A DNA stretch of 45,959 nucleotides. It comes from a virus. The first letter of the stretch is position 1. The number at the start of each line of letters is the position of its first letter. Location of the stretch: IMG/VR virus record IMGVR_UViG_3300009528_000009; one strand, written 5' to 3'. Positions 1 through 45,959 of the stretch are shown piece by piece. Both the position numbers and the translations under genes were made by a program. Below the pieces are notes generated by a model. It saw only the letters and a list, made by a program, of their open reading frames with translations, was not told the origin of the DNA and made no database searches.

Positions 1-6667: not shown

Positions 6668-7579
6668 ATGGCAAGTATAATTAGAGGAATGGGAATTAGG
6701 CAGGAAACAATAGAGGACGTTTATTATGTAGATGGAGTAGCAGGGCTTGATACTAATGCTGGAACAACAGTAGCAGCTTCCTTCAAAACTATAGCCACGG
6801 CTCTTGATGCAGCTGATGACGACTATACTGATGATGCTATGACTTCAATCTATATAAAGCCTGGTGAGTACGAAGAAGATGACTTGCTGTTTGCAGGTCA
6901 TGGATTGAGACTTATTGGACTGGGTGTACCAGGTAGAGATAGTGGTGTTCATGTAGTAGCTCCTGACAATGCTTCGGCTTATGGCAGTATAGCATTGGCA
7001 GCAGCTAATGTTGAGATAGCAAATATTTGTTTTGAAATGGGAGCTAGTGCGCAGCCAGTATTGTATGCAGTAGCTATGGACAACTGTTGGATACATGACT
7101 GTACCTTCTACTGTGATTCAGTTCCAACTAATGTTTGTTGTGTAGAAGCACATGATATTAGAAATACCGTCATAGAGAAAAATAAGTTTTTTGGTGGAAA
7201 GACTTATGGATGGTACGGAATAAGTGGAGCAGATACGTATTTTATTGAATCTATCATACGAGACAATCTATTTGCTGGAAGTTCTGTTGGGGGCTATGGT
7301 AGTGGTGCAAAGGCTATATATATTCATACAGACCAAACAGTATATGGTAGTGTAATTGAGAATAACAAAATACTCATGGCAGCTGTTGCTGGAAGTCCCA
7401 TAGGAATTGATATTGACGCACATACTGATGACAGATGTGGGCTTATGATAAATGATAACTATGTACTGGTGCCTAGTGGCAAAACTCCCATTGAAACTGC
7501 TTTTGCTGTTCCTGGCATGCTTCATAATCATACTGCTGCTGGTACGACTATTGTTGACCCTAATCCAGTAGTAACTTAA
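6668..7579 (+). CDS. Right-handed beta-helix (pectin-lyase-fold) protein, putative tailspike/depolymerase
   Basis: The N-terminal segment YYVDGVAGLDTNAGT...FKTIATALDAA...IYIKPGEYEE is typical of beta-helix glycanases. Confidence 0.6.
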   Translation: MASIIRGMGIRQETIEDVYYVDGVAGLDTNAGTTVAASFKTIATALDAADDDYTDDAMTSIYIKPGEYEEDDLLFAGHGLRLIGLGVPGRDSGVHVVAPDNASAYGSIALAAANVEIANICFEMGASAQPVLYAVAMDNCWIHDCTFYCDSVPTNVCCVEAHDIRNTVIEKNKFFGGKTYGWYGISGADTYFIESIIRDNLFAGSSVGGYGSGAKAIYIHTDQTVYGSVIENNKILMAAVAGSPIGIDIDAHTDDRCGLMINDNYVLVPSGKTPIETAFAVPGMLHNHTAAGTTIVDPNPVVT

Positions 7580-7589
7580 GGAGGGAACC

Positions 7590-7778
7590 ATGCCAGACGA
7601 TATGATTAAAATCTATCGTTGGGATGTTTGTTCAAACTGTAGTGGAGATGGATTAGCTAACATGGTAGGTGATAGTGAAGAGGGCGAATGTCCTATGTGT
7701 GAGGGATTTGGTTTTGTTAAGTCAACAAGTTATTTTGAGCTTAATGTAACAGAACTTAAAGGTTACTTAGGACTATAG
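7590..7778 (+). CDS. DnaJ-type zinc-finger mini-protein (CxxCxGxG x2)
   Basis: Contains CSNCSGDG and CPMCEGFG. AAGGAGGG RBS. Confidence 0.7.
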   Translation: MPDDMIKIYRWDVCSNCSGDGLANMVGDSEEGECPMCEGFGFVKSTSYFELNVTELKGYLGL

Positions 7779-7784
7779 GAGGTG

Positions 7785-7883
7785 ATGATGAGACCAAAGG
7801 AATATGAGGGTAAGACGAAGGAAGAGATTTGGGGGCCTCCAGCTCCTAAACCTGTTAAGACTAGACAGGTTTCACCAAGATAA
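7785..7883 (+). CDS. Hypothetical small protein (32 aa)
   Basis: TAGGAGGTG RBS. Manual translation gives MMRPKEYEGKTKEEIWGPPAPKPVKTRQVSPR. Confidence 0.4.
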   Translation: MMRPKEYEGKTKEEIWGPPAPKPVKTRQVSPR

Positions 7884-7893
7884 AAAGAGCAAA

Positions 7894-8205
7894 ATGCCAC
7901 TTCATGTTGAACAAGTACAATCTTTGAATTATAGTGCTCCTGATACTGATGCAACTGTTAATACTACTGCTACTACTGAGATTGTACCTGCTAATTCTGC
8001 TCGTAAGTATTTGGTTATTGTAAATGCTAGTGATGTTATTATGTATTTAGCTGTTGGGGCTAATGCTGAAAAAACTAAAGGAATATATCTTGCTGCTAAT
8101 GGTGGAAGTTTTGAAATGATTACTGCAAACTTATCTGCTGAAGCTGTAGATGCAATATCTGCTTCTGGTAGTAGCAAGACTGTAACTGTTCAGGAGGCCA
8201 CATAA
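7894..8205 (+). CDS. Hypothetical small beta-rich protein (103 aa)
   Basis: Internal ATG of ORF 7804..8205. The upstream extension overlaps the better-supported small ORF 7785..7883. Confidence 0.6.
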   Translation: MPLHVEQVQSLNYSAPDTDATVNTTATTEIVPANSARKYLVIVNASDVIMYLAVGANAEKTKGIYLAANGGSFEMITANLSAEAVDAISASGSSKTVTVQEAT

Positions 8206-8447
8206 TACCTTTACATAATCCTCCAACGTTTACTATTCCGAAGGAACACGGACATTCTTCAAGTAAAAAACCTAAAAATGGAGTAAGTGTTATATTTGCT
8301 AAAGGGTTTTTAACTGTTCCAAGAATTTCTATATGCCCTTGGCAAAAAGGGGGAGTATGGCTTACTGAGGTTACTACAACTGGATTTATATGGAAAGGCG
8401 ATAAAAAGTCTTATGCGATAGATTGGATTGCTGTAGGAGAAATATAG
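8175..8447 (+). CDS. Open frame with no ATG/GTG/TTG start, encoding an H-type-lectin / fibre-tip-like domain
   Basis: Frame 0 is open over 8175..8447: ...HNPPTFTIPKEHGHSSSKKPKNGVSVIFAKGFLTVPRISICPWQKGGVWLTEVTTTGFIWKGDKKSYAIDWIAVGEI. This fits the F..F...P.V...V..VT.TGF...V.WIAVG pattern. No canonical in-frame start codon exists. Confidence 0.4.
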   Translation, partial: QDCNCSGGHIIPLHNPPTFTIPKEHGHSSSKKPKNGVSVIFAKGFLTVPRISICPWQKGGVWLTEVTTTGFIWKGDKKSYAIDWIAVGEI

Positions 8448-8454
8448 GAGGTGG

Positions 8455-8553
8455 ATGTTGAAACAAACTGTACAAAGCATAGATGAGACTAGAAACCAGC
8501 AGTGCTGGTGGAGGAATAAGCGTGGGAAATCTGCGTTAGACAAGGAGGAATGA
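8455..8553 (+). CDS. Hypothetical small protein (32 aa)
   Basis: TAGGAGGTGG RBS. The stop overlaps the next start (TGAAATG). Confidence 0.35.
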   Translation: MLKQTVQSIDETRNQQCWWRNKRGKSALDKEE

Positions 8554-8554
8554 A

Positions 8555-9559
8555 ATGTCTGGACTTTATTTGAAGAACAAGTTTGCTAAAGAATTAGTAA
8601 TGCGTCTGAAGCAGTCAACTGTAGGAAAGACGTATTATGTAGATGGGACGTATGGAAATGATAGTGGTTCAGGTCTATATCCGTTTGATGCTAAAAAGAC
8701 TGTTCAGGGGGGAGTGGATGCAGTAACCACAAATCGAGGGGATGTTGTTGTAGTCGGGGCTGGCAGGTATTATGAGAATGTACGTATTACCAAAAGTAAA
8801 ATGACTCTGATGGGGGCACAGACTGGAGGTAAGCAGTCTGTTAGTATTAGAGCTGCTGGAGCAGGATTAGCAGGAGCAGACCATGCAGAGGCTACTCCTC
8901 TGTATGGATATACCACGTTAGAAGGTTTAACGATACGTGGCTCTTGTGTTACAGTAAATGCAGCCTCTGTTGAAATTTGTGGACTTGAACTTGATACTTC
9001 TGGTTATCAATATGAGACAAGTCAGTACTATGTCTATTCTGGTATCTATGTAGGCGAAGGAACTAGAATCAGTTCTGGTTACAACTATGACTGTAATGGT
9101 TCTTACATCCATGATTGTATCTTCAAACGTGGTGCAACAGGAATATTGTATGATGGTGCTGCTGAAGATCATAGACTAGTAGATAATCTATTCTACCGAA
9201 CAGAGGGTGGTGCTACGAAGGGTGGCGTGTTTATCTGTCCAGGTAGTAACAGACAATCTCAGCGAATACTTATAGCAGATAATACCTTTATGGAAATGGA
9301 AGATTTGTGCTATGGTATCCTTGGATATAGCCATCCTGAGGTAAAGGCTGTTATGGTCTTACGTAATGCGTTCCTTTCAAAACAAGGTAAAGATATGACT
9401 GATGCTATCTGTTATCTTGGAACAGGAGAATGGTTGGTGGCGGGTAATTGGTTTGGATGCAGTAGTGCAGCTTCTATGGAGGGTAATAGTTGGACTGCAG
9501 GGAACTATGAAGGTTCAGCTGGAAATGACCCAATGACTCTATTCCTGACTGAGGCATAA
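8555..9559 (+). CDS. Second right-handed beta-helix protein, putative tailspike/depolymerase
   Basis: Contains YYVDGTYGNDSGSGLYPFDAKKTVQGGVDAV...GDVVVVGAGRYYENVRI. AAGGAGG RBS. Confidence 0.6.
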   Translation: MSGLYLKNKFAKELVMRLKQSTVGKTYYVDGTYGNDSGSGLYPFDAKKTVQGGVDAVTTNRGDVVVVGAGRYYENVRITKSKMTLMGAQTGGKQSVSIRAAGAGLAGADHAEATPLYGYTTLEGLTIRGSCVTVNAASVEICGLELDTSGYQYETSQYYVYSGIYVGEGTRISSGYNYDCNGSYIHDCIFKRGATGILYDGAAEDHRLVDNLFYRTEGGATKGGVFICPGSNRQSQRILIADNTFMEMEDLCYGILGYSHPEVKAVMVLRNAFLSKQGKDMTDAICYLGTGEWLVAGNWFGCSSAASMEGNSWTAGNYEGSAGNDPMTLFLTEA

Positions 9560-9561
9560 GA

Positions 9562-9732
9562 ATGTTATATCAAGTAAAATACATAGTGAGTGTAGTTGTT
9601 GAGGCAGAAGACGAGAATGAAGCGGGTGGGAAAGGTAGGAAGAGTGTTATAACTCATGCTGAGAATGATTGGTGGAATGAACACTTGTTGGGTGTTGAAG
9701 TGGAAAAAATGGGTAAGTTGGAAAGTGAATAA
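9562..9732 (+). CDS. Hypothetical small acidic protein (56 aa)
   Basis: Manual translation gives MLYQVKYIVSVVVEAEDENE... Followed by hairpin GGGGTAC/GTACCCC at 9738..9759. Confidence 0.4.
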   Translation: MLYQVKYIVSVVVEAEDENEAGGKGRKSVITHAENDWWNEHLLGVEVEKMGKLESE

Positions 9733-9770
9733 GGTATGGGGTACACCTTTAAGTACCCCACCAAACTCTA

Positions 9771-10445
9771 ATGAACAGAATCATTACACCGTACAAATCA
9801 GTACAAAAAGTTCTTATCGGTGTGCCGTTTGGACGACCCCAGGCTTTAATGCCTAGTCGTGCTTGGGTTGCACTGATTGTAAGTGCTTCAATAAATCCTA
9901 ACTATGTAGTAGTAGTAAAATATGCTGATGCAGCTTCTGTTGAAATTAACAGGGAACTCATTGTTAACACAGCTCTTGAGAAGAACTGTGATTGGTGTTT
10001 GATGATAGATACTGATATGAGCTATCCACCTAATCTCTTAGATGTGCTTATATCCAGAGACAAGGATGTAATTGGAGTGCCATATTACAGTCAAGGTTGG
10101 AATGATGAGACAAAACAAAGCACTGTCACGCCAGTTATTTATGATTATGATGAAAAGCAAAATTGGCATAGATGGGAGGAAGTTAAAAAGACTGAACCAT
10201 TTAAGGTAGAAGCAGTAGGGATGGGAATAATTCTCATAAAAACAGACGTATTCAAACGACTAAAACGACCTTGGTTCTTTGTCTCTACCTACGAGGATGA
10301 AGCGACTATTCTTCCTGTGGGAGAGGATATAAAATTTTGTATGAAGTGTAAGGATGCAGGAATTGAAGTATGGGTTGATCCTACATTTGAGGATAGCATT
10401 GGGCATTGGCATGGATATGGATTTAGCAAAAAGGATTGTAGATGA
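9771..10445 (+). CDS. GT-A fold glycosyltransferase (DxD = DTD), paralog 1
   Basis: Contains CDWCLMIDTDMSYPPNLL...VIGVPYY...GMGIILIK..VF..L..PWF...GEDIKFC. Clearly paralogous to 10442..11113. Confidence 0.75.
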   Translation: MNRIITPYKSVQKVLIGVPFGRPQALMPSRAWVALIVSASINPNYVVVVKYADAASVEINRELIVNTALEKNCDWCLMIDTDMSYPPNLLDVLISRDKDVIGVPYYSQGWNDETKQSTVTPVIYDYDEKQNWHRWEEVKKTEPFKVEAVGMGIILIKTDVFKRLKRPWFFVSTYEDEATILPVGEDIKFCMKCKDAGIEVWVDPTFEDSIGHWHGYGFSKKDCR

Positions 10446-11113
10446 GTAAAGTTCTCATTGGCATTCCCTTTGGACAATCTCAATCTATGATTCCTCATCA
10501 GGCTTGGACAGCTCTGATTGTTAAGGCTTCTGCAAATCCTAATTATACTGCATGTGGAGAATATGCTACTGCTGCTTCTATTGGTTTCAATAGAGAATAC
10601 ATAGCTGGTAGGTCTTTGGAGAAGGGATGTGACTGGTGCTTGATGGTTGATACTGACATGAGTTATCCAGATAACTTGTTAGATGTTCTCATGTCCAGAG
10701 ATAAAGATGTCATTGGTGTACCATACTATAGTGGAGTGTGGTCGCCTACAGGAACTAAAATTGTACCTATTCTTTACAACTATAATGAGAAAAAGGATAG
10801 TTGGGTTAGGCAAAAGAAGGTTGAGCAAACAGAACTGTTTAAGGTGGATGGAATGGGTGGGGGTGTAATGCTTATAAAAACAGATGTGTTCAAGAAGCTG
10901 GATAAGCCTTGGTTCCTTCATGGTAAGCATGGAGATAAAACTCATATTATGGGTGAGGATGTGTATTTTTGTTCAAAATGTAGCGATGCAGGAATAGACA
11001 TATGGCAAGACCCTACATTTGGTGATAAGGTCAAGCATTGGCACATGTATGGATATAGTAAGAAGGATTGTAGTGAGGGGGGAAGTACACAACGGCTTCC
11101 TATTCCTACTTAG
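10442..11113 (+). CDS. GT-A fold glycosyltransferase, paralog 2 (tandem duplicate)
   Basis: Same motif string (CDWCLMVDTDMSYPDNLL, GEDVYFC). ATGA overlap with paralog 1. Confidence 0.75.
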   Translation: MSKVLIGIPFGQSQSMIPHQAWTALIVKASANPNYTACGEYATAASIGFNREYIAGRSLEKGCDWCLMVDTDMSYPDNLLDVLMSRDKDVIGVPYYSGVWSPTGTKIVPILYNYNEKKDSWVRQKKVEQTELFKVDGMGGGVMLIKTDVFKKLDKPWFLHGKHGDKTHIMGEDVYFCSKCSDAGIDIWQDPTFGDKVKHWHMYGYSKKDCSEGGSTQRLPIPT

Positions 11114-11121
11114 GAGGAGAG

Positions 11122-11631
11122 ATGCCAGCAACTTTTGGAAAAATAACTAAGGGTGGTACTCCTGATTATGTGTCAGCAAATGGTTTGATGGGAATTAAGT
11201 TTACATCAGGTGGTGCGGGGACGCTTGAGTCTATTTCACTATATATACTAGATCATGCAGATAGTGATAAGGTTAAATGTGCTGTTTATGATGCTTCTCT
11301 TGGTTTACTATCAAATGGAACTACTGAAGAGAAAACAGTTACAGACAGTTACGATGACTGGATGACTTTTAATTTTGATACTGCCCCAGTTATTACAGCC
11401 TCAACAATTTACTGGTTGTGTTGGTGGGTAAATCAACGAATTGACGTATATTATGATGCCGGTACTACTGACCAAATGTTAATAGATAGTTTATCCTATG
11501 ATACTTGGCCTGATCCTGTAGTTCCAGATAGTTACCCTGATTTAGAATTTTCAATTTATGCAACTTACGCACCATTACAGATAAATGTCCATGATTGCAC
11601 TGACTTAGTAGATAAAGTTATTGGAGGTTAA
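11122..11631 (+). CDS. Beta-sandwich fibre/receptor-binding-like protein (169 aa)
   Basis: ORF track entry with a TAGGAGGAG RBS. Resembles DUF4082-type sandwich domains (weak). Confidence 0.5.
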   Translation: MPATFGKITKGGTPDYVSANGLMGIKFTSGGAGTLESISLYILDHADSDKVKCAVYDASLGLLSNGTTEEKTVTDSYDDWMTFNFDTAPVITASTIYWLCWWVNQRIDVYYDAGTTDQMLIDSLSYDTWPDPVVPDSYPDLEFSIYATYAPLQINVHDCTDLVDKVIGG

Positions 11632-11632
11632 T

Positions 11633-12121
11633 ATGAGTCATAGTAATGTAAAAATTGAGGGGTTTTCTAGGGTGAGAATCAGAAACAGTGATGGTACAAT
11701 AGCAGGAGATAGTGGATGGACTGGGCCTAACCAAATCACCAACCTTGGTGTTGCACACTACCTTTGTGCCAACTTAGGTAAGACCACTAACTCTAAGCAG
11801 GTGGGTTTTGCCTCACTAGGAGAGGGAGGCGCACCAGCAGCAGGTGATACTACGTTAGAGAGTGAATGCAGTGGAACTGGAGGTGTAGTTATTCGTAAAA
11901 CTGTATCTGCAGCTTCTAGTGGCAACACTACCGAGGAGTTCACAGTTACTTTTGGTTCGTCAGACTCTTTTGTACTTGCAGTTGAAAGCATTAGTAATAT
12001 TGGCCTCTTTGCAAGTAGTGCTGCGGGAACTCTCTTTGCAGGGAATAACTATACGTCTAGTAGTTGTGCAACGAATCAAGACGTAAACGCCACATATCAG
12101 ATAAGATTCGCTACTAGCTAG
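11633..12121 (+). CDS. Fibre-like structural protein, Ser/Thr/Gly-rich (162 aa)
   Basis: The internal ATG follows a GGAGG RBS. The pattern NQITNLG...LGEGG...GDTTLE...I.NIGLF is typical of phage fibre proteins. Confidence 0.55.
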   Translation: MSHSNVKIEGFSRVRIRNSDGTIAGDSGWTGPNQITNLGVAHYLCANLGKTTNSKQVGFASLGEGGAPAAGDTTLESECSGTGGVVIRKTVSAASSGNTTEEFTVTFGSSDSFVLAVESISNIGLFASSAAGTLFAGNNYTSSSCATNQDVNATYQIRFATS

Positions 12122-12149
12122 GGTTTGAGAGGTTTGGTAACATTCTGTT

Positions 12150-12629
12150 ATGTATAACATCAACAAAAACAAGGGCATTTTACTCGATGTAGGGGCTGGA
12201 GAAATTGAACGAAAGAACTTTATCAGGTTAGATAAACGTAAACTTCCAGGTATTGACATAGTGCATGACCTCGAAGTATTTCCTTACCCTCTACCTGATA
12301 ACTGCTGTTTGACAATAGTAGCTTCCCATATCTTAGAGCATATAAAGCCCTGGCTCTTTATAGAAGTAATGGATGAGCTATGGAGGATTATGAAGGTTGA
12401 TGGAAACCTTGCAGCCTCAGCTCCCTATGCTGGTTCAGTTGGGTACTGGCAAGACCCTACCCATTGCAATGGAATTACAGAGGGTACTTGGATGTATTTT
12501 GACCCTAAGTGTTTTCTCTACTCTGGATATAAGCCTCGTCCCTGGAACATTAGGAAGGGCTTTCCTGTATGGCAAGTTACTGGGAATATTGAAGTCGTGA
12601 TGGAGAAGATGAAAGATGGAAATACCTGA
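12150..12629 (+). CDS. Class I SAM-dependent methyltransferase
   Basis: LLDVGAGE is a motif I-like segment. Also IVASHILEHI and the RIMKVDGNL pattern. Confidence 0.65.
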   Translation: MYNINKNKGILLDVGAGEIERKNFIRLDKRKLPGIDIVHDLEVFPYPLPDNCCLTIVASHILEHIKPWLFIEVMDELWRIMKVDGNLAASAPYAGSVGYWQDPTHCNGITEGTWMYFDPKCFLYSGYKPRPWNIRKGFPVWQVTGNIEVVMEKMKDGNT

Positions 12630-13392
12630 CCAGGCTGTAGCAAAAAGACTGATGATAGGAATTCCTGTAACTGGCTTAGTGCGCTTTGAATGGGTAATGG
12701 CTCGATATAATCAAACTGTTCCTTGCAACTGGTCTCAGGTTGACTCTATTGAGTGGATTAAAACAGAGGCTCCTTATAGATACTTAGTGGCTGATGCAAG
12801 GAATATCCTAACTGCAAGGTTTGTAGAGCGAGACTATGAATGGCTCTTCTTTATTGACCACGATACAGTTCTTCCTTCTGGCACATTACTGAAGTGGAAT
12901 GAGAGGATGAGAAAGGTTGATGTACCAGTATGGTCAGGTCTCTACTTCTCTAAGTCAGTACCAGCAGAACCTCTCATCTACAGAGGCAGAGGAAACAGTT
13001 TCTACGACAAGTGGAAGATGGGGGATGAAGTGTGGTGTGATGGAATACCGATGGGCTGTACTATGATACATAAGTCCATTCTCAAGACTATCTATGATGA
13101 AAGTGAGGAGTATGAGCCTAAGACGGGTATTAAGGTTAGGAAGGTGTTTGAAACACCCTGTAACGAGTGGTTTGACCCTGAAAAGAGGGCTTGGCATAAG
13201 TCGGTAGGGACAGAAGATTTGCATTGGTGCACTAGAGTTATGAAGGATAACATATTCAAAAAGGCAGGGTGGCCTAAGTATCAAAGGAAGAAGTATCCCT
13301 TTATGGTTGATACGAACATATTTTGTAGACATATAGATTTTAATGGTATTCAGTTTCCAAGTTGTGGAGAAGAACAGGAGTTTATTAAGTGA
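12616..13392 (+). CDS. GT-A fold glycosyltransferase (third, divergent; DxD = DHD)
   Basis: Contains WLFFIDHDTVLPSGTL, GIPMGCTMIHKSIL and GTEDLHWC. Confidence 0.65.
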   Translation: MEIPDQAVAKRLMIGIPVTGLVRFEWVMARYNQTVPCNWSQVDSIEWIKTEAPYRYLVADARNILTARFVERDYEWLFFIDHDTVLPSGTLLKWNERMRKVDVPVWSGLYFSKSVPAEPLIYRGRGNSFYDKWKMGDEVWCDGIPMGCTMIHKSILKTIYDESEEYEPKTGIKVRKVFETPCNEWFDPEKRAWHKSVGTEDLHWCTRVMKDNIFKKAGWPKYQRKKYPFMVDTNIFCRHIDFNGIQFPSCGEEQEFIK

Positions 13393-14780
13393 GTGCCACG
13401 GTAGTTGTGACAGAGGATGTAACTGTAGTTGTAAATCCTATGAGGCCACAGATTGATGTGTATGACTCTGCCACTGTTACAGAAGATGTAGCAACAAGAC
13501 TTTCACTTGGCTCAATAGATGTCTATGACAGTGCAACTGTTACTGAGAGTGTTACCCCCAATCTTGTCTGTCTAATTAAACCTGTAACCATTACTGATAT
13601 CCAACTCTGGAGCAAACTCAACTCAGCAGCAGACGTAACCTTTCCTACTACTGGAACTGGAGGGGCTGAGGTAGGCTCTCCTACTTATGTGGCAGCTAAG
13701 TTTGGCAACGGTATTTTTAGTGACGTTGATAGTGAAGGATGTACATTTCCTACTGCTGCTAATTCAATCAATCTCGATAAGGGAACGATAGAGTTTTGGA
13801 CGAAGATGAATTTTGACGAAACAGATGTAGATACTCATTATTTTATTGACTTTTATGAGACTGGTTCTGGAGGAATACGTCTCTTTTTTCACAGAGATGC
13901 TGATGATTTTTATGTTCTTGTCTGGTCAGAAGGTAACTTAAAGGTAAATATGGTTACAACAGGGATGACATGGAGTTCTGGAGACCTTTTACATTTTGGC
14001 CTTACATGGGATAGAGAAGGAAATGACATAGGAAGTTCTAAAACAATAGCTTTATACATAGACAATGTGGAAAAGGTCAGTTCAACTACTACATGGAATA
14101 CAGATGCTGTTAATGCAAATCTTTATGTAGGAATTGAGAAAGGTGGTATTCTGCACTCTGACGCAGTTATAGACAACCTCAAGACCTACGATGTATGTAA
14201 GACTGACTTTAGCCATAAAGAGATTGAGGGAGTTTCATTTGGCCCCGTTGAAAGGGTTACTGCTTCTGAATCAATAGCAATGACAGGAGCCTCTTACGTC
14301 AGTGTTTCTGACAATGTAATTGTTACTGATGTAGATTGTGTCAAACTACTTACTCTCTTTAACCTAGCAGTTGATGATTCAATTACAGTAACAGAGGATA
14401 TTGCTCGACGTCTTACATCTAATATTTCAGTGTATGACTCTGTTCTATTAACAGAACTGGTTTCAACTATAGCAAGTCTTGGAGACATTGAAGTCTCTGA
14501 CAACGTTACAGTTACTGAGAATGTAGTTACCTGTCTTGTCAATCTCATCTCGACAAATGACAGTGTAACAATAACTGATACTGTCTCAGCCATTGCTTCT
14601 CTAGCAGGTATCAGTGTTTACGATACTGTTACCATTATTGAGAAGTTATACTTTGAGTGGTGGATAGGAGTTGATGAACCTACACCTGACTGGACTGACC
14701 TAGAACCAGAAGCAGATGATCCTACTGACCCTGACTGGACAGATATAGAACCTGAAGAGACAGGGTGGACTGATGTATAA
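13389..14780 (+). CDS. LamG/concanavalin-like lectin-domain protein flanked by ~20-aa periodic repeats
   Basis: The central part reads GTIEFWTKMNF...YFIDFYE...IRLFFHRDADDFYVLVW...LHFGLTWD...LYIDNV. The flanking repeats have the form I.V.D.VTVTE.V. The tail is acidic: PDWTD(L/I)EPE x2. Confidence 0.6.
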   Translation: MSATVVVTEDVTVVVNPMRPQIDVYDSATVTEDVATRLSLGSIDVYDSATVTESVTPNLVCLIKPVTITDIQLWSKLNSAADVTFPTTGTGGAEVGSPTYVAAKFGNGIFSDVDSEGCTFPTAANSINLDKGTIEFWTKMNFDETDVDTHYFIDFYETGSGGIRLFFHRDADDFYVLVWSEGNLKVNMVTTGMTWSSGDLLHFGLTWDREGNDIGSSKTIALYIDNVEKVSSTTTWNTDAVNANLYVGIEKGGILHSDAVIDNLKTYDVCKTDFSHKEIEGVSFGPVERVTASESIAMTGASYVSVSDNVIVTDVDCVKLLTLFNLAVDDSITVTEDIARRLTSNISVYDSVLLTELVSTIASLGDIEVSDNVTVTENVVTCLVNLISTNDSVTITDTVSAIASLAGISVYDTVTIIEKLYFEWWIGVDEPTPDWTDLEPEADDPTDPDWTDIEPEETGWTDV

Positions 14781-14855
14781 GAGGAAAGGGAATAGACATA
14801 GAAGACACAGTAAGTTTACGTGGAAGAGTCAGAAGGCGAGACATAGGAGGTAAGC

Positions 14856-15062
14856 ATGTCTCCGTATACAAGGAAAGGCAAAGTTGTATATAAAAAGGTT
14901 GATGGGCTGAAGAAGAAGGGTAAGGCTAAAAGTGTGGTGAAGGCAAAACGCTATATGAATTTGCTATACGGAGTTGAAAGTGGAAAATGGAAACCGACTG
15001 GAAAACGTGCTAGAGATGTGCAGAAGTATGGTAGTGCTTGGAAGGGTGGGAGGAAAAAGTAA
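14856..15062 (+). CDS. Highly basic small protein (68 aa)
   Basis: ORF track entry with a TAGGAGG RBS. Lys/Arg-rich. Confidence 0.65.
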   Translation: MSPYTRKGKVVYKKVDGLKKKGKAKSVVKAKRYMNLLYGVESGKWKPTGKRARDVQKYGSAWKGGRKK

Positions 15063-16759
15063 TGGCTAGAGAGAGTGTTCACGATAAGTTAGTATATTGG
15101 AAGTCTCAGATACGCAGGGGAATATCATATCAGCAGAAGTTTGGTGAGTCAAAGAAGTGGAAGGACTATCATGGTTACTACTATGGGAAGTATAAGACTG
15201 AGGTGTATGCAGTTAATAAAGTGTTCAGTATCCTGCGTAGTCTTATTCCTCGCATCTACTTTCGCAATCCTAAAGTATTAGTGAGTCCTACAAGACCAGA
15301 GCTTGAAGAACGAGCATTTGTAGTACAGGCTGTGGATAATCTGTTGATAAAGCAGATGTTGATGAAAGAGACGATTAAGAAGATTGTGCAGGATGCTTTC
15401 TTCTGCAACAGAGGCATAGCTAAGATAGGATATGATACACAGTATGGAAGTGTACCTGCTGAGATGATGAAAGAGCCTCCAACAGAAGAAGCTATTGAGT
15501 ATGATGTGAGTGTGCAGCCTGGAATGCCTTGGGTGCTGAGAGCTAATCCTGAACATTTCCTTGTACCTTGGGGAGTAGCCTCGTTGAAGGATACGCCTTG
15601 GGTAGCTCATAGAGTAGTGAGGCTGCTCAGCGATGTCAAAAAGGATCCTATCTATGAGAATACTACTAAGTTGAAAGGTGGATTAGTCAGAGAGCTTAGG
15701 GGTATGAAGGACAAAGAAGCAGGCATCAGTGAAGTTGTTAGAGGCTCTCAGGACGAAGCAATCAAGGAATATGCTACTGCTGAGGAGGAGTGGGTTGAGA
15801 TATGGGAAATAAGGGACTTGAAACGAGGACAAATACTAGCTCTGAACCTCGACCATGATAAGTTTTTGCGTAGGCCAGTAAGTGATGAACTGCAGAAGGA
15901 TGGCTCACCCTTCGAGGACATTTGCTTCAATCCTGACAATGATGTGTACTGGGGGCCTTCCGACATGCGCATATTGGAGCCTTTACAGATGGAACTTAAT
16001 GAGACTCGTACTCAGATGTCTAAACATAGAAAGATTAATGTACTAAAGATTCTAATGGACTCTGGTAAGTTCACTCCTGAACAAGCACAAAAACTTATGA
16101 GTGGAGATGTTGGCACAATAGAACTAATACCTGAGCTTAGTAGAGATAGTGTAATTCCTCTTCAGATAGGTGAGCCGGTTCAGTTGAGAGCAGATGCTAT
16201 GGATATTGAGAAGGATATAAGAGAAACTGTGGGGTTCAGTAGACTAGCTGAGGGTGCTGAGTCAGTTGCGCCTCGTAAGACTAAGTTTGAAGTACAGGAA
16301 ATGGGGCAAGGTCATTGGATTAGGATAGATGAGAGAAGGGATATAGTGGCAGACTTCCTTGTGAGGACGTTGGAGAAAGTAAATAAGATTATTTTTGAGA
16401 AATGGGACACAGGACGAGTTGTGCCTCTGGTTGGCCCTGATGCTTCTATTCATTGGGTACAGTTCACGGGTAGAGAGCTAGAGGGTGAGTATGACCTCTC
16501 GATAGATATTGATACAGGTAGACCTGTAACGACTGAGGTTAAGAGGAGTGAGGCGTGGGAGCTACTTGAACGACTAGGAGCAAATGAAGTTGTTCTTCAG
16601 CATCTTAACATAAGAGAGTTACTAAAGAATGTGCTGAAGCTATATGATTGGATAGATACAGATAGAGTGCTATTGGCACAGGAGGCTCAAGCAGGAGGAA
16701 TGCCTGCACAGGTTGAAGGGATGGGTGAGTTTGCACAAGCATTTAGAGGGAGACGATGA
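15062..16759 (+). CDS. Portal protein (putative)
   Basis: 565 aa. Start ATG in TAATG follows GGGAGG. Size and position upstream of scaffold and capsid fit a portal. Confidence 0.6.
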   Translation: MARESVHDKLVYWKSQIRRGISYQQKFGESKKWKDYHGYYYGKYKTEVYAVNKVFSILRSLIPRIYFRNPKVLVSPTRPELEERAFVVQAVDNLLIKQMLMKETIKKIVQDAFFCNRGIAKIGYDTQYGSVPAEMMKEPPTEEAIEYDVSVQPGMPWVLRANPEHFLVPWGVASLKDTPWVAHRVVRLLSDVKKDPIYENTTKLKGGLVRELRGMKDKEAGISEVVRGSQDEAIKEYATAEEEWVEIWEIRDLKRGQILALNLDHDKFLRRPVSDELQKDGSPFEDICFNPDNDVYWGPSDMRILEPLQMELNETRTQMSKHRKINVLKILMDSGKFTPEQAQKLMSGDVGTIELIPELSRDSVIPLQIGEPVQLRADAMDIEKDIRETVGFSRLAEGAESVAPRKTKFEVQEMGQGHWIRIDERRDIVADFLVRTLEKVNKIIFEKWDTGRVVPLVGPDASIHWVQFTGRELEGEYDLSIDIDTGRPVTTEVKRSEAWELLERLGANEVVLQHLNIRELLKNVLKLYDWIDTDRVLLAQEAQAGGMPAQVEGMGEFAQAFRGRR

Positions 16760-16941
16760 GCAAGGACAAAAACAAGAAGTATCGTAGTATTGGTTATATG
16801 CCAGACATCTCTCACAAACATAGAGGATACTGGGAAAGTCTTGGAGATGAAGATGACCCTGATGCTTACATAGAAAGCAAACGTAAGCTACGGGAAGTGT
16901 GTAAGCGCAAGGGACTTAGGAGTAAGTTGTTAGATTACTAA
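16756..16941 (+). CDS. Hypothetical small protein (61 aa)
   Basis: ORF track entry with ATGA overlap to the portal gene. Confidence 0.6.
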   Translation: MSKDKNKKYRSIGYMPDISHKHRGYWESLGDEDDPDAYIESKRKLREVCKRKGLRSKLLDY

Positions 16942-17101
16942 TACGTATTAATAGGTATTGTTGCTAAAGTCAGGTAGCTCCTGACGAAATATACGCTCTG
17001 GCTGTATACAGACGGTCAGGGCGTATTTCATTAAAGAAGCTATTCTGCAATAACGAAGTTGACTATTTCACTATACAGCAATAACAGCAAGGAGGCGAGA
17101 C

Positions 17102-17326
17102 ATGGCTAGATTAGGGAAGCCTATCAAGAGTACTAGGCCCCTACGAGAGAATCAACGGCGAGTAGTCCTTCTTCTAAAGGGAGACAGTTTCGAGTACAAG
17201 TTTGAACCGCCTCTCTGGACAGGGAAGGATATTAGGGATGGAATGAAAATCTTACGCTTAGCTTATAGATTGCATAAGCGAGTGTTGGCGACAAACAAGG
17301 AGGTATTGAACGATGGCGACAGATGA
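17102..17326 (+). CDS. Hypothetical small basic protein (74 aa)
   Basis: ORF track entry with an AAGGAGG RBS. Confidence 0.6.
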   Translation: MARLGKPIKSTRPLRENQRRVVLLLKGDSFEYKFEPPLWTGKDIRDGMKILRLAYRLHKRVLATNKEVLNDGDR

Positions 17327-17981
17327 CAAAAAAACTAATGCACCTGTTCCGGCGAGTGGAGCAGACGAAGTGAAACAATTAAAGGAAGAGCTGAAACAGA
17401 GTAAGGACACAGTTGCTGACCTTACTTCTAAGGTGAGTGACTTGCAGGGGACAATTATCAGCCCTCAGTATCAGGAGTTTCTGACTTCTCAGAAGCAACC
17501 TCCTCAAACCTTCCAACCAACTGACTTTGCAGCAGGGCGTACAGGCGAGAAAGAAGTAGACCTTGAGAGTATGGATAGAAAGGAATACTCTACTTGGCTA
17601 CTTGGGGAAATGGATAAGCGTCTTGGCCCTCGAATAGACCAAGTGTCACAAGATACGAAAAGGTATCAAATTGACAGGGATATTAAGGATGTCAAGGGAA
17701 AGTACAAGGATTTTGAAACCTATGACAAACTTATGGGTAAGGATGCCTCTCGCATCATAAACGAAGGCCCAACTGCGCTTGACATGTATCTCATTCAGAA
17801 GGGACGAGAGACTGTGCAGAGTCAAAAGACTGAGCAGAAGACTGAGGAGACGGTGACTGAGAAACCAACGGGGGCTAGTAATGCACCTGTTCCTCCTGAG
17901 AAGATGACGCTGAAGGAAAATGTCTCTAAAAAATGGGATGAGATGGGAATTGATGAGAAATTCCCTCCTCCTAAACAGTAG
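17313..17981 (+). CDS. Scaffolding protein (putative)
   Basis: Acidic, coiled-coil-like and low-complexity, 222 aa. Lies directly upstream of the capsid gene. Confidence 0.55.
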   Translation: MATDDKKTNAPVPASGADEVKQLKEELKQSKDTVADLTSKVSDLQGTIISPQYQEFLTSQKQPPQTFQPTDFAAGRTGEKEVDLESMDRKEYSTWLLGEMDKRLGPRIDQVSQDTKRYQIDRDIKDVKGKYKDFETYDKLMGKDASRIINEGPTALDMYLIQKGRETVQSQKTEQKTEETVTEKPTGASNAPVPPEKMTLKENVSKKWDEMGIDEKFPPPKQ

Positions 17982-18005
17982 GCTCTTTCAATATAGGAAA
18001 AAAAG

Positions 18006-18995
18006 ATGGCTTACTTTAGAGAAGTCATGGATGACATGTGGATTTCCACATGGCGTGAGCAGAAGAAAGAAGTGATAGATAACCTCTTTGATGCAACCCC
18101 CTTCTACTTCTGGATGAAGAAAAAAGGGAGAGTAACTGAGGATTACACTGGTGGAGAATATCTCACTGTTCCACTCCTACGTGGCAGGAATGCTACTGTT
18201 GCCATGTATCAGAAAGGTGGAAGTATTCCAATTAGTCAGACTGACAAGCTCGATGTGGCTAGATACGACTGGAAATACATGGTTGTAGGTCTGATTAGAT
18301 ACATGATTGATGAGCAGATAAATCGGGGCAGGGCTAAGATTATCAGTAAGATGCAGGTAGAGCTTGATGTGGCAAAACTCTCTATGATTGAGCTGATGGA
18401 GACATATCTTTTTGGTGATGGTTCTGGAGAGAGTGGACTCGCATTTAATGGTCTGAAGATTATCTGTAGTGATACTCCTCAGACAGCAGTGGCGTCTCCT
18501 GTAACTGATGTTGGTGGAATTGACTCAAGTAGTAGTGGTAATGAATACTGGAAAAATGTCTATCGAGACATGGATACTGATGGCCCTGTAGTCTCTCTAA
18601 ACATGATGGAGAGTTGGAAATATGCTTTCCGAGAAGCAAAGAATGGAGCTGACAAGCCTGACATCTTCGTCACTACTGACCAAATATTGGATTGGTATGA
18701 TGATGAATGTATAGACATCAAAGCTATTGTCAACAAAAGTTTAGGTGATGCTGGCTTTGAGAACTTGACTTGGCGTGGGCTTCCAATCATCACTTCTCCA
18801 TCTTGTACGGCTGGACATCTCTACATGCTTAATACCAAGTATCTCAATTGGGTAGCACAAGCAGGGGCAAACTTTGACATGACAGAATGGAAAGTGGCTC
18901 CTGATACACTGGACAGGTATGCACAGATAGTGGTAAGTGGTAATTTGGTTACGAGTAAGCGAAATGCACAGGCAGTTGTGTTTAATATTGACTAA
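18006..18995 (+). CDS. Major capsid protein (putative)
   Basis: 329 aa. Follows the scaffold gene and is followed by a hairpin. The composition is typical of HK97-fold capsid proteins. Confidence 0.6.
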   Translation: MAYFREVMDDMWISTWREQKKEVIDNLFDATPFYFWMKKKGRVTEDYTGGEYLTVPLLRGRNATVAMYQKGGSIPISQTDKLDVARYDWKYMVVGLIRYMIDEQINRGRAKIISKMQVELDVAKLSMIELMETYLFGDGSGESGLAFNGLKIICSDTPQTAVASPVTDVGGIDSSSSGNEYWKNVYRDMDTDGPVVSLNMMESWKYAFREAKNGADKPDIFVTTDQILDWYDDECIDIKAIVNKSLGDAGFENLTWRGLPIITSPSCTAGHLYMLNTKYLNWVAQAGANFDMTEWKVAPDTLDRYAQIVVSGNLVTSKRNAQAVVFNID

Positions 18996-19006
18996 GAATA
19001 ATGCAA

Positions 19007-19030
19007 CGGGGACGTATTGAAGTGCGTCCC
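19007..19030 (+). terminator. Hairpin after the capsid gene (GGGGACG / CGTCCCC), no clear U-run
   Basis: 7-bp GC-rich stem with a 10-nt loop. Confidence 0.3.
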
Positions 19031-19098
19031 CAATATCCTTCACAGCCTGAAACCAATCGGACTGTTGAGGCAAGAAAAACTAAATGGAGGATAGTTAA

Positions 19099-19890
19099 AT
19101 GACTATACCCGCAAGAACAGAGACAATTAAACAAGCATTACCAGGCGCAGGTAGCGGTTGGTCGTTGGGACATATAGGAGTTGGGCAAAGTGTTTATGCA
19201 GAAAGTGTAACTCCTACAACTACAATAGGGAAGCGATTAAAGGTTGGGAATAGAACATTCCATTATGCAAAGCATGAAGGTGGAACTTCAGCTGGATTGA
19301 TGCAAATATATGCTGTAGATACTGATGTAGAGGATACTGTAACTGTGGCTCATGGAATTGGTACTACAGAGCTAACCATAGAAGCTGCTACTATATTTGT
19401 TAAAGACCAGTATGCAGAAGGAATGTTGATTGTGCATAAGACTGGTGGAACTGGAGCTGGAGACCAGTATGTTATAAAAAGTAATGCTGCTATTGCAGCT
19501 AACGCAACTGGTCTAGTTACCATTTACGAGCCAGGACTTCTGACTGCATGGTCTATCACTGATACTGATGTAACTCTGTGGTCAAATCCGTACTTTGGTA
19601 TAGCACCAAACTCTGCAGTTACGTCTGCTGGAGCTGGTATTCCTCTCATTGACATTTCAGATGGATACTACTTCTGGTTACAGACTTGGGGGCCAGCAGG
19701 AGTTAAGATTACGACTGCTACAGACTCTGGAGCTGATACTGCTGAAGCAGCATTTGCAGTTAACGCAACAGGTGATTTGGTCAAACAAAGTGCTGGTTAT
19801 TTTCAGTGTGCGCATGTCCTGGAACTAACCTCTGATGTTACTGATACGGATGCTGACTTTGGCTATGTGTTCCTGACCTGTGATCCATAA
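19099..19890 (+). CDS. Hypothetical virion protein (263 aa)
   Basis: ORF track entry with a TGGAGG RBS. Confidence 0.65.
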   Translation: MTIPARTETIKQALPGAGSGWSLGHIGVGQSVYAESVTPTTTIGKRLKVGNRTFHYAKHEGGTSAGLMQIYAVDTDVEDTVTVAHGIGTTELTIEAATIFVKDQYAEGMLIVHKTGGTGAGDQYVIKSNAAIAANATGLVTIYEPGLLTAWSITDTDVTLWSNPYFGIAPNSAVTSAGAGIPLIDISDGYYFWLQTWGPAGVKITTATDSGADTAEAAFAVNATGDLVKQSAGYFQCAHVLELTSDVTDTDADFGYVFLTCDP

Positions 19891-19947
19891 GATGAAATTG
19901 AGGGGTGGGGGTCATTTGCCTCTGCCCCTTCCCTTTGGAGGACTAAC

Positions 19948-20652
19948 ATGGCACTTACGTTTACTGAGCTTGTAACTCAAGTTAAGGAAGACACTGGTAG
20001 AACGGACAAGGGTACGGAGATAGGAACATATATTAATAGAGGACAACACATCATACAGAGAGATGCCTCTGTTATGCATCACGACTTCACTTGTCTAATG
20101 ATGGAGAGTTATAGAGATACAGTTGCTGAGACAAAAACATACAGTATTCCTAGCAACCTCAAATCCTTCTACGGCCTTCGTCTATGTGAGTCTGCTACCA
20201 AGCGCAAGTTTCATCCTCTCACTCCTCGTACTCAAAATCTCCGTCGTCCTTATCCTGAAGATGACTCAGAAGGCACTCCTGTTTACTACATCATACGAGG
20301 ACGATTCTTTGACCTCTCTCCCATTCCCGATGCTGCCTATACTATGCATATGAATTGGTATAAGTGGGCAGATACTATATCTGGAACTACTGAGTCTGAC
20401 CTTCTCTATATGGATGAAGTAATTATAAAGTGTGCTGACTGGCTCACTGTTCTATCTCTCAACTTGGAGGAGGATATACGAAGGTTTAAGGCAGATTACC
20501 GTGACCTCCTTACTTCTACAATTACAGCCGATAGGGATGCTAATAAGTATGACCTTCAACTGAAGGCTCAACCATTCACTACTGCTGTTACTCCAGGAGC
20601 AGATATGACTGACTACCATCTGAAGCCAGGTTGGGTACGGGGGCCAAGATAA
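19948..20652 (+). CDS. Hypothetical virion protein (234 aa; position suggests head-tail adaptor)
   Basis: ORF track entry with a TGGAGG RBS. Confidence 0.6.
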   Translation: MALTFTELVTQVKEDTGRTDKGTEIGTYINRGQHIIQRDASVMHHDFTCLMMESYRDTVAETKTYSIPSNLKSFYGLRLCESATKRKFHPLTPRTQNLRRPYPEDDSEGTPVYYIIRGRFFDLSPIPDAAYTMHMNWYKWADTISGTTESDLLYMDEVIIKCADWLTVLSLNLEEDIRRFKADYRDLLTSTITADRDANKYDLQLKAQPFTTAVTPGADMTDYHLKPGWVRGPR

Positions 20653-20807
20653 TGCTATGTTGGTTGGGGTTCCATAGCTGGCTCTATGTTCCTTTGAGAG
20701 AAGGCGAAGAGAGACAGTGTCAGATGTGTGAAAAGAGACAGAAGGCACATCTCTACCAATTCTGTGGATACTACTATGTGAAATGGAGAACGATAAAATG
20801 GGACTAA
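20652..20807 (+). CDS. Hypothetical Cys-containing small protein (51 aa)
   Basis: TAATG overlap with the upstream gene. Manual translation gives MLCWLGFHSWLYVPLREGEERQCQMCEKRQ... Confidence 0.35.
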   Translation: MLCWLGFHSWLYVPLREGEERQCQMCEKRQKAHLYQFCGYYYVKWRTIKWD

Positions 20808-20947
20808 TAATTATGGCGATTGGTGCTGGTGGCATAATAGCGTCAACGATATTTGAGATAAAGACAAAGGCTAAGATATATGAAATAATTATGAAAATAG
20901 CGCCTTTAGTATTCGCTTGTGGAGTACTGTTGTGGCAGTTAGGATGA
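20798..20947 (+). CDS. Small membrane protein (49 aa)
   Basis: MGLIIMAIGAGGIIASTIFEIKTKAKIYEIIMKIAPLVFACGVLLWQLG has two hydrophobic segments. Confidence 0.4.
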   Translation: MGLIIMAIGAGGIIASTIFEIKTKAKIYEIIMKIAPLVFACGVLLWQLG

Positions 20948-21144
20948 CTCTCGACTATGGTGAATGCTTTCGTTGTAAACGACTTATGCCTGTAGAAAAG
21001 CTGATGCAGATACGTTTCTATACTGGTCATTTGCATGTTGGCTCCTTTCATCACCAGCTTTTGTGTGTTGGTTGTAGAGAAAAGGCAGATGAAATATTCC
21101 ATCATGTTGAGTTCAAGGATATAGAGAATGGCGCAAGAGAGTGA
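20944..21144 (+). CDS. Zinc-ribbon-like small protein (66 aa)
   Basis: The internal ATG has an ATGA overlap with the upstream gene. Contains C.RC...CVGC. Confidence 0.45.
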   Translation: MTLDYGECFRCKRLMPVEKLMQIRFYTGHLHVGSFHHQLLCVGCREKADEIFHHVEFKDIENGARE

Positions 21145-22648
21145 TAGACTCCTAAGCCCTGCAATCATTATGCCTACCAAGATGCTTGAGTTCCGTGCTC
21201 CAAGCATGGCTCTCGATCCTAGGTCGGCATCAGATTGTAGGAATGTAACTATAAAGAATGGCATACTGAAGAAGCGCACAGGGTTTGCAGCTTTCAGTAT
21301 AGACGATGCAGGCAATACTAACATACCAGGAAGGGTAACTGGTCTCTGTCAGTCTCCTTTTGGTTGGGATGATGACATAGTTGCTCTTTCTCAAAATGCC
21401 ACTAACACTCAATACTTTCTCTATGACTCAGATGAGGATGAATGGAACTCAGCTGACTCAGAAGCTCAAACTGCCTACTCTCAACTGAGTTGGTGTCCAG
21501 CAGTGCAAAGTGATGGAACAGAAGTGATAATACTTGCTGACAATTTGGTGAGGATGAAAATATGGGATAATACTCAAGCTGCGGTAGCTGACAAGATTGC
21601 TAACCTCACTCTCAACTCTGATGTATTGAGAGCAAAGGTAGTTCGCTACTACAAGGGCCATCTCTGCCTCTTTAATGTAGGAACGTATACTACTAGCTGG
21701 AAGCAAGAAAAACAGAGAATTCAGTGGACAATTTCTGCTGACTGTGAAGACATTGATGGTGGCGGTTCAGGCTCTAACTACATTTACGGTAGAAGGGGAG
21801 GACACATAGTAGGGGCTGAAGAACATGCAGATGATATGCTTATTTACTGTGAACATGAAATTGTTAGGATGACCTACATAGGAGGTACAACTATCTTTCG
21901 TTTTGACCCCCTCGTAGCGAAAGTTGGCTTGGCTGCTCAGAATGCTATTGCCAACCTCGGAGACAGGCATCTCTTTCTAGCTGATGATTTCACTGTGCAG
22001 GAGTTTGCTGGAGGCTTAAGTTGTACTCCTGTAGGAGACCCTATTAACACTGACATTCAAACAAACATTCACAAGACTTACTATTACAACAGTTTCTTTG
22101 TCGTTGATAAGGGACTGAATGAAGCATGGCTCTTTATTCCAACTACTAACGAGACTCCTGATACTGTGTACGTTATCAAGTATGGAGGCTGCCTCGAAGG
22201 TTACTGTTGGTATAAGGATAGTAAAGATGGTCTCTGTGGAATGGAACATGATAACTGGAACGTATTAGTAGGTACGGGTACTCCTACTATAGATTACTAC
22301 AACCACACAGCTACCAACGATGGCTCTACAGCAATTGATGCCTACTGGGACTCAATTTTCTTCACTCTCCCTCAAGAACCTTCTCGCTTTATGCGTGCAG
22401 GAGAGTTTAGATTTGAGGGGAAAGGCGGTGAGGACGATACTCTTAGCACTTATTACAGAACAACTGATGGAGGCACATGGACAAAAATAGCTGACCACAC
22501 TCTCACTACTTCATTTGCTTACTACCACGCTCCATTCGACCCTGGTTATGCCCGTGCTATCCAGTTCCGCTTTCGCAACAGCACTTCTGGTGAAACGTTT
22601 GAAATAAAATGGTGGCAGCCAGTATTTTTGCCAAAGGGAGCACGATGA
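21128..22648 (+). CDS. Hypothetical large virion protein (506 aa; position suggests tail tube/nozzle)
   Basis: ORF track entry. Lies in the late block between the adaptor-like and internal proteins. Confidence 0.6.
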   Translation: MAQESDRLLSPAIIMPTKMLEFRAPSMALDPRSASDCRNVTIKNGILKKRTGFAAFSIDDAGNTNIPGRVTGLCQSPFGWDDDIVALSQNATNTQYFLYDSDEDEWNSADSEAQTAYSQLSWCPAVQSDGTEVIILADNLVRMKIWDNTQAAVADKIANLTLNSDVLRAKVVRYYKGHLCLFNVGTYTTSWKQEKQRIQWTISADCEDIDGGGSGSNYIYGRRGGHIVGAEEHADDMLIYCEHEIVRMTYIGGTTIFRFDPLVAKVGLAAQNAIANLGDRHLFLADDFTVQEFAGGLSCTPVGDPINTDIQTNIHKTYYYNSFFVVDKGLNEAWLFIPTTNETPDTVYVIKYGGCLEGYCWYKDSKDGLCGMEHDNWNVLVGTGTPTIDYYNHTATNDGSTAIDAYWDSIFFTLPQEPSRFMRAGEFRFEGKGGEDDTLSTYYRTTDGGTWTKIADHTLTTSFAYYHAPFDPGYARAIQFRFRNSTSGETFEIKWWQPVFLPKGAR

Positions 22649-23511
22649 AAACACCACAAATTCCCACTCTTCCCATTCCACCACATATACCAAGAGCTTG
22701 CTGTCCTGACCCTGAAGCAAAGATAGAAAACTATTGGTCATGTTACTTATGGAAATTGAATCGTTGCCTTTGGTATCCTTTCTCTGACATGTTCCTAGAC
22801 ATGAGATATAGCAACATACTCTTTCCTGACAAAACACTTGATTGGGGTGAAATGAAGTATGATGCTACAAATTTTACAATCAACATCAGTGGGACTGACT
22901 ATGATAAAGCGTGGTGTCAGATTGCTGAGCATACTTATAATCCACAGGAAGATGATTTTATTACACTAAACAGAACAGCAACCACAAGTGTAGGAGGTAC
23001 TTATACACAAGCAAAAACTCTCTATGAGGATAGTCCCAATTATACTACTTATGAACAGCATTATTTGAATTGGTATGCAAAATACACTGGTGACATTTTT
23101 GGAATTGAGGGAAGACAACTGTTTAATTACTATAATACTAGTGATTTAGTTTATGTAGAATCAGCAATAATAAAGGTATATGCTACTGACGTTGATTTAG
23201 AAAATACAACTGTTGATTCAATCCTTCGCATTTACAAATATGATTATGGAGATGCAGTAGATGAAAATGACTACAGTGGAGGGACTTTAATTGCTACAAG
23301 AACATTTACCTCTGCTGATGTAAATACGTGGGTAGAGATGGCTATAAGTGCTGATGATGTAACTGTTGGAGGTGAATCACACTATAGATTTGCTCTTGGT
23401 GCTATGGAAGATTTGAGTTATTTTCCTCAACCTGCTACTGATGAGACTATTCAACAGTATTTGCGTTTCTTAGACCCCAATGGTGTCAAATTAGTTGTAC
23501 AAGGTTGTTAA
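22645..23511 (+). CDS. Hypothetical virion protein (288 aa)
   Basis: The internal ATG follows an AAGGGAG RBS and has an ATGA overlap. Confidence 0.6.
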   Translation: MKTPQIPTLPIPPHIPRACCPDPEAKIENYWSCYLWKLNRCLWYPFSDMFLDMRYSNILFPDKTLDWGEMKYDATNFTINISGTDYDKAWCQIAEHTYNPQEDDFITLNRTATTSVGGTYTQAKTLYEDSPNYTTYEQHYLNWYAKYTGDIFGIEGRQLFNYYNTSDLVYVESAIIKVYATDVDLENTTVDSILRIYKYDYGDAVDENDYSGGTLIATRTFTSADVNTWVEMAISADDVTVGGESHYRFALGAMEDLSYFPQPATDETIQQYLRFLDPNGVKLVVQGC

Positions 23512-23796
23512 ATGGCACTGAAGACTAAACCTACTATAGCTCTGCCAAGGATACCTAAAGAGATTGATACACCAGAAGTACACAGGTACTTAGAAGAACT
23601 ACATGCAGCTATCAGTGATTTTGTTAAACGTGTCTATGATGATGTTTCTAACGGCAGGATACAGCATAGAGTCTACACTACTGTTCCCACTACAAGTGAT
23701 TGTGAAGAAGGTGAGGTAGTTTTCTATAAGAGTAACAGTACATATAGACTTTATGCAAATGTAGCAGGAACTATGAAATATTTAGCTTTAACATAG
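23512..23796 (+). CDS. Hypothetical protein (94 aa)
   Basis: ORF track entry. Confidence 0.6.
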   Translation: MALKTKPTIALPRIPKEIDTPEVHRYLEELHAAISDFVKRVYDDVSNGRIQHRVYTTVPTTSDCEEGEVVFYKSNSTYRLYANVAGTMKYLALT

Positions 23797-23808
23797 GAGG
23801 TGTTTTAG

Positions 23809-24552
23809 ATGGCTTTCACACAAGGTTATACAAGTTTTCCTAGACGGGGAATGGCAGCAGGAGGCGGTTTTCAGACAGGTGGATATGGTGAGTATAGAGT
23901 TGGAGCAGCAAGAAGGGGAACTGGTCAGAGGGCAGGGCCTCATTATTACCCTGGTCAAAAAGGTTGGGGTAAGAGTACACGTACAGAGATTGGTGGAGGG
24001 AGAGGTGGTAGAAGACCTCGATTTGGTCAATATCCAACCCTTACAGGACAGCAACAGACTATTCTCTCTCAACTAATGCGAGGCGGGCCTGGCCCTACTT
24101 ATGGCCCTGTTGGTCTCGGTGGAGCAGGAGAAAGAGCTGGTGCGTTGAGTAGGATGATGGCAGTCTCGCCAGAGGAAGAGAGAACGGCAATTGAGAGGAT
24201 GAGTGCGCCAGCTATGAGACAGTTTAGGGAAGAGATATTGCCAGGTATACGAGGTACAGCAGGTGCAACTGGAACTCTCTGGTCTACTATGCGTGCAGGT
24301 GAGGAAGCTAGGGCTGGTGCAGGACTGGCAGAAAGTTTGGCTGGAATGGGTGAGCAGTATAGAATGCAGAGACGTGGACAGGCTATGCAAGCTGCAGGTT
24401 TAGGAGCACAGGAAGCTCTTGGTGCTGCAGGACTTGGTATGCAACAGTATGGAATGCAGATGCAACGAGGAGGACAGAGAGAGCAGATGTTAGCACAACT
24501 TCTAGGTATTCCTATGATGGGAGTTTACAGTTATCCTAGAGGGGGGAGGTGA
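23809..24552 (+). CDS. Gly/Arg/Met/Gln-rich low-complexity protein (RGG-like), putative internal virion protein
   Basis: TAGGAGGTG RBS. Contains GGGRGGRRPRFG, GMQQYGMQMQRGGQ and AG..AG repeats. The region is locally GC-rich. Confidence 0.65.
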   Translation: MAFTQGYTSFPRRGMAAGGGFQTGGYGEYRVGAARRGTGQRAGPHYYPGQKGWGKSTRTEIGGGRGGRRPRFGQYPTLTGQQQTILSQLMRGGPGPTYGPVGLGGAGERAGALSRMMAVSPEEERTAIERMSAPAMRQFREEILPGIRGTAGATGTLWSTMRAGEEARAGAGLAESLAGMGEQYRMQRRGQAMQAAGLGAQEALGAAGLGMQQYGMQMQRGGQREQMLAQLLGIPMMGVYSYPRGGR

Positions 24553-24557
24553 TTTAA

Positions 24558-26708
24558 ATGCCTGCGCCATATTGGGGATACATAGACCCACAAAGAGAGG
24601 AACTACAAAACGCCCTCCTTCGAGCACAGATACGTCAGATGGAAACACAGACAGGTCTTGCTGAGGAGTTAGGTGCTCAAGGTAGAGCAGGTGTAGGAGC
24701 AGGTGTTAGGGGTGGAGCTGTAGAGGATGATTCCCTCCAGTGGGAACAACTTGAGTTTCAAAGGGAGCAGTTGAAGGAACAAACTGAGCTGGCTAAGGCA
24801 CAGCAACTCATCCTTGAGAGAAAAATGACCTTAGCAGAAGAGGAAGCACAGGCTCCATTTCAGATGGGACTGGGAGAAATACTTCTAAGTGCTCAGGGTG
24901 AACCTATGGTCGTTCCTGGCACACAGGTAGAAGGAGCTTGGATTGACCCTCTTACTGGTGAGCCAAGGTATCAGGCTCCTATAGTAGCAGGACTGGAAGA
25001 GACAGTGCTTCGTCCAGGTGAGGGAGTGATGAAGGCTCCACAAGTTAAAATAGGCAGTGCTACCCTCATAACTCCATCGGGTGAGGTTATATATTCAGAA
25101 CCAGAAACTAGTGTCTCTGGAGCTGAGATGATTGTTACCAATAGAGCTACAGGGGAAGTAATTAATCGTATAGATATTAGTCAAGTACCTAAAGGATTTG
25201 AACCTCAGGTAGATGCAAAGGGAAATCTTTACGTAACTAATCTTGATACAGGGGAAAGTGAATTAGCTTCTCCTAGTGCTTACTACGAAATGGAGTATGA
25301 GCAGGAAGATAGAAAGATTAAAGCTACAATATTTGGAATTGAAGTGCAGAGTAAAGGATATGATGTAATAGAGTATAAAGCTGACATAGAGAAGTACATT
25401 GCAGATAAGGCGTATGATAGGGTGATTGATGTTGAAAGGATAAAACAGGATACACAGGATAGTGCCAACTTAACTGCTATAGAGAAGCAGCAACTTGTCA
25501 ATAAAGCAGAAGCTCTGAAGGTAGAGGCTACAGACAGAAGAACTGATGCCTTGCTTGTTGGGTATGATATAGAGAAGTATGGACATGATATAAAGAAATA
25601 TATAGCAGATGTTGGGTATGATGAGACAATGGACGAAGCGGACATAAGGAGAGATATTCAGAACAGTAAAAATGCTACGGATATAGAGAAACAGGAACTT
25701 ATACGTGAGTTAGGTGTGTTGACGAATGAGTCGAAGGAGAGGATGAGTAAGGCAGAGATTGAGGCAGGTGATAGGAAGCTCATTACACAGAGATATACAG
25801 CAGGGTATATGCCTCAAACTGCTGAGGAAGCAATAGCTTATGTAACATTGAAAGCTCAGGTAGAGGCAAAGTATGATCCCTTTACTACACCTAATATGAT
25901 GAATGTAGATGATGCTGAAGCGTGGTTATCCTACAAGGCTGGAATAGACCTCTTTACTGAAAAGGGTAAGACGGATGAGAAGATTCGTTTTGAACTTATA
26001 AAGGCTCGTGCAGCTAAGTCTCCAGAGGATTTGCTGAAAGAGACTTCAATTAAGATGATGGAAATAACTGAGGCTGGTGAGCTAGGAAGGGCATTGTTAG
26101 AGGTTCCTATTACTGAAGCTGGTATTGCAGGAGAGCAAGCAAGGCTTAGAGGAGCAGAGCTAGGACTAGGTTGGGCAAAACTAGGGCTTGCAGAAGAGGA
26201 GTTAGAGTTAAAGAGAGAAGGTGAAGCGCAGGGTGAGGCAGGGGAAGAGATGGATGAGCTTATGGACATGATGCTTCGTGCTACTGCCACTCACAAACCT
26301 ACTTATGGAATGTATGGTGAGGAAGAAAAGGTTATGGCAGCAAATACGCTTCTTGACCTGATTCGTCTAAATATGTCTATCTCACCTGAAACGAAGATGA
26401 AATGGTTAGAGACAGCTCCTTCTCTGTTAGGTGTAACCTTGCCTGAAACGCTTGCTGGAGAGAAAGGTAGACCTTACTTTGATTGGTTTAGAGATATGTG
26501 GAATCAGTCTCTTAGTGAGACAGCAGAAGTAGGTGGAATACCCCGTCCTACTAAAACTTACAAGGGACTTTCCTTTGACGAGATTAGAGCAGAGGTTAAT
26601 AGAATCTATGGAGAGACGGGAAGTAGAAAGAAAGTTAATCAGTACCTTAAGAAGTATGGTATGAGTATAGAGGATTATAAAGAACAGTTAAAGACGGTTG
26701 TGGAGTAA
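24558..26708 (+). CDS. Coiled-coil internal virion/ejection-type protein (716 aa) with an internal ~70-aa duplication
   Basis: GGGGGGAGGTG RBS. The repeat is GYD(V)IEY.ADIEKYIADKAYD... paired with GYDIEKYGHDIKKYIADVGYD... Confidence 0.6.
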   Translation: MPAPYWGYIDPQREELQNALLRAQIRQMETQTGLAEELGAQGRAGVGAGVRGGAVEDDSLQWEQLEFQREQLKEQTELAKAQQLILERKMTLAEEEAQAPFQMGLGEILLSAQGEPMVVPGTQVEGAWIDPLTGEPRYQAPIVAGLEETVLRPGEGVMKAPQVKIGSATLITPSGEVIYSEPETSVSGAEMIVTNRATGEVINRIDISQVPKGFEPQVDAKGNLYVTNLDTGESELASPSAYYEMEYEQEDRKIKATIFGIEVQSKGYDVIEYKADIEKYIADKAYDRVIDVERIKQDTQDSANLTAIEKQQLVNKAEALKVEATDRRTDALLVGYDIEKYGHDIKKYIADVGYDETMDEADIRRDIQNSKNATDIEKQELIRELGVLTNESKERMSKAEIEAGDRKLITQRYTAGYMPQTAEEAIAYVTLKAQVEAKYDPFTTPNMMNVDDAEAWLSYKAGIDLFTEKGKTDEKIRFELIKARAAKSPEDLLKETSIKMMEITEAGELGRALLEVPITEAGIAGEQARLRGAELGLGWAKLGLAEEELELKREGEAQGEAGEEMDELMDMMLRATATHKPTYGMYGEEEKVMAANTLLDLIRLNMSISPETKMKWLETAPSLLGVTLPETLAGEKGRPYFDWFRDMWNQSLSETAEVGGIPRPTKTYKGLSFDEIRAEVNRIYGETGSRKKVNQYLKKYGMSIEDYKEQLKTVVE

Positions 26709-26711
26709 GCT

Positions 26712-29700
26712 ATGCCAACCTTCGATGACCTTCTTCTAGGTGAAGAGGATGAGTTTGACAGGATGCTTTTAAGTGAAAGGTCGTTTGATGACACTCTCAT
26801 AGAAGAAGAAACTACTCCTTGGCAGACTATTGTTGGAGGTATAGAAAGGGCAGGGGAGCTAACTAGAACTAGTAGTCCTTATGACCCTCTTTCACTGGCA
26901 AACTGGGGGAGAAGTTGGACAACCATTGCTCGTCTCCTTCCAGGTCAGGAGGATTTGGCTGAGTGGGAAGAGCAGGATTGGAAGAGGCAGATACTTACAG
27001 GAGCACAGATTGGTGTTATTGCACCTTTCCTCTACACCCTCATCCAGACAGGTGTAGCAAGTTTAGCTGACATAAGGAATGCTTTCAAATATAACAAAGT
27101 TCTTAAAAAGACTGTTACAAAGGCTATAAGAGAAATTAAGCCTAAGTTTACTGAGCCTGGACAATATCAAGTTTACACTACAGAACCTAAATATCCTGGA
27201 CATCCAGCCACTGGAATTAGACGTGTTCCTGCACAGAAAGTAACAGGTGAAGAGGTGGTACTTCCTTTAGTTAAAGGACGTCCTACCACTCCGCCTTCTA
27301 TGACTGTATTAGCAAAGCAGTTTGAACGAGGAGGAATGGCAGAAGTTATTAGACAAGTTAAAGCTCCATTTGCTGTTGTTGAGACAGTAAAGAGAGACCC
27401 CCTTCGAGTAGCCATTGAGAGACTTGCCAAGACACAACTTAGAGCTACTGTTCCTACATCTACAGCAATAGACAAAACTGCAATAGATATTGGAAAACAT
27501 ATTGTAGCAGGACTTCCTACCACCTTCAAGCCTCAAGTAGCAGAAACTATGATAGACCAATCTCTCAAGCTCATTGCTGCTGCTATTCCGCAACTTAAAG
27601 CCTTTAATTCCTTTACCATACCTAAGCGAGAAGTAGATGTACCTGTTAAGGAGTTGGTGAAGAGAGAGTTTGCAGAACGTCCTCTTGCTGAGGCTGAAGT
27701 GGCACTACCTCCAATCAGAGAAAGGGCAGTTGGAGCAGTTAAGTTGCCTGAGAAAAAGGTAGAAGTGCCTGTTATGAAGCCAGGCGTTAAGGAAGAAGTA
27801 ATCTCACCCATCACTGACCACCAGATGCAAACTATTCAGAGTCTTCAAGGTGAAAAGAAGTTTAGCCCTCGGCTGATGAAAAAAGCTACCATGGCCTTTG
27901 CAGACAAACCAACAGTAGAGGCATTAGACGAAAGAGAAGCTGCTGCACTTATTGAAGGGATGAAAGCTGTTCCTCTTACTCCTGCACATAAGCCCTACAT
28001 ACCAGCTCACAGAGGCGACCTTCTACCTAGCCACTTCTTCACCAAGGGAAGAGTTGCAGGAGTTGAGTCATGGGTTGTACCTGCATGGAGAGAAATGGAA
28101 CGTATTGGAGCAAAGGAAGAAATTTATGACCCAGTAGAGACAGCATATATAGCATACCAACGAGAAGCACATGATAAGTTTCATCTCTTTACTGAGCTGA
28201 AGAAAAGTGTTAAAGGGGTTAAAGGCTCTCAACAGAGACTATTTCACTACCTCAATGGTACGCTACCTGAAACTGTGGTGTTAAGTCCTGAAGAGACAGT
28301 AGCAGCAACAGAACTTCGTACTATTCTTGACGACTATGCAGACAGACTAGGCTTGCCTCCTGAGAGAAGACTTGAGAACTACATCTACCACCTCTTTGAA
28401 GCCTCCACTCAACGAGAGCTTAGAGAAAAGTATCCCTTCACAGATGAGGCTCATAAGGATGTTCCTCTTACTGATGCAATGATAAGTGCACTAGGGCTAA
28501 AAGTACCTGAAGAAATATTTACACCCACTCTCCTTAAACGACTAGGAAAGAAGCAGGGATTGGTAGAGGATGTATGGAAGGCTATGAGAGCAGTAACCAA
28601 CATTGACCTTCGTCGAATCCACATGCAACCAGCCCTGGAGAAAGTACGTCCTCTCGTCAGTGCCTATCCTGAAACATCCAGAGCCTACATCAACGACTGG
28701 CTCAGCTACGCTGTTTTGAAGCAACAGCCTCCACTTGACAAGATAATAAATGCCACAACTCACAACTTTACTTCTTTCATGGAACGAGCCACCAAGGGTA
28801 AGGTCTCGTTTGGCGCAAATCCTATGAAAACTGCTGGTTACGTCTTTACTCGCTTGGGCTATGGAGGCGCAATAGCTTTCAACATAGCTATTGTAGGAAA
28901 GAACCTTACACAGCAATTACTCATTCCTCCTCTCCTTCACAACCCCATCCACTATGGTCAAGCAGTAGGAGACCTCTTTACTGCTAAAGGACAATATCTA
29001 CTGAAGCAGAGCCAAGTATTAACTGAACGTTTCCCTATGGAGGCATTTGACCCAAAAGATGTGAGTAAATGGTTACAGAAGGGAATGGAACCTTACAAGC
29101 TGGTTGACTGGCTCAATGTTTCTGTTGCCTTTCTTGCCGGTGCTAGAGATGCAGTTGCTATGAATCTTCCTCCAGAGGAAGTCATTAAGTATGCGGACAG
29201 AATAGCTAAAGTATCTCAATACTCTTATCGTCCTATAGACATGCCTCGTTTCATGTGGCAGGGTGGAGGAGTAGGGCGTATGGCTGGTATGCTTCAAACT
29301 TGGCCTATCAACTACTTCACCAACTACCTCCCTGAACTTGTCCACGGTACAGTTACAGGTTACGACACAGCAGGAAACAAACTCCCTGCCTATGCCAGAG
29401 GCCGACTCCTTGAACATCTCATCATAGCTTCCCTCTTTATCTACAGCATGTATAAGTTTGCTAGGGTAGACTTTAGAAAGACTTTTGGCCCAGGTGTTAT
29501 GCCTACTTATCTAGCTCCCACTCTAAGCCTTACCCTTGCTCTTGGACAGAACGCTTACGGTCTGATGACTAATGACTATGAACTACAGAAAGATGCACAG
29601 AGAAAACTATCCAATTCAGTGCCCATCTTCATCCCTGCAGGACTTCAAACAAAGAAGACTTATGATGCTTACAGAAAGCTGACTGAAGGTGTAGAAACAG

Positions 29701-30035
29701 ATTGGGCAGGCAGATGGAGGAGGAATGTCTCTGTAGACGAAGCTATCAAAGGAGTATTTACCTATCCTGCTGAGAGGTCTGACTTTTGGGACACTCAAAA
29801 CAAAGTATGGGAGCTGGATGGCAGGATGAGAGACATGAACAATCAACTCCTTCGCCTGCACAACCTTGGAGCAGGTTACAACAGAGTACAGAGATTGCAG
29901 GATAAACAGAAACGCTTGGCTAAACAGCGTAGAAGGTTTGCAGAGAAGCTAGAACTTATTAAACAGGGCTATCCTACAGAGGATGATAGAGAGTGGATTG
30001 AGAAGATTCTACATACGTGGAGTCTGTGGCCCTAA
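26712..30035 (+). CDS. Very large internal virion/ejection-type protein (1107 aa) with hydrophobic segments
   Basis: Largest ORF and last gene of the structural operon. It has several hydrophobic stretches. Confidence 0.6.
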   Translation: MPTFDDLLLGEEDEFDRMLLSERSFDDTLIEEETTPWQTIVGGIERAGELTRTSSPYDPLSLANWGRSWTTIARLLPGQEDLAEWEEQDWKRQILTGAQIGVIAPFLYTLIQTGVASLADIRNAFKYNKVLKKTVTKAIREIKPKFTEPGQYQVYTTEPKYPGHPATGIRRVPAQKVTGEEVVLPLVKGRPTTPPSMTVLAKQFERGGMAEVIRQVKAPFAVVETVKRDPLRVAIERLAKTQLRATVPTSTAIDKTAIDIGKHIVAGLPTTFKPQVAETMIDQSLKLIAAAIPQLKAFNSFTIPKREVDVPVKELVKREFAERPLAEAEVALPPIRERAVGAVKLPEKKVEVPVMKPGVKEEVISPITDHQMQTIQSLQGEKKFSPRLMKKATMAFADKPTVEALDEREAAALIEGMKAVPLTPAHKPYIPAHRGDLLPSHFFTKGRVAGVESWVVPAWREMERIGAKEEIYDPVETAYIAYQREAHDKFHLFTELKKSVKGVKGSQQRLFHYLNGTLPETVVLSPEETVAATELRTILDDYADRLGLPPERRLENYIYHLFEASTQRELREKYPFTDEAHKDVPLTDAMISALGLKVPEEIFTPTLLKRLGKKQGLVEDVWKAMRAVTNIDLRRIHMQPALEKVRPLVSAYPETSRAYINDWLSYAVLKQQPPLDKIINATTHNFTSFMERATKGKVSFGANPMKTAGYVFTRLGYGGAIAFNIAIVGKNLTQQLLIPPLLHNPIHYGQAVGDLFTAKGQYLLKQSQVLTERFPMEAFDPKDVSKWLQKGMEPYKLVDWLNVSVAFLAGARDAVAMNLPPEEVIKYADRIAKVSQYSYRPIDMPRFMWQGGGVGRMAGMLQTWPINYFTNYLPELVHGTVTGYDTAGNKLPAYARGRLLEHLIIASLFIYSMYKFARVDFRKTFGPGVMPTYLAPTLSLTLALGQNAYGLMTNDYELQKDAQRKLSNSVPIFIPAGLQTKKTYDAYRKLTEGVETDWAGRWRRNVSVDEAIKGVFTYPAERSDFWDTQNKVWELDGRMRDMNNQLLRLHNLGAGYNRVQRLQDKQKRLAKQRRRFAEKLELIKQGYPTEDDREWIEKILHTWSLWP

Positions 30036-30038
30036 CCC

Positions 30039-30066
30039 TTGACAATTTCTACATAACTGCTATACT
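30039..30066 (+). promoter_or_regulatory. Sigma70-type promoter TTGACA-16-TATACT with TGn extended -10
   Basis: TTGACA at 30039..30044 and TGCTATACT ending at 30066. Lies 4 nt after the stop of the 1107-aa gene. Confidence 0.6.
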
Positions 30067-30095
30067 ACATATGTTACGAGCAATATCAGACAACT

Positions 30096-30992
30096 ATGCT
30101 ACCAGAGATAGAACAGTTCATACAAAAGCATTACAAAGAGTTGGGCTGGCATAACCTTTCAAATTTAATCAGAGATAAATTTCAAGCTGATATATCTGAT
30201 GATGCTATCCGAAAGTTATGTATGAGACGGGGATGGGCGAAACCATCCCTTTTTGATGACGATAACTATGAACGTAATCTCTTTATGGGTTGCGCTCACA
30301 TACCCTACCACGACAAGGAATTACACAAAGTCTTTATAAAGTTTCTCAAGTTTTTCAAACCCCACAAATTGTGGATCATGGGTGACTATCTCGACTGGTA
30401 TCATATTAGCAAATATATAAAGAACCCTCGAAAGAGTGGAAAGTTGCAGGAGGACTTAGACCTTGCTGGTGAGATGCTAGATGAACTTGTCTCCTATGCA
30501 GACGAAGTATTGTTTATGGATGGAAATCATGAGGACAGACTACAAAGGTATCTTCATCAATATCCAGAACTATATGGTCTGCGCTGTCTAACAATTCCAG
30601 CTCTGCTTGAGTTGCACAAAAAGGGAATAAAGTATTGTGGAAGGTATCGAGACAAGCCAACTACTCATCATGGTTTTGTTATTCATCACGGTCTTTGGTC
30701 TAGCATTGTCTCTGGCGTGACAGCTAAGAAACACTTTACTGAGTGGGGTGGGAATGGCATTATTGTCCACTGTCATAAAGGTGGGAATTATCTAAAGCAG
30801 CAACTTGATGGCATACATGGCTACTATGAGGGGATGTGCATGTGCAACCTAGAACTTGAGTACACTAAGGCTACAACCAATTGGATTCAAGGTTGGAGCA
30901 TAGCCTACTTTACTAAGAAAGACCTATTCCATCTAGAGCAGATTCCAGTAGTTCAACATGAGTTTTTATTTCAGGGAAAGTTATTTAGTTGA
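30096..30992 (+). CDS. Calcineurin-like metallophosphoesterase with N-terminal HTH-like extension
   Basis: Motifs CAHIPYHD, GDYLDW, GNHEDR, HHG and VHCH appear in canonical order. Confidence 0.7.
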   Translation: MLPEIEQFIQKHYKELGWHNLSNLIRDKFQADISDDAIRKLCMRRGWAKPSLFDDDNYERNLFMGCAHIPYHDKELHKVFIKFLKFFKPHKLWIMGDYLDWYHISKYIKNPRKSGKLQEDLDLAGEMLDELVSYADEVLFMDGNHEDRLQRYLHQYPELYGLRCLTIPALLELHKKGIKYCGRYRDKPTTHHGFVIHHGLWSSIVSGVTAKKHFTEWGGNGIIVHCHKGGNYLKQQLDGIHGYYEGMCMCNLELEYTKATTNWIQGWSIAYFTKKDLFHLEQIPVVQHEFLFQGKLFS

Positions 30993-31035
30993 TAGAATCA
31001 CCAGTAACAAACTTGGAAGGATAAAGGAGAGAACA

Positions 31036-31173
31036 ATGGAAAAGTTAGACAGAGGAAAATGGATTTACAAGGAAGAAGAAAAGATAGGAATAGTTATGGA
31101 TAAAATAGACGAAATAATAAGCTGGATTAATGGCAGAGAAGTGGACAGAAAAAATGAAATTCCTAATCATTGA
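31036..31173 (+). CDS. Small protein (45 aa), paralog of 31203..31343
   Basis: AAGGAGAG RBS. C-terminal DKIDEIISWING. Confidence 0.45.
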   Translation: MEKLDRGKWIYKEEEKIGIVMDKIDEIISWINGREVDRKNEIPNH

Positions 31174-31231
31174 CGAAGCAAACTACCTTTATGGAGAGTT
31201 AAGTGAAAGAGATAGATGTACACATAACTGA
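31154..31231 (+). pseudogene. Truncated duplicate of the 5' end of gene 31321..32403 (MKFLIIDEANYL then stop after 25 codons)
   Basis: atgaaattcctaatcattgacgaagcaaactacct compared with atgaagttcctaataatagatgaagcaaactatct at 31321. Confidence 0.5.
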
Positions 31232-31343
31232 GCAAACAGCTTCACAGGAAGCATATAATGTAAAAATAATGCTACGAGTTTTTGATAAGTTGGATGAAAT
31301 TGTAAAATGGATTAATAAGCATGAAGTTCCTAATAATAGATGA
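31203..31343 (+). CDS. Small protein (46 aa, GTG start), paralog of 31036..31173
   Basis: C-terminal DKLDEIVKWINKHEV matches the first copy. Confidence 0.35.
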   Translation: MKEIDVHITEQTASQEAYNVKIMLRVFDKLDEIVKWINKHEVPNNR

Positions 31344-32403
31344 AGCAAACTATCTCACTAACTTAGCAGAGAGGGTAAAGGATGAGGGCTATGATGCACA
31401 CTACCTTAGTTCTATTAAGGACGCTAGAAAGGAACATGCAGACATCGTTCTCGCCAACACAGTAATTCCTTTCCACCACACTACACATAACTTTATTGGC
31501 ATTACTGAGAGCATCTATACCATCATTACTGACAAGGAATATATGCTTCGTGTACTAAAAGTAATGGACATAACTACACCTCCTTTCCACATAGCCCAGG
31601 AGGGTGAAGTCTCAACCGATATAGTAGAGGATGGCACTAAGTATGCCATCGAAACAACTACTTTCCCCTCCTATTTCACTACAGGGATGGAGGATGCGAC
31701 AGCCATGCTAGAGTTGTTTAACGAATACAAACTAGTGTCACTTGTACGTGAACTTCCCTACACCTTCACACTAGAAGTAGAGGGATGGTTCAATGGAGGC
31801 GAAGTAATGATACCCTCCTACCTTATACTTGATGGCAACATTATGCATCTTCTGTCCCATCAATCAAAACTTTACAAAGAGACACTACGAAAGTTTGAAG
31901 TAGCCCTAAAGAAGATGGACTACAAAGGCCCAGTTTCTATGAGTGTTGGTATCTCACAGGAGGCTGTGTATAGCTGGCAGATAGACTGCATCTTTCGTCC
32001 TATGGTATTTGAAGCCATGTCTAACCTGACAAATAACTTGAGGGCTGTAGTGACTGGAGCCAAGAACGTGCTAGAGATGTATGGGAAGTGGAGTGAACAG
32101 TTGCCTATTCTACTCAATCCTTTTGTCCTGAGTACGTATGACCTACCTTTGCTTGGCTATGAGAGGGCTAACAAGAAGCATTTGTGGATTAGTAATTTAG
32201 TAGAACGAGATAACAAGCACTATTACAAGGGACTAGTAGAGAGAGTAGGATATGTTACGGCGAGAGGCGAAACACCACGAGAGACAGGCAGACGACTTAC
32301 TCGTACACGTCAAAATCTAGTCATGCCCTTCTCTGTATGGTGTGCTACTTCCAAGCGAGTGAATGAGAGATATAAGATGCTCAGAGAATGGGAGTGGTTA
32401 TGA
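31321..32403 (+). CDS. ATP-grasp-like protein resembling PurD/GARS (tentative)
   Basis: N-terminal MKFLIID... is Rossmann-like. YKGPVSMSVGIS...IDCIFRPMVFEAM..L.NNL resembles the Y.GvLy..L....vlEfN.RfGDPE segment. ERVGYVTARGETPRE resembles GGRVLgVta.G.t..eA. Confidence 0.35.
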   Translation: MKFLIIDEANYLTNLAERVKDEGYDAHYLSSIKDARKEHADIVLANTVIPFHHTTHNFIGITESIYTIITDKEYMLRVLKVMDITTPPFHIAQEGEVSTDIVEDGTKYAIETTTFPSYFTTGMEDATAMLELFNEYKLVSLVRELPYTFTLEVEGWFNGGEVMIPSYLILDGNIMHLLSHQSKLYKETLRKFEVALKKMDYKGPVSMSVGISQEAVYSWQIDCIFRPMVFEAMSNLTNNLRAVVTGAKNVLEMYGKWSEQLPILLNPFVLSTYDLPLLGYERANKKHLWISNLVERDNKHYYKGLVERVGYVTARGETPRETGRRLTRTRQNLVMPFSVWCATSKRVNERYKMLREWEWL

Positions 32404-32570
32404 CCCCTAAAGAAATATGTGCTGGATGTAGAAAAGAGTTACATCCTTCCAGTCAGATGTTTATACATAGAAAAATGAATACTAGCTCTACAAAGTATCA
32501 CTTAAAGTGTGCTCGTAAAGATATAAGAAAAGGACAAACATTACTATATAAATGGTCATTAAGTTGTTGA
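32400..32570 (+). CDS. Cys-containing small protein (56 aa)
   Basis: The internal ATG has an ATGA overlap. Its 5' end (GGTTATGACC..AAAGAA.T.TGTGC) is repeated at 32587. Confidence 0.45.
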   Translation: MTPKEICAGCRKELHPSSQMFIHRKMNTSSTKYHLKCARKDIRKGQTLLYKWSLSC

Positions 32571-32586
32571 GGGACTGGGAATGGTT

Positions 32587-32700
32587 ATGACCAGTAAAGA
32601 AGTCTGTGCCAGTTGTAAGCATGATAAGAAGGATTGTAAAAATACGTATGTTAAAGAGGAGGATAAAGTTATTGCATGTCAGTGGTATGAGAAAAAGTGA
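32587..32700 (+). CDS. Cys-rich mini-protein (37 aa)
   Basis: MTSKEVCASCKHDKKDCKNTYVKEEDKVIACQWYEKK. Manual translation. Confidence 0.35.
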   Translation: MTSKEVCASCKHDKKDCKNTYVKEEDKVIACQWYEKK

Positions 32701-32856
32701 CTACACTTATTTTAACTAATTCACTACACCCTGCTGAGGGTATTTTGAGGAAGTAGATATAACAATGACAATTATAAGTGTAAGTGTGCCACCCAATCTT
32801 ACAGACAACCTAGGTAAGTGCTGTAGGCAATGGTGGTGGGGGTGTGGAGGGAAACG

Positions 32857-32991
32857 ATGAACAAAGTATATGTTTCTAAGAACGAGATAACTACTATTCC
32901 TAGTGGGTGGAATGAGGCTGGCAGTTTTGACTTCTTGAATGATCCTAGCGAGGACATCTACTCACTAGAGGACGGGGAGGAAATAAGATGA
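32857..32991 (+). CDS. Hypothetical acidic small protein (44 aa)
   Basis: GGAGGGAAACG RBS. Manual translation. Confidence 0.4.
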   Translation: MNKVYVSKNEITTIPSGWNEAGSFDFLNDPSEDIYSLEDGEEIR

Positions 32992-33117
32992 ACTACACAA
33001 TACCATCTGGAGTAAGTGGAGGTGGGCCAGAACAGAAAACTCCTGAAAGTTTTCATGATAAGGAGGAAGGATAACATGAATCGTATCATGAACCTAATCG
33101 TGAAGGGAGTATGTTAA

Positions 33118-33429
33118 ATGTTAGAAAATAGTAAATTCTCACGCATTGGTTATTTTATAGTCATAGGCTTACTAGTCTGTGCTGTCACTTACATGAGCTA
33201 TAGAATAGGTGGGCATGAATGGGAGATGAAAAGTATTAGGATTCAGCGTAATTGGACTGAAGGTGAGAATAAGTCATTGAAGGACTTGAACAAAAACTAT
33301 GTTGAAGGTCTGCAATACTATCAAGCTATGTTGAAGAATGCTCGCCAAATGACAGAGGATGTTACAGTGATGCTGAAGAAGGGCACGATAGTCATTCCAC
33401 CTGTTGAGCAACCCACTCCTCCTTCGTAG
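33118..33429 (+). CDS. N-terminally membrane-anchored coiled-coil protein (103 aa; spanin/holin-type topology)
   Basis: The TM segment is FSRIGYFIVIGLLVCAVTYMSY. AAGGGAG RBS. Confidence 0.55.
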   Translation: MLENSKFSRIGYFIVIGLLVCAVTYMSYRIGGHEWEMKSIRIQRNWTEGENKSLKDLNKNYVEGLQYYQAMLKNARQMTEDVTVMLKKGTIVIPPVEQPTPPS

Positions 33430-33847
33430 TAGACCATACCTTTGAGTAGCGTTCCTTCATTACAAATGCTAGCCAGAGTTGTTCCATAGTTGTAAATTGA
33501 GGTTTGTCAGTATAAGTTATTGCTGTAGGTGTAACAGCAGGAGCATGATATAAACGAAACGTTGTTGAAGAATAAGCAGGAGTAACTTCATTACCATTTA
33601 CCATCTCCTGCAACTGGTCTTGACGAGGGAGCCAAGATACACCATCAATGCAACTTTCATCTAATTTTTGAACATAATTGAATGCGACAACTCCACTATG
33701 TTCAGGAAGTATTTTAGCATATTGTGTAAACACACCTACTCCTTTATATGTGACATCATAAGCCCAATCACCAGTTGTATAAACATGGTTTTTCTGTATC
33801 TCTCCTGCCCTCTCGCACATTTCAATATACTTTTTACTTGTATCCAT
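33392..33847 (-). CDS. Hypothetical conserved-phage-type protein (151 aa)
   Basis: ORF track entry with a GGAGGTAG RBS. Confidence 0.7.
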   Translation of the reverse strand: MDTSKKYIEMCERAGEIQKNHVYTTGDWAYDVTYKGVGVFTQYAKILPEHSGVVAFNYVQKLDESCIDGVSWLPRQDQLQEMVNGNEVTPAYSSTTFRLYHAPAVTPTAITYTDKPQFTTMEQLWLAFVMKERYSKVWSTTKEEWVAQQVE

Positions 33848-34072
33848 TTAACTATCTTCTACCTCCTCCCATTTCCCTCCATTTACGCTTACTTCTACAA
33901 TCACATCCTCATCTATATAGTGTCCATGTCCCATTACGGGGCAAGTATATCCTGTACTTCTTTCTGTAGAAAAGGCTGCAAGGATGAGACTGTCATCGAA
34001 CTCTCCCAACGCAAAATGTGCTTTACCCGTACACTTCTTACAAAATGCTCTAAACTTTAATGTCACCATCAA
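33848..34072 (-). CDS. Hypothetical small protein (74 aa)
   Basis: ORF track entry with a GGAGGTAAG RBS. Confidence 0.6.
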   Translation of the reverse strand: MMVTLKFRAFCKKCTGKAHFALGEFDDSLILAAFSTERSTGYTCPVMGHGHYIDEDVIVEVSVNGGKWEEVEDS

Positions 34073-35259
34073 CTTACCTCCATCGGTGCATACATCATTA
34101 GCTGCTTCTTCTTCCCTTCAACGTGCTTGGGATAGTCCCTAACCATTTCGCTATCTATTAAACTTCGCAAATATTCTCTCGTCTCTTTCGCAGTAAACAT
34201 ATGGCTAAATGCTCGTAGTACTACTGCTTCTTCCACCTCTCCCTTCCTTACTACATAGTCATAAATCCTCTGCAAATCACTTCCCTTTGCACTCTCTTCA
34301 ATCGCTCTTATCGCATTATACACATAAGTCTCTGTCTCCTTCAACAACTCCAATGCCTTTATCAAATGCGGAAGCTGCATCACTCTATCATCCCTCTCAC
34401 TTGCACAGAGCAATATCGCTACTTTCAGTAACGTAGTATGATTCCTAAACAAATATCCCTTTAGCAACTCAGGTGTATCTTTAGAAACAAATCTCTTCTG
34501 ATACCACTCATCATACCACTCATACGCATTAGGCCCCCATTCAAACTCACCCTTCATCTCTCTAATAATATTCAAATCATGCAACAACTTCTTCTTACTG
34601 AAAACAGGTAGGGTAGGCTTAGTAATGGGAGGACGAGGCGTATCTGCATAAATAAATAGAATGCGCTCAGGAAAACCTGTTTCAATCATATCTATTGAGA
34701 GACATCCCTTGAGTAACTTTGGAGCACTCCCTGCAAGCATTCCAATAAGTACATTTGATAGCTGTTCAAGTCCTCCATGCTTAGTCTCATATTCCCATTC
34801 ATCAGGACAGTCATACAAGTCAGTCAGGAGATGTATAAGACCTTCATTGTATCTTTCCTTTCCCAAGAATACAGCTAACTCAGCACCATAAATTAGGGAG
34901 GTAGAATTTTGCACAACTTCCTTACCCCTAACTTTCCTTCTCCTCGCCAATCTCTGTATAAGTGCTTCCGGCGTTAACTTCTGTGCAAAAATGCTGACTT
35001 TCTTCGTAAGCAGCTTGAGTAAGTCCCGTCCAATTCTCATAGCTGTTGTCTTCTTACACTTAGCAGAGCCTGCCACTAGTATCACATAGAGATTAGGATA
35101 GACCTTGTACGCTCCCATATCCAACACTACGTTTCGTTCCAGTGCAGCACTTACAATACTCAGCCCCACCCATTTGTGGAAAATCTCAGGACTTTCCTGC
35201 CTCCTAGTATATTCTAGGTATTCATCTAACCAACTACCTTTGATAAGTCTATCATCCAC
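34069..35259 (-). CDS. DUF3987-like P-loop ATPase (putative replicative helicase)
   Basis: Contains FHKWVGLSIVSAALERNV...YPNLYVILVAGSAKCKKTTA, a variant Walker A. GTG start after GAGGAG. Confidence 0.4.
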   Translation of the reverse strand: MDDRLIKGSWLDEYLEYTRRQESPEIFHKWVGLSIVSAALERNVVLDMGAYKVYPNLYVILVAGSAKCKKTTAMRIGRDLLKLLTKKVSIFAQKLTPEALIQRLARRRKVRGKEVVQNSTSLIYGAELAVFLGKERYNEGLIHLLTDLYDCPDEWEYETKHGGLEQLSNVLIGMLAGSAPKLLKGCLSIDMIETGFPERILFIYADTPRPPITKPTLPVFSKKKLLHDLNIIREMKGEFEWGPNAYEWYDEWYQKRFVSKDTPELLKGYLFRNHTTLLKVAILLCASERDDRVMQLPHLIKALELLKETETYVYNAIRAIEESAKGSDLQRIYDYVVRKGEVEEAVVLRAFSHMFTAKETREYLRSLIDSEMVRDYPKHVEGKKKQLMMYAPMEVS

Positions 35260-35521
35260 ATCTTACTCCTCTTCTATCCTTTTCTCTTACTTCAATCAGT
35301 TTTTCAGCCACAGCAAGAATTTCCTTGTAATGCACAACAAAATAATCTAGGTCTGTAATAACCATTTCTCTTTTGTGTGTCATGTCCAAAGGATACTTAG
35401 CTGAGAGTCCATTCTTTGTATCCCACAAACCCACAATAATGTTGTATGTAGGTTCCTTTAACTTTTTCCACTTTATCTTGTTTCCAAAAGAAACATAGGG
35501 ATTAACATGTTGTTTTAACAT
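35252..35521 (-). CDS. Hypothetical protein (89 aa)
   Basis: ORF track entry. Confidence 0.6.
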   Translation of the reverse strand: MLKQHVNPYVSFGNKIKWKKLKEPTYNIIVGLWDTKNGLSAKYPLDMTHKREMVITDLDYFVVHYKEILAVAEKLIEVREKDRRGVRCG

Positions 35522-35548
35522 ACTACTCCTTCCTTTCCCTCTCTATTT

Positions 35549-36040
35549 TTATATCAGTAGTGAATTAAATAAACTAAATGTACTTGCTTCGGGAGTTCTT
35601 CCTAAAAGACTAGTTATATATTTTTGAGACTTTTTCCAAGCTAATGAAACAACTTCATGTCTTAGGTGAACTTCATTTGTAGATTCAGTATGCTTAAACT
35701 TTCTACATTCAAAGGGACGTGCTGAGTAAATCTCACATTGACCCTTAACATAAAATATACATTCTCCTCTTGGATCAGCAGGAGTTTCAGTACCAGGTGT
35801 AGCTGACTTTAGAGCAGGAGATAAAACAAAAATCTCTTTATCTTCTACCCACCAATTTACAGCTAACTTAGTTTTGAATAGCTTTGAAATAGATATGTTT
35901 AGCAATGTTGCAACATCTTTGATTTCTTTTGGTAAGAACCATCCAGGACAATACATGCATGCATTTTTGCACTTATTACAATTACAGTTTGTATCTTTTG
36001 TGCTATATACCTTACTGATTTCCTCTGTGGTAATTGCCAT
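35549..36040 (-). CDS. YkgJ-family Cys-cluster protein (CxxCxxCC-type zinc/iron-chelating domain)
   Basis: Contains CNCNKCKNACMYCPG, followed later by GECIFYVKGQCEIYSARPFECRKF. GAGGAG RBS. Confidence 0.65.
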   Translation of the reverse strand: MAITTEEISKVYSTKDTNCNCNKCKNACMYCPGWFLPKEIKDVATLLNISISKLFKTKLAVNWWVEDKEIFVLSPALKSATPGTETPADPRGECIFYVKGQCEIYSARPFECRKFKHTESTNEVHLRHEVVSLAWKKSQKYITSLLGRTPEASTFSLFNSLLI

Positions 36041-36064
36041 TTCTCTACTCCTCTTCTTTCAAAT

Positions 36065-36242
36065 TGGTGGAGGCGGGGACTGTTAGGTCCCGTGCAAGCT
36101 CATTACTCTGGCAGGATTCCCCAAGTGAACGTTTAATGTCTGCCTCGCCGACTAGTTGTCCTTTCTGGCGTTGCCTGTCACGCCTGTGGCCACCTTCTTG
36201 GGTTGTTATCACAGAGCTAGAGCTTGTCGATTATGCGCCCCC
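36065..36242 (-). ncRNA. tmRNA-like RNA with tRNA-Ala-type acceptor (G3:U70, A73, encoded CCA)
   Basis: On the minus strand, 5'-GGGGGCG pairs with CGCCUCC-ACCA-3' in a 7-bp stem with a G3:U70 wobble. AAUCGAC forms the D-loop analogue. CAAGCUC/GAGCUUG is a P2-like 7-bp helix extended by CUCUG/CAGAG. GGGAC/GUCCC is a T-arm with an atypical 6-nt loop. The internal domain is about 100 nt. Confidence 0.55.
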
Positions 36243-36473
36243 ATTCCATTTTTCTAACTTAATAAACTTTGCACTGTTAATTATAAGACCAAACAGATTT
36301 TCTAAGCTTTTCACACTATCACAATTCACATTAGATATTCCTGCAATAATTCCACAATGCTTACATACAAGTTGTAAATCTATTCGACCATCAAAATGCT
36401 GACGAAACCAACTAGGTGCTACCCATTCATGGTTCCCGTTATGCGTTACTACTGGTCGTTCAGAACACTTCAT
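36231..36473 (-). CDS. Hypothetical protein (80 aa); 3' end overlaps the RNA 5' end by 12 nt
   Basis: ORF track entry with an AGAGGTGAAA RBS. Confidence 0.55.
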   Translation of the reverse strand: MKCSERPVVTHNGNHEWVAPSWFRQHFDGRIDLQLVCKHCGIIAGISNVNCDSVKSLENLFGLIINSAKFIKLEKWNGGA

Positions 36474-36474
36474 T

Positions 36475-36912
36475 CTATTTCACCTCTTTATGATATTTCC
36501 AATACTTCTGCAATATCAACTGTACTAAGTTCCTGGCATACTCCCTGTTCGATGCAAAAAACACATGCACACCATACTTCACAGTCCACGAAACAAACGA
36601 ATTAACCACTACTAGTGGACTCACCTTGGTATATGAGGGTGGAGTAAGCAGACTAGACAGACTTGCCTCAATCACTACTGCAGCATAGTTAAACTTTGAC
36701 AGTCTCATCATTTCTTTCTCAAACCTTACTCGTCTAGCTCCACACGATCCATACGCATCTTCCTTGGTCTTGCGCTCAACAGCAACATCATTCTCCAGTC
36801 CGAGTATAGAGTAATCGCCAGTCTTCAATGTCTTTGTCACACTAGTCTCAAACTCATATGGCAATTGTTCACGTGTGTCAATGACTATAGTAAGTTTAGG
36901 CTTTTTCGTCAT
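36475..36912 (-). CDS. ERCC4/XPF-Mus81-type nuclease domain protein (putative junction resolvase)
   Basis: VIDTREQ...GDYSI...VERKTKEDAY matches the GDxn-ERKx3D signature. Confidence 0.6.
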   Translation of the reverse strand: MTKKPKLTIVIDTREQLPYEFETSVTKTLKTGDYSILGLENDVAVERKTKEDAYGSCGARRVRFEKEMMRLSKFNYAAVVIEASLSSLLTPPSYTKVSPLVVVNSFVSWTVKYGVHVFFASNREYARNLVQLILQKYWKYHKEVK

Positions 36913-37339
36913 TGTCTCTCTGTGTAATAATAGTAGTAATACCTCCTTTGCTTTGAATATCAACTAACATCCTACCGCAATCACCATACGGGGCGACCCA
37001 AATCAATGTCTTACGATGCATAATAAAGTCTCCTCCCTTGTAACCCGTGTAGGTTGAGCCATCCGCGTCCTCAAACATTTTAAGTAAGTCTCTTACAACT
37101 ATAGGTTCCGTATCCCATCCATAATCAAGAGATAAATCCTCATAGTAACCTCTGTAGCTTTCTAAATCACAAGGATTATCATCGGTAAAATCTAGCTTAA
37201 TAGTATTGAATGGTGGTTGAGCTTTCAAGAGCAAAATTACCTCACCAAGAGTTTTAATTGGCTTCTTCGCAAACTCATCTTGCTTTGCTTTCGCTAGCAT
37301 TGCATAAAACATGTTCTCAGTATCCTTATTTTTCATCAT
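36896..37339 (-). CDS. Hypothetical protein (147 aa)
   Basis: ORF track entry with a GGGAGGA RBS. Confidence 0.65.
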   Translation of the reverse strand: MMKNKDTENMFYAMLAKAKQDEFAKKPIKTLGEVILLLKAQPPFNTIKLDFTDDNPCDLESYRGYYEDLSLDYGWDTEPIVVRDLLKMFEDADGSTYTGYKGGDFIMHRKTLIWVAPYGDCGRMLVDIQSKGGITTIITQRDNDEKA

Positions 37340-37733
37340 TCCTCCCTTTCAGTTCCTCCAAATCCACAAACACATTTCCATCCTCTACATGTGCTTCAAT
37401 ACTTTGCTTCTCACCCTTGCCTAAATATCCTTCAAGCAACGTGCCAGGTATGCCAACAACCGCACCTTTGTTCTTAATACTGCGATAGCCTAGAAACTTC
37501 GCCTCCTCTGTAAATGCCAACAACAACTTACTTCCCTTTTTGTGTATATAACAATATACTTTTTCATCCAACTTCAACTGCTCCCTCAGTCCTACAGAGA
37601 TATAGATATATCCCGATCCTTTCTTACACCTCCCTATCGTAACCTTATCGCCACTTCTATGAGGATGAAGCAACTCATACTCACCACCTCTCATTTTTTG
37701 TCTGAACTCTCTCGTATATAATTTATCCGACAT
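37326..37733 (-). CDS. Hypothetical protein (135 aa)
   Basis: ORF track entry. Confidence 0.6.
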   Translation of the reverse strand: MSDKLYTREFRQKMRGGEYELLHPHRSGDKVTIGRCKKGSGYIYISVGLREQLKLDEKVYCYIHKKGSKLLLAFTEEAKFLGYRSIKNKGAVVGIPGTLLEGYLGKGEKQSIEAHVEDGNVFVDLEELKGRNDEK

Positions 37734-37903
37734 ATTTTTTGATACTCTTCCCTTCTATCAAATACTGTCTTCACTTTCTGGTTCCACGCCTTCACATCCA
37801 TCACCACTCCATCTTTCATCAACATTACACCATGTTGTGTAACCGTTGCTCCCTTAAAATTATTCCTGAGCTGTCTATCACACTCCTTGATGGTTCGAGA
37901 CAT
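37691..37903 (-). CDS. Hypothetical protein (70 aa)
   Basis: The internal ATG lies in a TAATG overlap with the upstream gene. Confidence 0.5.
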   Translation of the reverse strand: MSRTIKECDRQLRNNFKGATVTQHGVMLMKDGVVMDVKAWNQKVKTVFDRREEYQKICRINYIRESSDKK

Positions 37904-38253
37904 TACTGGTCTTGCTTCTCTCCACCACACTTTTCTGCCTCCATTAACTCAGTTGCTCTCATCTTCATTATCAACCCATACCCTGCTACATCTCTCCAAT
38001 TCTCCACATCATCACTACGTCCCACTGCTATCCTAAACAACTTATCAACAATTCTAGTCACTGCTAACATATCTCCATACTGCTCTAGTGCTATGCCATT
38101 TGGATACAGCAACTTCAGCACTTGCCCTGACTGCTTGTATGACTCTCCATACTGAAGATGCTTTGCTGTCAATAACGTAGCAAGTTCCTCAGCTTCTTCC
38201 AGAAATACATGGTTGAGATTTACATGGATGTCCTCAAGTGATAGCTTTCGCAT
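37903..38253 (-). CDS. DUF1599-like (nucleotide-modification-associated domain 1 / all-alpha MazG-like) protein
   Basis: KHLQYGESY...LAVTRIVDKLFRI...ENWRDVAGYGLI matches the K...YG.s...R..DK..R...D...Y pattern. Confidence 0.45.
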   Translation of the reverse strand: MRKLSLEDIHVNLNHVFLEEAEELATLLTAKHLQYGESYKQSGQVLKLLYPNGIALEQYGDMLAVTRIVDKLFRIAVGRSDDVENWRDVAGYGLIMKMRATELMEAEKCGGEKQDQ

Positions 38254-38566
38254 TTTCCTCCTCCCACTTCCTCATCACCCCTGCAAATGTCTTTGGCTCC
38301 AGATACACTACCTTAATCTTCTTACGAAGGGCGAAGGCCATGCCGAGATCAAAGATAGTACCGAAACTACGTTGATCCCAAATAATATGTATTTCATCTG
38401 CTTGCTCAAGTAGGGAACGATTATGCTTACACACTCCTAGTGCATCTAGTTCCTCATGGTCATCAAAAGCAGGTAGTGCAACTACATGTCCTTTCTCTTC
38501 TAACTCAAAGACATGTGCTTCCATTTTCTCCTTATACTGAGTCGAACCAATTATCAACACCTTCAT
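38234..38566 (-). CDS. Nucleoside 2-deoxyribosyltransferase-like protein
   Basis: MKVLIIGS is the N-terminal strand. ADEIHIIWDQRSFGTIFDLGMAFALRKKI resembles aD.v.....S.Gt.fElG.A.algK. Confidence 0.5.
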   Translation of the reverse strand: MKVLIIGSTQYKEKMEAHVFELEEKGHVVALPAFDDHEELDALGVCKHNRSLLEQADEIHIIWDQRSFGTIFDLGMAFALRKKIKVVYLEPKTFAGVMRKWEEENAKAIT

Positions 38567-39399
38567 CTATTATAGTCCTCCCAAGCCTTTTCTATTGTTG
38601 AGTACTTCCTATAATATCTGAGGTAAATAAATCGTCTGAACTTCCTGAGTGCTAGTGTCTGTTTGTATAGCATGGGAAACGGATCAAAGCCCATTGAATT
38701 GATAATTTCACAGCGATACATGTTCTCTTCTGATGTAGTGTCAAATCCCATTAGGACGTAAATCATAGCTCTAATTTTATGTTTTTGTAACAACTTCATA
38801 CCTTGCAGAATTTGTTTCTCATCTCTCATTCTATCCCAAGCGAACTTAGGCTGATTCTTCCAATTAGTAAGTTTGATCCACCAAGCCTTTTCATCATCAA
38901 GCAATCTGAGGTCATTACCGCTATTATCAATCACATCCACTTGAGCATGAAGAATCTCGCCAAATGTATGCTTCCAATTTGGGTCATAAAACATATTGTT
39001 ATTCAAAAGCTCAATTGTATCAAACTTTTCATCATGGAATGTCCATATGGAATGATGTTGTTCTTCTTTGGGTAGCAAGGGAACTTTACAGAATTTGCAT
39101 TTACGTTTACAATCCCGAAATGTATATCCTAATGAGTGATCGAAATTGAATAATGAATAATCTGGTCTGCAACTCTCTATATCTGTTGGTAAACATTCCT
39201 GTGGATCATACCCAATTCCACCAGTCCAATCAGTCTTCTCTCTTGTACTCTTCTCAAACAACCATGATCCATAAGTTATATCAGCCTTCCATAGTGGCAT
39301 ATTTAACTTAACTTCATCTCCATGTTTTTTATAATAAGTGGAAACTTTCATCAAAGCTAAGTTATGCTTTGGCGCATCAGTTAATAGAGATACTTTCAT
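38563..39399 (-). CDS. Radical SAM enzyme (CX3CX2C) with N-terminal B12-binding-like Rossmann segment
   Basis: YTFRDCKRKCKFCKV contains C-x3-C-x2-C. The N-terminal HNLALMKVSTYYKKHGDEVKL resembles the class-B radical SAM N-domain. Confidence 0.6.
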   Translation of the reverse strand: MKVSLLTDAPKHNLALMKVSTYYKKHGDEVKLNMPLWKADITYGSWLFEKSTREKTDWTGGIGYDPQECLPTDIESCRPDYSLFNFDHSLGYTFRDCKRKCKFCKVPLLPKEEQHHSIWTFHDEKFDTIELLNNNMFYDPNWKHTFGEILHAQVDVIDNSGNDLRLLDDEKAWWIKLTNWKNQPKFAWDRMRDEKQILQGMKLLQKHKIRAMIYVLMGFDTTSEENMYRCEIINSMGFDPFPMLYKQTLALRKFRRFIYLRYYRKYSTIEKAWEDYNR

Positions 39400-39600
39400 C
39401 TATACCTCTTTCCAAAACTTGTAATAGGCAAATCGAAGGTCAGGAGATGCTTTATAACATTTGAATAGCCATTTGGAGTAGTAAGGAAAATCAGCTTCAG
39501 GGATAAATGAATGAACTATGGGAATGGCAATCGTAGATAAAGGTGAATCCATAGTGACTGTCTTCTTGAAACCGTGCATAGTCAATAAACATTTAGTCAT
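39400..39600 (-). CDS. Hypothetical protein (66 aa)
   Basis: ORF track entry with a GAGGTATAG RBS. Confidence 0.55.
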   Translation of the reverse strand: MTKCLLTMHGFKKTVTMDSPLSTIAIPIVHSFIPEADFPYYSKWLFKCYKASPDLRFAYYKFWKEV

Positions 39601-39860
39601 TATCTATACCTCGTCTTCAACCCCATCACATTATTTGCCGGCAATATCTCGGCAGTATCTGTGCCAGGCACAATAATCACCTTCTGCTTCTCCTTCACTT
39701 CAATACTCCAACCCTTCTTTATATACACATCTCTAATAGTCTGATACGCCTTCTCAGCAATAATAGGACGAGGAAAGTAGGTAGAGTCCACTACTTTCCT
39801 ACCAGTCAGGTGTAGAATCTTACGTAACGGGCCTTTACGAAGGACTATTTTGGCTTCCAT
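39600..39860 (-). CDS. Hypothetical protein (86 aa)
   Basis: ORF track entry. Confidence 0.55.
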   Translation of the reverse strand: MEAKIVLRKGPLRKILHLTGRKVVDSTYFPRPIIAEKAYQTIRDVYIKKGWSIEVKEKQKVIIVPGTDTAEILPANNVMGLKTRYR

Positions 39861-39861
39861 A

Positions 39862-40035
39862 CTACCAATCTGGCCATAAAACAGATGCTACACCTATCAA
39901 CCCAAAGGTTAGACAAGTGACTCCCCAAACAATCACAATTTCCCAGTAATCAAAAACATTTCGAGTTGTCTGGGTTCCAGCGATAGTCAATAGGAAAACT
40001 CCCGTCACAAATAACCAAACTGCTGCAAACTTCAT
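39862..40035 (-). CDS. Two-TM small membrane protein (holin candidate)
   Basis: MKFAAVWLFVTGVFLLTIAG...IVIVWGVTCLTFGLIGVASVLW. GGAGGTG RBS before the internal ATG. Confidence 0.45.
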   Translation of the reverse strand: MKFAAVWLFVTGVFLLTIAGTQTTRNVFDYWEIVIVWGVTCLTFGLIGVASVLWPDW

Positions 40036-40099
40036 CTCACACCTCCGGCTTCTCTTTCCCTGCAAGGTAGAGAATGGGCCTCAACTGGAGGCCCCACTC

Positions 40100-40528
40100 T
40101 CACAAACTATCTGCTACTGCTGCACAAAACTCAGCCAACTCCTCATCTGTAAAGATGTTATCTTCTCTCATATGATTGAGCTTATCAAACACTTTCTCAT
40201 ACCTACTCACATCCCAAGTGAAATCTATAATCTTTGACTTGAACAGCCCACCAATACCATAGAGAGCAATTTTCAAAAGTCTTGGTTGGTTCTTTGCTAA
40301 CTCTTCAAACAACTCTCCCAATTCCTCATCTGTAAATTTATCGTCCTGCCGAAACGCATCGAGCTTCTGAAAAACTCTCTTATACTGCTCCATATCCCAC
40401 TCAAAGTCCACAAAGGGCATCCTCAAAATGCCCCCTATCAGATGTAACAGATTTTTCAATGCTTCTCTTAACACAATTTTCCTCCTTTTTATTATTAGCC
40501 AACCCACAATCCAAAGAATTGGATGCAC
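40100..40528 (-). CDS. N-terminally anchored protein with an internal ~45-aa duplication
   Basis: The repeat is DFEWDMEQYKRVFQKLDAFRQDDKFTDEELGELF paired with DFTWDVSRYEKVFDKLNHMREDNIFTDEELAEF. GTG start after GGAGAA. Confidence 0.55.
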   Translation of the reverse strand: MHPILWIVGWLIIKRRKIVLREALKNLLHLIGGILRMPFVDFEWDMEQYKRVFQKLDAFRQDDKFTDEELGELFEELAKNQPRLLKIALYGIGGLFKSKIIDFTWDVSRYEKVFDKLNHMREDNIFTDEELAEFCAAVADSL

Positions 40529-40529
40529 C

Positions 40530-40874
40530 TCAGTTCTCCTTCACAATCTTAACTTCTCTAGGCTTCTTACTTTCCCACTGACCGATGCAGTTAACAAAAA
40601 ATTCTACATCATCTGGAATATCTGGTGACTGGCCCATAGCGACTCGTAACTTTGCTTTATCCTCACTTTTTGCTACAATATCATTGTGAAAAAGTAACTT
40701 TCCCTTTTTTGTATCCACCACATAAACCTCATATAGTCCCATCATATCTTTTTCACCTCCTTGGTTGATTAAGTCATCTTCAATCTTTATTTCAAACTTA
40801 GAGTCTAAATCGTATGGAGTAGAAACCCATGATACATAACCACTAGATACTGTTTCACTCTCCAACTCATTCAC
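40530..40874 (-). CDS. Hypothetical protein (114 aa)
   Basis: ORF track entry with a GGGAGGTG RBS. Confidence 0.6.
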   Translation of the reverse strand: MNELESETVSSGYVSWVSTPYDLDSKFEIKIEDDLINQGGEKDMMGLYEVYVVDTKKGKLLFHNDIVAKSEDKAKLRVAMGQSPDIPDDVEFFVNCIGQWESKKPREVKIVKEN

Positions 40875-40880
40875 CTCCCT

Positions 40881-41312
40881 TCAACTTTTTTTCAACCCCA
40901 ATCCCTTCTCACGTATATCGAGATGGACATGGGATTTATATACTATTGCTGTGGTGAAGCCACAATTCAATGCTTTCTTAGCTACTTCCTCATGCGAATG
41001 AGACCAGACGTAACAATCTATAGCCTGTCCTTTCAGATGATATGACCTTACTGCACCGCCAACCTTTCTATTATGTTTTGGTGTACGATACCCACTAGTT
41101 ATTCTTAGCTTTTTGTCAAAAACACTTTCAGCTAAAGTATTAATACAATCTACTAGGTGTGGGTCAACCATCACTTTTCTAGTATCAGGACTAGCCAAAT
41201 CAGCAAAGTTGAAGTTACACATGTGGTTCATACTCAGGAGGATGAAGGCATTCAAAATCACCATCACACTGATACATACAGTAATAGCAAGCCTCATACG
41301 CTTTCTCTTCAT
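40881..41312 (-). CDS. LAS-family (peptidase M15-like) peptidoglycan hydrolase with N-terminal signal-anchor: endolysin
   Basis: SGYRTPKHNRKVGGAVRSYHLKGQAID carries the H-x6-D motif and HVHLD the H-x-H motif. The N-terminus is MKRKRMRLAITVCISVMVILNAFILLS. Confidence 0.75.
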   Translation of the reverse strand: MKRKRMRLAITVCISVMVILNAFILLSMNHMCNFNFADLASPDTRKVMVDPHLVDCINTLAESVFDKKLRITSGYRTPKHNRKVGGAVRSYHLKGQAIDCYVWSHSHEEVAKKALNCGFTTAIVYKSHVHLDIREKGLGLKKS

Positions 41313-41344
41313 CAGTTTTCAACTCCTCTCCACACATACAAAAC

Positions 41345-41536
41345 TTACCTTTTAGATACAACATGCTCCTTCTCCTTCAAAAACCTATCAATCCTCTCAG
41401 CTAAATACTTCAGTTCATTCTGGTGCATATAAATCTCCATACTTCCCCAGTAGAGAGTAACCATATCATTGTCCTTCTCAAAATCTACAGTAGGAACATC
41501 ATTCTCTGTGAAGTACATAGTAACACTATTTCTCAT
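41345..41536 (-). CDS. Hypothetical protein (63 aa)
   Basis: ORF track entry with a GAGGAGAAG RBS. Confidence 0.55.
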   Translation of the reverse strand: MRNSVTMYFTENDVPTVDFEKDNDMVTLYWGSMEIYMHQNELKYLAERIDRFLKEKEHVVSKR

Positions 41537-41663
41537 CCTTCTTCTCCTCTACCTTCGTGAATTGCCCGCAGTAGCCACAATAGACCTTTTCTTTACCCTC
41601 ACTTGATACATACTGCTCTACATTACAGTGCTCACACTTAATCTTGAAGGCTCTTACTTCCAT
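41526..41663 (-). CDS. Zinc-ribbon mini-protein (45 aa)
   Basis: MEVRAFKIKCEHCNVEQYVSSEGKEKVYCGYCGQFTKV... Manual translation. Confidence 0.45.
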   Translation of the reverse strand: MEVRAFKIKCEHCNVEQYVSSEGKEKVYCGYCGQFTKVEEKKDEK

Positions 41664-41796
41664 CTCCTACCTCCTCAAAATCATATTCACACTCAGGGCA
41701 TCTACCAAATACATCCACATCCTGTGTGCTGACAATAGTTTTGCATTTGGGACAGGGGAAGATTAAAGTAACTGTGTGTTTAACTACTTTAGGCAT
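41638..41796 (-). CDS. Zinc-ribbon mini-protein (52 aa)
   Basis: MPKVVKHTVTLIFPCPKCKTIVSTQDVDVFGRCPECEYDF... GGAGAG RBS. Manual translation. Confidence 0.45.
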   Translation of the reverse strand: MPKVVKHTVTLIFPCPKCKTIVSTQDVDVFGRCPECEYDFEEVGDGSKSLQD

Positions 41797-41848
41797 TAGA
41801 CTCTCCAAACTTGACATTCACTCAGCAGATGTCAACTATAAAGATTGC

Positions 41849-41984
41849 AGCTCACACTTCCTCCAGTTCTGACCAACCTGATGGCATGGAGGCAATAATC
41901 GTCAGCAGCTTTTACTATGCCACTTAAGTCACCCCTAAATGACTTCAGGTGTCTTGGAAGTTTAGGGAACCTTCAAGTGTGAGC
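41849..41984. other. Multi-hairpin element closed by a 10-bp inverted repeat (GCTCACACTT / AAGTGTGAGC)
   Basis: The closing stem pairs 41849..41858 with 41975..41984. Inner hairpins are AAGTCA/TGACTT, CTTGGAAG/CTTCAAG and CCTCCA/TGGAGG. ATTGCAGC(N)CAC boxes lie at 41844 and 42007. Confidence 0.35.
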
Positions 41985-42002
41985 AAATTGTGAAACAGCG
42001 TT

Positions 42003-42037
42003 AAAAATTGCAGCCCACTCCCCACCCAGGAGCAGGC
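42003..42037 (-). terminator. Intrinsic terminator after the DUF669-like gene
   Basis: On the minus strand, GCCUGCUCC-UGGGUG-GGAGUGGGC forms 9 bp including 2 G:U pairs, followed by UGCAAUUUUU. Confidence 0.5.
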
Positions 42038-42051
42038 GTGTAACTAATCTA

Positions 42052-42471
42052 CTAATCTAACGGCATAAACCTCTTTATCTCATTTCGTATATCTCCTTGA
42101 TACTCTCTCTGTCCAACTACTGCCAGACACTCTAGTCCAATCAAATCAGCTCGTACTTCATTCAACCTATCAATCGCCTCTTGCAACGTCAATCCTTTTG
42201 GAAACTTCGTCTTTGTCGCACTAATCAATCCCTTCGTTTTCATCATCGCACCTGGACTCAACTTCGCATCTACCATAAGATTCGTCCACAGATGTCTCTG
42301 CTCATATTCCCCCTCAATGATTACAAAGTCTCCATTCCACATCTGTGTTCCAGTCGAGGCTGTAGTTGGATCCAACCCACTCACTCTCACAATATAAGTG
42401 TCTGGTGGCAGAGCACTAAACCCTCCTTCTGGAATATCATCCCAACCCATATCAACGTCTGTTTCAGGCAT
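42052..42471 (-). CDS. DUF669-like phage ssDNA-binding-type protein
   Basis: F.ALPPDTYIVRV...GTQMWNGDFVIIEGEYEQRHLW fits the pattern, and the gene lies next to a Sak4-like ATPase. Confidence 0.5.
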   Translation of the reverse strand: MPETDVDMGWDDIPEGGFSALPPDTYIVRVSGLDPTTASTGTQMWNGDFVIIEGEYEQRHLWTNLMVDAKLSPGAMMKTKGLISATKTKFPKGLTLQEAIDRLNEVRADLIGLECLAVVGQREYQGDIRNEIKRFMPLD

Positions 42472-42746
42472 TATATTTCACCTCCTTCTATACGTATGTT
42501 GTTACACATACAACATTGTGTTACTTTTCCATTAGCATAGGCATTAAGCAAGTTACATAGTTCATGTGTAGTGCAAAACAATTGAGCTTCGCTAACTATT
42601 TGTTCTCCGGCATGAACTATCCAGCCATTCTGAACTTTCACAATCTTACAGATAGGTGTAGGACTATACCATTCATTTTTTTCTTCACATCCTATTACTT
42701 TAGCTCGTTCTGTCTCACTTTTTGTTAGTCTTGGTGGTGTAAGCAT
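42471..42746 (-). CDS. Hypothetical protein (91 aa)
   Basis: ORF track entry with a GGGAGGTGAG RBS. Confidence 0.6.
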   Translation of the reverse strand: MLTPPRLTKSETERAKVIGCEEKNEWYSPTPICKIVKVQNGWIVHAGEQIVSEAQLFCTTHELCNLLNAYANGKVTQCCMCNNIRIEGGEI

Positions 42747-42937
42747 TACTTCTCACCTCCCTTTTCTATAGTAATTGTAAATCCATCTTTTATTCCCTCA
42801 CGTAACAATATTGCAGTTATTATATTTTTGACAGCATTAAATATTTCATCTATATAATAGCCACAGTCAGGTAGAGGGTCTAAAGGATGATCTATATAGA
42901 ATTCGTTATCCTTGCAATAAATTCTAATTTTTTCCAT
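42746..42937 (-). CDS. Hypothetical protein (63 aa)
   Basis: ORF track entry with an AAAGGAGAAGG RBS. Confidence 0.6.
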   Translation of the reverse strand: MEKIRIYCKDNEFYIDHPLDPLPDCGYYIDEIFNAVKNIITAILLREGIKDGFTITIEKGGEK

Positions 42938-43661
42938 TATCCTTCTCCTTTTTCAATCCTTCCAACAAGGCTGTAAAATCCTGTTTAATCATTCCTTTTA
43001 TGCCCAATCTCGACTTAGCAACATATATAGAAGTTGGCTCCGTTCTCCACTCATATCCTCCCATTCTACTAACTTCAGCATGATACATCTCATCAAACCT
43101 ATTAGTCAACTCATCTGGCAATGCCTTAGTATAGATAGATGGTTTGATTGGAGGCTCACCAGGCTTAAGCCCCACACCCTTAGTCTGTCCCTTAATTTGT
43201 ATCGGCTCACTCTTTTCCTTCTCATGTGCAGTTACCACTAAATGCCTGCCTAGCGAAGGAAACTTCCATATTAAACTACTCATATGTCCTGCAAACATTC
43301 CCCAGTGACCTATCGCCATTAACCCATCAGCATTTTGATTGAGAGCTAAGATATGATTCATAAGTATTCGTTGCACTCCTGTCAATGGATCAATAACATA
43401 GCTTGTATACTGCGGATGACTTACTTCCTGCTCAAGTTTACGCTTAAATGCCAACCAAGCAGTAGGTCGTTTAGCGTCTAAGTCCATATATGTATCGTAT
43501 GTAATGTCTTCGCCAGCAAGTGAGGCAGTACCACCTTCAAGGTCAAACAGATACACAGGCTTTGGCAATGTTCTTGCTGCATACGTCTTGCCTGTTCCTG
43601 ATGGCCCATAGATTAGGAACTTGCCTACGTAGTTACTGAAATCTATATCCTTAGTGTTCAT
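42924..43661 (-). CDS. Sak4-like / AAA_24-type RecA-fold ATPase
   Basis: FLIYGPSGTGKTY is the Walker A motif. VYLFDLEGG follows. Typical size. Confidence 0.6.
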   Translation of the reverse strand: MNTKDIDFSNYVGKFLIYGPSGTGKTYAARTLPKPVYLFDLEGGTASLAGEDITYDTYMDLDAKRPTAWLAFKRKLEQEVSHPQYTSYVIDPLTGVQRILMNHILALNQNADGLMAIGHWGMFAGHMSSLIWKFPSLGRHLVVTAHEKEKSEPIQIKGQTKGVGLKPGEPPIKPSIYTKALPDELTNRFDEMYHAEVSRMGGYEWRTEPTSIYVAKSRLGIKGMIKQDFTALLEGLKKEKDNGKN

Positions 43662-43733
43662 CCTTTTACCTTTCCCATTACCCACTTACTTATAAATAGA
43701 GCTACAATTAGTATGACAAAGAATATAGCTGCA

Positions 43734-44597
43734 TTACCCACTCTTTATCTCCTTCCCTGTCCTCGCATCCCACACACTCACCTCATACATCTCCATTGCT
43801 CCTTCTCCATACAAACACAACTGACGGAAGGGACACGCACCATAGTAGTTGCACATGGACTTATTCATTGGATAACTGTCGTGTTCAATCGCATACATAA
43901 TGTTACCAGCAATATCAACTACCTCCTTTCCAAAGTTATTCTGTTGTTCTACGGTGCGTGTCACTATGTCTCTCATAAAACTAGGAGCTTTTTTTCTGTG
44001 TACCAGTGGATTTGTTGATGTTGCTTCAGCAGTAGTTAATACTTCCTTTTTTGTACTAATCGCATCAATTAATACTCCTTCACACTTACCATATTTATCT
44101 TTACAAGCAACTGTATATCCATCTATCTGATGATTTAACTGAAACGTCTCAAAAAAGTAATATCCAAGAGTGCTAGTAGTTTTATGCTCCATAACATATA
44201 TAGTTTTGCCTTCCCACTTTATTATTGCATCCATCCTTGCTGCATACGTTACATCCTTACTAAGTTCTATCAAATGACTGCCATTACACTCAACTATTTC
44301 AAATGGATTAGTCACATACTCCTTCATATACTTCTCAAGTATCATAATGCCATGCTCCACAGTTCTCTTCTCACCATCAGCAATATCTTCAGGCTGATAC
44401 GCTTGCTTGAATGCCTCAATAGGATCATCCTTGATATAGAAAGCCTTAAGACCTAGATGCATAGCCTGACCAAACAACAGAGCTAGACTTTTTTGAATAG
44501 GAGTTAAGTTGCGTCTATGTCTCCAATACCAACGCATCCGGCAAGTTAGGAAGTCACTTATGGTTGTGTAGTCAAGAATTAACTTAGTTCCTGCCAT
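43734..44597 (-). CDS. PD-(D/E)XK nuclease, Cas4/RecB-exonuclease-like with C-terminal Cys cluster
   Basis: ARMDAII...YVMEHKTTS carries the D...E.K motif. There is an N-terminal Cys (FLTCRMRWYW) and a C-terminal CNYYGACPFRQLC. Confidence 0.65.
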   Translation of the reverse strand: MAGTKLILDYTTISDFLTCRMRWYWRHRRNLTPIQKSLALLFGQAMHLGLKAFYIKDDPIEAFKQAYQPEDIADGEKRTVEHGIMILEKYMKEYVTNPFEIVECNGSHLIELSKDVTYAARMDAIIKWEGKTIYVMEHKTTSTLGYYFFETFQLNHQIDGYTVACKDKYGKCEGVLIDAISTKKEVLTTAEATSTNPLVHRKKAPSFMRDIVTRTVEQQNNFGKEVVDIAGNIMYAIEHDSYPMNKSMCNYYGACPFRQLCLYGEGAMEMYEVSVWDARTGKEIKSG

Positions 44598-44796
44598 GCT
44601 TCATCACCTTCTCTAACTCCTTTATCATCAAACCTTTACTCTGTCTGTTATTGAGGGCTTGAGTAACACTAGACGATGCAGCCTCTTTTAGAAACATAGC
44701 TACAATCATCATTTCTGGTGAGTCAAATTCCAACTGCAACATCATCTTGTAAAACACAGTTGCTGTTTCTATGCACTGTTTGATAGTTTTATCCAT
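44584..44796 (-). CDS. Hypothetical protein (70 aa)
   Basis: The internal ATG follows GGTGAGGA. Confidence 0.55.
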   Translation of the reverse strand: MDKTIKQCIETATVFYKMMLQLEFDSPEMMIVAMFLKEAASSSVTQALNNRQSKGLMIKELEKVMKHGRN

Positions 44797-44807
44797 CTTG
44801 CTTTTCC

Positions 44808-45257
44808 TCACCTATCATTAACATCACCTGTATTTCTTCCTTTAGCATCAGGAGTCATGTCAACATTTTGGTATGGATCATCATTGCATTTTTTCAACTT
44901 CCATATCTGACCATGACCTGTATCCTCAACAAGTTCCCCTTCTGGCATCTCTAAGGGCTTCTTGCAAGCTAACTTCTCCAGTCCTCTCTTTTGAATCTCA
45001 TCAGATAATGCATGAATCCAATGGTAAACAGCCCAACTTTGTTCTTCCATATCAGAGAGTTCATTTTGAAAAGCCATTTGTGCTCCATCTCCTCTTGGCC
45101 CCCATATTGGATGATCTGCGTAACGGTACATATTGCCGAGCGCAACAGTTTTGTTTTCCATAAATCGGCACGTATTGAGGAGGTGATTATCTTTCATATC
45201 TTTGATAGCTACAGTTTCACCATCTCTAGTTGTCCACTTCAGTTCCTTTTTACTCAT
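44808..45257 (-). CDS. Hypothetical protein (149 aa)
   Basis: ORF track entry. Confidence 0.6.
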   Translation of the reverse strand: MSKKELKWTTRDGETVAIKDMKDNHLLNTCRFMENKTVALGNMYRYADHPIWGPRGDGAQMAFQNELSDMEEQSWAVYHWIHALSDEIQKRGLEKLACKKPLEMPEGELVEDTGHGQIWKLKKCNDDPYQNVDMTPDAKGRNTGDVNDR

Positions 45258-45352
45258 TTATTTACTTCCATGTAAATAAATAAAGCCACTACTTCAGCCT
45301 CAAGCTGAAACAGTGACTTCCTTTTTGCTCTCACTCCCAGTATTCTTTTCAT
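45254..45352 (-). CDS. Possible 32-aa leader ORF downstream of the promoter (or untranslated leader)
   Basis: AGGAG lies 9 nt before ATG 45352. The region also contains hairpins TTCAGC/GCTGAA and TTTATTTAC/GTAAATAAA. Confidence 0.3.
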   Translation of the reverse strand: MKRILGVRAKRKSLFQLEAEVVALFIYMEVNK

Positions 45353-45381
45353 GGGGCAAGACTCCTTATTACTATGATCTA

Positions 45382-45409
45382 AGTATATACTATTCAGCAA
45401 GTTTGTCAA
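45382..45409 (-). promoter_or_regulatory. Consensus sigma70-type promoter TTGACA-16-TATACT driving the leftward replication/lysis block
   Basis: TTGACA is the complement of 45404..45409 and TATACT the complement of 45382..45387. It lies inside the track ORF 45254..45469. Confidence 0.6.
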
Positions 45410-45571
45410 CCCCCTGTTGTAGAATGGCCATACAAGCACATCCTCACTGCAATCTGACTCATCAGTCATTATTGTGAATTTGTCAAATTGAAATGCATGT
45501 CAGTATTGTATCTACACATACCCTAGGGGGTATCAAATATCACCTTCTGTAACTCTGATACTGGTAGGTTC

Positions 45572-45658
45572 AAAAGTTCCGCTAATCTCCGTATACATTA
45601 AGCGGAGGGTCAAATCCAGAACTGTGTTAGCAATATACCCTCTTCCGTATTTTACGTA
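45572..45658. repeat. Right-hand copies of the junction-region motifs
   Basis: AAAAGTTCCGCTAA lies at 45572..45585, CTCCGTAT at 45587..45594 and TCCGTATTTTACGTA at 45644..45658. All have partners at 287..320. Confidence 0.8.
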
Positions 45659-45836
45659 GAGGGAGTCTCTTTCCTTGCCCTTTTCTATCTAACATACACT
45701 ACTAGTGCATCATAGCCATTTTATAACTTTACAAAATAAGCCCAATCTCTATAACACTGTCTAGTAAAGGCATATGGCAATTCTGTATCTCTCTATCCAT
45801 ACACATCTTCCCAATGGAGTAAATGTCTCCTAAACC

Positions 45837-45959
45837 CTTATGCTTACTACACCTTAGAAATAAAATATTGATTTGAAAGCCTCTATCCACAGTGGTCTCG
45901 GTAATGGAGTAAATTTGGGGTAAGTCTCTCTAAACATCTATGCCTAGTAGGTTGTGTCC
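45837..45959. repeat. Direct terminal repeat, right copy
   Basis: Identical to 1..123. Confidence 0.95.

Follow-up and report, generated by a model that had tools for sequence, protein, structure and literature searches.

A tmRNA-like RNA gene without a conserved tag is maintained in the early operon of related phages

The 45,959-nt stretch of virus DNA analyzed here (IMG/VR record IMGVR_UViG_3300009528_000009), referred to as the window, contains on its minus strand (36242..36065) an RNA gene of 178 nt that is real, conserved among related phages and kept in its structure. Comparison of sequences and covariance models showed that the family to which this RNA belongs derives from bacterial tmRNA. 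The reading we favor, at a probability of about 0.45, is that of a phage-encoded, tag-less tmRNA derivative that would be processed, charged and then compete for the partners of the host tmRNA. Interference with, or hijacking of, host ribosome-rescue factors was judged more likely than the performance of normal rescue, because the tag-coding part and the standard T-loop were lost while the alanine-accepting end was kept.

The gene (36065..36242) was delimited from its sequence, its fold and its same-locus homologs and reads 5′-GGGGGCG...CGCCUCCACCA-3′, closing on CGCCUCC-A-CCA; coordinates, strand and length agreed with the original prediction. The 5′ strand of the acceptor stem, GGGGGCG (nt 1–7; 36236..36242), which provides G3 of the G3:U70 pair, anneals with CGCCUCC, which provides U70 and is followed by A73 and an encoded CCA (nt 168–178; 36065..36075). 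All seven pairs, and the 3′ strand with A73 and CCA, were invariant (n = 5), so the 7-bp stem with a G:U third pair, discriminator A and encoded CCA that had been claimed for the window copy holds throughout the family. Next comes a putative stem-less D-loop analog, CAUAAUCGA (nt 8–16; 36227..36235; homologs (G)AUUCGA in alignment A2), at which the window has CAUAAUCGAC and the four homologs have AUUCGAC. The 5′ strand of the H2-like helix P2, CAAGCUC-UA-GCUCUG (nt 17–31; 36212..36226), is invariant bar one base in L138 and pairs with nt 133–148 (CAGAGU-AAU-GAGCUUG; 36095..36110), as indicated by folding and comparative pairing. In the window copy the pairings are CAAGCUC (nt 17–23) with GAGCUUG (nt 142–148) and GCUCUG (nt 26–31) with CAGAGU (nt 133–138), giving P2a and P2b 13 pairs in all, a long helix of the H2 type. 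The trinucleotide CAC (nt 149–151; 36092..36094), invariant across the five family members and as found in many genuine tmRNAs, joins P2 to the T-stem. The T-arm reads GGGAC-CUAACA-GUCCC (nt 152–167; 36076..36091), a 5-bp stem with a non-canonical 6-nt loop, and abuts the acceptor 3′ strand. The P2 architecture proposed in place of a cloverleaf was upheld, the acceptor, P2 and T helices all being backed by comparative data. A tRNA cloverleaf was rejected, as P2 stands where the D and anticodon arms would be and the T-loop is non-canonical; for the window copy, ARAGORN reported 0 genes and Rfam gave no match to RF00005 at E ≤ 10.

Enclosed by P2 is a hypervariable inner domain of 101 nt (nt 32–132; 36111..36211) with hairpins and a possible pseudoknot. 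Its helices in the window copy include CCCAAG (nt 41–46)/CUUGGG (nt 118–123) and GGCAG (nt 99–103)/CUGCC, both of which had been predicted and are present, but CCCAAG/CUUGGG and the likewise predicted GGCG/CGCC were not conserved in the relatives. The minimum free energy fold of the window RNA gave the same helices (-60.9 kcal mol-1, z = -2.5), and the G+C content of the gene is 0.54 vs. approximately 0.35 in its flanks. An acceptor stem, T-arm and NCCA alone are not rare, at 0.4 matches per shuffled window; with the P2 helix added the expectation fell to 0.023, and the full architecture including G3:U70 and A73 was found in 0 of 300 shuffles. The decisive evidence over chance, however, is conservation and covariation among the four homologs.

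Five distinct versions of the RNA were found at six loci (the window, L009, L114/L137, L138 and L139), each with an ERCC4 nuclease gene on one side and a DUF3987 primase gene on the other, in related phages of about 47 kb. The primases of the carrier phages were 76–94% identical at the amino acid level, and the small flanking ORFs have been swapped between phages. The RNAs are 134–183 nt in length, and the interiors, 58–106 nt in the relatives, are unalignable. Between phages whose flanking genes were 84–93% identical in DNA sequence the interior was fully replaced, with RNA ends 93–94% identical. This wholesale replacement, seen even between phages with 89% identity in the flanking DNA, counts against the decoy reading, which leaves it unaccounted for.

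RNAalifold and explicit pair counting agreed on four helices, in which 99% of cells pair compared with about 50% in slid controls (5 sequences). Every cell of the T-stem pairs, and four of its five pairs showed compensatory double changes; covariation rests on this single helix because only five sequences were available. Covariation in homologous phage contigs had been put forward as a check on the predicted helices, and they held. The unchanged acceptor, D-loop analog and P2, together with the co-varying T-stem, indicate that the RNA itself is under purifying selection. The T-loop differs in each member (CUAACA in the window, of 6 nt; GUAACU; CUAGCUG; GUCACUC; UUAGAUU); it is near-canonical only in L139 (UUAGAUU), and the window copy departs from the canonical UUCGAnU. 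In L138 and L139 the 3′ strand of P2 is 3 nt shorter, and its pairing with the repeated AGCUCU motif is kept by a shift of register. The near-invariant sequence of the P2 5′ strand, whereas its 3′ partner shifts register, is a further observation that counts against the favored reading.

The carriers found form a small group of related phages. The element was absent from the more distant primase relatives (L006–L008, L140 and L141). IMG/VR was scanned with protein queries and with five DNA patterns, which returned zero family members, L130 and L144 being chance matches only. When genome contigs were scanned for the P2 string, six chance matches and zero family members resulted. A BLASTN search of 50,697 phage records with the region matched nothing, and with L139 as query only the 3′-terminal 30 nt matched tmRNAs of Caulobacter and other phages.

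ARAGORN and Rfam, two of the searches proposed as checks on the original prediction, found no match in the window copy itself. ARAGORN reported 0 genes in the window and nothing for this RNA family in the relatives, and Rfam gave no match to the window copy at the gathering score or at E ≤ 10, including when a 211-nt stretch was searched, nor to L009. The link to tmRNA is statistical and is supported by L139 and a reciprocal family model. L139 aligned end to end with Rfam RF00023 (29.2 bits, E = 1.8e-10, below the gathering score of 47), its GAUUCGAC being set against the GGaUUCGAC segment of the tmRNA consensus, and L138 scored 7.5 bits on tmRNA and 21.4 bits (E = 0.0097) on tmRNA_permuted. 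The family model R1, a covariance model built from the five sequences (alignment A2 with the four-helix structure), identified the RNA gene as its sole match in the window at 161 bits, a score from a model whose sequences include the window copy. R1 also matched the short tmRNA forms L117, L111, L120 and L070 (E 1e-12 to 6e-10) and the TLD-only RNA of mycobacteriophage DS6A (31 bits, E = 4.6e-7). A 3′ end of the form CAC-T-stem-CCCCGCCUCCACCA is common to dozens of ARAGORN-confirmed tmRNAs. The Rfam score of L139 and the R1 matches thus support the claim of a tmRNA-like RNA with tRNA-Ala identity elements.

The RNA gene is embedded in a tightly packed minus-strand operon of a phage genome in which terminase, portal, primase and other phage genes were detected. 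Upstream lies a Cys-rich 80-aa ORF (36231..36473, minus strand) that overlaps the RNA by 12 nt, its last four codons, including the UAA stop, falling within nt 1–12. A homolog of this ORF (79% identical) was found only in L009, and because a 49-aa ORF takes its place in L114, the 80-aa ORF is not an obligatory partner. Downstream is a YkgJ-like CxxCxxCC gene (35549..36040, minus strand; Pfam PF03692), which lies outside the element and serves as context only; both neighbors are as originally described. The RNA element was absent from L001–L005, relatives identified by the YkgJ gene, and this gene is a mosaic passenger. The sequence scan around the RNA gene found no terminator-like site, in keeping with the claimed lack of a dedicated terminator, and no nearby promoter. 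Position -1 is U in all five copies. After CCA, an A/U-rich 3′ trailer, A-n-UUGAAAG(G/A)A (36041..36064, minus strand), is conserved at all five loci, though the downstream genes differ, and holds the RBS of whichever gene comes next. Release from the operon transcript by RNase P is plausible on these sequence features, given U(-1) in five of five copies and the lack of a promoter or terminator nearby. No SmpB or other RNA partner encoded by the phage was found in the early operon with Pfam and PHROGs.

In the mechanism we propose, the RNA would be transcribed within the long minus-strand early/replication operon, cut by RNase P at G1 and trimmed at its 3′ end to the encoded CCA. After being charged with alanine by the host AlaRS, it would draw away the partners of the host tmRNA (AlaRS, EF-Tu and possibly SmpB), either competing for them or serving as a decoy in trans, and trans-translation may be dampened or diverted in infection, by analogy with what has been reported for TLD-only RNAs in E. 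coli. The parts kept are the alanine-type acceptor, the T-stem stacked on the acceptor, the putative D-loop analog (A)AUCGAC and the H2/P2 helix leaving the tRNA-like domain. A short domain of hairpins, different in each phage, has taken the place of the pseudoknot ring and the tag ORF. The degeneration of the T-loop speaks, on sequence grounds, against ordinary passage through the ribosome. For the same reason, binding and titration of SmpB by the window variant are uncertain. Among the options raised in the original prediction, a tag-less alanyl-accepting domain or decoy fit best, and a working, tagging "miniaturised tmRNA" was least supported.

The alternative that survives best, though we consider it unlikely, is a trans-acting RNA whose hypervariable interior is the business end, the tmRNA-like frame serving stability, processing or delivery; the RNA might, for example, inhibit a host anti-phage nuclease or sensor that recognizes tRNA- or tmRNA-like RNAs, or act as a decoy for it. 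Complete replacement of the interior between conserved ends is a pattern typical of an arms race or of cassettes, and in every member purines predominate in the loop of the last hairpin. Against this, no target was found: BLASTN revealed no similarity of the interior in the phage database, and its best complement in its own phage genome was 10 nt, within the range of shuffles, by which an antisense regulator was also rejected. Interior swapping may moreover be ordinary recombination, because the whole neighborhood is mosaic, and we know of no defence system that targets tmRNA specifically.

Somewhat less likely is a cis-acting, tRNA-like punctuation, in which the operon transcript would be cut at the element by RNase P and 3′ processing, so that the genes on either side are uncoupled in stability and translation, with the RNA as a by-product. 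The location in a tight operon without its own promoter or terminator, U(-1) and the conserved trailer with the RBS of the next gene all agree with this, and in the window and L009 the cut would take off the stop codon of the upstream ORF. An acceptor/T minihelix suffices for RNase P, however, and G3:U70, A73, AUUCGAC and the long P2 are unneeded for such a role and yet conserved. The short relatives L070/L111 and L117, in addition, are free-standing, with apparent promoters of their own.

An equally doubtful alternative is a working minimal tmRNA (TLD-H2-pseudoknot-short ORF-hairpin-H2, without PK2-4) that would be charged with alanine and, with SmpB, enter stalled ribosomes, adding nothing or a short, lineage-specific, non-degradative tag, so that ribosomes on phage messages are rescued and the products spared. 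The architecture matches the tmRNA core, and PK2-4 are dispensable in E. coli tmRNA. The candidate tag frames originally proposed do exist in the window copy, and in one of them, GCA-ACG-...-CAU-UAA, the UAA falls in frame in the loop of the last hairpin, which abuts the P2 3′ strand. Some frame with a stop ahead of the P2 3′ strand is present in every member, and the interior would be free to vary if any tag would do. These frames were not conserved among the relatives, however. When every frame of the five RNAs was examined, no common peptide, C-terminal motif, resume context or stop position was found, and no conserved pseudoknot (PK1) was present among the five members; the short length, odd T-loop and missing tag flagged at the outset were borne out. 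In L138 and L139 the last hairpin and its surroundings are free of stops, stops are expected by chance in a random stretch of 60–100 nt, and T-loop and D-loop features used by all ribosome-active tRNAs and tmRNAs have degenerated. A reading of the P2 5′ strand as Q-A-L-A-L-stop was set aside as probably a coincidence of the AGCUCU repeat. In its wider form, a stripped-down but active trans-translation RNA that is alanyl-charged and frees stalled ribosomes without a templated tag, or with a short, lineage-specific, non-degradative tag from the interior, this idea is slightly more improbable still. If true, the phage would rescue ribosomes on its own messages and avoid ClpXP-type destruction of its proteins, and the RNA would be the smallest natural tmRNA, working without a canonical T-loop.

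Very unlikely is that the element has lost all function, either as the decaying remains of an ssrA gene captured from a host or as a tmRNA fragment of the attP type. Degeneration of the T-loop and loss of the tag are in line with decay, and 3′ fragments of tmRNA adjoin integrases in other contigs (L023, L084, L086 and L089). But both the 5′ and the 3′ half are present here and paired, the invariant acceptor, D-loop analog and P2 with the co-varying T-stem point to purifying selection on the RNA, and it is kept in five phages despite exchanged neighbors. No integrase was detected among the ORFs scanned, and with both RNA halves present an integration remnant was rejected. That the element is an inverted repeat arisen by chance, or belongs to a protein-coding sequence such as the 55-aa GTG ORF that exists at 36045–36212, is refuted, the frequency of the loose acceptor/T-arm match in shuffles notwithstanding, by the shuffles of the full architecture, by lengths that differ among homologs by non-multiples of three (which exclude coding), by the lack of a conserved frame and by the covarying helices.

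Phage tmRNAs are known, but to our knowledge CDS-less truncated forms are known mainly from one mycobacteriophage, DS6A. What is new here is a second, structurally distinct family of CDS-less phage tmRNA, a degenerate form of a known rare kind, in which the AlaRS identity set, the AUUCGAC motif and the H2 helix are under strict selection and the tag, pseudoknot ring and canonical T-loop have been discarded. Because ARAGORN and Rfam both miss the window copy, such RNAs are probably under-counted in viromes; short forms of 78–139 nt also surfaced in the same metagenome scan. If the favored reading as an inhibitor or hijacker of trans-translation is true, it would be a naturally occurring RNA tool against a pathway that is itself a target of antibiotics, and one could probe with it directly how much of the tRNA-like domain is enough for recognition by AlaRS, EF-Tu and SmpB.

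With bacterial tmRNA (ssrA; RF00023) the phage RNA shares the 7-bp acceptor with G3:U70, A73 and CCA, and a T-stem of 5 bp that directly precedes the 3′ strand of the acceptor. Its putative D-loop analog, stem-less and ending in AUUCGAC, and an H2 that starts at GAC and closes with G-C-A and one unpaired C before the T-stem also resemble those of tmRNA, and many real tmRNAs have exactly the same terminal CAC-T-stem-CCCCGCCUCCACCA. It differs in its length of 134–183 nt vs. about 350 nt, in having no conserved PK1, tag ORF or PK2-4, in a D-loop analog that is 3–5 nt shorter and without GG, and in its variable, non-canonical T-loop.

The TLD-only tmRNA of DS6A (tmRNA Website ID 11587) is likewise phage-encoded, without a coding sequence, and located among replication-module ORFs, between DS6A gp33 and DNA pol III. 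Its sequence is described, in passages of PMC4131195 and PMC11915505, as "little more than the TLD". In the same passages a TLD-only-like molecule is reported to strongly inhibit tmRNA in E. coli, perhaps via titration of SmpB (PMC4131195, citing Mao 2009; PMC11915505). The DS6A RNA has about 80 nt, a TLD with a short H2 hairpin, a canonical UUCGAUU T-loop, a GG-containing D-loop and a CCA that is not encoded, in contrast to the 178 nt, longer H2, hypervariable domain of about 100 nt, degenerate T-loop and encoded CCA of the window RNA. Of the features of the DS6A-type class, the window family has the encoding by a phage, a tmRNA-type TLD and no tag frame, but the extended P2, the 101-nt variable domain and the non-canonical T-loop of the window RNA set it apart.

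Short tmRNA-like RNAs were also present in metagenomic, partly phage-like contigs (L070/L111, 139 nt; L117, 81 nt; L120, 78 nt). They too are truncated, have the GGGGGCG/CGCCUCC-ACCA acceptor and the CAC junction, receive no ARAGORN call and match the family model over their full length (41–50 bits). Unlike the window family they have a canonical T-loop and a GG-UUCGAC D-loop and score 41–62 bits on Rfam tmRNA, and their P2 and interior are unrelated to it. L070/L111 and L117 are free-standing genes with apparent promoters of the TATAAT type (-10 boxes by eye).

Organelles provide a further parallel. CDS-less forms of tmRNA occur in jakobid mitochondria as well as in plastids. The plastid forms are about 65 bp (PMC11915505). 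Like the phage RNA, the organellar tmRNAs have lost the template for a tag and retain a tRNA-like domain that accepts alanine, but they are much shorter and have no extended H2 or variable domain. Compared with tRNA-Ala, finally, the phage RNA is without a D-arm, anticodon arm or cloverleaf, and has in common with it G1-C72, G2-C71, G3:U70, G4-C69, A73 and CCA, which constitute the AlaRS identity set. An acceptor/T minihelix bearing AlaRS identity features can be charged.

The RNA occupies window 36242..36065 on the minus strand (GGGGGCGCAUAAUCGACAAGCUCUAGCUCUG...CAGAGUAAUGAGCUUGCACGGGACCUAACAGUCCCCGCCUCCACCA, 178 nt in total). All pairings listed in the original prediction are present, and the minimum free energy structure (-60.9 kcal/mol, z=-2.5) recovers the acceptor stem, the P2 helix leaving the tRNA-like domain (P2a, CAAGCUC/GAGCUUG; P2b, GCUCUG/CAGAGU) and the T-arm. 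With a G+C content of 0.54 versus ~0.35 in the flanks, the segment stands out as a G+C island. It occupies the space between an 80-aa ORF upstream (36231-36473), the final 12 nt of which lie inside the RNA, as claimed, and include its UAA, and a YkgJ/CxxCxxCC gene downstream (35549-36040). No promoter-like or terminator-like site adjoining the RNA was found, in agreement with the lack of a dedicated terminator pointed out previously. An exact 123-nt overlap of the window ends (1-123 = 45837-45959) indicates that the phage genome is complete and circularly assembled (45,836 bp, G+C 0.414); it has genes for terminase, portal, Sak4-type recombinase, exonuclease, SSB, ERCC4 nuclease and DUF3987 primase; no tRNA genes were found and no integrase was detected in the window. 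Elsewhere in the early operon (38234-39399, minus strand), a nucleoside 2-deoxyribosyltransferase-like ORF adjoins a radical-SAM-domain ORF, and the pair may be a DNA-modification module.

An acceptor stem, T-arm and NCCA alone were common by chance (0.4 per shuffled window). The expectation fell to 0.023 when a P2 helix at the right place was also required, and with G3:U70 and A73 added none of 300 shuffles qualified. A chance inverted repeat and protein coding were both excluded. Two of the detectors suggested as checks failed to recognize the window copy: ARAGORN returned no match in the window, and Rfam none, whether at the gathering score or with E<=10 allowed, even with the search confined to 211 nt. 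BLASTN of the RNA region against 50,697 phage records also returned no match.

Relatives of the YkgJ gene (L001-L005) have only that gene in common with the window and lack the RNA. The 80-aa ORF has one relative (79% identity), at locus L009, directly followed by a clear homologue of the RNA. A search of metagenomes for the RNA 3' end matched mostly genuine tmRNAs, indicating that a CAC-T-stem-CCCCGCCUCCACCA end is ordinary for a tmRNA, and added one family member, L114; relatives of the primase yielded L137 (identical to L114), L138 and L139. The element is absent from more distant primase relatives, and scans of IMG/VR and the genome collection found no family member. Every homologous locus places the RNA between the ERCC4 nuclease and primase genes, with varying small ORFs around it (80 aa - RNA - YkgJ - 89 aa in the window, 80 aa - RNA - 54 aa - 55 aa in L009, 49 aa - RNA - 62 aa in L114).

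Among the five distinct family sequences (178, 145, 183, 182 and 134 nt), the first 31-33 nt are near-identical (acceptor 5' strand, (G)AUUCGA, CAAGCUCUAGCUCUG) and the last 45-50 nt are common to all, while the interior 58-106 nt cannot be aligned. Between the window and L114 the flanking genes are 89-93% and the RNA ends 93-94% identical, and the interiors are without any similarity. That function resides in this variable interior, for instance in an anti-defence role, is unlikely; no antisense match of the interior to the phage genome exceeded chance. Directly 5' of CAGAG, four members carry a last hairpin of 4-6 bp with a purine-rich loop, and its predicted window counterpart, GCAG/CUGC, would be pseudoknotted with CCCAAG/CUUGGG.

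All-frame translation of the five RNAs revealed no common peptide, stop position or resume context and no hydrophobic ...LAA-type end, the last of which had already been reported missing from the window copy. Neither L138 nor L139 has a stop within or close to the last hairpin. The candidate tag frames proposed originally do exist in the window copy but are private to it. That the RNA is a minimal but active tmRNA whose tags are arbitrary is improbable. In one frame the P2 5' strand encodes Q-A-L-A-L and then a stop in both the window and L114; since the stop is missing in L009 and L139 and the sole substitution in the stretch (L138) is non-synonymous, this frame was judged a coincidental product of the AGCUCU repeat.

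The UAA of the upstream 80-aa ORF forms RNA nt 10-12 (overlap at window 36231-36242; likewise L009:7559-7570), and in L114, L138 and L139 the upstream stop codon ends 1 nt before G1. With the stop inside the RNA, an RNase P cut at G1 would leave a non-stop mRNA, a substrate for trans-translation. A comparable smpB/ssrA overlap has been discussed for Carsonella (PMC4131195). The 3' trailer, A-n-UUGAAAG(G/A)A, is kept and carries the RBS of whatever gene comes next; a cis-acting processing signal is a doubtful explanation of the element.

RNAalifold of the family returned exactly four helices: acceptor, P2a, P2b and T. By explicit count 99.2% of cells were paired, versus 41-52% with partners slid. 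The test of covariation in homologues that had been called for gave compensatory double changes at four of five T-stem pairs (GGGAC/GUCCC, GGGCC/GGCCC, GAGGG/CCCUC, AGGGG/CCCCU), with the acceptor invariant and one substitution in the P2 5' strand (L138); a decaying relic is highly improbable. The T-loop is unlike in each member (CUAACA, GUAACU, CUAGCUG, GUCACUC, UUAGAUU). The P2 5' strand (window 36212-36226, RNA nt 17-31) contains a tandem AGCUCU repeat that permits two registers, and members differ in their use: in L138 and L139 the 3' strand is 3 nt shorter and pairs in shifted register with the repeated AGCUCU.

L139, the member with the most canonical T-loop, matched the Rfam tmRNA model over its full length, its interior being scored as a deletion (29.2 bits, E=1.8e-10; gathering score 47), and its GAUUCGAC, GAC...GCA-C junction and T-arm aligned to the consensus. 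L138 matched the 3' piece of tmRNA_permuted (E=0.0097), and L009 and the window copy had no Rfam match. The family therefore forms a graded series with the window copy at its degenerate end. A covariance model of the five sequences (R1) scored them at 120-166 bits and found nothing else in the window. Its full-length matches to other short metagenomic tmRNA-like RNAs (L117, 50 bits; L111, L120 and L070, 41-47 bits) are mostly inflated, the loci having been retrieved through the shared 3' pattern. The published RNA of mycobacteriophage DS6A, which consists of the tRNA-like domain (TLD) only, matched at 31 bits (E=4.6e-7); it was retrieved without that pattern but through BLAST with the 3' part of L117, so this match is not fully independent. 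The matches of L139 and of R1 support the tmRNA-like reading, originally put forward with reservation. Judged by sequence, the RNA is homologous to tmRNA but not a member by curated criteria, falling short in T-loop, tag and detector score. On this comparative evidence, we show the element to be a selected, structured RNA gene descended from tmRNA.

Other reduced forms were encountered. L070:7630-7768 (plus strand) and L111:2755-2893 (minus) hold a tmRNA-like RNA of 139 nt whose T-loop is canonical and which, by eye, has a TATAAT-type promoter of its own; it escapes ARAGORN but scores above the Rfam tmRNA gathering score (52.8 and 61.6 bits). The L070 contig is phage-like (tail-fibre chaperone, Sipho_Gp157, DNA methylases). 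L117:4219-4299 (minus, 81 nt) and L120:61-138 (plus, 78 nt), from metagenomic contigs, are TLD-only tmRNA-like RNAs of DS6A-like form scoring slightly below the Rfam tmRNA gathering score (43.5 and 41 bits). The one published phage case may understate how widespread truncated tmRNAs are. At L012, L013, L021, L026, L029, L034 and many further marine loci, contigs with tRNA arrays carry permuted (two-piece) tmRNA genes, among whose tags are DNSYALAA and DNSYKMAA; the contigs probably belong to large marine phages or streamlined bacteria. In human gut contigs (L023:5927-5957, L084, L086, L089), only a tmRNA 3' T-arm and acceptor fragment directly follows an ORF with a tyrosine-recombinase-like HDLRH motif; the fragments look like att-site remnants of integration into ssrA, not RNA genes. 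In Achromobacter phage JWDelta (L143:1413-1530, record 19680-19797), the intergenic region that follows an HNH endonuclease gene has an unannotated stretch terminating in GGGAGUUCGAUUCUCCCCGGCUCCACCA, a T-arm and acceptor end of tmRNA/tRNA-Ala-like type; the stretch matches R1 weakly (14 bits).

The RNA would be co-transcribed with the early operon, released by RNase P, as suggested by the U at position -1 in 5/5 copies and the lack of its own promoter, and trimmed at its 3' end to the encoded CCA. The released molecule, probably charged with alanine, would act in trans on components of host trans-translation; the analogy with TLD-only RNAs makes a competitor or decoy role the most likely. With its degenerate T-loop and short D-loop the RNA may no longer bind SmpB, and the partners that matter would then be AlaRS, EF-Tu, RNase P or another factor. 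Neither the strict conservation of the P2 5' strand nor the wholesale replacement of the interior is explained by a decoy. The significance lies in a well-supported RNA family missed by detectors, with a plausible and directly testable role in host takeover.

Phage tmRNAs are known from Bxz1-like mycobacteriophages and Bacillus phage G, and in BLASTN of phage records with L139 the 3'-terminal 30 nt matched tmRNAs of Caulobacter and other phages. CDS-less tmRNA forms of ~65 bp are reported from plastids (PMC11915505). The DS6A RNA, entered as "TLD only" in tmRNA database papers (PMC4131195; PMC11915505), is ~80 nt long, has a canonical T-loop and sits between gp33 and DNA pol III. In these papers a similar molecule, chargeable or not, is described as strongly inhibiting tmRNA in E. 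coli, perhaps via SmpB titration (PMC4131195; PMC11915505). The DS6A RNA is the closest in kind to the window RNA, which differs from it in an extended H2-like P2, a hypervariable cap and a degenerate T-loop. Compared with tmRNA, the window RNA has lost the tag and canonical T-loop but retains the AlaRS identity set, the 3' half of the D-loop and H2.

Follow-up and report, generated by a model that had tools for sequence, protein, structure and literature searches.

A divergent radical SAM enzyme family of phages and its recurrent pairing with a nucleoside 2-deoxyribosyltransferase-like protein

Class B radical SAM (rSAM) enzymes typically show the motifs RGCxxxCxFC, DNN after strand 2 and YVLxG...E, and the group includes methyltransferases that act on a glutamine of a protein (MgmA) or on free tryptophan (TsrM). 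An rSAM enzyme alongside a nucleotide-binding or Ndt-family enzyme is found in the oxetanocin (OxsB/OxsA) and blasticidin S (BlsE/BlsM) systems, where BlsM is an Ndt-family CMP hydrolase. In phages, the gp53 protein of Pseudomonas phage M6 is an rSAM isomerase acting on N-alpha-glycinylthymine and, according to its authors, the first rSAM enzyme for which a role in placing a modification on DNA was shown (PMC8989533). M6 gp53 is encoded in an invariable gene cluster that also provides a PLP-dependent decarboxylase, an aGPT-Pplase and a 5-hmdU DNA kinase; none of these three genes was found at the locus described here. Like M6 gp53, the rSAM protein of this locus is phage-encoded and has DNA as a possible substrate; M6 gp53 resembles spore photoproduct lyase, and no such enzyme was among the top 50 fold matches of the protein studied here. 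The resemblance to OxsB/OxsA and BlsE/BlsM, an rSAM enzyme with a (deoxy)nucleotide-handling partner, may serve as a lead by analogy: both belong to antibiotic biosynthesis in bacteria and involve further enzymes that this locus lacks, for example a glycosyltransferase or an HD-domain phosphohydrolase, and their sequence relationship to the proteins of this locus is superfamily-level at most.

The window (the whole stretch of phage DNA analysed, 45,959 nucleotides of a 47,886-bp contig) represents a nearly complete genome from an oxygen-free habitat. Three minus-strand ORFs, which an earlier note made from the sequence alone had described as consecutive and overlapping, were confirmed (Table 1). 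The overlap is 4 bp (ATGA) between the rSAM stop and the start of the Ndt-like gene and 20 bp between the Ndt-like gene and the 116-aa gene; GGAGGAGG lies immediately upstream of the ATG of the 116-aa gene. As tight gene overlaps run throughout the minus-strand early module, the overlaps do not set these three genes apart. No DNA similarity was found between positions 36400-40000 and GenBank phages, and none of the three proteins was matched in NCBIfam or PADLOC. The 66-aa ORF upstream had no family match in Pfam, PHROGs, NCBIfam or PADLOC. Both this ORF and a CxxCxxCC protein (35549-36040) were considered as companions of the rSAM gene; among the other fetched loci, neither was present outside those of close relatives.

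Table 1. Features of the rSAM locus in the window.
Feature	Position	Strand	Basis
Radical SAM (rSAM) enzyme, 278 aa	38563..39399	-	phrog_9298, AF2 model, Foldseek
CX3CX2C [4Fe-4S]/SAM cluster motif CKRKCKFC (C97, C101, C104)	39088..39111	-	translation, homologue alignment
NDT/DNPH1-superfamily (nucleoside 2-deoxyribosyltransferase-like) protein, 110 aa, recurrent rSAM partner	38234..38566	-	PF05014, profile, loci survey
Active-site-like motif SFGTIFDLG of the Ndt-like protein (S67, D73)	38342..38368	-	translation, alignments
116-aa all-helical protein, phrog_1485-like; remotely DUF6378/NMAD1-like at best	37903..38253	-	AF2 model, HMM tests
66-aa ORF directly upstream of rSAM, at the upstream edge of the indel	39400..39600	-	relatives' loci

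The identification of the largest protein as an rSAM enzyme was borne out. It matched phrog_9298 with an E-value of 2.6e-43, and the three cysteines of the cluster motif, the third of which follows an aromatic residue (F103), were invariant in 34 homologues; the divergent subtypes A4 and A5 retained the CX3CX2C motif as well. By hhalign the core proved homologous to that of these other phage subtypes, at 98.4% for A4 and 100% for A5. The AF2 model had a pLDDT of 90, and the great majority of its top 50 PDB matches in Foldseek were rSAM enzymes. The protein missed the gathering cut-off of Pfam PF04055 (14.9 vs 29.5 bits, with the Cys motif alone covered), as did the family consensus, because the family is too divergent for that model; searches against the PDB by single sequence and by profile returned nothing meaningful. 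Sequence and model together identify the 278-aa protein as a genuine radical SAM enzyme, though a very divergent one, with a minimal rSAM core. Invariant positions were also numerous beyond the SAM and cluster motifs (for example TDAPxHNL, HxSIW, FAWD and RC230), which implies a specific substrate.

The first Foldseek match of the model was MgmA (PDB 9ccb; E 5e-6, TMq 0.63), followed by TsrM (6wte/6wtf; TMq 0.58-0.60). In both enzymes an N-terminal Rossmann-type unit precedes a partial barrel with CX3CX2C, an architecture that the phage protein may share. The TMq values are 0.58-0.63 and the TMt values only 0.33-0.44, and there is no sequence-level signal. Unlike MgmA and TsrM, which have 417-540 aa, the phage enzyme has no C-terminal domain, and its N-terminal unit (about residues 1-45) consists of only three strands and one helix in the order strand-helix-strand-strand. 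Neither the protein nor the family consensus matched the B12-binding family PF02310, and an hhalign comparison with a canonical B12-binding rSAM enzyme from another phage locus (L194) aligned the Cys motif alone. The B12-binding-like Rossmann segment of the earlier note is therefore upheld in part: the truncated N-terminal Rossmann-like unit is, on the MgmA and TsrM matches, probably of the class B (B12-dependent) type, but it is reduced and lies outside PF02310. In the model this unit is seemingly too small for cobalamin, so that cobalamin binding is doubtful, and this argues against methylation chemistry of the class B type. After MgmA and TsrM the matches were to generic rSAM enzymes, with weak E-values past the first match (1e-3 or worse); they included the peptide-modifying enzymes SuiB, SkfB and EpeE and also BlsE (7vob, E 2.7e-3).

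The 110-aa protein is, as far as its sequence can tell, a member of the NDT/DNPH1 superfamily, and the assignment is good at family level, in line with the original description as deoxyribosyltransferase-like. PF05014 matched it with an E-value of 1e-5 and 26.0 bits, below the 28.8 cut-off, whereas the consensus of the broader Ndt subfamily reached 37 bits, above it; several homologues have a precomputed PF05014 hit, and the Ndt-like profile matched NDT and DNPH1 chains of the PDB with E-values of 0.02-0.04. By tblastn, neither the protein nor the broader-subfamily consensus had a match in GenBank phages. The core shared by DNPH1/Rcl (2'-deoxynucleoside 5'-phosphate N-hydrolase) and the PF05014 NDTs, N..ADxV... 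and (S/D)xGTxx(E/D)xGxAxAxxK, could be aligned. S67 falls opposite the phosphate-binding Ser, D73 opposite the catalytic Glu and K82 opposite a Lys of DNPH1/NDT, the DNPH1 sequence in this alignment being a provisional one. D73, in the motif SFGTIFDLG, occurred in 93 of the 94 family members and aligns with the catalytic Glu of the T. brucei NDT (GTAFEVG). Like DNPH1, the protein has a Ser at the phosphate-binding position, and an RGGS loop is present in the consensus of the broader subfamily. Unlike DNPH1 and NDT, which have about 140-175 aa, it is shorter and carries this near-constant Asp in place of the catalytic Glu of the GxxxExG motif. With such a Glu-to-Asp change the protein may only bind its ligand. 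The alignment of S67, D73 and K82 speaks for a nucleotide as the predicted ligand.

The rSAM and Ndt-like genes form a real pair that recurs in many uncultured phages, and it is one Ndt-like subfamily that has been joined to these rSAM enzymes repeatedly. Among 43 non-redundant loci of this subfamily, 16 had an rSAM gene at or beside the Ndt gene; before redundancy removal the figure was 22 of 63 viral loci, with the two genes adjoining in nearly all. The spacing was mostly -38 to +12 bp, and both gene orders occurred, the rSAM gene lying at -1 in seven loci, at +1 in seven and at +2 in one. rSAM types 1, 1b and 2 were paired with Ndt-like genes, as was the canonical B12-binding rSAM of L194. 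The Ndt and rSAM similarity matrices co-varied (rho 0.29, reached by 19 of 2000 permutations). A third gene family common to the pair loci was sought and none was found; the flanking ORFs, which had been put forward as possible members of the island, were not conserved with the pair.

The close relatives L054, L365 and L366 keep the Ndt-like and 116-aa genes with no rSAM gene within the sequence examined. In L366 and L367 a homologue of the 66-aa ORF (82% identity) abuts the Ndt gene with no rSAM gene between, and in L054 both the 66-aa ORF and the rSAM gene are absent. Between close relatives, the rSAM gene is an indel of one gene. An Ndt partner is lacking in more than 90% of rSAM homologues; it was present at 5 of 151 non-redundant rSAM loci. 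Since close relatives keep the Ndt-like gene with no rSAM gene in the sequence examined and most rSAM genes occur without Ndt, neither gene needs the other. An explanation as two unrelated accessory genes that happen to be neighbours in a variable region would accommodate both the indel beside the Ndt-like gene in this clade and the fact that most loci of either gene lack the other. It is nevertheless very unlikely given the 16 independent loci, the two gene orders, the several rSAM subtypes and the co-variation; moreover, the rSAM family matches only between several hundred and several thousand contigs out of 2.9 million in IMG/VR, so that the expected chance adjacency is far below one locus.

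The third gene of the proposed island does not belong to this unit. The AF2 model of the 116-aa protein has four helices (pLDDT 81, pTM only 0.55). Like the DUF1599 (PF07659) and DUF6378 proteins it is small and helical, with the pattern K..YG ... R..DK..R ... E...D..GY. The DUF1599 label it had been given failed in every HMM test: PF07659 did not match the window protein at E<=0.1, nor any of 51 family members or the family consensus at E<=1. What can be set beside the label are weak DUF6378 (PF19905) matches in 6 of the 51 members and fold matches in BFVD to DUF6378 and NMAD1 proteins with E-values of 0.5-1.3, one of the NMAD1 proteins giving E 0.65, probability 0.54 and TMq 0.35 against the pTM-0.55 model. 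Better matches were to uncharacterised phage proteins and to the helical domain of phage PNKP-phosphatase/HAD proteins, and a Foldseek search of the PDB returned nothing. Apparent fusions of the domain in longer ORFs were only weak RsmI_C matches, probably ORF-extension artefacts. Small, helical and widespread among phages, the protein shows no more than a remote fold resemblance.

The family of the 116-aa protein has about 490 relatives in IMG/VR. At 80 sampled loci an rSAM gene adjoined it in none and an Ndt-like gene in one, that of a close relative; it lies near an rSAM gene only in this phage's own contigs, and together with the Ndt-like gene it was found only in L054, L365, L366 and L367. 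The 116-aa gene is therefore an unrelated passenger that neighbours the Ndt-like gene in this clade only. A conserved three-gene operon was rejected, as the trio was not found together in unrelated genomes. The neighbourhood survey suggested at the outset upheld the link between rSAM and Ndt but not the trio, and the locus is a two-gene cassette, with the Ndt-like gene translationally coupled to the rSAM gene, rather than a three-gene island.

Between them, precomputed hits and our own scans took in almost the entire window, including part of the tail genes at ~20.4-28.5 kb. Precomputed Pfam hits and our scans revealed no QueC, QueD or QueE, no thymidylate-synthase-like gene, no kinase and no aGPT-Pplase in the window, which agrees with the statement that the combination lies outside the characterised phage base-modification pathways. 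Several such pathways were considered and set aside. For 7-deazaguanine modification there was also no FolE or DpdA in the window and no QueE in the top 50 fold matches; for thymidine hypermodification of the M6 gp53/ViI type, the 5-hmdU DNA kinase, aGPT-Pplase and dUMP hydroxymethylase were not found beside the rSAM gene; for the dZ pathway no PurZ or DatZ-type domains were found. The nearly complete genome contained no DNA polymerase, dNMP kinase, dNTPase or base-synthesis gene. With such nucleotide-synthesis genes absent, the phage is unlikely to have a route to a new dNTP, and a non-canonical deoxynucleotide made before replication is likewise unlikely on gene content.

This bears on the original proposal, in which the rSAM, Ndt-like and DUF1599-like proteins together build a non-canonical deoxynucleotide for the phage DNA. 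The genes are contiguous and overlapping, the rSAM and Ndt-like genes are truly linked, and phage NDTs have been tied to non-canonical base pathways such as dZ (bioRxiv 10.1101/2025.10.22.683976). The proposal is still highly improbable: it has to contend with a third protein that is not DUF1599 by HMM and whose family is without rSAM at the sampled loci, with pair loci that have no third family in common, with the missing synthesis genes, thymidylate-synthase-like gene included, and with an rSAM gene that comes and goes by itself.

The rSAM family comprised 2346 clusters at 50% identity, was rarely seen outside viruses and is not covered by any Pfam or NCBIfam model. A survey of 185,579 species genomes yielded only nine loci, every one of them in a metagenome-assembled genome, mostly of anaerobic lineages; distant relatives occurred in phages of Clostridium, Bacteroides, Oscillospiraceae and Methanomassiliicoccales, and the family is carried by phages of anoxic habitats. 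GenBank phage records label its members merely 'radical SAM domain protein'. A literature search on rSAM and deoxyribosyltransferase genes in phages, or on phage rSAM anti-defence proteins, returned nothing on this family.

Most homologues stand alone in replication and recombination modules, often near DNA methyltransferases, and their neighbours include Rep_O, DnaB, RusA, exonuclease and similar genes. A DNA methyltransferase gene lay within three genes of 33 of 151 non-redundant rSAM loci, compared with 6 of 71 control loci (p 0.014). In eight loci a C5 methyltransferase was directly upstream of the rSAM gene, in three of them with a 4-bp overlap, and N6/N4 methyltransferases were also among the recurring direct neighbours. 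The methyltransferase enrichment near rSAM is modest, and phage replication modules commonly contain such genes in any case.

Our favoured reading, held tentatively, is that the rSAM enzyme modifies DNA or a deoxynucleotide and that its DNPH1-like partner, an optional helper, acts on a connected nucleotide pool. The rSAM enzyme would reductively cleave SAM and use the 5'-deoxyadenosyl radical on a substrate found in every host, most likely DNA after replication or else a deoxynucleotide, to give an unusual, anti-restriction-type base modification. The partner would bind or hydrolyse a (deoxy)nucleoside 5'-monophosphate and so clean or feed the nucleotide pool connected with the reaction, as an optional helper and not as an obligatory subunit. 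The DNA-related neighbourhood of replication genes and methyltransferases counts in favour of a reaction on DNA or nucleotides, which we consider plausible. Against it count the protein and free tryptophan substrates of MgmA and TsrM, the modest methyltransferase enrichment, the lack of a recognisable DNA methyltransferase in this phage, the independence of the two genes from each other and the Glu-to-Asp change of the partner.

A narrower version, which is rather unlikely, would make the rSAM protein a stand-alone, oxygen-free DNA base modifier, for example by radical methylation or oxidation of cytosine or 5-methylcytosine. It would be an oxygen-free counterpart of TET/JBP-type chemistry, and the DNPH1-like partner would prevent the modified or competing dNMP from entering the nucleotide pool. 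The C5 methyltransferase genes directly upstream in several loci fit this version.

The same neighbourhood data weigh on a protein- or RNA-directed activity, such as radical methylation or a side-chain change on a host or phage protein, for which the place among replication genes would be incidental. rSAM enzymes with macromolecular substrates typically have a minimal partial barrel, the best fold match methylates a protein, and SuiB, SkfB and EpeE are also matched. Such an activity seems unlikely, as no peptide or protein partner recurs at the rSAM loci, the recurring direct neighbours are the DNPH1-like protein and the C5 and N6/N4 methyltransferases, and the fold matches are weak beyond the first.

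The partner itself may be read differently. NDT-superfamily enzymes cleave N-glycosidic bonds, and 5'-deoxyadenosine, an inhibitor, arises in every rSAM reaction; an Ndt-like N-glycosidase for this or a related SAM-derived nucleoside would help any rSAM enzyme, whatever its substrate, and would be needed only in hosts with poor 5'-deoxyadenosine clearance. This would suit a partner that is optional, that stands beside several rSAM subtypes including one canonical B12-binding enzyme, and whose loci share no other gene. However, the DNPH1-type Ser and the RGGS loop suggest a 5'-phosphorylated ligand and 5'-deoxyadenosine has no phosphate, the Ndt clades track the rSAM clades as expected of a specific partnership rather than a generic helper, and close relatives keep the Ndt-like gene with no rSAM gene in the sequence examined. 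We regard by-product clearance as improbable.

A counter-defence role is very unlikely. Here the rSAM enzyme would consume SAM against SAM-needing restriction or BREX systems, the T3 SAM-degrading enzyme being the model for SAM depletion, or would destroy a nucleotide-derived immune signal, in which case the Ndt-like protein would process the nucleoside product. The enzyme is compact and has no extra substrate-binding domain, its gene is accessory and varies in presence between close relatives, and the region is rich in genes of anti-restriction type such as DNA methyltransferases. PADLOC gave no match, and the many invariant residues point to a specific substrate.

If the narrower version, a stand-alone DNA base modifier, were true, a single enzyme of about 280 aa would represent a widespread new class of phage DNA modification; M6 gp53, according to its authors the only rSAM enzyme so far shown to help install one, needs a multi-gene pathway. 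The family is large, almost exclusively viral and has no member that has been studied; an oxygen-sensitive single-gene enzyme, spread among phages whose anaerobic hosts live in gut, sediment and digesters, could bring to light new nucleic-acid chemistry or a new counter-defence strategy. With respect to the original reading, the unit is corrected from three genes to two and the DUF1599 label should be dropped. The DNPH1-like pairing provides a concrete biochemical handle, a predicted nucleotide ligand, and the rSAM family is also present in cultured phages, namely Clostridium phage phiCT453B and the Bacteroides phages BKO1-TP3 and LoVEphage.

The window carries nearly all of a tailed phage genome (45,959 bases of a 47,886-base contig). 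Besides a structural module it holds, on the minus strand, an early and replication module that encodes a PD-(D/E)XK exonuclease, a Sak4-like annealing protein, an SSB-like protein, an M15 peptidase, an ERCC4 nuclease and a primase/helicase. The three overlapping ORFs described in the earlier note, encoding a radical SAM (rSAM) protein, a nucleoside 2-deoxyribosyltransferase-like (Ndt-like) protein and a 116-aa protein, are present in the latter module. The rSAM and Ndt-like genes overlap by ATGA; the Ndt-like gene shares 20 bp with the 116-aa gene, and GGAGGAGG stands immediately upstream of the 116-aa start codon. As overlaps of this kind pervade the whole minus-strand module, they are not by themselves a sign of a functional unit. 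The proposed three-gene modification island did not hold up, the trio not being conserved at the loci of either the rSAM or the 116-aa family. The earlier note is thus confirmed in part and its interpretation supported in part: what stands out is a cassette of two genes whose core is a phage rSAM family that nobody has studied.

Features of the window and of compared viral loci (L-numbers)
Feature	Position	Strand	Remark
Large terminase	4952-6298	+	structural module
Anp1-like, 224 aa	9771..10445	+	between terminase and portal
Anp1-like, 223 aa	10442..11113	+	between terminase and portal
Portal	15038-16759	+	structural module
Major head protein	18006-18995	+	structural module
Calcineurin-like phosphoesterase	30096..30992	+	directly after 1107-aa tail-region protein
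Cys-rich protein, 163 aa	35549..36040	-	
116-aa ORF	37903..38253	-	within early/replication module
Ndt-like ORF, 110 aa	38234..38566	-	within early/replication module
rSAM ORF, 278 aa	38563..39399	-	within early/replication module
CKRKCKFC motif	39088..39111		in rSAM
Stretch missing from L054	38571-39601		66-aa ORF and rSAM
Canonical rSAM, 466 aa	L194:2674-4074	+	PF02310 + PF04055
RNA ligase and helicase	L082:5414-6481, L082:7723-9363		similar: L056, L102, L114, L123
C5 methyltransferase-rSAM loci	L256, L261, L315, L326, L328, L329, L330, L355		rSAM at about 4000 in most

The 278-aa protein is a real rSAM enzyme. Its Pfam rSAM match covers the Cys motif alone (14.9 bits, cut-off 29.5) and NCBIfam gave no match; PHROGs assigned it to phrog_9298, 'radical SAM domain protein' (E 2.6e-43). 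In an alignment of 34 homologues the three motif cysteines (C97, C101 and C104) and a fourth, C230, were invariant, as were residues in TDAPxHNL, HxSIW, LLNNN, FAWD and YVLxG. The AlphaFold model was confident (pLDDT 90.2, pTM 0.83). The best Foldseek match of the model in the PDB was the B12-dependent glutamine methylase MgmA (E 5e-6, TMq 0.63), followed by TsrM (TMq 0.58-0.60) and then by generic rSAM enzymes such as BioB, SuiB, PylB, BlsE, LipA and viperin-like enzymes. Since MgmA, at the head of this list, methylates a protein, a protein or RNA substrate is a less probable alternative to the DNA or nucleotide target proposed below. The B12-binding-like Rossmann segment that the earlier note placed before the core fits the architecture of these best folds, but the N-terminal unit of the model is small, a strand-helix-strand-strand over ∼45 residues, PF02310 (B12-binding) was not matched in Pfam, and searches of PDB chains, profile included, found no sequence-level match. 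Cobalamin binding is thus doubtful. Class B rSAM methylases have the nearest architecture, although membership in this class fails on the B12-binding domain.

The rSAM family is large and was seen almost only in viruses. A first homologue search returned more than 600 proteins, nearly all unnamed metagenome proteins without a precomputed Pfam match. When 1.84 billion representatives were searched with a profile, 2346 clusters matched at E<=1e-3 and 345 at E<=1e-30, nearly all of them 280-330 aa long. The IMG/VR matches numbered 45 for the close subtype and at least 300 and at least 570 for two remoter ones. When one genome per species was scanned (185,579 species), the family occurred at 9 loci only, each of them in a metagenome-assembled genome; the lineages concerned (Clostridia, Desulfobacula, Bacteroidales, Omnitrophota, Saccharibacteria and Elusimicrobiales) are mostly anaerobic. 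By hhalign, the window subtype (type 1) was homologous over its full length to the more distant type 1b (probability 100%) and over the rSAM core to type 2 (98.4%), which differs at the N-terminus. Remote relatives with 26-30% identity were encoded by phages of Clostridium tetani, Bacteroides, Phocaeicola, Oscillospiraceae and Methanomassiliicoccales that are in culture or have a name, and 'radical SAM domain protein' is the single annotation of these relatives; the cultured phages, among them Clostridium phage phiCT453B and Bacteroides phages BKO1-TP3 and LoVEphage, offer entry points for experiments.

The conservation of gene neighbours was judged from both sides of the trio. Close rSAM homologues fell into 35 non-redundant sets, of which three had an adjoining Ndt-like gene; the 116-aa gene lay near rSAM in the window phage's own contigs only. 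Conversely, none of 80 fetched loci, drawn from ∼490 IMG/VR relatives of the 116-aa protein, had rSAM beside the 116-aa family, and a single one, from a close relative of the window phage, had an Ndt-like gene with it. There is thus no link between the pair and the 116-aa gene. Among 63 viral loci with a member of the Ndt subfamily, 22 had an rSAM-family ORF, which in nearly all of these directly adjoined the Ndt gene, with a spacing of mostly -38 to +12 bp. After reduction at 90% identity, 16 of 43 Ndt groups had rSAM (seven at -1, seven at +1, one at +2, and one canonical B12-binding rSAM upstream), and the partners included types 1, 1b and 2. Among 2.9 million viral contigs, those matched by these rSAMs number between a few hundred and a few thousand, too few for chance to explain this adjacency. 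Ndt clades also paralleled rSAM clades (Mantel rho 0.29, a value diluted by two miscalled Ndt ORFs and reached by 19 of 2000 permutations). The link between rSAM and the Ndt-like protein is therefore real and specific. The association is lopsided, with an Ndt partner at only 5 of 151 non-redundant rSAM loci, and the partner seems to be a helper that rSAM can do without. No third gene family common to the pair loci was found. On the viral contig L194, the canonical rSAM gene lay just upstream of an Ndt-subfamily gene, which suggests that the partner is not confined to the compact rSAM type.

Within the clade of the window phage, the adjacency of the Ndt-like and 116-aa genes is inherited gene order. 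Three related phages were compared. At L366 and L367, the counterparts of the 86-aa and 66-aa ORFs (82% identity) ran directly into the Ndt gene, and the 116-aa homologue lay one small ORF further downstream of it. In L054, the 86-aa ORF (90% identity) was joined directly to the Ndt-like and 116-aa genes, and the fetched stretch of L365 had no rSAM either. These gene orders indicate a precise single-gene gain or loss of rSAM beside the Ndt gene. The window also encodes a Cys-rich protein with a match to the Pfam CxxCxxCC putative zinc/iron-chelating domain (E 2e-4, 22.4 bits, cut-off 23). It was absent from the fetched stretches of L365 and L366, which are also rSAM-less, and from all other fetched rSAM loci, and is possibly a second metal-cluster protein particular to this phage.

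The Ndt-like protein matched PF05014 (nucleoside 2-deoxyribosyltransferase) slightly below the cut-off (E 1e-5) and DUF4406 more weakly. PF05014 was carried by several homologues, and the consensus of the broader subfamily scored above the cut-off (37 bits). The family profile reached NDT and DNPH1 chains in the PDB at E 0.02-0.04. The T. brucei NDT segment GTAFEVGCAAALNK aligned with the conserved core SxGTxFDxGMAFAxxK, which places D73, kept in 93 of 94 family members, at the site of the family's catalytic Glu. S67 aligned with the phosphate-binding Ser of human DNPH1, and a DNPH1-like RGGS loop was present in the broader subfamily consensus. From its sequence, the protein probably binds or hydrolyses (deoxy)nucleoside monophosphates in the manner of DNPH1, but with a changed nucleophile.

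The DUF1599 identity given to the 116-aa protein was not recovered: PF07659 was unmatched by the window protein, by the family consensus and by all 51 members tested at E<=1. Six of the 51 gave weak DUF6378 matches, and in PHROGs the protein matched phrog_1485 and the C-terminal part of a PNK-type family. Its model (four helices, pLDDT 81) matched, in BFVD, uncharacterised phage proteins (E 7e-5) and helical domains of phage PNKP-phosphatase/HAD proteins (E 0.016-0.08), with DUF6378 and NMAD1 proteins no better than E 0.5-1.3; a PDB search gave no match. A remote kinship with DUF6378/NMAD1-type families is possible, but membership failed in every test run. In some large phage contigs, L082 among them, an RNA ligase (PHA02142 OB-fold and RNA_ligase domains) and a helicase (Helicase_C_2 and a weak ResIII match) were encoded near a 116-aa-family gene. 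Together with the likeness to the PNKP-phosphatase helical domain, these neighbours suggest that the family may take part in repairing nucleic-acid ends.

The genes that recurred around rSAM were those usual in a replication module: Phage_rep_O, RusA, DnaB or primase-helicase, helicases of the SNF2 and ResIII kinds, AAA_24, PD-(D/E)XK nucleases and DNA methylases. Within three positions of rSAM at the 151 non-redundant loci, N6/N4 DNA methyltransferases were commonest (19 loci), with C5 cytosine methyltransferases at 14 and PAPS-reductase-like proteins at 8. At eight independent loci a C5 methyltransferase lay immediately upstream of a type 1b or type 2 rSAM, with a 4-bp overlap in three, and could be a second recurrent partner. 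Methyltransferases occurred at 33 of 151 rSAM loci and at 6 of 71 control loci with a 116-aa or Ndt family gene at their centre (Fisher p 0.014; C5 alone, p 0.04), an enrichment that is suggestive, not decisive. No DNA methyltransferase was recognisable in the window phage.

A barrel that is small and open, gene neighbours concerned with replication and DNA modification, and a partner of nucleotide type point to DNA or a deoxynucleotide as the rSAM target. Tentatively, the enzyme would act on DNA after replication or on a deoxynucleotide, and the Ndt-like partner would handle a dNMP related to that target. OxsB/OxsA and BlsE/BlsM, in which an rSAM enzyme works beside a nucleotide-handling protein, are possible analogies. 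Less probably, the partner could be a nucleosidase for the by-product 5'-deoxyadenosine. As rSAM usually occurs alone, its substrate would have to exist in every host. A pathway making a new dNTP before replication, as first proposed, is unlikely; the window yielded no nucleotide-synthesis genes, with searches for a kinase, a polymerase, a thymidylate-synthase homologue, QueC/D/E, DpdA, aGPT-Pplase and PurZ all negative, its tail-gene stretch at ∼20.4-28.5 kb being only partly scanned. With low probability, rSAM could instead serve SAM depletion or another counter-defence role. Neither the rSAM family nor its pairing with an Ndt-like gene was found described in the literature searched. M6 gp53, according to its authors the first rSAM enzyme shown to help install a DNA modification (PMC8989533), differs in being spore photoproduct lyase-like and in lying within a kinase/aGPT-Pplase/PLP cluster that is absent from the window.

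Two further observations concern the plus strand. The phosphoesterase gene matched Metallophos (E 9e-5, 23.4 bits, cut-off 21.5). The overlapping tandem paralogues both exceeded the Pfam cut-off of 28.8 bits for Anp1 (GT62, a GT-A-fold glycosyltransferase), scoring 32.2 and 33.9, although the precomputed matches rank as weak or faint. Glycosyltransferase-like genes are unusual amid a head and packaging module; their products might glycosylate virion proteins or, more speculatively, DNA.
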